Shown in pieces: positions 1 through 64,000 of a DNA stretch of 64,000 nucleotides. How positions within the stretch are numbered: position 1 is the first letter of the stretch; each line of letters opens with the position of its first letter. Source of the stretch: Mizuhopecten yessoensis (taxonomy: Eukaryota); the NCBI RefSeq assembly GCF_002113885.1, contig NW_018406620.1:252680-316679 (forward strand), written 5' to 3'. The notes under the pieces were generated by a model that was given only the letters and a program-made list of their open reading frames with translations, ran no database searches and was not told the origin of the DNA. The position numbers were made by a program, and so were the translations under genes.

Positions 1-399
1 GCACAAGGAGAATAAGATCAGGTGTTCTTATTTGTTGTAGTTTCCTTTGTTTGGCTTGTTGCATCGATTTCCTAATGTTAAATAAGTGCTTGTATGATTG
101 TATATGTTTCTGTCGGCTAACATAAGGATATACACTCTTACGTTATGTATCAAAACCAAATAATACATCGCTTGTCCAATGATTCGCTGTTGAATATAAA
201 ATATCATTCGTGGATTTGGGATGACTTGTTCGTATTTTCATTATATCAATACTGATTTGGTTAAATAAAGTTTGTCAGGTAATGTGTTTTTCTTTCCATT
301 TTTACTACTTACAATATAAACCTCCATTGTATAGAGGCTCCACGAAAATAGTTAAAAGCATATAAATACAAAAAAATATATAAAAGTTTCCCTTTGTAG

Positions 400-574
400 G
401 TGAAAATAGCCCAGCAGTTTAACGCAACAGGTATCATTATGTACACTGATCCGGCTGATTTTAATATGGGCAACTCAACTTACCCAAACAGCTGGTGGCT
501 CCCCGGGAGTGGGGTCCAGAGGGGGACCACGGGGCCCGACGGGGACATGCTGACCATGTTCTATCCAGCTAAAG
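400..574 (+). CDS. NAALADase-like exon (PA/apical domain) VKIAQQF...MFYPAK
   Basis: Acceptor tttgtag/G, donor G/gtaatg; contains [10 protein letters not shown] and [11 protein letters not shown]. Confidence 0.92.
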
Positions 575-3500
575 GTAATGTCTACCTGTTGTCAACCTGA
601 CCTCAAAACGAGATAGAATTGGCGCAATAAATGTCACAATGTGAAAAGAAATGATAACAGAAAACGCAAACAGGATTATTATTATTTCTCTGCTATAAAA
701 CATGTTACCTTTGTCTCATAAACGTATGATCTAACTTCAATTAGATGATTGATCCGTCTCCTCTCGAAATTATCATTCACCCCTAAAATATCATAATTAA
801 CTATTCCAATCTTTGAATTGGAGGAGTTCAAATGTGTCTCCAGGGGTGAATGGGTTAACAGAATTATTTTTTTCTAACTTGAGGCTGTGACAGAAAAATC
901 TTCAGCCCAAGGGTAGATTTATTTGGTTTCCTAAACAAATTATTGCGAGACTTCATGTGCGTATTTGCAAACTTTATAGTATGAGGGACATGAACAGTCA
1001 TGATATATTGTTTTATAGGACTAGTTCTATGACTTGTTGAGATATTAGGAATCCGTTAAAACTTTACATAGTTTCTATATCATAATCGAGATCATCACGG
1101 CGGTACATTAATACCACGAATTCGCTTGTTCAGTTGCTATATAAGTACATTACCGTTTCACTTTGAGGACAGGAATCGCTTCTTTAGTTCTTTTGTAGTT
1201 CTTATGAAGATTATCTTTAAATATGGTAAATATGGCACATCTTTCTTTGAAGATTATACCTACCGCATTCCTAAAAGTGAAAGTTGGATAAGCGATTCTA
1301 CGATTCCTGCGCAGCCTATTGGCTATGGAGACGCACAGCAGTTTTTGAGGTGAGAACGATTAAATCATTGACATACCATGCATAAAGTTGGTTTTTTTTT
1401 TAAATAATGAATTAAAAAAAAAAAGCTAATGTAATTGCTCTTGTTAGCGCGAATGGAAGCCCGCAGAGGGTCGTAATGTATAAGGCGAAATGAGTACTTG
1501 AGGAAACCAACTTTTCACGTCCAATCGGGGAATCGTACCCCGGTCGTCTATAGGTAAAAATGCGAATATCTACTGCGCCATCATTACACCCATATATTTT
1601 GAATCAAGCTAGAATTTAAGAGCAGATGGCTATGATGCTGACGCGTAAATTAACGTTTGATATTGCTTCACACCAGCAGTACTTGCGATTAACGTCATAA
1701 TTTGACGACACGAAGAGAGTGTGCTTAGTAATTCGAACTGATAAAGTTTGCCGGAAATGACGTCATAAAAGTGAATGAGGAAGTGGAAATCCTCAGTCGA
1801 TCAGATTGTAGGACGTAACGTATAGAATGACTTAGGCATTTGTGATATCATCCTCTTACGAAGTATTTCAATGGCGATATGAAAAAGATTTAAAATAACA
1901 CTGAAACGGAAAATGTTTTACCTATTTAAATTTTTCGCGTAATATGTACAGGTATACAAATGTATGAATATCTGGAATATTAAATTAAATATTTGTGCTT
2001 CTTGATCTAATCGAATAAACATCTGCGATACCAATGAATTTGAAATAATAAGGTTAAGGTCTCCTCGTAATGAAAAGCCTTGAGCGAACTCTTCCTTTTT
2101 TGTTCTTTGTTTCTATAAAGCTGACACAACTTTGAAGCTGTCGGCATTCATAATTAATCCCGTATAATGTTCTTTTCAAAAATTTGTGTATTTTGCCTTT
2201 GCTCGTACAGAAATTATTGTACTGCTCTTCATGGTATTTAAAGTGTACATTCCATCCTCTTCAAATTATCTGATCCAACGCTCTAGATTTAAACGGTCGT
2301 TCCTTTAAGATATTGAATCCTTTTCCACGAATGATTTAATAGCTTTACTCAAAATTACAATGTCAATTTAAACAGATTAATCTGGAGGTGAAGATAATTT
2401 TCAACGTAACGACCTCTCTTTACCAGTGCGGACTGGCTAATGTTTCCACGATATTACTGATAGTGCACGATTCATACGTGCATACTATTCCACGTGATAG
2501 TAAGAGCATCCCATAATACTGGGCGAAACGTGACATGTGGCCTAAATAATCTTTGCATTGTATTAACCTGTGGTTTCGAAGGTGATCTTCCGCGCTGTCC
2601 CAACTAATACACTTCGTGTTTAAAATGAACTCTGTATCGGATAAGCCAGTTTGACAGGGGACATCCCCCTCTGTTACAGCAAGATTTATACCACGTTGAC
2701 GAAGTACTTCATCATTCATAAATAGATCACGACCTTCCTGTGTTGTCATTATTTGACCTATATCCACTTATGACGAACAATTGACTGTGTCCGTATCAGT
2801 AACTATTAAGTCAACACAAGGAAGACCCTTGTAGTGTTGAAGATATTCGTCTTATTCATCCCGTCACATATATTGTACAAGGCGACAATATGGGGGCTCC
2901 ATGCTTAACATACGCATCTTCTTGGAGAATTAGGGAAGGGGGGGGGGGCGCATTTAAGAGAGCAAATATGATCTGTTGCATTTATGGCAAATCTTTTGAT
3001 ATTATCCTTGCCCTTTGTTTCCATATTGATTTTTATTTAGTAATGTCTATATTTACATCAGTTGCCGTATTACTTCAATGTGTCCGATGAAATACACAAC
3101 TCGTTATGGTACATATTATGACGCAGAGGTGCATATATACATGTACATTCACCGACTTTTGTTGTTTAGTGTAAAAGTAATGTTACGACCGGATTAACAA
3201 CACAGATAACATGTAATAGACTGCTTCAGTAAAGCATTGCATAGTGTTAACGATGGCCGAAACTAGTACAGTACTTAATGTGACAAAACTATTGTCACCA
3301 AATATGGCGACACTTTCAAATTATTTGTGTAATTTAACATCAATGTATACAATAAAGTCTTTTTTATTATTGAATGGCCTTGTAGTTGATGATATTATAA
3401 TGTTTATCAGAAGTTAATAGTTTCAATAGAATACCAAGCAGAACCATTGACCCATTTATCAGCCAAATAATCTACTACATGTTTTTCAAAACTATTTTCA

Positions 3501-6500
3501 ACCTACAATAGAATACATCTTTAAATGTCATCACTTTGTGGCAATTTCAAATTGTACCCATAATACTCCAACGCCGAACACCGCATGGTTTTTTGAAATG
3601 TGCTTATATGTTAGAACTAAGCGGAGTGTTCTCAACATTGAAAACAATCCTAATTTATATTTGTAGGTTGTCTGGCTCAACTCGTCATAGATAAGGTTTT
3701 AGATCAATATTATGATTGAAACGCCGCATACTTGTCTTTTATAAAACGCTTCCTCTTTTTAGACCCTAAAATGAAATTTTATTAAATATCTTTGACTGTA
3801 TATAATGATACTCTTTTCGTCACCTAGATTTATTACATATATATATATCGATTGAATGACTTTTGTTACAATTTCATCTAAACATGAACATTGAAAAAAT
3901 ACTATTTAATCCGTATATTTACATTCTAAATGTCGGAACGATGAACAGAATTAGGTGAAAGACAAGACGAGGTTTCTAAGAAAGATGACATTAGTAAAGT
4001 TCAGTCAGCCATATTTTCAGTGAAGAGAGGATTACATTGAACGGACAACAAAAACACAGCACATGCATGACTCTAACCACTAACATACAGTCCGTCGGAT
4101 GGGACTATAAATGGTGGCCCGTGTGAGAACTGTCCAATCTCGCACGGAAAAGATCCCTCTGAGTTTTTTGAAAAAGAGTAGGCGCGTAAACGCCGACACA
4201 GAGGATAGTGTAAGCTTTGTTTCAAATTTTCGGCCAATAGAACTAGGGTCTCTTTATTAAGACATTTAGAAAGACTTCTAATTGTATATAAAAACCAACA
4301 TTCATAGAATAGGCAGGGGCTAGTGTAGCTTGCGGCGGCACAGTACCTCACTTCCGGTCCAGCCTTGGTGATACTATACGACGAGTGTTAGGTTAAGGCA
4401 TTATTATGCATAGAATCAGTCTTACAAAAACTAGACTTTTACAGTTAATACATATAGGATAGACGGCTCCTTCTTTAACCTATCCCCCTCTTCTACTCTT
4501 CACTCCATACTTTATCCCTTCTACTCATTTTCCTTTCTTTTCTTCGTCTGCTGGATAACCGAGCTACTCGGTAGTGAAGCGGACGTAAAACCTATCAATC
4601 AATCAATCAATCAATCATTCTAAATGTTTAGTTCTTATTGAACTTAATACATATATTCTCTTGTATTTTCGAAACTAAAGTGTACAAAGCGTTCATGGAA
4701 CAGCGTAACGTCACCGAAATTCTCGTTTCTGATTGTTTTCTCTTATTAATCGAGACGGGAGGAGATGCTTCAAATGACGCTGATCAAATTGCGTTCATAC
4801 CTCTATGAACGCAATTTCGTCTGGTAATGCTTGTAGAGGAACGTGCAGGGGAAATGAAAATATACAATGTTGTTTGCGATTTGATTTTGAATTTTATCAT
4901 CATTTGGTGTTATCTGTGAAACGCAATACCTTAACTTAAACGTAATAATCTTATATAATGTTTATTCATGTTGTTTTACCTTCGTCTTATATCTGGTTTT
5001 AGTGCTATGAAAGGAGAAGAGGTTCCCGTATCGTGGAGAGGCAAACTACCTATCAAGTATAGGTTCGGACCAGGTTTTACAAACACTAGTTTGTAAGTAT
5101 GACCTTTCTTCCTTCAACAATTTTCAAAGAAAGAATAAAAGATTAGGAAAACTTCTATGCGCTGCATTATAAATCCTTTGTTCTTCAAATATATGTAATG
5201 TATCTTTCTGCAGTTCGTAAGAAATGAAAATCATCTTAATTCAGTAAGTAAAAAGGAACATTTATCTTATTGCAGTAGGCTAAAAATAAATACTCATTTT
5301 AATACAGTAAGTAAAAAGTAAAATTCCTCTTACTGCAGTAAATAAGAAATAAAGTGTATCTTACTGCACTAGGTAAAAAGAAAAAATCATCTAACTGCAA
5401 TGTCATTTTCAATTGACATGCGTGAAAATTAAGGGCTGCCTCTATGTCCACAGATAGGAACCATAGATGCATTATGTATTCAATGACTATCATAGTCTAG
5501 TGATTTTCAACAAGCTCGAACAACACTTTATTATAATAAGAAATAAGTTCGTTTGAAATACATCTCTTACTAGTTTTCTTATATAAACGTGGAAACGTTT
5601 CTTGCAAGTTGAAATCTTAGGCCGACTGCATGTCTTAAATGGTGATTAATGTGGAGACCCTATACACAATCGGAGGTGATTAATGTGGAGACCCCATACA
5701 CAATCGGAGGTGATTAATGTGGAGACCCCATATACAATCGGGGGGTTTCTTCTCTGTTTTTACAAAGAGAACATCGGAGAGACCAAAACCGACCTGCTCC
5801 CCCATCAGAAGAACACTTGGTATCTGTCTTTCCTTTTCTTACCAACTGTTACCTTAGGGTGGTATCTTCAGGTTCCCAAGGATGTCAAACCTCAAACACA
5901 CGAACATAACTATTTTATTTCAACTTTTTACTGTTTCAACAGGAGCGCACGTCTCACCGTTAATAACTTCGAGGAGGTGAAGACAGTGAGAAATGTGATT
6001 GGATACATACGAGGGGAGGTAGAACCAGGTACCGTATATTATCTCAATGCTGATATAGGTTTTGATGGCCAAATATAGCTGATTGATTGATTTATGTTCT
6101 TTTAACCCACTTGGAAAGCGTTGAAAAAATGACAATGGCAATATAGTAGACGAACCGAATATATTCAAGATTGCGAACTTTCTATTGATAAAAGTTTTGA
6201 TTGCCAATTATAGTTGATTGATTGATCTATGTTGTGTTAATCCATTCGGAAAGTGTTAAGAAGATGACAATGACAATATAGTAGACGAACCAAAAAAAAT
6301 TCAGATGCCGAACTTTCTATTAGTTCAACTCCTGAAAACGCATAAGATACACAGAAACTATAGATTCGACATTTGGACGCACTTCATACACCCATGCAAT
6401 CACTTCATTTCTCATAGACATCATATGGGACTAGGTAGGATTTTAGGTAATAGATTAAATGGAGAATCGTGAATAAATATATTGGTATTTTGAAACAAAA

Positions 6501-9500
6501 AGTGTAGTGTTTTGCTTAAAAGATACAAAATTTATGATTTAGCGTGATATTTTGTTTGTTAGACCGGTATGTGATGTTGGGGAACCATCATGATTCCTGG
6601 GTGTTTGGGGCTATAGATCCCCTCTCCGGGTCAGCGGCTCTCACAGAAATCATCCGGGTCTTTGGAAATCTTCTTACGCAAGGTAAGCTCCTTTCCACTA
6701 AATGAAATGACGTCATGCCATTTTTTAATGACAGCATACCATATCATACTTGCCATTTTTTTGAATTTCCATGAGGGAGATTCTGCATGCTGAAAATCAA
6801 ATCCAGCATAAATGTGTGTTTATACCCCTTTGAGACAAAATAACCCTTTAAAAAACATACTTAGGGTTGTTCTTTTAGATGAAATAATAAAAATAGAAAA
6901 ATATTCACTTATGTAATATGCTAACCTTAAGGGTAAAAAATCGGGAGTTTTCCTCCTTAATAGGGAGATTGGTAAATTTGCCATACATAATGATATCAAT
7001 CTATATACTATGACGACCTTAGATTATTAAGTTACATATCATACTTGCTTTGCCAAGGCATATGCTCATCTTCTGACGATATCGAAGGCGCGATGCCCAG
7101 TCATTTCAATGTATACTTAAATATGACAATGCCCTGTCGCTTATGTCGTTTGCTACTTTTTATTCTGCCAACCTATTTCATTGTCCTGATTTATTTTTCC
7201 CATAACATTTCAATAACAACATCCTCAAAATATCGCCAAACGCATTTTATAATGCCTAATTGGGCACTCTACATTTCGATTATGAAGGACTAGAAAAAGA
7301 GCCATGATAGATTCTACTATAGTCATAATATGCTGTATGTATCTTAACTTGAATTAAGTCATGGTTCGGACATTATGCTTACCACTACACGTGAAACATA
7401 TTACTTGCATGTTTGTAGGGTTAAGGCCCCGCCGAACACTGGTGTTCGGGTCATGGGGAGCGGAGGAGCATGGTCTGATAGGATCTACAGAGTGGGTAGA
7501 GGTAAGCTGACATTGTGATCCTCCTATTTATTCTTGATTTTGACTAAAATACAATATATGCAGTTTATTCCTGGTCAAAATGAACACTGAAGATAATGCA
7601 TAGTGAATTAAATAATACACGTTAGTATCAAATAGCATTTGCTAAATGCTATTAAATTCTTTCATATATTATAAGGGTCGATTTATTCAGGTCAACCAGA
7701 GACTGTACCGAATGTTTTACCAATTTATCATCCACGGAAACAGAATTATTTATTCAACTACTATAAAGAATTTTTCTCACCTATCTAATATCAAAATAAA
7801 AAATTTCACTCTTTCAACCCTCAACAACGGTCGCCATCTTGCAGTTTCCTTTACTATATTTTAATGATTACACTTAAACTGTCAAACTGTTCCTCGCAGA
7901 AAGCTCCCCGGAGTTACTCCCCTTTGTAACAGTATTCTTATGATTTGTGATCAGCCCTGGCGAGCATTGATATCCTACCAGGACAAAGGTTATCTATTGC
8001 ATCATGTACATGTAACAAAATAATGTCTTACTATAAAACGGTTCAAATCGAATGAACAACAGGCAAATGATACAATTTCATTAGAGAAAAGGAACTATTC
8101 CTTTTTCGTTCATGTATATTTCTAAGACTGAATTAATATTTCTCTCAGGAACACATGAAAGTGTTGTACGAACGCACCGTTGCCTACCTTAATGTTGACT
8201 ATGCCTGCGACTACCCTTACACTCTAGTAGCAGGTTCCAGTCCACTGCTTCAGGATTCATTGTATCAGTCAGCCAAAAAGGTAAGTCAAATTGTGTCAAC
8301 ATTTCCAAAAGAAAACTATGATATTCTTGTACATTAGTCATTTCATCTTTGATACTCCAGGGTTAACGCTCACTGTCGCTCTCTGCATCCTTTCAATAAA
8401 TGACGGCACGCGGCTAGGTATTTGACTGTTCTCGGGTAATAAAAAACTTGAATAATCGCGAGTCTGATACCTGTCCTTGGTATATTACAGAGGAGAGACA
8501 CCTGACTTCAAAGATAGTCTATTTTACCGTTACGCGACCGAGAGGTTCATTTGATGTGCGTTTAAGGATCAAACTAATCTGCTTGTCGCATCAGCAATGT
8601 GGTCACACTGAGCCGTCGATTTTGCATTGACATATTCCGGTGGTGTAGAGAGCATAAATGAGCATAGCCCCTTTTGGAGTATTGAGGATATGGTCATTTA
8701 CACATTGAAACCTTTTGAGGAAGCATACTTAATCGAATGTTGTGAAATAAATATTATCATTACAATCGACCAATGATTTAATACATATTACACAACGTCA
8801 ACACAGCATTAAAGTCTCACATTACGTTATTTCTAATTCTAGTTTAGAATACATAAACCAGTATTTAGGAGCCCCGTTCCACTGCCAAAACCAGTAAATA
8901 GGCACTAGAAACCGATTTTCCGGGCATTGGTATAACTTCATACTTTGCGGGACTTTATGAAAAATAAATGAGATTTATTAAACAAGCAAAATCTCAACAA
9001 CAGCATTCTGCTTGTAAAAACAACATGGGGTCTAGACCGGGATTCGAACCCAGAAGAACTTCATATTGTTACACTATCGTCTAACCAGCTACTGTAAGCG
9101 GCAGTGTCCTGGTCCAGCTGTACTATTCCGTCTTTGCATATTGCAGAGTTATCTTCTCTTGTGAGCAGGTATTGATTGTTACGTCATTGGTTTGTGTGAA
9201 AAAATTACGTCGTTTTCTCAAAAATTGATGACGTTACTCTCACAAACCAATGACGTAACAATCAATACCTGCTCACAAGAGAAGATAACTCTGCAATATG
9301 CAAAGATGGAATAAGTATATCCACAAACACAATAACACAGCTCTATGGGACAGGGATCCATAAAACCCGATGTCTTATTAAAACATATTTTACACAAAAA
9401 TGTAAACATATTCGAATTTTATTAAGGTACCAAATCCAGAAAAGAACAGCCCGTATAAGACATTGTACGATGCATGGAACGTTCGTTTGCCGAACAGTGA

Positions 9501-12500
9501 CAAAACTGAACCAAGGTAGGTAACTCTAACATCGTTTACGAAAGAGTATTTTATCACGTGTTATCGCTTTGAAATAAAACCCAGTTTGAATTATAACACT
9601 TAAAAGAAATCGTAAAATTTAACTAAAACGGGTTTCCGAACATAGCCATATAATATGGGAATCGCTATATATCCGTTCGTCCGTCCATCTATCCTTGATC
9701 TTTGCAAGGGCAACTCCTCCAAAACCACGTGTTGGGTTTGTTGTAACTTTGACAATAAAAGTACACTGTTTGTAGGTATTCATGAAGAAGGCAATTTGCT
9801 ATTCGACTATTTTTTCTTGAGAAATGGCGCTTAAAACTTTGTTTCCCAGACTTTGTGACCCAGAGATCTGCAATTCGTTCTTAACGGTGTGTTGGACGTT
9901 GGTGTCACTTAGAACGGTAAAACTGCATCCTATGTCAATGTGCGTGATTCGACTATTTTTCTTGCAGGGGTGTATCTTTGTAAGCTCGCTCACGATTTAT
10001 GTTGTTAAACATTGATATATATACTAACTTATATTGAACACAGTTCTATTGACATACAATGATGACTAGCTCATATCTTCAATCAGTTTAAACGTATTCG
10101 GCGTCATCTGTTCATGCATGAATGAACTTTGCCCAATAATATGTTAATCTACCGATGTTTATGTTGTATTATTCTTTTAATGATATAAGTGTACAGAACT
10201 TGATTTTGAATCGAGTTTACTTTGTACTGTTTTTCCAAAATGTCACCTGTAATCTAATCATTATTATTGTTGTTCTCAGCGTTTATTACAGCCTTGGATC
10301 TGGAAGCGATATGGCGACTTTTTACCAACGTGCAGGCGTCCCGAGTGTGGACATGTGGTTCACGTATGACGAAGTAAGTGGTTTATTAACCTAAGCATGC
10401 TTTACATTGGGAAACAAGTAAATATTATCTAAATCCGCATATCAAAATTAGTTTGCATTAAAAAGGTGGTATTTTTCATGTCTTTAATTCTTTTATATGT
10501 TGCTCTGCAAATGTGTCATCATCATTTCCCATTGATTCATCATTTTTTTGAACGCCACTTGATGTTAGACAATGGAAGACAACTGTTAGAATAAAACATT
10601 TTGATAACGTTAGGCTTTTACGGGAATATCGTTAGCCCTGACGTCAAAGACTCTTCAATACCGAAACTAAAAACGGTTGACCTATAAAAAGATCATTAAT
10701 AACAAACAGAAAACTAGCGCAATGAATATAAGACAAAAAAGACATTTAAGACATGTAGTTTAAAGCAAGTTCGAAAATTTCATTTCAACTCAACCACAGT
10801 TGTTTTACGTAAGAAAACGTGTATTATACATCGTCCAGTATCGTTGTACATTGTTAACACAGTATAGAAACGAATGCATTGTCTTAAAATAATTTCCAAA
10901 CTTTTTGTTCATTTTGTTGTTCCAGAACAGATGGGATATCCTGTCTTACCCAACGTACCATTCTGCCTACGAGACGTTTGAGATGTTCTCAAGATTCATC
11001 GACCCCAACTTCAACTACACACTAGCGATGGCTCAAATGTGGTCCGTCATGGCGTGGTAAGTTCTGTATTCACGAAAAAGATATCACTTTTAGAACAACT
11101 CACAACATGTTTTTCAATATACGAATAAGCATATGTAAATATTTATTGTTCGCGTGTACCTTGTTTCGCTACTTATGCCTTTAGCAATAGAAAAGATACA
11201 CTTTATATATTGACAGTAAAACATGATGATTATAATCCTGATTTGAATTTGGGAAACGGTCTCCTTGCGAATTGATACGAAAATTGATCTGTTGAGAACA
11301 TGCTTGTATAAACAAGTGAAAAATATTTGAGCCTTCTGAATATCATTGTAACACTCACGTTATACAGGCACTCTATTAGCTACCAATTTCCAGTTCTTTA
11401 ATATCTAGACCGTTACACAGGAAAATCATGGTCGGATTTTTCTGTTTTTAATATACTTAACTGTGATTTCATACAACTAAATATTGGTGGCGTATATAAA
11501 CAAAGTCGGCGGGAAAAGTAAGATCAAAGAGGATTATTCACTTTAATATTTGTAAAGTATTGTTTTTAATCCAGGGACCTTTCTAATGTGGAACTTCTGC
11601 CATTCGATGCTACTCGGTATGCCACTGCTATACAAAATTTCGTCGCCAGTCTTAAAAAGGATTTCGGCGTCGTATGGCACCAGCAGAACGTCAATATAGG
11701 TGATTAATATAAAATGAATTTGAAAACATCATTAGAAATTATACGTTTTCAAAAATATATCTGTCGGATTTAAAAGCGCATGTTATAATCGTTATGCGTT
11801 TAAAAACATTTCACTAAAGTGAAATTGTACAGAAAAAAACAAAACAAGAGAGTACCAAAGATAAACGATGCTAACTCTTTATACATTATTAATTAGACAA
11901 AAGAGAAGCGGGCGATTTATACCCTGGTTATCGATTTCTTCATCAATTATCGATTTATACTCGATTTATCGATTGTCCGAAATATGTTCCAATTTTCTAT
12001 TAACTTTCATGCAATTTCAAATGCAAAATACATTATTTTCAACCCTGTCTTACCCCCACACACCCACCCACCCTTTTTTAACCGTATGTCTCAAAATGAT
12101 TATGGCGGGTTGGTATCTACCTCTTTACAGCTTCATTTTTGCCTTATTTCCTTATATGTCCTTTAAATGAATTATTTTTAAATATGCTATTATATATAAA
12201 CATACAGATGCCCTAGATTCCGCAGTAAGGAATCTTACTACCAGCACAAATACCTTCAAGAACAAGATAAACTCACTGGCAGATAGAAGGTACGTTACAC
12301 GGTTTTATTTAGAAACTTTTGGTAGCATTGGTGTTATTTACAATGAATTATATAACGTTTTGATCGCTGGAACATGAATTTAATACGCAATTTATCGTTA
12401 AATTTAAGTTTGTTGATTACATTTCAGTTTGATTGGTTTGAACACAGTTGGCTCTATAAATTTGATGTCCTTAAATATGGGGTTTGGTTTTAACTTCTAA

Positions 12501-14813
12501 ATATGATAGAACCACCGTAGAGCTCCTAAACAGTATACATGACAGTTCAAACGCAGTATTCGACTTGTTGGTAATACTTTGATAAACTTTTATTTACACA
12601 TTGCCATATTTTAACTTTTTGGTAATAGTTAAACAACTTTTCTGTAATACTTAGTTATTTACATTATACCTTACTTTAACCTTTTTTGTAATACTTTATT
12701 GCTTACATAATATCATATATTTACCTTTTTGCAATACTTTTATCAATACAGTCCGCTTTCTATCCGAATGCTAAATGACAAAATGATCCAGTTCGAGCGA
12801 GCATTCATTGATCCAGAGGGGCTTCCTGACAGGCGAATATATAAGTAGGTATATGCTTATCTTTCATGACAGTGAATATATAGTAGATATTGTATTATAA
12901 TTTATGCCCCTGCACTCATCACAAGAAAAACTTTGACAACAATATAAATGGGAATGGCCAGCAGATTGGTGACATTGAATTTATTGATATCAATAGAGCC
13001 ACACTAGTATGGAAAATTATATGAAAAGTTGAATAACCCAGTAGCTGCCACCACACACGTATGGCAGCCACTACTACAAACTATAACAGCTAGGCCAAGT
13101 GGGATTGCCAAAAAACGCCACAAAGACCTTCATGAGGACTACTCATGATTGTCTTCTCCACTGAAGGCTAGGCGAAACAGCAAATACTACAGAAAAAAAG
13201 TTGAGGAACGGCCAAGGGAAGTACAAATCAACACGGACACTTGTTTAAGTTTATATATATATATAATACCTTCTGACATCCATATACATAAACCAACATC
13301 ACCTGATCACACTCCAAACAAATCAAGGTAAAAAAAATCATTACTGATACTTACGGTTCCTCGTCGATAACGTGATCGGCTCAAGCAAACCAGTTCACAA
13401 CACTCAATATATTGTTATATGGAATAGTAATACACTGTATACCACCTACTGGTAGCATAATAAAGTCATTATCATGGGTGGTTAGTATGAAAATACTGAC
13501 GAAGAAGTTGAGAACGATTTGTTTTCCATTTCGGACAAAGGTATCCACCCGAAGGTGATCCGCGTAAGATCGGGTGGCGCAGTGGATAGCGCACTTGCCT
13601 TTCACCAAGGCGTCCGGGGTTCGATTCCCCGGTCGGTCGTGAACAGGTATGGGGTCACCTGCCCGATCACGTGGGTTTACTCCGGTTACTCTGGTTTCCT
13701 CCCACATTAACACAACCACCTTCTCCCCCGCGCGCTAACATCCGAGCTTGTTTTTATAACTGTTGTAAAATAATAAAGTAAAAATAGTTTTGTCCTACAC
13801 AAATAATTGTTAATACTGTTGGGACGACAACACCGTTTTATGTATAAATATACATATGGAGAAGCCAATAAAGATGATATTGCCTTAAAAATACCTTTCT
13901 CAATAGATTTAAGGTTCATAGTATTCCTCACACACGCGATCTCAAGTAAACTCTTCGAATACATATTTTAAAAACTATACGTTGGTGTCCCTAATCCTAT
14001 CCTTTCTTCTGTTGCTGTAACCCATCTTTAACATCGTATATATGTATATATATAAAAAATGTTTTAGGCTATTACGTGACACATTAATTTTGTATACATA
14101 TTTATCTGTTACGGAAAGGAAGTAAGTAAGCTGTAATAGCTTTTGTCCAATTCATTTGTCTTTTGTTGCAATAAAATTGATTTAAACTAAGTATTCTTCC
14201 GCGGACATTTTCTGTTTACTTACGTTTTTCACAGATATGGTATTTAGTTGGGGGGTTTAATGGAAAATAGGTAGTAATATAAAATGAAAAACAGTTATCG
14301 CACTATGTTTTCAGGGTTTTGCGGTGCAAGCGATGAGAAAATTGTTCTCATGACAAACTCTGATTACAAAGTGTAGTGATCTAAAAATATAAGCAGAGAC
14401 CGCTACAGACATGGAATAGAAAGAAATGTATGGGCAGACTAAAAAATACACTACAAATATATTCATAAATATCTAGGGCGACACGGTATTGTTTGGTATT
14501 AGTTAAGATCACCATTCCATTGGGTTTCGATTTCTCCTTAAACTGGTTTATATATACTTGCTTAGGTGATTAACATTTCATATTCCTTGTCTCATTATCT
14601 ATCTAACTTATTTTTCATTTCAGACACGTTATGTTCGCACCCAGCCTGTATGATAGCTATTCCGACAACAGTTTCCCTGGAGTTGTAGATACCATGCATG
14701 ACATTCAGTTAAATAACCGAACAGATAAATGGGGTTTACTGAAACAACAGGTTTCAGTTGCCACCTACACAATCCAATCAGCAGCTAACACATTGGAGGA
14801 TATAGGGCTGTGA
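400..14813 (+). CDS. NAALAD2: Glutamate carboxypeptidase II / NAALADase-like M28B peptidase (FOLH1/NAALAD2/NAALADL1 family), 5'-partial, 14 exons
   Basis: GT-AG exons 400-574, 1253-1349, 5003-5092, 5943-6028, 6563-6682, 7419-7501, 8149-8280, 9427-9515, 10280-10373, 10926-11056, 11575-11699, 12208-12289, 12752-12844, 14624-14813 splice in phase (1587 nt, ends TGA). Motifs: [87 protein letters not shown]. The symbol is family-level ('-like'); orthology is not established. Confidence 0.95.
775..858. mobile_element. Short MITE (ATTCACCCCT...AGGGGTGAAT, TTAA end)
   Basis: Inverted termini; a second copy in opposite orientation at 40621-40704. Confidence 0.7.
1253..1349 (+). CDS. NAALADase-like exon DYTYRIP...[15 protein letters not shown]
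   Basis: ttgaag/ and /gtgaga; [11 protein letters not shown] motif; phases compatible. Confidence 0.9.
1442..1590 (-). mobile_element. V-domain SINE, degraded copy
   Basis: GGGGAATCGTACCCCGG ... TATCTACTGCGCCATC is the reverse complement of the B and A boxes of the same family. Confidence 0.6.
3928..4615 (+). mobile_element. Non-autonomous retroposon with Deu/Nin-like domain and (TCAA)n tail
   Basis: GTCCGTCGGATGGGACTATAAA...GCACGGAAAAGATCCC...AAAAGAGTAGG core; tail GGACGTAAAACCTA(TCAA)n; 12-bp direct repeat CATTCTAAATGT at 3922-3933 and 4616-4627; second copy at 24662-25048. Confidence 0.75.
5003..5092 (+). CDS. NAALADase-like exon [30 protein letters not shown]
   Basis: ttttag/ and /gtaagt; WRG.L...Y..GPGF motif. 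Confidence 0.9.
5200..5400. repeat. Degenerate ~31-bp tandem repeat, about 6-7 copies
   Basis: Recurring ATCTTACTGCAGTAAGTAAAAAG-like units. Confidence 0.75.
5641..5742. repeat. 34-bp tandem repeat x3
   Basis: GGTGATTAATGTGGAGACCC(C/T)ATACACAATCGGA. Confidence 0.95.
5943..6028 (+). CDS. NAALADase-like exon SARLTVNN...[12 protein letters not shown]
   Basis: caacag/ and /gtaccg; NVIG.I.G..EP motif. Confidence 0.92.
6073..6321. repeat. Diverged ~135-bp tandem duplication
   Basis: TGATTGATTGAT...GACAATG.CAATATAGTAGACGAACC...CGAACTTTCTATT occurs twice. Confidence 0.85.
6563..6682 (+). CDS. NAALADase-like exon [23 protein letters not shown] (Zn ligands His, Asp)
   Basis: tgttag/ and /gtaagc; M28 zinc-binding motif. 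Confidence 0.95.
7419..7501 (+). CDS. NAALADase-like exon [27 protein letters not shown] (catalytic EE)
   Basis: ttgtag/ and /gtaagc; SW.AEE.GL.GS motif. Confidence 0.95.
8149..8280 (+). CDS. NAALADase-like exon [17 protein letters not shown]...QSAKK
   Basis: tctcag/ and /gtaagt; AYLNVD Zn ligand. Confidence 0.93.
9028..9120 (-). mobile_element. tRNA-derived repeat fragment (related copy at 21630-21735)
   Basis: Reverse-complement B box GGATTCGAACCC plus shared TTCA.ATTGTTA.ACTA...TCTAACC. Confidence 0.5.
9124..9313. mobile_element. Palindromic MITE with 73-bp terminal inverted repeats
   Basis: 9124-9196 is the reverse complement of 9241-9313 with one mismatch (TATTCCGTCTTTGCATATTGCAGAG...CTCTGCAATATGCAAAGATGGAATA). 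Confidence 0.9.
9427..9515 (+). CDS. NAALADase-like exon [17 protein letters not shown]...
   Basis: attaag/ and /gtaggt; V..P....TLYD.W motif. Confidence 0.88.
10280..10373 (+). CDS. NAALADase-like exon [31 protein letters not shown]
   Basis: tctcag/ and /gtaagt; LGSGSD motif. Confidence 0.93.
10926..11056 (+). CDS. NAALADase-like exon ...[18 protein letters not shown] (Zn ligand His)
   Basis: ttccag/ and /gtaagt; YP.YHS.YETF motif. Confidence 0.94.
11575..11699 (+). CDS. NAALADase-like exon [16 protein letters not shown]...
   Basis: atccag/ and /gtgatt; LPFD...YA motif. Confidence 0.9.
12208..12289 (+). CDS. NAALADase-like exon [21 protein letters not shown]...
   Basis: atacag/ and /gtacgt; start of the TfR-like dimerisation domain. 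Confidence 0.88.
12752..12844 (+). CDS. NAALADase-like exon [27 protein letters not shown]
   Basis: atacag/ and /gtaggt; R..ND.M..ERAFIDP.GLP motif. Confidence 0.94.
13568..13747 (+). mobile_element. tRNA-derived V-domain SINE
   Basis: A box TGGCGCAGTGG (13575), B box GGTTCGATTCC (13618), then V-like GTGGGTTTACTCCGGTTACTCTGGTTTCCTCCCACA. Confidence 0.85.
14624..14813 (+). CDS. NAALADase-like terminal coding exon HVMFAPS...SFPG...[13 protein letters not shown]
   Basis: tttcag/ acceptor; HV.FAPS....Y....FPG motif; stop TGA at 14811-14813. Confidence 0.94.
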
Positions 14814-14864
14814 AATGCACACCTTTTTACTTATTCATGTAAATATAGAAAGGATCAAATTTTG

Positions 14865-15165
14865 TTTTATCCCCCGCTTTCGAAACGGGAAATTTAATTT
14901 GGGTTTGACCGGCTGTCGGTCTATCAGTCTGTCACGCTTCGTTTCCGTGCAAAAACTGCAACAAATGTTAACCGATTTTCTTCAAACTCCGGCCAAGTAT
15001 GATGACCACTTTCACTTAATACTTCTGTATAAGGCTTTTTCCTTCTTCGAGTTATACATTATGTCTCAACAGCATGATACTCCCATGTTTAAACCTAACC
15101 TCAATAATGTTTACCTACAATATGTCCTGCAAGCGGGGGATATAAATTCCACGAATTTGCTTGTT
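14865..15165 (+). mobile_element. Helentron-associated HINE/DINE-like non-autonomous element
   Basis: 12-bp subterminal inverted repeat TATCCCCCGCTT (14868) / AAGCGGGGGATA (15131), a GTCY-like microsatellite after the 5' IR, 3' hairpin AAATTC-cac-GAATTT, T-rich flanks. Confidence 0.7.
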
Positions 15166-18108
15166 GACCATGGAATTTAATTATGGTTTTAAAATTTAAC
15201 TACAATGATATGTGCATACTGACAATGTGTATTGTTTATATAGATAAAGTATACGACAAGCGATGATTGGTTATGATGTAGGTAGAAACAAAGTTTATTC
15301 TTAAATACAATGAACAAGCTACAGCAAGTATATCATTTTTGATATATAAAGATTTTTGGAATATATCAATAAGATTTTCGAGAGCATATCGTTTACAAAT
15401 ATGTGTGTTTATGTTATATAAAAAATATATTGGGCGGTTAAGAAGACATCAGCATACTTATGAGATTTGGGGAGATTATTATATAAAACATGACTTTTAA
15501 TAATTTAAAATATATCCATATCTTGTACGAGATTTATTAAAGAATATATATCATTTACGATTTCAATTTCGAGAATCTGAATATATCGGTACAATGTAGG
15601 AGATTTCGCAATTATAGTACATTTAAGAAAATATTCGTCGCGATTTGAAATATATTTATATAATGTTTGAGATTTATATTGAGGAATAAACTTTCGACAT
15701 TTGAAATATACTATGACAAAGCATCATCAAGTGCTAATATCCGTGTCTCTTAAAGCATAACGCCTTAACATTAAAAGTTAAATTTTAAAGCAATTCAATG
15801 TCATTCCATGCTGTGTTTGCTTATAAAGAGTTGGTTGAGAAAACCTATCATATTTGGAATTAAAACTGATACCTGATCGATGAATTGATTGCATTTTACG
15901 AGTTCAGTAACCTAAATTACTAATTTGGAAAAGAAATATAGGATATACAGATTTAAACAAATAATCATCCGTATCACTTATGTGCGATTTACTGCATACG
16001 AACATTTTGTTAGCGGTATTTTAATTTGACCGCTAATTTTATTGAAATTTCTGCATATATCATGAGTGTACCGATTCATCAATACGTTAATATGTTAAAA
16101 TTTGAGAATACGCTAGAATACGTACTCTTACAGCAGATGTTTTAAATGATTTAATACCCTCTAAGTAAATATTATTGATGATTTCATGGAATTTTATTAT
16201 CGTGTTTTCAATATTAAGTATTTTACTATAATCAAGCAAATAGGATTAATAAAGTGTAATAATTTAACTGCTTTTAAACAAACGGAACACTGGCCTTATA
16301 TAGTTGAAACATTATAAATAACATTTTATTGATTTCTAATTTGATAACAGATATATCTCGCTCTTTTGGCAGATTTCACTGATTGTCAATTATTCGTGCT
16401 GGTCCATTGTGAAAATGTAGACAAATTATGTGATCCTCGATATTTGATAACCAACGACAGTTAATATATTCTCTATATGTATATAGATATATCTTCATAT
16501 ATGTTAGTTAAATAACCAGTCATCCAATGTAAATTGTGATTTATGCATAAATGCATGTTATCATGCTATAATCATATCATTTATAGAAGAACCGATGAGC
16601 ACTTCGAAATTGTTTCTATTGTTTACTGCTAAACGATGCGTATGTTAAGTTTGATTTTAAATGCAAAAACCTAACTTGTTGTCACTGTAGTACATTCATA
16701 GAAATAGTTCGTTCCATATTCATCAAAATGACGTCATGAGGAATATTGTCATTTAATTCACATTACATTGACACATGACTGTGATTGACTGATACTATCT
16801 TTTTGTGTTATGTTTGAAATATACTGTAATCAATCGAGTACAGGTAAGCGTTTCAAACCTAAAAGAATAACAGTTTAGTCTGTTCCCTTCAATGAAGTTC
16901 GGTACATGATATCGAATGCATCTTTGTAAATATTTTTAAGATTTTATAATAATTTATATTTATGTATATAATTCAGGTCCAAAATTCGTTGATTGAATTT
17001 TGATATTGTTAATGCCATGTTTCCCTATGATTCAATTTCTAGTTTCATTGTACATTTGTGTTTAAGTATAATAAGAATCATATTGTATTGTTCCATCATT
17101 ATGTTATCGTCGTGTCTGTGCAAAATGTTGTTATAGATGTAAGGGGAGCGTACTCTAATTAGCTTAAACATTTTGTTTTGCCGTTTTGTTCATGAGAGGT
17201 TATTTTTACCCTTAAGATCCGATTCGCATTGAATTGACTTTGAATAAAAATGCGCTATTTACACAAACATTAAAAAGGCGAACCGGGACAAAAATGTGGA
17301 ACTCTTCAATGTCTCAGATATAAAGATTATACATTGGTCTTCATAAAAGTCCAGCTTTTAGATTTACTGGAATTGTTTTACTAATCAATGATCTCAACAA
17401 TTAAATGCCCTTGTCATCCAAATCTTATTCTCATTTTATTTTTTAGGTGTGATATCTCAAGTATATGCAATTTCGATTAAAATTCATTGGATAGAAAACC
17501 AAAAGCCTCCTATATTTGTTTTTTATATCGTAGAAACTGCTATTTTAATAATATTTCAACATCAGATTTGAACTACATGCATGTGCATGTTAAGTTCATT
17601 GCAATGCGAATTCCTTTATTTCATACTTTTTATCGTTATAAATATTTGCATATATTCATGTTATTTGCTTTTGTCATTCCAAAGGGAAAATTGATTTTTG
17701 CATAGGTATGAATGTACTGTTTCACCGTTTTAACTTAAACTATTTCCCAGTATCCAAGAGTTATTGATACTATGATTGATACTGGAATATAATTCATAAC
17801 ATGATGTGCATATCTTTGTATTCTAAAGACGTCTTTGAATATCATATTAATCATTTATCATGCAAGTCTCGTATTGAGAAACTGTTTACATTGGTGTATC
17901 ATTGTCTGAATGAAATACAAGTTCATGATGTTAAAATGAAACGCAAAATATACTTTTATTTTTATATTTCCTGCTTTAACGTTTTAGACTTTGATACTTT
18001 ATTTCAACTTCGATACATTATGATAAATACATGTATACGAAAGAGTAGGTTTGTTAGAGTTGTATTGGTCAAATTCTGTGGTTTATTTACATATCCTTTT
18101 AAGGTTCA

Positions 18109-18146
18109 ACACACACACACACACACTCACACACACACACACACAC
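18109..18146. repeat. (CA)n microsatellite
   Basis: Read directly from the sequence. Confidence 0.9.
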
Positions 18147-21100
18147 CACACCACCCTACCCCAACCCCCCTTGAGAGAGCTTATAGTCACCCTAAATTCC
18201 TTCCCCTGGTAAGTGATATTAAAAGATCCATATCAAAAGTTGGAACTGAGATATGTCATTAAAAAATGGAACGTGTACATTATATTTCTAAAATATTCCA
18301 TAGTGAGGAACGTAGTCAATAATAAGGCATTTAGGCTGATGATTTGATAAAAAATAGTTCACCGTACTTATAACATGTCAGGCTCCTTTGCAATCAAACT
18401 AAGTGCTACGAAATGACATACTTTCTTAAAATCATATGTATTTCTAGCTCATGCGTAGCTTTATTTTCTCTTTTTCTAGCTTTGGAGAGACATGCCGGAA
18501 CTTTCAATTACTGATGTACAAGTGAAATATCTTTTTAACTATATATATACGTTACGGTCTTTAATAGGGGTATTTGAATATAACCCATCGGGTGGTTAGA
18601 ATTAAGGGTGACCATGGCCCTTCAGGAGGCTTGTTGAACCGTAAACATGCTTTCTCTTTGCTTTGTATAGCTGTATGAACGCCAATACAATATCATGAAA
18701 AAAGGCAGTCGCCATATTCGCGAGGTGAAGACGTATTATGTTATTATAATAACGTCAGAAATTGTCTGATTCGTAGAAATTACGAATTCACCAAAAAGGG
18801 GTGTATTTAGAATGTAAAACATGATGTGTATGTCTTTGGGATGACTGGCTTGATAATGCAACGTTTAATTTGATATAAAGTCAAACATCACTTACATTAA
18901 AGACCTTCTTTGTTTAGGGACCCCATTTTGGGTTTACTGGGGAGGCTGCTCGGGATACGTATTTGACAGTATAAGGTAAAGGAGGTATGCATAACATACT
19001 GACAAACAAAGAAGAAGGTTTGTATTTTGTATCGGTGATAGTATGTAACATAAATACATACATGAACGAGAAACGGGTATTTCCATGTTTAATTGTTAGG
19101 CCATATGTGCATATGCGATATTTTTATCTGTATATAGGACTATCTTGGCCCGTATCAAATCAATATAGATACGTTTCATAGCCACCCTGTACGAGTTAAA
19201 TCCGTTGTACAAACGGCACAAATAATTCAATATCACGTATCAACTGCTCGCAAACCTGTTTTTGATTGATGAAGTTTCATAAGATTCACACAGTTTTTTA
19301 TATACACACTATCATAGACTTGAAATAAACCAGTACTCATCTAACCTCTGAAATTCATATTATTTAAGGGTTTTTATGTTTCCACCTCTCCTTCTTTTTC
19401 ACCGTATGTCAGCAGTAGTTGTTTAAGACAAAATTTGGATTTTAACATTGTTTTGTATCAAGTCTCACCGACGAGTCCTAGAAAGATCAAATACATGTAT
19501 CGTGCAGTGCTATTCATTTTAGGAGTACTGTACCTATAACTAATGTTATAGGTGCCCTACGTCAAGATTCCTGTGACTTTTTTTCTATTTATGATAACTG
19601 GCATGACTTAGTATCTACAATGTGAAGTATATATCAAACAATGTTTAGAATCGCTATTTAATATCCTATCCCATATCAAACTTCGGCACATATCGGGCCC
19701 CTTGCACCTCAGGCTGTTTAGTATACCCTTTCCCCAACTTGTGGGTAAGACAGAAACAAAATCCACCCAAAGGCTCAGATTCCTAAATATCTAGAGGCTT
19801 TGCCGAGGGCGAGCTTCGATGCATTGAAGACGTGACGTTGATACATTGTTGACCTGACGTCGTACAATTGGTTGAATGGGGAATCCCCCGTTTCAACCCT
19901 GGAGTTAGGCTATGATATCTCGCATCGGGAAAATTGTGGATACGCCTGTCTAGGATAAGAGAAGTGAGAGTATCTGGTTGAAAATGAATATAAGATGTTT
20001 AGGAGATAGGACTAATGTATATGAGATTTGTTTGGCCTATGTGCGATAAGTATTACGTGAAAAAATATTCTTTGATAATGAAATCCAGTGCAAACGATGA
20101 TTAAAAGGTATTCCAAGTACATAGCTGTTGTGTTTTAATTGAGATTTTGATTCCGCATATTATAATTAAATACCTAACCAAACACTACTATTTGCACAAT
20201 AGTGCATCAAAGAGTTACCTGTCCTCGAGTAAGAGCATGGGTTTACCCCACAAGGATTACGTTTAAATATTACCGTTTCATGGAAAAAAGAATTTATAAA
20301 AGTTAATAATCAGAACAATTCCCACTTATTATACATGTCCAATATTATCAACGTATACATACCAAAAAGAAAAAGAAAGTATTATAGATTTTTTTATGAT
20401 TTCTTGAAAATAAGATGAGGATGAGAACTGTATGCTTTATAAGTTACATATAAACTATATTATCGTAAAAAATATAATTTAGGAAAAACACAAACACGAC
20501 CAGTTGTCATTTTTCTTTTTACAAGTTATTTGACTTGTTAATTCACCCCTGTAAAGGCTTTAATCAACTGCTACTGGCGTAAACACTTGCTGTAAGTGCA
20601 GAAAACGATACTGATACCGAATAAGGAAGTCACTGAATGCTCATCAGTGACATTTTTCATTTTTGGTGATATTCTAAAAATGAATCATATTTATTTTTCG
20701 ATTTCAAATCGTTTAAAATATGTGTAATGTCTTAGTGCAAATATACGTAAGACGTATTTTGAGATGCGCCCTAAACATTTTCAACATCAGTTTCATCGGT
20801 GACATCCTCCGTGTAAATCTATGTCAAAAAGTAATAGCATGGTAATGCATGGTAATGACAGCATGGTAATGACAACAAAACCACAAAGCACTGTTATGAA
20901 CATAAAAAAAGACATAGACCATCAAATGACCTCGACCACCCACGTGTATTTATTAAATGAATATGCGTCAATGAAGCTCTTAGCTGGTTATCGCAAAAAT
21001 GTATCATTTTCGAAAAAAACTTTTTTTGCAGTAGTCGTCAGTCTGTATTAGAACAATAAACAATGAATTATCATTAACCGAGTCACCACCTATCACGTTG

Positions 21101-23238
21101 TCTATTTGGATTGATAAGGGATACATTGTCTTTTTTCTATATAAAAATATTTCAGAAATTTAGCGTTCTTACAATCCAGTTCCATTTGCTAGTACCAAAG
21201 AATATCGATGCTCTATTGTACACAACAGCTATGCCGAGGGCGAACTACCTTCTAATATCACAGATATTGATCTTCTAACATTGATGCTATGGAAATTAGA
21301 ATAGTGATATTCATTATTCTGGCTGTGATTATGTCACAAACCACAAGTTATAATATATCATGTTTTACATGTACATGTATAATGACATTAGAACAAAGTA
21401 AAATATTAGTAATTATTTAATGTTTTATTTAGTCGTGAAAAACAATTAAACTTTTATTAATAATGATCGTACCACTGCCAAATGCTGTAACTACACACGG
21501 AATTGTTTTCCCGGTATGTCTATAGCTTTGATAAATCAGTTCTGAAAAGAAACTTTTTTAAAGAAATAGCAAAGGTGAAATAAATAACAAAAAAAATCAG
21601 CAACAGTGTTCTGAGTGAAAAATGTCAGCGGGACTTGACTGAGATTCGAACACTGGACTTCAGATTGTTATACTAACCCTCTAACCGACTGAGCTTATCA
21701 GTTAACGGAAGGGTTCTGGCCCAACAATGCTACAGTTATTTCAAAAACGAAATTATAGGGAGGTTTCCGTATATTATTAAATCCACGGTGCAATGGTACA
21801 GGGACCCTTCATAAATACTATATTACAAATCTCGAGGAGGTACAAAACCTATATTGATCGGAAAACGTGTTAATATCAACGACTACAGGATTGATAGCAC
21901 CGTTTACATTAGACAATCTGAGATTATATAATAAATGTGTATTACGTGTATCCCTAATACAGAATGTTCAATTTACACACAATCGTATATCTTGATCTAG
22001 ATTGCATGTAAAAGATGAATTCCAGGTTCATTTGCCAACTTAACATTTTCCGATATTGGTCTCTGATGGTGTTTCCAGTATCAAGTAAGCAATTACAATG
22101 TCTTATTTAGAGGGACCTCACTAGCGTCTAACATTGACGGGTGTGTCGTGCTAAGCGCACTTTGACAAATAGTTTAGGAGACAATCTCGCCATGTAATAT
22201 GTAATAATACGATGTGTAGGCCTGTTCGTGCTACTCATGGACGGTATAAATTTCGCAAAATTAGTTTATTTTCAGGTCCAATATCGATTATATCAGTCGA
22301 CTGCGGCTTAAGTGTCAACAAACATGATATGTATGCAATTTGCTAGCACGCGATGATACTGCATATTTATCAGTGTTTTTTGTTTAAATGAAACAGTCGA
22401 CCGATTTGATTTTATGAAAACACGCTCACAGAATGTATCAAAATATTATAGCGTAGTTTTGAATGCGTTTGATGTTTTAAAACAATATGGTAAGATGTGC
22501 TTTGTACCTTTTGCAATATATGTTTGTAGATATGACATTATAAGAATTCGATCAAGATATACATGACATGTGTCGTGTGTCAGATGTTAAAATTCTTGTA
22601 AAGAACTGTCTTGTTTTATACTTTTGCACATTGCTACGGAAGAAAGTATATGCTTTTCAAACTATCTGACGTTTTACTGCTTATACGAACAAAAACGTAT
22701 GAACGAATAGCTATCAAAAGCGATTTATACTATCAGCATAATCGCTTATTATTATTATCCTTTATTGTTAGGCTTGTGTAACATATATGAGGGACTTAGA
22801 GCTAACATAAATATGACAATTCATTCGATTGTTTTTAAGTATTCACTATAAACGAGGTAATGTGAAGAAACATGCACCTTTTGGTTTACACATGTTGATA
22901 TAACATCATAGACTCTTTTATAAACTTCTAGATGAAAGACTTCATATATAATAAAGAAATCTATATGAGACGTTTAACGGTGTGTGAGAGTTATCCCCCG
23001 NGGGGGGGGGGGGATTCCTCATACCTTACTCAGCTTTCTCAATTAGTTGATATTGCTCTTGCCTTAAAACACCTCACGAGTTCAGTATATCATATAAATT
23101 ATTTAATTATTATTTGGACAGGTATGTAAGCTAGGTTAATGCACGAAGGAGCAATCTTATGCAACTTAAGATAAAACTAGGGAACGACATAAAGGGGCAA
23201 ACACACTGAAATCTTACAGGATGATGTAGGCACCAAAC

Positions 23239-24060
23239 CCAATCTGCTAGGTAAGCCATGGTGAAGCAATCCTACTCTCATACTCCAATCTGCTAGGTAA
23301 GCCATGGTGAAGCAATCCTACCATACTCCAATCTGCTAGTTTAGCCATGGTGAAGCAATCATACTCTCATACTCCAATCTGCTAGGTAAGCCATGGTGAA
23401 GCAATCCTACTCTCATACTCTAATCTGCTAGGTAAGCCATGGTGAAGCAATCCTACTCTCATACTCCAATCTGCTAGGTAAGCCATGGTGAAGCAATCAT
23501 ACTTTCATACTCCAATCTGCTGGGTAAGCCATGGTAAAGCAATCATACTCTCATACCCCAATCTGCTAGGTAAGCCATGGTGAAGCAATCCTACTCTCAT
23601 ACTCTAATCTGCTAGGTAAGCCATGGTGAAGCAATCATACTTTCATACTCCAATCTGCTAGGTAAGCCATGGTGAAGCAATCATACTTTCATACTCCAAT
23701 CTGCTAGGTAAGCCATGGTAAAGCAATCATACTCTCATACTCCAATCTGCTAGGTAAGCCATGGTGAAGCAATCCTACCATACTCCAATCTGCTGGGTAA
23801 GCCATGGTGAGGCAATCATACTCGCATTCTCCAATCTGCTAGGTACGCCATGGTGAAGCGAGCATACTCTCATACTCTAATCTGCTAGGTAAGCCATGGT
23901 GAAGTGATCATACTCTCATACCCCAATCTGCTAGGTAAGGCATGGTGAAGCAATCATACTCTCATCCTCCAATCTGCTAGGAAAGACATGGTGAAGCAAT
24001 CCTACTCTCATACTCCAATCGGCTAGGTAAGCCATGGGAAGCAATCATACTCGCATACTC
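23239..24060. repeat. 46-bp minisatellite, about 18 copies
   Basis: Unit CCAATCTGCTAGGTAAGCCATGGTGAAGCAATC(C/A)TACTCTCATACT; two copies have a 3-bp deletion. Confidence 0.97.
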
Positions 24061-24129
24061 GAATATTGCTGCAAGGGTAAGCAATGATGTGACAACCGCA
24101 CTCAAAAACGTTTTATATACGCAATGTTG

Positions 24130-24244
24130 TGGCTATCGGAGGGCGAAAAATGCGAAATTTAAGCTGCAGCGAACAATTTCCGGTAAACTGTAATACGAAT
24201 ACTCGACAGGAAGTGATATAGCGTCCCAAATTAAGGAAACTATG
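24130..24244 (+). promoter_or_regulatory. Candidate promoter / first exon (possibly of PRR5-like)
   Basis: Local CpG enrichment, ETS-like TTCCGG (~24178) and CAGGAAGTG (~24207), followed by the perfect donor ATG/gtaagt at 24244/24245. Confidence 0.4.
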
Positions 24245-24661
24245 GTAAGTCATCCATTACTAGCGTGCCTCACTTTGGCTAGATAGATATACAATGTATG
24301 CATTCCACGGCTAAGGTTATGCATTTTGTGTCATCCTCACGTATACATCATATGGAAATGTAGGATGTAGTAAACTTAAGACAACCACATTCAGGCTATT
24401 AGGTGATTAGGTATTTTGATGTGACATCTTACTCATCTTCGGTCAAATACAGCATTCGAAGCAGGATGTGATATTGGTCACTTGGTGATGTTTGAGACAT
24501 GAATGATCAAAGTTTGGTTTGGTTTTTGATAAGGTTTAACGTCCTGTTAACAGCTAAGGTCATTTAAGGACATATAGTTTGTATTTCTATGTGTGTACTG
24601 TATGCGTGTATGTGTGTTTTAGGCGATATGCTGGTTAATTTGCTTTCGTTCATAGTGTAAG

Positions 24662-25048
24662 TGATTGATTGAGTGATCGGTATTACGTCCGCTTCACTAC
24701 CGAGAGGTTCGGTTATCCAGCAGACGAAGAAAGCTAGGAAAATGAGTAGGAGGAATAATGTATGGAACGAAGGTATAGAAAGGTAGGACAGAGGAGAGAA
24801 GGATTAGAAGGATCCTTTTCGTGCGAGGTTGGACAGTTCTCACACGGGCTAACATTTATAGTCTCATCCAACGGACTGTGTGTTAGTGGTTAGTGGTTAG
24901 GTACTGTTGTTTTTTTTTGTGGTCCGTTCATGTAGACCGCTCCTCATCACTCGTCACTTAAAATAAAGCTGACTGTACTTAACCAATGTCCTCTTTCTTA
25001 TAACCTCACCATGTCTGTCACTTAGTTGTGTTCATTGTTCCGACATTT
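24662..25048 (-). mobile_element. Second copy of the 3928-4615 retroposon, internally deleted
   Basis: Reverse complement matches both ends of the first copy (TACGTCCGCTTCACTACCGAG; GGACAGTTCTCACACGGG; TTCCGACATTT) but lacks about 300 bp of the middle. Confidence 0.75.
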
Positions 25049-28000
25049 CATGTTTTTAATGTATAGTGTAATTATTAATAAGGGGGGGAAAGGGGGAGGC
25101 TATTATATTGAAAACTGGTGAAGCAGTTGCTGCGATTACCTGCAATGCTGAACGTGAAACAGGTAAAACGACTCCGATTAATTTGAAGATATTACAGAGA
25201 ATACGCATTAACATATAAAAACGAATGCCAAATGTATAAACCCATCGTTGTTAGCAGTGCTGTGTTCATTTAGTTATTTTAAATTTCTACAAGAGAGAAC
25301 AAACTCGATATACTTCTCTTAATTGCAACATTTGACTCCTCTATGTTCCCTCTCGTACTGACCCCAGTTTTTCCAGCGATTCCTTCCGTTGTCAGAGTAA
25401 TATGAACCATTCGGGATAACTGGCGACCTTGTCATTGTAATGCATTTCAATGTGATGACCATTCAAAGTAGTGTCATCAGTAGTTGTCATTACGGTACAT
25501 ATATAACAACTGCTACAATATTCTTTTAGTTGTGCTATATAAATCTTTTCACAATCACGTATCTGTTTTTACACATTAGTGCAAAATAGCTTACAAAGTT
25601 TTCAAATCCTCAATGTGTTACAAGTATAATCCGATTAACAGTAACCCATGTTGTTATGACATTACTGTTTGTAGATTTTAACTATTGCACAATTGAAAGA
25701 AATGGCAATTGAAATCTTGAAGGGTCAGGAAACCCTTATCACTTGAACTAGGTACCTGCTATTGGGACAAAATTAGGAATGTGTTCATTCAACAACGCAG
25801 TAAGTAGATAAAAGTCCCAAGCTAATATAATAAACAAACAAGACTCTTGAGCTGTGATTCAATATAGTTCATAACGGGCTTGTTTGCATTTCAGTTTAAC
25901 ACTGGGAGCACAGGGACGTGTCAGATTAACGATCCGATCGATTTTTTAATATAAATTGCCAGATACACGAAGAAATACAACGTTATACGTTTGGTATGGT
26001 AGATGTTTAAAATGCAAGTATTCTGTTTCGTAAATGTGTAAACACACCAGGGTCCAAATCTCAATGGCTGATAAGCTTAACATTTGTTTTGTAAACTTTG
26101 TTGACCTTTTTTAACAAAATAAAGAAATGTTACAAAATATTTTATGTGTCCTATCTTCAGCAGATTACTATGAATCTCCATTAATGCAACGCTTATTTCA
26201 ATTTCACTTTTTGTGTGAAAGTATACCTGATTAAAGTTCTGTGTTAACTTTTTGTTAAGTTAACAATACTTTGAACTTCTTGGCCCTGGCGAAAAACTCA
26301 CACCGATAAACTGATTTAAAAATGATGATGAAAATCACGGTGTCATTTGCATGCTCAGAATATGACTAGTATTTTACATCTTGTTTAGCGTAATATGATA
26401 TTTTGTTCGAGAGCTCATTTACCATATCCTATTTCTTTAACCTTAGATTAAATACTAAAATTATTTCGTTTTGGTTTTTTTAAATCAGAAAAAAAGCAGA
26501 CATATTTTGGTATTTGACATATGCAATGAATGGACATTTAAGCTCAGACGGGTTAATTGCGCTAGTGCAAATAGAACATTGATTATATTTAAATGTTTTT
26601 GAAATCGGCAAACATGTAAGTTTCAAAGACCTTTCAAACATATTTGACATCCTATGATGAAAAGATAAGCCGTGCTAATGTTTGAATAGAAGAAAAGCAA
26701 TAAAACTCAATACTTTTACAGAATTGATTGTCGTTAGAGTACTTATCGTTTTGAGAATAATTGAAGTTGACATAAAATCAAACATTAACGATCGAAAACA
26801 AGACGAAAAGGAAAAGAACAAAACAAGTTTTTATATATAAAACAACGGCAAATAAGAGGTAATTAATTTATCTCTCCTCACATCAAGCTTGGAATGCCAG
26901 ATTGTCTGTGAATGGTTCAGCTTTCCATCACAGGGGTTCTCAGACTTGTGCCCACTTCAGGTCTTTCGTCTACAAATATTGACACAAATAATTACAATTG
27001 ACCCTAGGCATACAGAGTATTAAACCCCGATATTCTACAGTGTAGCTTTAGATTTGCATGTGACTATTCCAGCAAAATCTAAGATTCGTCAGCATGGTTC
27101 TCGTATGTTTGTGATCAAACAGGTCCGCAACCCATCGATCTCATATTCCGATCAGAAATGCATTCATCAGTTATACGCATAGCTAGATTAAATCTGTTTC
27201 TTCTCCTACTCCCTTTTTCGTATTGAAATATTTGATATTTTTTTTAAAAATGTCAAATTTCTTACATTTAGATAATAATTATGAATCTATAGGAATACAG
27301 GATACGAAATTCCATGAAAAATATCGGAAGAAAAAGAAATAATTACTTTACGTGAAGCTAACTTGCCATGGCGATGTTGACTTGATAAATCAGGTACTCA
27401 ATCGTGTGTTAAAGGAATGGAAATAGATTCCGTATTTGGCCTGGTTGAACGTACCTATATAGAAACATCAATATCACATGCAAGTTTCCTGATTGATTAT
27501 TTTTCCCTGTTTATATTTTCCGAATTATTTATCAATAAAAATGAAGTCATGAACGGATATTCATAAACATTGTTATAGTACTGTTGGATTGCTGTTTACA
27601 GAGGCGTCCGGGATGAACACGTATGGCAAGTAAGTTAGCTTTAATTTGTGAAGTTTTATTCAGTTTGCAAAGATAAGTGTCGTTCATCTACATCCTTAAG
27701 CATACGTATCGTGGTCTTTTACGTGTAATTAAAAGTAAGACAAAATGCAAAAGTGGTAGTTCTATAACATGGTGTGTTATTGGTGGACACGCATGGCTGC
27801 AAACCAGTTGTCATAAACCACTCAAGCATGCATCAACCGCAAATTCTGTCATCCGGAAATCTCGACCTAGGGCAAAAAATTGTTAGCACAAAGGCATGCT
27901 TACGGTGTACGGTTCTAGTAATAGAAAATACACCTAAAATAGCAGTATTCGGCCTAAACCACGGCTGTCTGGTGTTTATATATAGTTTCGTCCTGTTCTG

Positions 28001-28150
28001 ACACACTGAACGAAACAGACGGTGACTGATTGAGAGTATACAGGATTTGTAGATGCAGATATTGGATTATGTAACAAGAAACATTAAAACCTTCGCATTT
28101 ACACTATGTAGTGATACTCTATATATACGAGACTCTTTCTATATGTGTAG

Positions 28151-28195
28151 AAACCGGACGACGTTGTGGATATGACGGTGTACACTCTCGGACAG
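28151..28195 (+). other. Candidate 5' (UTR) exon
   Basis: tgtag/ ... CAG/gtttgt; no homology support. Confidence 0.25.
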
Positions 28196-29423
28196 GTTTG
28201 TTTTGTTTGTGTTGATTTTGTATAGGAAGTACGTACTCCACGTGCCGGCATAGATATGCTAGTCATCAGGGCCGGCAATACAGATAGCGGTTCAGGGTCG
28301 AGGACACACTACTAAACACTAAGGACTGGGACAGGAGAGTGATATTTTCAGTGTAAGATATTTATATTGTTATAGCCAAATTGTTCTGCAAGTGGCTTGC
28401 GACCTTTGTAAGCATGTCAGTCGTTTTACAAAAAGAAGTTTAAAATTTGTCAATATTTAGATGTTAACGTTAATTTTCTATTTTGATTTATGCAGCATAC
28501 AAGTGGTTTCTTACAGTAACACGCGTTTTTACTCTACGTTGTGAATATATGGGATATTGACTATTTCTGTCTACAACACGGATACGGATGTAAAATGGCA
28601 ACCTCTAATGGTGCACGTGGGAATACATGTATCTACAACTGAAATGTGACATGATAGAGCACTGATGTCGATTTTATTCTCATGGGATGAGGAATTCACT
28701 GGAAATTACGCGTTATTAATTTATACCTAATTGTGTTATATCTTATAGAACGAACTGATCTAGTATTGTTATATTGTCGATCAATAACCAGGGAGGGTAT
28801 TTTCAGGATTTTTGTTACTTATAATGAAATATTTAATAGTGATTTGAATTTCTTATTTTTATAACGAGAAAAAGACCGTGTTTGGTTCAATATTTAACAA
28901 GAGAAAAGCTTTATACACCACATTATTACAAGTACTGACTTGGAAATATTGGTGCCAGTGTTGGGATTAGCTATCAAATCAAGTGCACACTTTGCCTTTT
29001 GACAACCACTGACACTCAACGATCAAGGCGACTAAGAAAAAGCAGAACGTAAACGCCGGTTAGAAACCCCGGTATCACCTTGTGGTGTATTAACGAATTA
29101 CCAAGTGTTCGCCTCTGTGAAGTCAGGTATACCAAGCAAGTCATGTTACAAATAATAAAAAGTCACAACTGAAAAAGTGAGTTTTCCGGTTTCGTTAAGT
29201 GAAAATATCACTACATCAACAACCGAGCAGGATGTCTTTTTTAGTTGTAGTTTTCCTTTTACGATCATCTCATCTGGCTGGAAATTTAACTTATTGGAAT
29301 TTCGTCTCAAAGGTCTGCTACATAGCACCTTACTGCATTTGTATGGTGATTAGCTGTACGATTTATGCCTATTGTTTCACATCTCGTTTGTGTATTTATT
29401 AGTCTTCGTTTTTCATATTTTAG

Positions 29424-29495
29424 AATCGAACAACATGAACCAATGTTCACACGTGCCATGAAGGCCATCAATACGTAAAGGATGCGGATTGAAAG
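29424..29495 (+). other. Candidate alternative 5' exon carrying ATG 29482 (MRIE|R)
   Basis: ttttag/ ... AAG/gtaggt; ATG after an in-frame TAA; phase 2 compatible with 53628. Confidence 0.35.
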
Positions 29496-31544
29496 GTAGG
29501 TAATTCTTAACACGTTTCATAAATTGCATTTGTGATGCTTGTCATTTGATGATCATTTGAAATCTGTTTTGAGGAATTCATAACAAAGGAAAATACTCCA
29601 TGAAGACAATTACTATTTCATATCTCTTATTCTCATAAGATCCACAATTATCTTAATTTGTATTTAACTACACGTTCCTACTTACATTTCACCTCTCCCT
29701 ACATGTATATTTATATATTAAGTTGGTGTGTGTGCTCCATGTGTTCTGTATGGTGACAGAAGGTATTGAAAACCATCTTACATGTACTGTACACGGATGT
29801 TTAGCCCATGAACTTTAGTCCAAATGAGGAAGTACGTGGTAAGTCATTTGTGACACATGTGTGTAAACTTCCTCAGTGTCATACTGTACAGTAGTGTTGA
29901 CTATTTGACTTGATACATGTAAAAATATTCAAACTGAAGTATCTTTTCTGCGACACAAAATTAAAAACTAACACACCTAAGACAAATCATGCTTTCTAGT
30001 GGTCATAAATTTACAATTTGATATTGTAATTAAGAAAAGTCTGACCTAATTTAATACAAATAGTGCAAATGTCCCCGCTACGATACACTCATTCCGATAT
30101 TTACACTTTCAAACGGGTTTGCTTTTTAACGGTATCTCGTAGAGGTTTATTTTGACATTAGACAGACATATCTCTATTCTTAGCAATACGAGATTCTTAC
30201 AGTCAGCTACCTCACTGTATAAGTACCAAGTAATATTGGTTGAACCTTTATATTCAAATTATTTCATCTGAATCTTTGAGAAAACACTAGACCTGATTTA
30301 TCCCGCTACATTATCGTATGAAGCGACTAATGTGGTCGACATGCAGATTTGTTTGGTTTTCCTCTTTATCGTTTCATTGTCTACAACATTGTTTATTTAA
30401 GTGTTTCTATCAACCGTGGACATCGTTTTCATGTGGCATTACCGAGACACAACCCCTATGCAAATAAACAAAGCAACCAAACATCAGCGTCATTCCTTTT
30501 TAAAAAGTTAATTTACCGCATGGCCCGGTATGACCTTACGTTTTTGGGACGTTAAAAATTAAAAGTAACTTTTATTTTATCAACTTAAATTAAGTGTTCT
30601 TGTTCACCACATGTAAATGGCAGGGGAAAATCTGTCGCGATGTTGTTGTTATGGTAGTGGCATACCTAAAACACCTTTCTTCTATTTTACTAGCTGATTT
30701 ATGTCTAAGTTAATCAACAGATATTACATTTTCACATTTTTACCTGTAGCGTATAAGTACATAGCTAAGACCCGTGTGTGGTATATCAAAATGTTCACAT
30801 TAATTCCATATTGAAATCGACTGCTTAAATGACAGTATCAACAAATTTCTCATTCCTGTAATCGTGTACATTTATAACATGTATATATAACTTTGTACCG
30901 TACTTAAATAACCTGGGATACACCTATATATATATATGTTACCTGTAGATTGAGTAGGCCAATGAAAGCCCTATGGGCACGAGTCGTGTCTTCTCTAGTG
31001 CTTGTAAGGGTCTGCGGAACACTAGTGTGTTAACGTGTAAAACTATTCATACAAAATTGAGATAATGACTTGAAGTCGGACCTATTGTATTGACTTGAAT
31101 GTTTCAGTTAACAGGTTTGGACGCTTTCTGAAAAATGTGTGACCTCGTTTCTTGAGCGAGATACCAAAGTATCAAGTTGTTTAAAGGGGACATCCTGGAA
31201 TGTTGAAATTTTATTTTTGGCACTGTTTAATAACATTTTTCTTTCTAAGATCTTTGGTGATGTTGAACATTTTATGCTTTCAATTCGAAATCGAGTAGGT
31301 TTGTTTTCTCAAGATGAAGTTCACAAAACGGCACTGCAATGATGACGATTCATACCTGTTTAAATGGATCGTTCATTACGACTAGTGCTTATCCTTACAA
31401 CGCAAATTCCATAGACATGCTGCAGCGCATTCTTAGGAAAAAAGATATCATTTATAATGAGTTATGCTAAATAGTAAATAATGATACGTTATTATCTTAG
31501 TGAAAGAAAGAATGGATCGCAAACTTCACATTTATTACATAACA

Positions 31545-31960
31545 TAGATATCTCATATACTTTAGGACATATCTCAGACACTAATTGATCTATCATAATT
31601 TATCATATGACATATCTCTGCTAAATTCGAATGTATCTTTTACTTCATTTACATATATCTCTGTTATACTTAAAGATATATCTGTTACCAAACAAAGATA
31701 TATCGTCAAATCTTTTAAAGATATATCTATTTCAAATAGTATGAGATATCGTCATTTTTTTAAAAGATGTATTTTTTACCAAACTGTATGAGATATCGTC
31801 AATTAATTTAAAAAAATATATCTAAAATCAAATTACATGTGATATCGTCAATTTATTTAAAGACATATATATATATATATATATATTGCCAAATTATATA
31901 ATATATAACAAAATAATTTAAAGATATCTCTATTCAAATTTAAGATAACTCTTATAATTG
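31545..31960. repeat. AT-rich degenerate repeat (AAAGATATATCT / GATATCGTCA units)
   Basis: Repeated TTAAAGATAT(A/C)TCT and TATGAGATATCGTCA motifs. Confidence 0.65.
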
Positions 31961-32288
31961 TGTTATCCTTTTTTGGGTATTAATTATTATAATAGCTTGC
32001 CATTAATATGCTTCAATACATATCAACAAATCTACTGACTCCACCTTTTAATCAACCCTTATTTAGAGCCTCAACGTTTGTTATCACTCGATTGGTGAGG
32101 TATTATAGGTTTTGGTGTCCTATTACATTGTAACAGCTCGGGTCTTTTAAGACGTGTCTCAGTATGCTGTAATGTATATGTGTATGCGTTTATGTGTGTA
32201 ACATGTTATCAATATACATTTTTTGACCTCAACCATTAAGATATAAGTTTAATTGCAAAATGATATCTAAATAAAGCTTTCAGAGTAA

Positions 32289-32524
32289 AGTAATTTGTTT
32301 AAGATGTCCTTGTTTTTTGACAGCGGTTAAATCTTGTTCAAAGCCTCCCAAACGAAACCACTCTGTTCTGTATTAGGAATTTATTCCTAACTCACAATCT
32401 TTCATAGTACAGTAATTTGTATAAGACGCCCTTACAAAATTTTGTTTTTGACAGCGGTGAGAAATCTTGGCTTGTCTAAAATGCCTACCTATCGAAACTG
32501 CCTCATGCTGTATTGGGAATTTAG
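32289..32524. repeat. Diverged ~120-bp tandem duplication
   Basis: AGTAATTTGT.TAAGA...TTTTGACAGCGGT...CGAAAC...CTGTATT.GGAATTTA occurs twice. Confidence 0.8.
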
Positions 32525-35500
32525 ATTATAAGAAGTTAGAGATAAATCGAGTAGCAACCAACCTGACGGAAGGTATGTGAGCGTCGTTTATCAGGCGTAA
32601 ACGTTACAGCTGTGATAGCACTAATGAGTATGTACATGTACCAATAAAAGTAAGTAAACCTGTTAACAAGAGCATATATGTATTACGTAGATATAAAATA
32701 CGTTTCCTATACAACAGCCCTGGATATAACACGAAGTTTGGCATGCCGTCTGGTTGCTGTGTATAACAGGCGGGAAGTATATATCATTTGGTGTTTTCCC
32801 CTGATTTCTACGTTTTTGAAGTCATTTGAAGTCCAAAGCTGACATTTCTGTCCTAATGACAAATCCTAACTATTGTTGAACAACAGAATCAGCTACTATC
32901 AGACACATAACTAGTCACAAGGTCAGACGACAGAGCGAAATAGGTTACGTCTCGGAGGTGATATGAGTTGAAAATTGGCACTCGTCGGACTTAATATAAT
33001 GGAATCAATTCTTGTTACTTGTAAGTACTATGTTGATAATCCCGTACATGTATCATAAAACTTGTCAATGTAAGACATCACTTACAGTGAAAGGGATTTG
33101 CAAATCGGATCCTTATCATATTTGCTAATAATCACTCGTTAAATTCGATATAGCAAAGTACGTTTACTATTGTTAAGGGATCCCTCCGAGTAAAACTTGA
33201 ACCTTATAAAACGAGCAGGAAAAAGTTTACTTTTTTGTTTTGTTTTTTTGCATCGTAAAGTTTCATCTTATTTCAAGTAGGTGTTTCCTTTCTTTGCATT
33301 TTAGTAATTATTCTAGAAAGGACAGTATTGTACAAGAATACTGATTTCAGGATAATTAATTTTATTCTTTCTTTAGTAGTAACATACCGGCTTGCCCTTC
33401 CTTACGTATAACAATCGATGTGCTGCTCTAGTTAATGTTTTAAGTAGCAAGCAGGATTTGCAGCATAGATGTGTCATCTTGACAAATATATTACGTAGTC
33501 AGGGCTGTCTACCAGAGACGCTTCAGTAGGCGTTGAATAAGCGTAGGTCATCAGCATAACCGGCTTGTCAACAATTATAAAGCAGTGTCGACTTCTTTAC
33601 CTTTTGTTAGATCGTTGATTAGCTGCACAATATCATTGTTTGACGAGAGACGTCATGGTGGGTACCATATGTGGCGCCGGAAACGCTTAACCTTTAACAT
33701 GATTCACGTCCTGTTTATTGTGACACTTTTAAAATTTCATTCTTTTGTCCTTCGTAGCCAAACTCATTTCAACTCAGTCCTTGTATGATGAGGTTGTGGT
33801 ATACTTTCTGTTTCACTCCTTAAAACAATACCACGGAAATAAATATTTACGAATATTGAAACAGTGCCAGTAAGCAGTGATGTATCAGTGATTTGGCATT
33901 TTGGTATTTTCTAATATCAGTAGTTTCAGATAAATTAAAAGATAAATATTTTTAAACTATGTAGATTATATTATTCGTGTTTTAATTTATCGCTTAATTT
34001 GTGTATGCTAATCCACACTGAATGTTGATTTTTTATCTGTAAAGTATTTTTCTGTAATTTGTTTCACGTGACCTACGATACAAACATATATAAATGTCTA
34101 AATTTAATCCTGTGTTAAAACAAGGACCGAATGCATGTACTTTTACCTCTTTCATTAAAATCAACCAAAATAATTCATTGTAGTGGACTTGTAGCAGTTA
34201 ATTTACCGGGTAGGAAATATATATCTGTGTCTGAGGTTTAATCTGGAAAGTAATTTTCTCTAAAGGCGTCTTAAACACACGTGTGGCAGACAAGAGCTGA
34301 TAACATTGTTAATTGACGGTGACGACGACGGGCCCCATTCAGCTTAATATGAGTAATAAGAGCCTTATTTACTCTCAAAGGCACTTATCAGTATATTTGG
34401 TCAGGTAAAAGGAATGTCTGTATACCTACATAATGACAGTTGGGTAACTACTTACTGGGTACTGTTAGCTTTATTATACCTAAAGCAAAATGTGATACAT
34501 TTAAACACAACAAAAACCAACAGTAGGCTCTTTATTTACAATTCATTATTTCTGACATCAAGAGAATGTTTTGAGTCTACGAAACTAAAATATGAACTCC
34601 ATTCACAGATTTGTAATGTCATATAGTAGACACATGAACTGGGGAACTGACTGTTCGTCATGGTGTGTTGACGTTCTGGTGTATGTCTGTCTCCTTTACT
34701 TATTTTTTTTTTAAAAAGAGAAAGAAATATTTTAGTGAGGCAATCTGAAACCACTATAAGAGTCGTTCACTTCACCCCAGTGTCGCCTCGCTCTAGCTAC
34801 ATAGATATGTATGTATTTTATAAAAATAAGCAATAAGTGGTTGTTTTTGTCCTTCACTTGAGTCAATGGCAGTTCCGCTGTGAAATCTCAGTCAAGCTAG
34901 CGTTGTTGAAATTAGCTTTGATAGAATACCATCACAGCGAACGTAACTTGCGTGTTGTTTTTTTATATTATTTTACAGATTGAGATCCCCATAGACACGA
35001 AACAGCCTTCGAAATAGCCGTGTATAGGGTTCTAGTGCAGGACACACCGACATGTGATACACGCATTGCTGGTATGTAAATATATTTACAAGTCTCGTCA
35101 TTAACTTGTCATAAACATCTATGCATATGATATTTCGTCCACGATGACTTTCATAAAGTAGCATGTACGTTGTCGGATATTATGAGTGTGGATCTAACAG
35201 GTGTCAGTAACAGCTTCAGATACATTTTAACAACACAGAAACGGCTTACTGCGTTTTACTGATGTTTTAAATTCATAACATATGTACTCAAATTGTTTAT
35301 ATACATTGTAAATGTTAGGAACGTAGAACGCAGTATACGACAGAGTTTTGTTTACATACATATTTTGATCGTCACTTAACTGGTAAATTACATTGTATTA
35401 TCCTAGGTGATATGACAACGCTGCAGACATTTTTTGTCTGTTCTACTATCTGTATTTCCCTTTTGATGGCGTCGCCGGGGTTAGTCTGATTTGCCCGAAT

Positions 35501-38500
35501 GATGTGACCGGGATGTAGTGTCATACTTCGTGTCCAGATTATGAGATAGTTTTTATAGAAACCCTTTAGCGGCTGCTTCATCTATAGAACCGACTTTATG
35601 AGACCTTGGCCGGATCGAAAACCCTGCACAAATATCTATTTAAACTGTTAATCTCATTGGTTTATCTCATTATGAAATTCCATTATATATGAACTAGTGT
35701 TAAAAATTAAGATTGGTAAAATAATTAATATTAATTATATCTCATTTGTTTTGTATCTAAAATGATTTTTATAAATTCAAAAGCACGTATGCATTATAAG
35801 AGTAATTCATCATTGTATTGCCACTATTTGTCCAACCGAATTACTTGGGTTATGAAAGGGTTTGGAAGGCATCCGATGCAAATTTATGAATGAACCAGTA
35901 AAAAAAGTGAACGTTCAACTATGCCGTTGTGAAGCGAGCTAGCAAATGCAACGAGGGGCATTAAATCGACGTTTAAGTGAATTCTGTGTATGTTATGAAT
36001 ACAGATCAAATAGCACAAATGAATATGTAGGTCAATTAGTTTAATAGATAGAGAGGCGAATGATTCATCTGCTTTGTGTCCAATTTGGCGTCATAATAGT
36101 CCCTATGTTTTAGATCAGGCGATGTACTTTTAAGTTTCGGGATTCAAGATGACCACAATGGTTTCCGATTGGCTGACACTTTCACATTTATAATTTGTGC
36201 TGTATCGTGCAAACTGTATAAACCGACCATCGTCAAAGAGTTAGAATTCCAGGTGGTCTATGATAGAATGAGACTTTTATTGTAATAATGTAAGTTGTTG
36301 CGCCAACTATGTTACTACTTTGTGGTACTGATACACAGCAGATATAAGTGTGCATTAAACTAAAAAGCCTATTTCTATTTTAATGATTCAAAATGGCTGC
36401 CGAGGCCTCTGATTGGTTCAAATATATATAGCTGTAACGTCAGCTAAACTGAGTTCATTGTTATTGAAAGTGCAAACCCGAATGCAGGGGTAGTTTTATG
36501 GACTTCGAAACGGTCTCTGTTACACTCAGTACTTGCTAATATTTGTTTAAATCATATTCCCATAGAAAATGTAACAGTCTCGCCTACTTCTGTCAATATA
36601 TATGAGGCCTGTTTTACAATGTCATATGGATCTATCAGGGTATTGAAATAAAATAAAACTTCTACCAGAATTGAGATATTTATTATCAGATATTATATCA
36701 AATCAATAATTCAACAACGAATGTTTCTGTAACCTGTTTGTATCATCTGGTCATTTTACAACCGTGTGCAACATTTGCATCTGTACGTAGTATACATTAC
36801 ATATAGAGATCACTACTCTGAATCTGGATCACATGAAGATTATAAAGTTTTACGGTTTTGTACTTATAGTAGGACAATTAGGATAAAGTTTATTTTAACA
36901 TTTGAGTTGAAGGGACGTGGAGTTTATAAATATTGATAAATATTTTGAAATCTGATGCCAGTTGTTCAAAGTTCTGTTAGCTTTCAAGTTAACTCATATT
37001 AAAATTTTCAAATTAAAAATTAAAAATTTGAGAAGATATTTTAACATTTCTTTTCAATATCTTTATTTTAAACCGATAAATATGAAATATTAAAGCAATA
37101 GATTAGAATATTTTAGAACATTTTAGTTAACTTTACATGAAGTGTAAGATGTACAGTCTTTAAACTCAATTGTGTTCTTGTCCATGTATTCTATGTGCAG
37201 ACATAGCTTAAAAACTATGTTTATTGCCCATGACAGGCTGTGCAATATAAATATGTTTTGACGAGGAAATATTCTGCAGCCTGACGTCAGTATCGTAATG
37301 GACATCATTATGTTGTCGTTTCACCGAGTCACAGCTTTCCTGACAAGCCTGTGACATAATAATGAAGCAAGACACACACCACAGAACTGGCTATGTCAGA
37401 CAGCAGTCCCTATGTTGTAGTGTTGAAACCTATACCATACCATAACGCAAAAATGTCCATATCGAAGCATTGAATTGCTTTCAGTTGGAATTCATTGGCA
37501 ATACCAGAACAAACTGAACAAAGCCAAAAGCAAGTTCGATGTAGCGCGTTAGTGCTTCATGTTCATGATGAATATACATTTGTCTAGTTGGCATTCATAT
37601 TACCTTTGAATGCCAACTTAAAAAAGATCAATGCTTATATTTACTATTTTCTACTATGTGCTTTTTTACCATCATTCAAATTTCCCATCCGTATCGTTGC
37701 TTAGTTCGTAATTCGTTAAACAGTCAACAGTCCAACAGGATGCAAGAATGCAATAATGATGAAGTGATTTTTTTTTGATTTTTTTTATATATTATTCATA
37801 AAAAAGAAATTGTGGGGGGGAGAGAGATTACGTCCTGGCTACAACAAATGTTATTGGAAGACGGTTTCCAAGGATGGCCGGTCAAGGTCCAATTTATAGT
37901 GCTATCTCACTGAAATGCCATAATTTCGACAAGGTACATGTACCATAACATTCCTTCCGGTTACATTATACTGACCACATGATAGCCATTGGCATATCTT
38001 ATTCAAAATTAAACGACAAGCAAAGAACAGTAAGTACCGGTATAAAGGACTTTGATTTGTATTTGTCAGGGTACATAACTTTAAACCTTCCTCGCTTTGG
38101 CGAAAGTCCATCACCAAGGCCAAAAACGAGGCATTGCCAAATCAGGCATTAGGAAACGGAAGTATACAAAAGGAAGAACTTTACAGCGAAAATGATGCAA
38201 TGGGTTCAGCAGATTTGTTTTGGTAGCTTTCATGTCCCCAAGTACAAAACACAAAAGAGAATCCCCAATTATTCAGAGTTGTTCCTCACCAGTTGCCCTC
38301 AAGTTGTTGAACAGTGGGTATATTCTTTTCTCGGCCTCCGACCTGCTGGCGTAAAGATGAAGTGAACAATCGGTCGTGGCTCCCATATCTGGTATGAATG
38401 CCATTCCAATTCAGTGGCGTTGGATAGTGATATCGGTATGCAATTGTATATTGTCATAGAGGTATTTTGGAGTATCTCCCCAACGCTAAGTCCTTCAGTA

Positions 38501-40620
38501 TAAGCTGTACAATTGACGTCACATAATCAAGTTATCCTGTTATAGAATGAAAATATTCCATGTTAATTACTACATAAACCATCTAACATTTGGGCAAACA
38601 AGAGTGATTAATATAAGTTGTAAAAGTTTGTTTCATGATTGTTGTAAAATAAAAAAATAAAATTAGAAATCATCATTCTATCAAAGAAAAAAATAAACAT
38701 CACGTTTTTTCTCTTGGTGCATTGACACTCTCACAATGATAATGAGTACTCCATTTTCTTTGTTAATTTAATATTATCTACTCTAAGGGTATTCAGATTT
38801 TCGTAATAGTAAATTAATATTATATATACATGTAGTTATATAACGTAGATACAATAATGGGAACAGACTCTACGTGTTAGGGTTAAACCATTGTCCTTAT
38901 CCATACCTTCCATCTACGTCATTATACAATTCTACCAGAGAACGCCACATCCCCGTTGGATAAGTAACTGCGCTTCATGCAGCACTCTATTTTGTTACTA
39001 TCGATTCCGGATTTATATATAAAATTTCAAGGAACATACGTAAAGGTTAATTTCCCTCCATAGTCGAAATCAGAAACTTTGGGAATCGGCCAGTCAGCAA
39101 GTCACATGATACTAGATGATTTCGTAAGCAATAAAAGCCGTATTGATCATTTCGGCAGAAAATGTAGAAAAGTTAAAAAGTCAGCTAACGTAACTAACAG
39201 GTTATTTGCGCACGATGGCGAATTGGTCAGATAATTATACTGAAAATAAACGAAATTAAAGCTAACCATACATTGCTTCTACCGATCTTGTCTACACACG
39301 CAATCGCTTAGGGTAACAACAACGATAGTCTATATGGTTAGCTATATATATATATATATGGAGCGTACATAATTCATACATTCTAGTGTATTGTATTATT
39401 GTATTGTGTTGGGGGAGTAATCAAACGCCGTAATTGAGCATCTGCGTGTTTTGTGACTGACAACTAAAATACATTATGTAAGCTTGCTTAGTTGAAGCGA
39501 AATGGATGCCAGTTTCCGGGATAGATATTTACAACAGTTACAGAGCTGTATGTGTATGTGTGCGTGTCAGATGTAAACATCTTAAGGATATAGATATGTA
39601 TGTATATATATATACATCTATATTTATATTTCTCTGGTACTAGTTACAACATTGAGTGTTCTTCAAACGGTCTGGTACGACAGACATTACAAACATCCGG
39701 GTAACCATATATGCATTAGTTTGGTGAAAATTTCAATCAAAATTTTACATTATTATATTAAGTGGTTTGCTGCATATCAATGCTCGGTGACGTATCAGTA
39801 CTGTATATATATGTGCCATCTGTGTTTCTCAATACATCATAACATCTGATTCAAACTCTCACCATTGGATTATAAGTGCATTGTATGAAAACAGCAATGA
39901 CCATATAGTATTCTTCATCGTGACGGAACAGCAAAGTAACATATTATTTATATTTATACCTGGAGGGATATATACTGATCGTTTGACTAAATATTTGGTT
40001 TGCATATTTGACCTACGTGGTCCGGAGCTTGGTCAGCATATTTGACCAAAGTGGCCGGAAGAATGTCTTGTTGACATGTGATTGACACGTTGTCAATTTG
40101 TACGTTCAATAATTCTTTCAACGAGATCTTGTCAGTTATTTGACCAACGCTGTCCGGAGAATATCTAATTAACAGGTAAATCAAATTACGGTCACCTTTG
40201 ACGTGCAGTTTACACAAGGTATATAGTCAGATTTCTTGGGTTTTGATAGCGATCATACATATCTTGTTGACCTTTAATTCACCGGTTGATGACCTGCGGA
40301 CGATGTCCCCTACCAAATGACCAGTGTGGTCAGTCACTCAGACATACCCTTCGGGGAAAGTCCAGAGAATGTCCCGTCGCGGATAAAAATAGTGACTAAA
40401 AGCCACGGTTTGTCCCTACAGGTAAATGACTGCTTGCGTAGTAAAGTTAAAGTTTATACAGCTTACGATACTCTACTGGGGATAAACTCATACTAGGGGT
40501 AAGGTGTCTTACAGTTTATTTATGCATTTATGCAAAGTACTTTCAAGGTCAAGTCAATGCCATATTGTTCTAGTCAGTTAATACACAGATATACAATTAA
40601 GAGGTTTATCACATATGCCT

Positions 40621-40704
40621 TTAACTTATTCACCCCTGAAGACACATTTGAACTTTTCCAATTCAAATTTTGGAATAGTTCATTATGAAATTTCAGGGGT
40701 GAAT
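40621..40704. mobile_element. Short MITE, same family as 775-858
   Basis: TTAAcTTATTCACCCCTGAAGACACATTTGAAC...TTCAGGGGTGAATA. Confidence 0.7.
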
Positions 40705-40895
40705 ATATTTTGAAATTAATAAATGCCGGTAAGAATGTGATCAGTTTACTAGTTACAGACGACAAGTTATAATGCAGATAATGGCATTATACCTGCGTGA
40801 TACACACACTTATATAATTACCCAGGCTAAATCTTTACATTTTCAGTTGATAACATGCTGATTAATTTATATACTGAGGGATTCTTCCTTTAATG

Positions 40896-40994
40896 GTTGA
40901 TTGATTGGTTGGTTGGTTTGTTGGTTGGTTAGTTAGTTGGTTAGTTGGTTAGTTGGTTGGTTGGTTAGTTAGTTGGTTAGTTGGTTGGTTGGTT
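40896..40994. repeat. (TTGG/TTAG)n microsatellite, probably an expanded SINE tail
   Basis: Tetranucleotide run followed by GGTTTAAGGTCCCATCAACA. Confidence 0.85.
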
Positions 40995-43098
40995 GTACAG
41001 GGTTTAAGGTCCCATCAACATCTAAAATGGAAATATGTATATTTTTCATCGTAACAAGGTGATAAAGTTGAAGACAGGCAGGTTCTTCCTATAATGTTGA
41101 AGAAGTGACATTTAATTACAAAATGAAAATAAGTAAATCTTAGTTCTAACGAATGACAAGATAAAACAAATCGTAATATATAGAAGTACTGACGGATGTT
41201 TTCAAATATATTTGTAACTTTACGAGTCGTTACATTTGCCGATGACTTAATATTTTTTGAAGTTATTTAAACTGAATTGATTTAATCATACATGTTTGTT
41301 ATATTTGTATACATATTATGTATTCATATATTGTATACCTTATTGCATATTTATGGTATATATATATATATATTAGTTGAATATTTGCTAATATTTCAAA
41401 CCAATATAATATGTTTTTCTTTAAACTCGTAACTTTGTTATAGACAAATTAAAGCACAAATCAGCGCTCACATCCTTTTTAGTGATTTGAATTTGTGTAA
41501 TAATAAGGGTTTAATTGGATACCTATTTAAATAAACAATTTGGAGTCTTAAACGAGGCAGAAAGGCAGATTGGACAAAAATCTTTTAACATTTCGGCCTA
41601 TGCTATTTCTCAAGATTGTGTTAACTTTCTCCCTGTTCCAAACCCTAGATCCGCCCCTACGTAAAATGTACATTAAAAGTGGTGATACTTAATAGGTCTA
41701 ATACATATTTAAAAGTCGAAGTATTAGAGGAATGAACATTGTATCTTTAAATCATACGATACGTTAATATGTTGCTAGCCAGTAATCACATAATAGCTTG
41801 TAAAACCGAATAGCATAAAAGCATTCTACATTGTAAGAGCGTACAAGATGACGCTGATAACAGTGTATCATCATTAGTATAACATATATATTTTTGAAAA
41901 TTAAATATACCACGTGATCATATATCTTCATGTAGAATGAACTAAACATTTAAATGCAATCACATAAGTAATTATTTTATTTGCATAATACCACCATGTT
42001 AATTGGTGACGGATTCTAATTAGCGGAATCTAGTTAACGTGTTTGCGTGTATCGACCCTGCCTGTGTCCATGGATAATAAGAAAACAAGTACCACCCCTC
42101 CCACATCAAGTAACACCATACTAGCTAACAATGGCTGGCCAGATGTCACTAGCTATTTAATTATATACTATCTATATTGAATTTGCACATGCAGGTACAG
42201 TACGTGGTTTGAGTAGCTGTACATGTACGTGGCGAGAATTTGACCACTCGATTTAGTTGCTGGATATACATGTAACACAGTTCGGAATACCGGTGAATCT
42301 AACACACATCAATAAATTGACAACGGAGTAACATTGACAGTCTCCAGTAGAGATATAACATGATTTGATGCGGTTTTTTCCAATCAGATTCCTATATTTG
42401 ATCATGTGGCTAAAGTGTCAGTACAAATTGCATTACACAGCGAAAATGTTACCGTCACAAACGATAGCACTATTAAAACTGTATCAAATAAGATAACACG
42501 TTGTTTTCCTCCCACAGGAATTGCTCAACAGCGTGTTTCCCGCCTTGGATGTCTCCTGGATGCAGTCGGAACGTTCCCGCCAATTCACAAACTATTTTGG
42601 AACATTTGCGGACGGGAACACTTGATGTAAACACGACGATCGAGATATCTCTAGACTTTACCTTTAGTATATACACACACACACAAAACGAAACGATTAC
42701 GTAAAAGGAATACCTAGAGGGCAGAAGTTTGACTGACATGTTACATGTACCTAATTAAGGACGGTCTGAGGCTTGTCGGTGATTGACAGATTGACAGTGG
42801 ATATACCTGTCGGACGATTTACTCAACTGTATTTACCTCTAATCATTCTTTACCTGCATCAAATGACGCCTTAACCAGGTGTTATTAGATTATCTAAAAA
42901 AATCGAGTGCAGAATTGGATACATGTGATTAAGTACGAACTTCAGTGGAAACATGTACAAGTGAAATTCGTTTTGTCGCCGTGTGTGGCAGATTTAAACA
43001 AGATTTGACATTTACAAGAAATTTGGATTTAAATATACACCTTGACTATATACAAGATAAGTGTTTACCTGGGAGTGTATACCTAACTGCGCAACAGG

Positions 43099-43142
43099 AT
43101 GTCTTTTTTACCTGGAGGAACAAGACTTGCCAGTATGAAAAG
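43099..43142 (+). CDS. Candidate first coding exon of PRR5-like (MSFLPGGTRLASMK|R)
   Basis: ATG (aggATG) after an in-frame TAA; strong donor AAG/gtaaga; phase 2 joins 53628 to give ...SMKRHSLANV. Confidence 0.5.
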
Positions 43143-46100
43143 GTAAGAGGTATAAACCAAGGTCAGACTTAACATGTCCGATTCATTTATGTTGACAATT
43201 AATGCTGTAGCTTCTTTAATATGAAAATTCATTCACAGTAATGAATCATCTGCTTGACATTTGCAAAGACTGTGTGTGGACCTCTTTTCGAAACCACAAT
43301 GTACGCCCGCCTCAATTTAATGTTTTCGGGATAATTTGTTTTAGCCGCTGTATTGTTTTAAATGATTTTATTACTTTTACTGTAACCATTTTTGTTCAAA
43401 TTTTTGGAAAACACAAATTTTGATTACACAAGAATTCCTGCCAACTTCAAAATAAAGAAAGAAATTTAAATTCAAATGTTCATTTCCTATCTTTCATAAT
43501 AGACACGAGGAAAAAAAAAGAAATATTAGAAAAGGAAGAAAAATGGACAGTTAATTTATATTTGAATATTAAAGTGATTTTTAAAAAATCTTTCGAAGGC
43601 AGGCAAGTTTGAATGCATTTTGTTTTTTGTTTTATCTCGGGATGATCACAGCATATGAACAGAACGGAGATAATGTTAAACTATGTATTTATGAAAAATC
43701 CTGAACAAATCTATAGTCATTCGTTATCCCCTTACTATTTCACGAAAAGAAACATGGAACTTTTAGTATCTAGGCATGAAACAGCTATGACATGAACAAT
43801 AAATACATCTGCATATTCGAACACACTCCTCGGTTATATTTCTATTTTTTCCCGTTTGAATAATGCTATACTGTACACAAGATACAAATCGGACAGACAG
43901 ACGAACGCACTGACGAGCCCTTATCAATGCATGGAGACGGACATTAGTCCATTATTACGAAATGTTATTAACATCGTTTTGAAATAAAACAAACATATGT
44001 GTTGAATAAGCGTGGAAGAGGGCACAATTTTCAATATGGACCGGATGTTAATTTTACCCGGCTACCCCATCTTGGCGCAAATTAAAGCATAACTGGATAT
44101 TATTCAAGAAATGTACAAAATCACTCACGTACAATACATGTGTGACTAATCAGGGTGGATGAGTTGGCACATATGTAGAATATCTAGTGTGAACTGGAAG
44201 ATAAGTTTACTGTGCGACGCCATCGTGCCGCAAAGCACCTCGGGACATTAACATGTATCAACCTATCCACGTATACATGTACTACAATGGTTTTATACAT
44301 ATCTGCAACAACGGATAAAACTTTTCTTATCAGGAAGTTTCTGATAGTTTATATTATGTAAGTATTACCACTTGCATTTTGACAATCTCAACGTTCAACA
44401 ATTGGTTCTTTTCCCCCTGATATACTATTAATTACCGGCGGCGTCCCCTCAAAAACACATCTAAACACACTGTACATGTAGTCGGTTCTTCTAAAAATGT
44501 GACCGGAAGAAATAAGCGTCATGAAACTGTTTCCATGTTTTATCATTAAACATAATTTTCTATGTATCCTACAACTCATATGAAGCAAGTTATTCCAAAT
44601 TATATTAATCATCCTTTTTGCTCCATGGAAGCGAACAGAGGGTCTCTTAATGTGGTAGGAAACCGGAGTACCTTGAGAAAACCCATGTGATCGGGAATGT
44701 TACCAAATACGTGTACCTTTTCCCGTCAAACCAGGTAATCGAACCCCAGCCATTTTGGTGAAATGCGAACACGTTATCCATTGCGTCATCCGACCATCCC
44801 ATAATATTTCAGTCAAATTGAACATAAAAGTAGTTCTCGATTGGATTTGTAATCTTAGGCACCATCTTATGTCTGTATTTGTTGCGTTGGCGTAAAACCG
44901 TTGGTTGTCAGTGTCAGTATGTTAGCTGTGTAGAGTGGAATAAAGTATAAAATGGACAGATTTAACTCTGGGCTATCGGCCATGCTTTTTACCCATTGTA
45001 TATATTTCCTGTGATAAGATCAGAAAACGTAATTACTAAGCAGAAGAATCGGACGAACTGGGCTACTGGTATGAACAGTTTTACATGTATCTCCAGGGCT
45101 ACATCTTTTACTAATGGTTTCTAGGGACCGATTGACCCACTGACCTGATTATATCCTGTACTAATGTCCAAAACTGACCTTTTGAAATTGACCATATGTG
45201 TTCTGTGTATTCGTGTGTTCGTACCGATGTAGGTATCTCCAGTACATCTGGGATATTTCTCATTTCCCGGGAACACACAGCGAGATAGACACTTATGTTT
45301 GCAAATGAATGATTGTTATCATTCTTTGGAACCTAATATACATTTTATCCATAGAAACGGTCGTTATGACAAATGTTCTCTTCATGGACGGCTGATGGTA
45401 ATCTCTCTGTGAGTATTAAAAATGGTGGATGACGAATCAGTTACGGGGCTGTTTCGACAATAAACTAACGTTTGGGGGTGCGTCTGCCCAACCATTATTA
45501 ATACATAATGTATTTATATCTTGATTCATGTTATGAATTATGACAGTTAAGGATTGTGTGCCACTGCAAAAACCGTGGTTATAGATTGGAAGTGTTTTTA
45601 CTGAATTGAAAATAGCTCGAATTTATCATTTCTGAAAAAAAACTTGCAAACCTTATATGATGAATAGTTAAAATGTAAAGTCATGGCAAAGAAGTTGGAC
45701 GTAAGAGTCTTACAATTGTATAGATTTGAGACCGAGGAATGATACATAAATTTGTCTTGGCTTGTTCCAGCAGAAATGCATCGGTCGAACGCTGTAATTT
45801 CCAATGTTTTGGCATCGGCATTGCATTACTAAAAGATTCGGTCCGAGATAAAGCCGTGTTATACAAGAGGAAAGATCAATTGTTTTGTACTCGGAAGAAT
45901 ATTGGTACAGAATCTCATATGTATAGAAATATAGGAGCATACCGTAAGTAAAGCGCCATCGTCTATTCAATGCCGTGATAGCTGTTATGCAGATGGATGT
46001 CGGCAGCCTCCTTACTGCATACGAGACAGTGTTAAGAACAAAATAATGTCGATGAATTTCTAATGCATGCGAAACAGATGAAAAATCGGAATACAGCGTA

Positions 46101-49100
46101 GCGGTTCGAGTGCTACATTCCCCATTTGAGGGTCAGTTCGCATAGAAAAAAATGACGTCAGTAATTTTAGTTGAAATGAGTTTGGGAAACGGACAGATAA
46201 AAAAAAAGTTCAGCTCATCTCATTTTCTGAATGTTTGTATGTTAATTCAAATTTAAATGTTATTTATTCTCATCAATCAAGCATAACTTTGACACAGTAA
46301 ATAACTAAAGATAAATAAGTCAGTAAGTATATTTATATATGCCCTAGTGAAGCAGGATTAATAAAAGGTTAAAACATATTTCTAGAGAGGTTCCGAATAA
46401 TTAAACTATGTCAAGGGTATCGCGAGCACGAGAGGTTAACACGATATTTTCCCCTGACATGTGATGGATATTATCCAATCATACACGCGGTTATATAAAT
46501 GAGATATAATAAAATATATCATTTGAAAAATTATTTAATCGGACATTGTGATTCATAGACAAAATGTCGAGTCTTTGATTTTTAAGAAAATTTACATTTT
46601 TAAACGACCTCGATCTCCCAGGTGTTCCTCATAGCATGGTGTCTGGTGTCCAAACCGAGTTTTGGTCATATGTGATTGCTTGTCCATTGAGACATTCTGA
46701 CAGGCCATCTCGTCCTGAGAAAACTATTCCGTATCCGGAACAGGATTTTTCCGGATTATTGAGTCCGTTTAGTGATATAGAAATCCGTCCCTAGAATATA
46801 CATACCAAATTAGTTCCTTGGAAATAATATTATGAAATGCATTTCCTCGAATCACAATGTAAGCAAATTATGATATTCTGGAAGCTGCGCATTGAAGTCA
46901 TTTTATTTTTCACGTCATTTTTGTTTCGTTATACAGTATAAAACCCTTTTTTTCTATGCTTATGCTAATCTTCCATGGACTGTTGGATCGCTAATAAGCA
47001 AAACAAATATGCTGTTGAATAACAACACATTATTGAATTGATACTCTTTTCCTGGCCAAATTTACGCGAAAATGAACACACACCCTAATATGAGCAATAC
47101 ACAGTAAGTGACTGAATTTCGCCATCTTCGCAGTCTCCAAATATAGAGCAATATTGAATCTACACAGATTAAAAAAAATTCAATAACGAAAATGCAAAAT
47201 AAACCTAAATAACCAAATACGAAAGTACCCTATTGAGGAAGTGTTGCGCGATATTTAATCCCTGGGAACTAGTTCCGATAAGGACAACCGCGAAATATTA
47301 ACCCCTACGAAATTTGATAACTTTACAGGAAGTGGCCTGTTTTCAAAATCACTATTTGACATTATCTGTGGTTGATGTTCGACAGGAAAAGCTCCAAACC
47401 ACGGAGCGGTCAAACCGGGCAATTGGGATGAACACTTGACATTTGTTTAATTACTAACAGAGATAGCAAGGAGAAATAGAAATTATTGATTTCGATATAA
47501 AGTATGTCCTTGGTGATTGGTTGAATCTTAACTGGTGTCTAGTCTAAAATACGAAATGTATCATTGTTAAATTTGTCATACATCATTATTTTACCACAAT
47601 GCATGTATTGGAAATACAGTAACATGAATAGGTTTTTCCGATTTCCGAAGTAAGTACAAGTAACATGCAAAGTACATTCATCCGATACATCAATTGGCCT
47701 AATAGAATCTGTATTAGGGTTTTTTAATATCACTAAAAGCAAATACTTCTCTGCCAAGATCTTAACGGAAGCACGTGTGATTGATGTCAGGAAACGTGTG
47801 TGGAAACACGTGTTTCATTACGTTAACACACGTGTTTCGACACATTCATATTAATATGATTGACTCATATGCTTCTGTATCCTGCCCAAGTACACATGGT
47901 ATACACATCATAGATATATATTCGCTAGCAATCTCGCTGTCTCTGATAAGTAAATGTCATCTATTTATCAGTATTTCCGCTTTTCCGAGATAATGACCCC
48001 GTGCACTATGGACCAGTGATAATTTATCGGGCACCTCTGTGTAGATTTTCTATGTACATATGTGTGCCAATTCAAAGTGGTCGTCTATATTGGGATTATA
48101 GCACGTATTTCATTCTTCACGCAGTTCGATTCCTTGTGGTGACAATGCATTTGTGTGGTCAGTGATTGGTGTGCTGGTATACGTATCGTTCTCTCGTGTG
48201 TCCATGTGTATTTTCTGCATCCTTCGTTGTTCTCTTGTAGATCTAAGTAAGTAATGGGCGCCGATTATTGTTCTCCTTGGCGGTCTTTAATTGATTTGCG
48301 GTGAACATTTACTTCCGGTTTTGTTGCTCGGTTATCTGAGACAACTGGATCGTCGTTTGGTTACTTTGTTGCACTGTGCAACCATCTGTTCCCTTGTGAT
48401 ATATCTATAACCGGTACTGCCATATCACCTTGTCCTTTGTTACTGGTTTCTGTGTGATATAACTAACCGGTACTACGTTATTACTAGTTTCTGTGTGATA
48501 TAACTAACCGGTACAGCATTATTACTGGTTTCTGTGTGATATTACTAACCGGTACAGCCTTATTACTGGTTTCTGTGTGATATAACTAACCGGTACAGCC
48601 TCATTACTGGTTTCTATGTGATATAACTAACCGTTACTACGTTATTACTAGTTTCTGTGTGATATGACTAACCGGTACTACGTTATTACTGGTTTCTGTG
48701 TGGTATACCTAACCGGTACAGCCATATTTCTGGTTTCTGTGTGATATTACTAACCGGTACAGCCTCATTACTGGTTTTTATGTGATGTAACTAACCGGTA
48801 CAGCTTTATTACTAGTTTCTGTATGATATAACTAACCGGTAAAGCATTATTTCTGGTTTCTGTGTCATATAACTAACCGGTACTTCATTATTACTGGTCT
48901 TTGTGTGATATAACTAACCGGTACAGCCTTATTACTAGTTTCTGTGTGATATAACTAATCGGTACTTCCTTATTACTGGTTTCTGTGTGATATAACTAAC
49001 CGGTACTTCATTATTACTGGTCTTTGTGTGATATAACTAACCGATACAGCCTTATTACTAGTTTCTGTGTGATATAACTAATCGGTACTTCCTTATTACT

Positions 49101-52100
49101 GGTTTCTGTGTGGTATAACTACCCGGTACAGCCATATTTCTGGTTTCTGTGTCATATAACTAACCGGTACAGCCTTATTACTGGTTTCTTTGTGATATAA
49201 CTAACCGGAACTTCCTTATTACTGCTTTCTGTGTGGTATAACTAACCGGTACAGCCATATTTCTGGTTTCTGTGTCATATAACTAACCGGTACAGCCTTA
49301 TTACTGGTTTCTGTGTGATGTAACTAACCGGTACATCCTAATTATCGGTTCTGTGTAATGTAACTAACCGGTACAGCCTCATTATTGGTTTCTGTGTAAT
49401 GTAACTAACCGGTACAGCCTCATTACTGGTTTCTATGTGATGTAACTTACCGGTACAGCCTTATTACTGGTTTTTGTGTAATGTAACTAACCGGTACAGC
49501 CTCATTACTGGTTTCTATGTGATGTAACTTACCGGTACAGCCTTATTACTTGTTTTTGTGTAATGTAACTAACCGGTACAGTCTCATTACTGGTTTCTAT
49601 GTGATGTAACTAACCGGTACAGCCTCATTACTGGTTTCTATGTGATATAACTAACCGGTACAGCCTTATTACTGGTTTCTGTGTGATGTAACTAACCGGT
49701 ACATCCTAATTATCGGTTCTGTGTAATGTAACTAACCGGTACAGCCTCATTACTGGTTTCTATGTGATATGACTAACCGGTACAGCCTCATTACTGGTTT
49801 CTGTTAATGTAACTAACCGGTACAGCCTCATTACTGGTTTCTATGTGATGTAACTAACCGGTACAGCCTTATTACTGGTTTCTGTGTAATGTAACTAACC
49901 TGTACAGCCGCATTACTGGTTTCTATGTGATGTGACTAACCGGTACAGCCTCATTACTGGTTTCTATGTGATATAACTAACCGGTACAGCCTTATTACTG
50001 GTTTCTGTGTAATGTAACTAACCGGTACAGCCTCATTACTGGTTTCTGTTTGATATAACTTACCGGTACAGTCGATCGAAGTGGTAATTACAATGTTAAG
50101 TGGTAAGTGTCGTGGTCACCGGTCCTATGTGTAGGTTTACCACCTCTTCGTGTTGGTTTCTGTACACATCGTTTCCTCCTGTAGTCAACCATCCTACTTG
50201 GGGTCAGTCGTGTCCGAAAAATGTCGGACGAAGATCTAAGACGGGCTGTGACTGACCCTGCTTCACGGTTAAACAGACATGCCGTGTCTACGTGAGTATA
50301 ACGTAAACAAAATTAAATTGTCACTAACATCCGCCTAGTCAATAAAAAAATATTCAGTTGAAGATTTACAAGAGTTTGAGAGGCTTTCGGTGTTTTTGAA
50401 CACAATTTTCTTTATCAAGTCATCGGCACGTGAATATTAATTAAATGTGATCGATTTAGTCTGGTTTATGTGCAGACATACATGTATGTTCAAGATGTAT
50501 CAATGTACATGTAGTCTAATTTGTGTTAAGAGTTTAAGTTTTGTTTTATGAAGCTGATGTTGAAAGTATTTTTTTAGTCTAAATTGTGTTTACGCAGATG
50601 TTGTAGATGTCCTTACTCAGAAGTTTTGTTTTCATTGAGCTGGAGTTGACGAGATATCGATTTAGTCTAAATTGTGTTGAGACTGATATTGTTGATGTTT
50701 CGATTGAATCGGTGTTATGTGTTGTTGAAGGTGTATCGATCGGTGTTTTGACTAAAAACTTGAAACAATAACAAGTTTTTTTATATAATTTCTTGTCACT
50801 AGCTTTTAGAATTGGCTAATTTTTATTCTACAATGTCCAATTCCTTTGTACCATAACCAATAAAAGGTCCCTTTCGACGTTTTCCTCACCAGAACGTTTC
50901 GCCGTCGTAGTTTTGCATACAATGGCACGTCCTTGTTGACGCCTTATGTTTACGTCATTTTTGAAGGTCATGAGGTCAAAGTACCCGGTCACGAGTTCTC
51001 TCATAGCCAACGTTATTGCTGTACTACGCACAAGTGATCAATATTCACGTTGAGTAACTGCTTGCCTGAGCGTGATATAAGATACGCTAGATTTGATGGA
51101 CGCACTCATACACCATGTAACGTAGTGTCTTGTTTCGTGAAGTTACACTCTGTTTTTCATCTGGGATGTTGAATTACATGCAAAATTGTATAAATTTATG
51201 ACCATCGCGATCCGCTACGCATATCCTTGTCACGTGCTGGGTTTCAAATAATTTCATTATGCAATTAAGTACATGGTATGAACATTTCGCAGACAGCGCA
51301 TGCCGTTTTACGAGAACATTTTATTTCAGATTCTCAAAAACGTAATTGAATCAGTGAAGTCAAATTTAACCCAATGAAAGACATTCTTTTGTTAGTTATA
51401 GGAGAAATTTATAATTCAACTAGACCTAACTAGGCCTACAAAATGTAAATGAATAACGATTTCAAGTTAAAAAAAAAACCACGAAATAAGAAAAAACGAT
51501 TATCTGAGGAAGTTTAGATTTTAGTGGCGGGGGAGGACACTCCTAAATGTCACTCATTTGCGATTGAAGGGAGGGGCATGCACCCGGACTAAGAGGGTTT
51601 CGCGCGTTCGGCGCTCGCACACAGGTCTTTGTAGCAAGAAAAACTACAAAAGAAATTGCAATGTAATTGAAATGTAATATGTCTTCATCTGACGTCACAG
51701 ATAGTACTAACTTATTGCGCGGACGTTCACATCCAGTCGTGAGTAATTACGCACTATGTGTATTGTATTCCTACTCCCTACCAACGATACGCCGTGTATT
51801 AATGTAAGAACAATTATCACGTAAATAACAAAGGTAACGGACAGACTTTGATATTAATTTCATAATGTACCTTTATGTAAGTAACAGACAGATATACAAA
51901 CGTCATACAGTACATACAAGGTATGAGACAATAGAGGCTGCTAGTGTAAAGGAGAACAACAGGATATTCAGTTAGAAACATCAACATTGTTTCGTCCGTC
52001 ATTCCATTCTTCCGTCCTTCCTTTCCTCCCTTCTTTTTCCTTCCTTGGCTCCCTCCTCCATTTCTCATTCTCTTTCAGATTCAACGACTGCTTCCTTTAT

Positions 52101-55100
52101 TCTTTCCTCCCTTTTCTCCTCTTTTTTGCCTTCTTTCTCATTATCGAATGGTTGACCGTTGAAAAAGTCAAATCCCACTAATTTTCAATATATGGAGATA
52201 CCAGGATTGGAAATCGTGCTTTCGACAATAATCGATTTTTTTGGGATACTGTACTAAGTATGCATCAGTAAATTAATTGGCGAGGACTATTTTTATTTAT
52301 TTTTGTGTGTGTGTAGTACATATGGACATCATGAATGTTGTCATTACACAGTATAACGTGTCACAGGCAGGGAACACAGTATAACGTGTCACAGGCAGGG
52401 AACACAGTATAACGTGTCACAGGCAGGGAAGACACTGAATAAACTAAATACGTGAATGTTATACGCACCTGTCATAGTCGGAGAGCAGAAAAAGATACGG
52501 CAGGCAATCCGGTCAAGGTAGCATATAGCCTTAAAGGCGACATCGGTTGGGAAATAATCTTCTTGCCCCCGGTGCCCAAACGGAAACCTTTTGTACAAAC
52601 AGATATCGAGCTAGCGTAAAAAAATAGCGCAGCAATAAAACAATTTGTACGAACATTAACATGAATGTATTGATTTTAAAATAATCCCTGGACCACTATA
52701 CCACACTAGACAGAAACATCGATGACAAAGCGCTGTAAAAGGGATCAGGAATTGATTCGTCAGCTTATCTGAACGTTACATAACTTAACGGCGTCCCAAG
52801 GGGAAACAAACAGAGCAGCACATGGCTGTGACTAATGTAATACCAGAAATGGTCATATCGCTATATATGCTGTATAAATAATTAAAAAATAAATCGGTAC
52901 AACCATTGTTTTTTCGTCATTTATTCTTGTAAAATTCTTGTAAAATTCTTGTTTAAACTGACTTAATTTTATATTGAGGATCTTTTTCTCATGAGATAAT
53001 TCTCCCCAACCATCTTTACCCAATTACACACCCACGCACGTGTTCACCTCCTGCCCCTCCCACTTCCACACACAGTCACAAGTGCATGGCAACTTTGTTT
53101 TTTAATATTGAAAACATTTATCGTTGGCAACAAGAGATGAACTTCCATTCTCTTTGACAATGTTTTATTGAAAGCAAATGTTTAAGCTTGAGTAGCATGT
53201 ATAGTTGGAGATAACCGTCTGCATATGACGTTGTCTATGAGAGGGAAATCTGCATCTCGCGTGTTAGTGACGTGTTGGGTGGTGCCAATCTCTGACTCAA
53301 TATGAGTCAAGGACAAACAAAGAACACGAGTTTGTGACTACATTTGTTGATATCGGAATATACAGACAAACCATCTACAGGAAACGTTCATTATCAAGAC
53401 AAATTTAAGACGACATTGACAATTGTCCTTTTCTGACATATTTTCCAATAGTGTTTTTTTATGGTTGTCATTTGACAGGTCAAATTCAATTCACACCAGG
53501 ATTGGACTTTTAAGTGGATTATTCCATATGAAGAAATTCTCTTATATCTGTGACATATGAAGCATAATAAATCTGTGATGTAGTACACAATGTTTCTGAG
53601 ATTGTTGTGTAATTGTGTTTCCAACAGACATAGCCTTGCCAACGTAGCGGAGGCATGGAAGGGAGTCACCCACGGCAGCAGACGACTCTCTATGACGTCA
53701 CAGATACGCATGTCTGCCGGAAACGTTCTCGACTACGCGTCCAAAAACGAAACTCTAGAAAGGTAAGTTATAACTAAAGTTTGCGATAACATTGCATTAC
53801 GGAAAATGCTTTAGCAGAAAATGTTTTGCTGGCTCTGAGTATTATGTTTACCCCTCAGGTAAAAATACATATTTCTCTACATGTATCTCCTTACTCACTG
53901 TCGTGTTGATGTAAAATTGCTGTTTTAAAGATAACGTTTCGAATTACGTTTGTCACAAAAGTATACGCACAGGAAAAAGACAATTTGCACAGGACATGAG
54001 AGCTTGGTTACTTTGGATAATATATTTTGATAGCTATGAAACATTCCCTATCAAAATAAAAATATATGGTAAAGTTAATTTAGTGTTTTACGTGAGTGTC
54101 AAGTGCTGCACCCTGTTTTATCCCGGTTTTTTTAAAAAAGTTCATTTATGTTATGAAAATTAGGTATGTGATCAGTATGCTGTTAAAATAGAAGCCATTG
54201 ATACACATACGGTGTACTAAATATGGTGTCGTCTCGCGTAGCATACATTTGGTATTTTCCTATATACAGGTAAGGTGTTGGGTGTATGCTAGGTGAGATT
54301 GGGTGTCAGTTAGAGAACAATAGGATTTAATTACAGGTAAACTATAGTCTGAACTATAAAGTGTCTTACCATGTGAATATGAACGTATACATAGGATTGA
54401 TTTTTTGTGTTAAATTTTATTTATTTATAAAATAAATCCAATTCATCTATTATAGTCTTCATCATAATAATAGGGAATTTCAGATTAAATGTCTTAACTT
54501 AACACATTATAACAATACAATACAATTTATAAGTAAGTGTAAGTGTCACATATATCGATATACATTAAAACAACAGATTTTACAAAAAGTAAAAGCTATT
54601 TCAAAATTCAAATCAATCAGATATCGACATCCAGCCAAATCTGGCTTATGAGACACTAAAAGCCATTATCACACATTAAAATAAGTAAAATCACCAGCAG
54701 TGTACATAACTGGTGCCATTGAGCTAAAAAATGGTGGGAATGTTTCGGGGCCTCGAAAGCGTAACTTAGCTATAAATTTGCATTAAAATGCTATTCCTCC
54801 TTAATGCCTAAATGGATATTGCAACCAAATATGGTCTGAAATATCATTAGGGGGGNGGGGGGGGGACAATCGTCATGAGGCTGGTTCGAACCCTGGGGGA
54901 TAGAGAGGGCGGCGCCCCAAGGAAGGATATTACCTAAAATCCTGCTTTTAAACACTACTCGTTAAATGCCAAAAGTAGATTACAACAATTTCAGTATGAA
55001 ACATCATTTAGAAACAACCATTTCTTATATAAACGAGGCAGGTTTAACCACCATTGACAGCGGGACGGGACCTTAAAAGGAGAAATCTATTCAGATTTAG

Positions 55101-58100
55101 GTTTAAATGCTTTCTGATAGCTTTACTGCCAAATAGTTACCCACTGCTGACCAAAACTACCATCATGGAAAAACAAATTCTTAGAATATTTCATTGAAAG
55201 TTGAAAAGTTACCATCAAAACGTTATAACGGTATATGGTACGAATTGTTTTCTTCAATTTTATCTTACAACGTATATTCCTGTAAAGTAAAGAATACATG
55301 TATGTCTCAGTAGATTAAATGCTTCTTTACATTGTTCCTTCAGAATAAAGACATTGTAAGGAATGTACCTTTGTAGTAAATTTGACAATATTGACATTTG
55401 TAATATTATGATAAGTGAAAATTATAAAAACAAATCCTATCTACAGTGTATGTCCACACAAAATCAGCTTGAGATTGAAATTCTGCAGACATAACCATAA
55501 AAATAAAGGAAAAAAAACAACATTCAGTCAACTGTTATTGTATCGGTTGAAATTTATAGACAATGCATTACAGAATTTTAAACAATCTTTGATATTAAGA
55601 TTAGTTAATGAGGCTTTACTTGATCAACAATATTTCAGATTTTAATAACATGTAGGCGGCTAGTACTGTATACGTACCTGTTATAATAACTGTAAAATCG
55701 TTATTATTTTCATGTAAATAAAGGTATCCTTTCCAGTTTAAAAAAAAATCATATTTCATCTACTACCACGTGTCACTATAGTTCTTTACAAAGAATATCA
55801 ATGGAATATTTCTCTGATTAAAGTAGACATAAGTTCTTAATAATAATATGTATTACACTACAATCTACATCATTTTGAAACAGACTACATGTATAACCAA
55901 ATTGTAATCAGGTGTGAAAATTGAAATGTGTGCTAGGTGAGACTAAACCTAAATATAGGACAGTACCTAATTACATGTACCATGTAGTTGTGCATACAGC
56001 TGCCTCCCAATCTACCTGGTAAGTGATAATTCATTTCAAAATGATTTTTTTAAATGAGGTCGTATGAAATAAACAAAACAAATAACGTTTTTAGAATTTC
56101 GGTAAGGAATTTACTAACACTGTCAGATTCTACAGACAATGTTGAGTACACCGATGCCTGCAAAATCTATGTCAGTTGACAAGATTGTTTCAACTGAAAG
56201 TGACGTCAATTATTATTTTGGATGACTCGATATACACACCAAACTACTATGAATAATGAATGTCTAAAAGGTTATAGAGATCGCCATTGTCCCTCCATGC
56301 ATATTGTTTAATATAAAATATCACACACATTCTCATACTGACTAACGAAATCGTTTTGTTTCTGTAATCGTGCATGCGACTTGGTGTTGTTTTCTTCGCA
56401 GTATTCAGATAGCGGTGATACAGCTCTTTCAGCGGAGGAAATTACAGGAGGGAGAGTTAGCCGTACTTCAGGAAACATTGAGGTACTTTTAATTGTTTTT
56501 GTAATCAGCTCTCTGTCAAATTATCTAACTCCCAGCAGTTAATACATGAAACTTGCCAGTAATACCAAGGTAATCAAACCCTTGCTAATTAACAAAATTC
56601 CTCGCTAATTAACAAACTCGGAACAGACGACATATCGCAAATCCCGTCCAAAGCACTCACCCGGGAATGATTAAGGTTTAACGGCGATAAAAATTGAAAA
56701 AGAACATGTTTTATTCTGTTGCTACATTTTTTGTACGTGTAAGAAAGCAATGTTGACGCCAGGAAAGCAATTCGCCCGGGGGACCGGATATATAATACTC
56801 TTGTTTATCTTTACACCTGCTATAGATCAAGGCAACACGTTGACATTTAAAATGAATCCTGACTTCGCTGGATGTAAGCAGTAGTTTCACTTAAAAATGA
56901 CGTTTAAATTCTGTGCTACTTAAAAACAATCAACACGCAGTATGGGTGTGAATTATGGTGGGCATTTTCTCAAACATTACGAACAAATACACAAACACAT
57001 GTTGATCATGTCTATTCTACCACGTGAAAACGTAATTCAATGTTTTTTCCTGATTTTACATTGGTGCCTTAAAGCCTACATTAACTATATATAGAGCATA
57101 CGAGTGTTTAAACTACACCTTTCCTTTGCGCGTGCAAACGTTTGATACATGATCCCTCGATTTCATTTCAACAGCAAGTCTTGCACAGCTGATGTTATAA
57201 CTATATAACTTCTGGACGGTGTAGTAGCTTGGTGAAATGTTATTTATTTTTTTGCTCGAAATTATTATGAGAGAATACTCGTATATTCCTGTTCATTTCA
57301 TTCGAAAGAGGATAATTGAATTCCAAAATTTATGAAACATAATTTAATTTACATTTTAATGTGTGTTTGCTCTTTGGTAATAAACATAGATCATAATATT
57401 ATTTAAACTAACGAACGATGTTAATAATTGTCCTGTTTGGGTTTTAAATAGTACTAATTATGTTATTTTCAGAAACCTGATCAGCTCAGACGCCGGACCT
57501 CTTATATTTGATTATTATAAAGTAAGTATTTTAAATCAGTAATGCGCCCCCTGTAGGGTCGGGGAAACCACCGACATAGTCTAGCTGTAGCTCTGCATGT
57601 TATCAGAAAAGGTGACCACCTCTAAGCCCATGTGTAGAGTCGGGGGTTTCCAATAAACAAAATCTCATTTGCTTTGTCCCTCATTGCTACATTGATCTTT
57701 TATTTTTTCTGACCTACTCAACTTGTTTTTCGGTGTTGTCTCCCTTAGCAACCGTCTTCATATATATGAGCTTTTGCGAGGACGTTAAACTCTTAATCAG
57801 ATCAAACCACATTGTGAGATGGCGCCCCTTTTCTTAATAATGTTTAAACAAGAACAGTTTTGTAGCAGTATATCAGGTTGAAATGTTACCAAGTTGTTAT
57901 TGAGGTTTGGTTTTGGTTTTCTTTTGTTTAACGTACAATGTACTATTCATAGCTAAGGTCATTTAAGGATGCGCCTCAATGTGTTTTGTGTAAGCGTGCA
58001 TACATATTGTATGTGTATGTGTGCCGGAGACAGGGTATGTTTGTGTACTTGCCTCCTTGTGATAGCGCGGATCCGATGCCGACTTAATAATGCTATCTCA

Positions 58101-61100
58101 CTGAAATACCATGCCGAAGTCAATCCACTATAAAGATGTATTAAAATATAACTATAAAGATGTATTTAGAGATAAGAAACAAGAGCGTCGATGTCGAAAA
58201 TGAACATCTTATATATCTACAATTGTTATCGAAAATGAAACATATGTTTCTTTACGTGTGATGTAATACTGTATAAATGCGATTCTTTTTGTTAATGTAA
58301 ACGCGAAATTTCTTGCGTGTGGAAATCTTCGTTTCGTGACAGTGTGAAATTTTGGGGTTGGCAAAAGATCAGAAATATGTTCTATACTTACAATTGATAT
58401 TATCGATACAACCAATTCCATGTAGTCGGTCGTCATGTTTTATTCTGTCTATACTTAACTATTTTACATCTTTTAATAATTCTATTAAGTATTTACATAT
58501 ATTTGCGCCGTAATTTAGTAAACGCAAAAAAAGCATACCGCGATAACTTTTGACTTTTACAGTAATATCTTTGGGAAAACCAGAGTGCAGATATCCGAGG
58601 TTTAAAAGAACTGTACTTTTGCAGTATACGTTTATCGATCTGAGTGCCAATTGCATTGGTGTTCGTTATAAGCAACACATATAAAGAAAAAAAGATTACA
58701 GAAAAACAACTTTCGTCTTTTGACCTTAGATTCCCCCACATCTCCTTCGTGCAACGCCGGTATGACCATTGACTTTATAATAGTACAAAGAGATTTGTTA
58801 GAAACGTGGGCTAATGACAGAGACGCTACGCAAATGTCAGACGAAACACAATAATCTTCTTAAGTTGATAAGAAAGGGAGGACAGATTTTTTTTGTGACG
58901 TTAGCAAAATGCCTGTTGTTAGGATACAAACGGTTTTGCTAAGTTTCCTAAAGCCTGGTTAGCTTTGTTACAAAATTTTATTATCTAATAGCAGTAGGAT
59001 TTTTTTTTTATTTTTTTTTTGTCTTTTTTTTTTTACAGTATGGTGTATACCTGGCTTCGAAATGATGAACCCATAATGAAAAAGTTATACATCATTTTGA
59101 ATTATGGGTTATGTTTTTTATAGAAATTGGGGGAAAATGAATCAATAGGGTTCAAAATGAAATAGCTGAATTACTTGCTTATCTTGTATAAAAGATTATT
59201 ATGTAAGTTAAATTACAATTAAGGACAGTTAGTTTTGATATGACAAAAAACTGCATTAATTTTGTGTTTCTGAAATGTTTGCTTTCTATCTACTTTGGGA
59301 GATTTATAAACCGCTGACTAGGCTATCGATTTCCCCTGCCCGAGAGAATCTTATTACCGATACTCAAACACAGCCGAACCTACATACACATTTGGACAGT
59401 TTGCTGGGATTACTCAATACGATCCCGTGTTCACCATAAAGTAGACTTGTTTTGAAAGGTTTGTCATTGACATCGGTCTAGAACTAGCAACAGTGTTCGG
59501 AAAATCGATCAACGTAATACACACCTAATTCCACATGGAACATGTTGCCAAGTTAAAAGGTCGTATTTGATGCTATTTTCCCAGTATGCATCCGACCTTA
59601 CATTGATTACCGATACGTTCGGTTGTATGTGTTATATCATCCTCACAACAGGTTCAAAGGTTAAATTAAGACGGAAGTGCCACTGATAGGTCAATTTAAA
59701 GCATCATCCCACTGAAATGTCATGACCTGAACACGATAACATAACACTCGTATTCGGTCACGTTATACTAATAAGGGGCTAACCATTTTTTACCTCCAAC
59801 TTGTTAAAGTATGAAGAGACCAGCTAAAATCAATAAGTCACTCCTTGTTTGTCACAGTTAGGGGACAGAACGTAGGACCCCCCTTGCTGAGATGAAACGA
59901 AAGAAGCTAGTTGATAAAAAGGAAAATAAAACGAACCAAAATGTTGCGATGTCTTTCAGTAGGTAACAAAGTTCTATTTTCCCCACCGTAACGCAAATTG
60001 ACAGAGTACACTGACATTCAATGTGTGTGTCACTTGCCAATCACTTGCAGCAAACTTGCAAAAACAGCAGCAAAATGTTTGTAGTTTACAATTTGGAGAG
60101 AATGGGCAAGTAAATGCTCACCATAATGATCTTATTTGGAAGTATATTTTTTGTGGTCGTCATCGGGATTTCGCGGGAAGTTTTGTATGACTTCTTTTTG
60201 TGATGTGAAGGCTTTTGTTGCACTATTTGGGATTCTTTGTTGTATTGTTGTCACCTACCGGGCTCTTGACGTGAGGGCGTGACATTGCTGGGATTCGCAT
60301 GGCGGGTGTCGTCGATGTTGCGGGGGACGCTTGCCATTCCGGAGCGCCTGGTCTTGTGCTCCGTGTGGGTTTCCGGGTGTTTCCGTGGGATCTTTTCTTC
60401 GTTCATATTTCACCCTGTTTTTTTGTGGAATTCGTGTTTGGGTTGTGGTTTTATTGACACTTCAACATTCTCTTTATTTTGCGCTTAAACTACTCTTGTC
60501 TTTTATTATACTCATTTGTGTGTCTTGTCTTGTTGATTAACATGATGTGTGTCGTCGATGTAGCATAAGACGCTTACCCTTCCGAAATATCTGTACTTAT
60601 ATTCCTTGTACTTTTTAAAGGGTCTCCATGTAAATGATTTCGTGTTCATGTTGCGGTTTTGTACTCTGTGACAATCTTTCGATGTTTTCTTTTTTTCAAA
60701 CTTTCAAAACTGACAAATTTAAATCTGGTAATTGAAACAACAAGTTCTGTTGTAAAAATCATTTCATGATTATTTATTTTTTTATTGTTTAGGATTTTTA
60801 TTCCATAAGTTATTAATAGAATTGCATCTTCGAAAGAAAATGACAAGATGGTGGGAAGGGAGAATGGGGGCTTGGCGTTCATGGTGTTTATAAAATGTAT
60901 TGTTCTATATATGGAAACATCGATTTATATACTCCTGCTCCTCATCAACAGGATTAGGGACACGTTGACACAAAGCTGTCTGATCTAATTGAAGAGACAA
61001 ATTATTGAAGCTTGGGTTGGAGAATGAAACGTTTGATCGAGCGGGCTCCGATTTCCCATCATCGGTCGATGTCAAACCAATTGTTTACGTCATCGAACCA

Positions 61101-64000
61101 CAGGTAAAACTAAAATCGTTTTAATACGTTTTTCAACGGACTTCATTGACATTTGCTTTCATTGCAGGACAAATTATTGAAGAAAGGAATGGTGATTCTA
61201 CGGGAGGGAATGAAGAATGATTTAGGTAAGAAATGTAACGACACCAATCGGTGAAGATTTCCAATTACAAAAGAAGCGTTATCGTGTTTTTACCATACGC
61301 ATGTTGGTAACCTGTAACTGAATACACACACAAGTAATTACAACATGGAATGAGTTACACCTTTAAGAAAATAAAGATAGAAATAACAATTCCTTATTTT
61401 AAAGAAAACCTTTTAATGTAGAAAAAAAATCAGTTTTTAATTTTTGCGTTTTTCGTAGTAACAACCTTTCTGCAAAAATACATCCCACGAATTTAATAGT
61501 TACTGAATCCCCCTTAACAATAGTTTTACATGTCATAATCATTATACTTGATTCCCGGGGGAAATATAACCCTCGAAATTGAGCATTTTAGTAAATCCGT
61601 GCAAATTAAGGACAGACAGAAAGACATTTGTCAGTAATCAATATGTCATGGTTTTACCGTAAATCAAGCCATATTTTCGTTTTCAAAGTAGAACAACTGT
61701 ATGCATAAATGAATTACAGAAATAGCAAATAATCAAAGGTGGATAATCAAAGCTTGATCATCCTTATTTTCAGCTATTCATATTTCATTTAAGGGTTAAA
61801 TAAAATGATAAAATGGAGAGCTGTTTACAGGGTTATCCTGCTTTGTATGAAAAAAGAGACCGCTTCTTGTCGCTGCATATTTGGTTTCATATTAAATTTG
61901 AATTGCTTTCTTTAATGTTGATATATTAGAAATTGGCGAAAAGCCAACGCTAGGCGACAAGGCAAAATGATATTTACTTTCTCTGAACACCAATCTAAAC
62001 TACAAATATTGCCAGTGTACAAGTGAGAACGCTGTAGGAATCGTTCAAATAAAGCCGACCACGCAACATGCACGTGCCATACAAACGACTTCACGTAATG
62101 TTGTACAGGATTGTTCATTGCCTTTTTATGTACATCTTGGACTGATGCTAGTCGGCTACGCAACCTGATTTCCTGTTCTATAATGTTTGGGAATAATGTT
62201 CTTTCGGAACCTGTCAGTTTAGCAATTTTAATATATCGATTCCATTGTTTATGGACTTAAAGATGTCTGGTTAACGTTTATGTTCAGTCCGAACAGCTGT
62301 TTTATTGTTATAACTGAAAGACATACAGGAAACTGTTTGCCTGTGTGTTGTCAACGAGTATGTTACATGCTTGATGGTCATAGAATGTCCTAATTATAAT
62401 CAGGATTGTGATGGGACATCCACCGATACTAGTAAATACGATGCACAAAGTCAAAAGTGTTCTAATGTCAGCGAACTTTAAGACACTGCCAGTTGTGTTT
62501 CTCAATGATAATATTTGTCGATGCATTCTCTTCTTCTCTTTATATTATACTGCTCTGATTATATCTAGTAATTTTTTAAGCAGTGGCGTTTATGTTATAG
62601 TGCAGATATATCAATAGTAGTCAATACTAAGTGCATGTACATGTATTTATTATATTTGACAGCAGCCATTTATTCATTACTCTACTCGTCTTGTCTGAGA
62701 CATTTCTTGATAACGACTTTCGAACGTTCATATCACGTAGTTGAATTAACAGTGATCTTATTCTGTCTTAAACCTACATAATACTAGTACTGCGACATTA
62801 ATTTCTGTTTCAAAATCTCCATTAAAAAATGTTTATTCTTTAATAAAGCTATTTTGTACTAGGTCGATTTCAGATTTATTTTTAACACATATGTAACCAT
62901 ATGGAATATTAGAAAAAAAATATTACTTTCCTGTAAGGGATCTCATTCAAATACTGGGTAGTTGTTTCAAGTAGTAAATAGTCTTAAAGCATAACTGTTG
63001 CAATGCTTTTATACCATTACACATTCTTATTTATTCAATATTCATATGCTGCATACACACGATTTTATAATACTTATACAAATGGCTAAGATGGATAGAT
63101 TTCAGTCAAAATACTCTTAAATCAATACATCATAAAGTTAAAAGTTAAAGATAGTTTCCAATACAGGTGCCGATAGAGCTCCTCTTCACTGGACTCAAAA
63201 ATTAAACAATTGTATAAAATTAAGTTAAAGTTCATTGTTATCTAAATTTACCCTATAATTTTGATAAAACTCTTCATTCTGCCAAAGTCCATCTATTCTG
63301 TTCTTAAAATTATTGATATTTGGAGCGGATACAACGTCCTCCGGAAGGTTGTTCCATACGTCATACGTCATGAATTACTTTATAGCAGGCTCTTTAATTT
63401 CTAGGTTCTGTGTTATTAAAGAAGATGGGCGAACAGTGGTCGTATCTTCATGCCGAGATCCTCCCAACGTTACAAGCTTTGTTTTATCCACTTCCTGTAA
63501 GTAATGTCACTCCAATGCTATCCATCTGATCCTTCTCATTATACATTACTACAGGAGCCTAACAATCAATCGTACATCTGGCAGTCACCTCGTTGCCATG
63601 GCAGTAAATTATACATAGTTTGACACCCTATAAGCGTTCACACACTTGCTAGACAATACTTGATCGTTAATGGGGATATTCAGTGATTGCAATACTTCAT
63701 TTATGTATTTATTTATTGATTATTTCTTTTATCTAATTTTTTTTTTTTTTGATTATTTATCTATTTGTTTATCAAATTGCGTTTTGATGAATCAGTAAAC
63801 TTACATCTAAAGTAATCATCCTATATCACTTTGTCATTTGTCATATAACGGTACGCGATGAACAGTTGTTTTTAACACCTACATCCTCTGACATGGATAT
63901 GGTTTTATTGTTTTTTTATATTACAGACCAATGATTCCTCTATACGAAAAGTGACATTTCTAGAATTCCGAGACGTGGTCGTCCTTAAAGTCGGCATAGA
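43099..64000 (+). CDS. PRR5: Proline-rich protein 5 / Protor-like (mTORC2 component, HbrB-type domain), 3'-partial, multi-exon
   Basis: In-phase exons 43099-43142 (tentative start), 53628-53762, 56402-56482, 57473-57521, 61168-61225, 63405-63496, 63927->64000. The core translation SIQIAVIQLFQRRKLQEGELAVLQETLRNLISSDAGPLIFDYYKDKLLKKGMVILREGMKNDLGSVLLKKMGEQWSYLHAEILPTLQALFYPLPTNDSSIRKVTFLEFRDVVVLKV matches vertebrate PRR5/PRR5L as recalled (KGMVILR, LP.LQA.FYP, S.R....L.FR). Confidence 0.88.
44640..44798 (-). mobile_element. V-domain SINE, diverged copy
   Basis: Reverse complement aligns with the 13568 copy (GGAAACCGGAGTAC..GAAAACCCA; AATCGAACCCC; TATCCATTGCG). Confidence 0.75.
48441..50070. 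repeat. 41-bp minisatellite, about 40 copies
   Basis: Unit GGTTTCTGTGTGATATAACTAACCGGTACAGCCTTATTACT with a palindromic ACCGGT core. Confidence 0.97.
52346..52429. repeat. 28-bp perfect tandem repeat x3
   Basis: ACACAGTATAACGTGTCACAGGCAGGGA. Confidence 0.95.
53628..53762 (+). CDS. PRR5-like N-terminal exon HSLANVAEAWKGVTHGSRRLSMTSQIRMSAGNVLDYASKNETLE
   Basis: tttccaacag/ and AAG/gtaagt; open phase 2-2 and in frame with 56402. Confidence 0.75.
56402..56482 (+). CDS. PRR5: PRR5-like exon SIQIAVIQLFQRRKLQEGELAVLQETLR
   Basis: cttcgcag/ and /gtactt; matches the Protor N-terminal helix. Confidence 0.9.
57473..57521 (+). CDS. PRR5: PRR5-like exon NLISSDAGPLIFDYYK
   Basis: ttttcag/ and /gtaagt; phase 2-0. 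Confidence 0.88.
57905..58122 (-). mobile_element. SINE 3' portion (related tails at ~24510-24570, ~32105-32200, ~37825-37980, ~40900-41020)
   Basis: (TTTGG)n + TTTAACGT..AGCTAAGGTCATTTAAGGA shared with 24512-24570; TGCTATCTCACTGAAAT shared with ~37900. Confidence 0.55.
60145..60480 (+). mobile_element. Penelope-like/RT retroelement 3' fragment, A-to-G hypermutated
   Basis: TTT TGT GGT CGT CAT (FCGRH) resembles the FYGRH C-terminal motif recalled for mollusc Penelope-like RTs; downstream GGGTGTC...GCTT(A/G)CC.TTCCGGAGC.CCTG block; partial second copy at 60541-60610. Confidence 0.55.
61168..61225 (+). CDS. PRR5: PRR5-like exon DKLLKKGMVILREGMKNDL
   Basis: ttgcag/ and /gtaaga; KGMVILR is identical to the PRR5 motif. 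Confidence 0.92.
63134..63359 (-). mobile_element. 5'-truncated CR1-type LINE (ORF2 C-terminus plus 3' UTR)
   Basis: Minus strand reads VWNNLPEDVVSAPNINNFKNRIDGLWQNEEFY (CR1 WN.LP..VV.A....FK.R.D); short repeat tail; possible TSD ATACRTCAT at 63125 and 63363. Confidence 0.85.
63405..63496 (+). CDS. PRR5: PRR5-like exon SVLLKKMGEQWSYLHAEILPTLQALFYPLP
   Basis: ttctag/ and /gtaagt; W..F/L....LP.LQA.FYP motif. Confidence 0.92.
63927..64000 (+). CDS. PRR5: PRR5-like exon (truncated by the window) TNDSSIRKVTFLEFRDVVVLKVGI
   Basis: Polypyrimidine tract plus ttacag/; S.R...L.FRD motif. Confidence 0.88.

Follow-up and report, generated by a model that had tools for sequence, protein, structure and literature searches.

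ADAR-edited retroelements have reportedly been re-integrated in mammalian genomes, as Knisbacher and Levanon are said to have described in 2015 (Ann N Y Acad Sci 1341:115). In the 1990s, A>G-hypermutated retroviral genomes, those of avian leukosis virus/RAV-1 and of spleen necrosis virus, were attributed to ADAR. When ADAR edits long perfect duplexes promiscuously, conversion reaches a ceiling at about 50% of the A's.

APOBEC enzymes have left G>A footprints in LTR retrotransposons, which are described as genomic fossils (Knisbacher & Levanon 2016, PMC4866542; Zaranek et al. 2010, PMC2873906), and depletion of a 5' G has been given as the signature of human and Xenopus ADAR (PMC2873906). Among molluscs, ADAR1 of oyster and abalone hyper-edits herpesvirus RNAs on overlapping sense/antisense transcripts, with T, A or C preferred upstream of the edited base and GA only weakly edited (Rosani et al. 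2019, PMC6651903). As late as 2016, the part that ADAR plays in mutating retrotransposons was still "not yet determined" in the words of a review on their restriction (PMC4982230), and well-polarised genomic cases therefore have some value. Our literature searches yielded no ADAR-edited retroelement fossil from molluscs.

Here we analysed a window (the whole stretch of DNA under study, 64 kb long) that contains one such candidate, termed copy A. The original prediction, made from the letters of the window, had proposed that a hyper-edited sense transcript was reverse-transcribed and inserted, and the polarity of the changes, their strand asymmetry and their neighbour context all support this proposal. 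We put the probability that copy A represents an ADAR-hyperedited sense transcript, reverse-transcribed and then inserted in the germline, at roughly four in five.

Organization of the locus

Two pieces of the same retroelement family lie close together in the window, and the features of the locus are as follows:

60145-60480, forward strand: copy A, the 5'-truncated 3' end of a retroelement (ORF tail and 3'UTR), A>G hypermutated on the sense strand
60149-60208, forward strand: remnant of the ORF tail, compared codon by codon with the family majority
60153-60445, forward strand: the 30-31 A>G sites, which hit both the ORF tail and the 3'UTR and are densest at 60261-60389
60446-60480, forward strand: the 3'-most ~35 nt of copy A, without A>G; the majority-A sites 60457, 60459 and 60467 are still A
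60481-60534, no strand assigned: T-rich spacer from copy A to copy B, to which most family members are not alignable
60535-60660, forward strand: copy B, a shorter, partial member of the family, oriented like copy A and not hypermutated

Copy A is about 335 nt long, consists of the last ~20 codons of the ORF followed by the 3'UTR, and aligns with family copies at 66-76% identity across 60145-60480. Its ORF tail begins with FCGRH (TTT TGT GGT CGT CAT, 60149-60163) where the family has FYGRH and homologous proteins have KFYGRH, bearing out the substitution read from this motif in the original prediction. A premature TGA follows at 60188-60190, and the stop codon of the family aligns to 60206-60208. 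Regardless of any editing, the fragment is 5'-truncated and dead.

Copy B has a deletion of ~36 nt relative to copy A and is 78-84% identical to most family copies; in the spacer, a single family copy, L005, is alignable from 60501. We considered the possibility that copies A and B are sisters from one event and set it aside, as the 6 derived states that they have in common over 152 columns do not clearly exceed chance, and the unedited state of copy B also disfavours it.

An A-poor stretch within copy A had been reported at 60261-60400, and our recount was identical, with 11 A's in 140 nt (C 32, G 53, T 44), eight of them after G, three after C and none after T or A. No other 140-nt stretch of the window combines at most 10% A with at least 30% G, the window median for A being 31%; this A-poor, G-rich signal is far beyond chance.

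An abundant family of 5'-truncated retro-copies

The fragment does belong to a retroelement, as its RT-encoding family, the shared 3' end of the copies and the homologous proteins show. The genome searched comprises 988 Mb in 82,659 contigs (the window itself has a G+C content of 35%), and a first look returned more than 1,000 family candidates. A 27-nt core, written as an IUPAC pattern, has 1,945 matches in the genome (917 forward and 1,028 reverse), and its reversed control has none. When copies are placed on the long copy L029 (reverse-complemented), their starts range from 207 to 614 and their ends fall together at ~760-782, and a shared 3' end with variable starts is typical of retro-copies truncated on their 5' side.

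Upstream of the shared part, the longer copies encode the RT motifs ..GIPMGTNC..LADLFL.. and FRYIDDV (YIDD), together with a conserved C-terminal region ending ..KFYGRHSDLIGKY.. about 20 codons ahead of the stop. The homologous proteins P0001, P0052 and P0074 carry the corresponding KFYGRHS.L.GK. Database homologues number thousands, many with a precomputed PF00078 assignment, and the nearest clusters in a protein atlas are unnamed and come from molluscs, cnidarians and rotifers. Our own RVT_1 matches for the copies and their homologues are weak (E 2.5e-4 to 5e-4; 20-21 bits, below the curated cut-off of 29.6). We found no intact full-length copy of the element in the genome, where all RT matches contain stops, and since every RT-bearing genomic copy carries them, the family is old.

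Classification through an intact copy was dropped, given the stops in all RT matches and the sub-threshold RVT_1 as the only Pfam result. Hallmarks of Penelope-like elements are a GIY-YIG endonuclease, pseudo-LTRs and a hammerhead ribozyme. Because the ORF stops ~20 codons past FYGRH, the element has no C-terminal endonuclease, and Rfam gave no match to a hammerhead ribozyme. We place it tentatively with the non-LTR (target-primed) type, perhaps among the Penelope-like elements.

A>G excess on the sense strand of one copy

To polarise the changes in a given copy, we took as reference the majority base of all other copies in each alignment column, and counted the column if that base reached at least 60%. 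A first set, 49 copies from similarity searches, has 62 majority-A sites in this comparison, and copy A reads G at 31 of them. Against a second set of 60 copies, which were chosen only via the 27-nt core and fetched separately, the figure is 25 of 54; the other 60 copies in this set have a mean A>G of 6.3% (sd 4.4%, maximum 20%), the maximum coming from a copy with only 15 majority-A sites. When all 109 copies are used, half of the majority-A sites (30 of 60) are G in copy A, over a pooled background of 6.4% (binomial p ~3e-20). The majority base at the sites is A at frequencies of 0.74-0.98, indicating that the family consensus does not already carry G there.

The excess is strand-asymmetric and restricted to this one copy. 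A>G in copy A stands at 50% versus 10% for T>C (13/128), 12% for G>A (8/68) and 13% for C>T (8/60), and A>T was counted at 7/60. These other classes range from background level to 2.5 times background, with T>C, A>T and T>G at about twice, and at non-A sites copy A is 22-24% diverged, at the top of the family range (mean ~15%). The raised other classes fit simple old age, and part of the A>G excess could likewise be due to age, or to a source element that differed somewhat.

We also considered whether decay of CpG had distorted the majority call, and rejected this explanation: CpG observed/expected is ~0.9-1.0 in both the window and the family, decay of CpG has no bearing on most of the changed sites, whose 5' base is T or A, and the majority-A frequency is 0.76-0.98 at the sites after C.

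The comparison of 60298-60367 with 60541-60610 on which the original prediction drew was reproduced without gaps, with 22 differences, 11 of them G in copy A and A in copy B and none the reverse; the other 11 comprise four C/T, four G/T, two T/A and one A/C. That prediction had cautioned that some of the G/A differences might be G>A in a decayed neighbour. The caution was right in part. Polarised by the family, eight of the 11 are A>G in copy A, two are G>A in copy B and one is ambiguous, and all four C/T differences are C>T in copy B.

Copy B has G at only 2 of 33 majority-A sites in the first set and 2 of 31 in the second. The affected stretch is broader than first claimed, its changed sites running from 60153 to 60445, all inside copy A, while copy B, 55 nt downstream, is unaffected. 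Confinement of the changes to the element is suggested by copy B and by base composition, the unique flanks being polarisable only with an outgroup genome.

Neighbour context of the changed sites

With neighbours taken as the ancestral (majority) bases in the 109-copy comparison, the converted fraction of A's falls in the order of their 5' base from T (12/15, 80%) and A (6/8, 75%) to C (6/11, 55%) and G (5/18, 28%). Sites after a 5' G are depleted relative to non-G sites (Fisher p 0.004), which is the depletion that the ADAR reading had called for. By 3' base, the fractions are 9/11 for G, 6/9 for A, 7/12 for C and 8/21 for T, and this effect is a trend only (p 0.10-0.16). The remaining 109 copies served as a control: their A>G rate hardly varies with the 5' base (5.5-7.2% over the four contexts), indicating that the context belongs to the event that produced copy A and not to the general mutation process. 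Judged from sequence, the 5' ranking in copy A matches that of mollusc ADAR1 and the human and Xenopus signatures.

These data bear on a change of the DNA after insertion, whether by GC-biased gene conversion, transcription-associated strand asymmetry or a local mutation hotspot. Copy A is old and would have had time to accumulate changes, and the locus is perhaps transcribed, since 60000-60482 is represented by an RNA-library contig. Biased gene conversion, however, acts on both strands alike, and copy A has A>G at 50% versus T>C at 10%. It would have reached copy B as well, which lies on the same strand 55 nt away with its A>G at 2/33, and the A>G background of the family carries no 5' context. 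To our knowledge, no DNA process converts half of the A's of one strand over 300 nt, and we find an origin after insertion scarcely credible.

Errors of the reverse transcriptase could also yield A>G during cDNA synthesis without RNA editing, through an imbalance of the dNTP pool or dislocation mutagenesis, and such errors would likewise be strand-specific, limited to one copy and finished before integration. Dislocation mutagenesis is expected to prefer template A's that G precedes, whereas the observed sites are depleted of 5' G. Furthermore, A>G does not depend on context in the 109 other copies, which the same enzyme made, and the ranking U, A > C > G, the trend towards a 3' G and the level of ~50% are those of ADAR (PMC6651903). 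We therefore give reverse-transcriptase error very little credence.

Direction of change

The inference of ADAR editing requires that A be ancestral, and the opposite polarity was therefore weighed. Copy A would then be a relic of an older G-rich source, and the family master would have undergone G>A changes; cytidine deamination of minus-strand cDNA is one example of a cause. The sites in the UTR are polarised solely by the within-genome majority, that is, by copies that possibly all stem from one master, and copy A is the most diverged of the copies at other sites as well. The outgroup polarises two coding sites only. At these, which lie in conserved codons, the homologous proteins have Tyr (in FYGRH) and Lys (in GK), and copy A has C and S via A>G. 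Distant homologues thus give A as ancestral at both polarisable sites, and it is the family majority, not copy A, that encodes the conserved protein.

If copy A is taken to be ancestral, a weak signal of 3' context emerges (p 0.026), but the 5'-context signal vanishes (p 0.72), while the forward model yields one of ADAR type. In addition, no other relic with the G's was found among the 109 copies or in whole-genome searches: any other copy shares at most 6 of 24 of them, with a unimodal distribution, and the whole-genome search for a close relative of copy A returned none above 76% identity over more than ~100 nt. Short pieces of ~70 nt match copy A at up to 82% identity, and contig C82386 carries the copy A sequence itself at 99.4% identity and looks like the other haplotype. 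Together, our data indicate that A>G in copy A is the direction of change, and a reversed polarity is improbable.

Presence in DNA and search for further copies

Assemblies of three DNA runs, each from a different study, contain contigs that span copy A and depart from it at no more than one base, placing it in the DNA of several individuals, and 18 of the 20 public runs holding the stretch carry at least half of the sampled words. An indel at 60147 and a polymorphism at 60453 are common to the DNA-run contigs and contig C82386, and variants at 60246 and 60267 were seen only in the RNA-library contig. An assembly or sequencing artefact, which would have to be repeated in that second contig and in the assemblies of all three DNA runs, has a negligible probability.

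The original prediction had also suggested screening the genome for other copies with clustered A>G, and here it found no further support, as none turned up among the 109 copies or in two limited pattern screens. The 27-nt core with G at all sites, allowing up to three mismatches, has no match in the genome, and the core with G at three favoured sites has one, copy L097, which is not hyperedited. Both screens demand near-perfect conservation elsewhere in the pattern and sample perhaps a tenth to a fifth of the copies, so the blank is weak evidence against recurrence.

Candidate enzyme, duplex and proposed course of events

The genome has matches to A_deamin (PF02137) above the Pfam cut-off at several loci, one of which, locus C5459, is 52-55% identical to vertebrate double-stranded-RNA-specific editase 1 (ADAR2-type). 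By homology, the genome therefore encodes putative ADAR-type deaminases. ADAR is named here as the probable enzyme from the signature of the changes.

Editing by ADAR calls for a long double-stranded RNA as substrate. An intramolecular hairpin in the 3'UTR was examined as the ADAR substrate and rejected. Folding of six single family 3'UTRs gave z-scores of -5.7 to +0.8, not consistently better than shuffles, and Rfam holds no family matching the 3'UTR, with only chance-level miRNA-like matches at one locus. No dsRNA partner was identifiable. Given ~2,000 copies in both orientations, duplexes between sense and antisense transcripts or from inverted pairs are plausible.

We propose the following course of events. 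The sense RNA of an abundant RT-encoding element, derived from another locus, would have paired over at least ~290 bp into a long duplex, most likely with an antisense or inverted copy from the same family. ADAR would then have turned about half of the adenosines into inosine, preferring those with a 5' U or A and a 3' G and avoiding those with a 5' G. Editing would have preceded integration, in which the RT of the element may have taken inosine for G while copying the RNA, from its 3' end, into the germline genome, giving a 5'-truncated, non-functional insertion. This insertion would have aged like the other copies and would now be common or fixed in the species.

The original prediction went on to call the fragment a fossil of anti-transposon activity; a defensive meaning of this kind would be a functional reading placed upon the event. 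A further suggestion is that ADAR editing coupled to retrotransposition recurs measurably in bivalve germlines, with copy A as the visible tip, and that the edit-free ~35 nt at its end are the part of the 3'UTR recognised by the RT. We regard this as doubtful; if it were true, edited insertions would let genomes reveal ancient ADAR specificity and anti-transposon pressure.

Comparison with known systems

Copy A would be an invertebrate case of an RNA-level modification that became heritable as DNA sequence. The case is a clean one, in that ~110 sister copies serve as internal controls and both the half-saturated conversion and the neighbour preference are preserved, and it illustrates that a single event can make a GC- and CpG-rich island of novel sequence within an AT-rich genome. 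Its weight is limited by its being one dead copy of 335 nt and by the mechanism being accepted in principle already.

Like the edited retroelements of mammals, copy A displays sense-strand clusters of A>G relative to its family, which are explained by an RNA that was first edited and then reverse-transcribed and integrated. In contrast to the mammalian cases, it belongs to an invertebrate and to another, unclassified RT element, is a single copy, and is changed at ~50% of sites over ~300 nt, which is unusually heavy. With the A>G-hypermutated retroviruses it shares the route by which inosine in the template, read as G by the RT, gives clustered A>G in DNA. Those viruses were exogenous and studied in cell culture, whereas copy A is a germline-fixed fragment of a non-viral retrotransposon.

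The APOBEC fossils resemble copy A in how they are detected, namely through unidirectional, strand-biased clusters of mismatches polarised by the family. They differ in enzyme, in substrate (cDNA as opposed to RNA), in mismatch and in context, and G>A in copy A is at background (8/68). In neighbour preference, copy A resembles the ADAR1 editing in oyster and abalone, where an upstream T, A or C is likewise preferred and GA is weak; in that case the signature was found in RNA only, whereas in copy A it is written in the DNA of the host.

The A>G-free end of copy A and the base-change background

The hypermutated retroelement copy, copy A, carries no A>G change in its final ~35 nt (window 60446-60480), where the family majority has A at three sites, one of them preceded by a 5' T. 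Either the duplex stopped short of this end, or the end had to remain intact for reverse transcription. Across the 109 other family copies, sense-strand A>G amounted to 6.4% versus 4.6% for T>C, an excess of ~1.4 times that was independent of the 5' neighbour. The CpG observed/expected ratio was ~0.92 for the whole window and ~1.0 for the family copies, indicating that the region has no methylation-type CpG depletion.

Probable alternative haplotype and possible transcription at the locus

A small contig of the same assembly, G000:C82386, is a near-copy of window 58600-62220 (99.45% identity), from which it differs by 18 substitutions and 2 indels, and is probably a separately assembled alternative haplotype. 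Among its variants, the indel at 60147 and the variant at 60453 were also found in DNA contigs from other individuals, and those at 60246 and 60267 were found elsewhere only in an RNA-library contig. Window 60000-60482, comprising the upstream flank and copy A, was spanned by a metatranscriptomic RNA-library contig from the public sequencing run X19, which has the alternative-haplotype alleles and may reflect either transcription or DNA carry-over.

Clustering and 3'-end variation of family copies

Copy A and the shorter partial copy B lie in the same orientation, 55 nt apart. Family copies tend to be clustered, with 2-3 fragments per locus in 8 of the ~50 fetched 3-kb loci, which may result from insertion into or beside pre-existing copies, or from template switching. 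The multi-fragment loci, in which some fragments form short tandem duplications, are:

L054, L004, L003, L023, L028, L048, L040 and L005

Moreover, the alignment of a subset of copies ended ~75 nt short of the common 3' end, and ~36 nt were missing from copy B in the corresponding 3' region (60635-60640). Together, these alignments suggest a second 3'-end variant or subfamily within the family. The early-ending copies are:

L009, L015, L022, L024 and L030; end at reference position 700 on the long copy L029 (about window 60388)

Downstream of copies A and B, two short AG/GT-bounded stretches that look like putative small exons were spotted by eye:

window ~61000-61230, + strand; ..caggtaaaa.. 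and ..ttgcagGAC..TTAGgtaaga..

ADAR-type genes in the genome

Exon matches to A_deamin (PF02137) are numerous in the genome, at the following loci:

G000:C76735:71800-180700
C696
C1154/C81141
C5518
C5459

On contig C76735, four or five apparent A_deamin paralogues are arranged in tandem, and, judged from these domain matches, they may represent an expansion of ADAR/ADAD-like genes.
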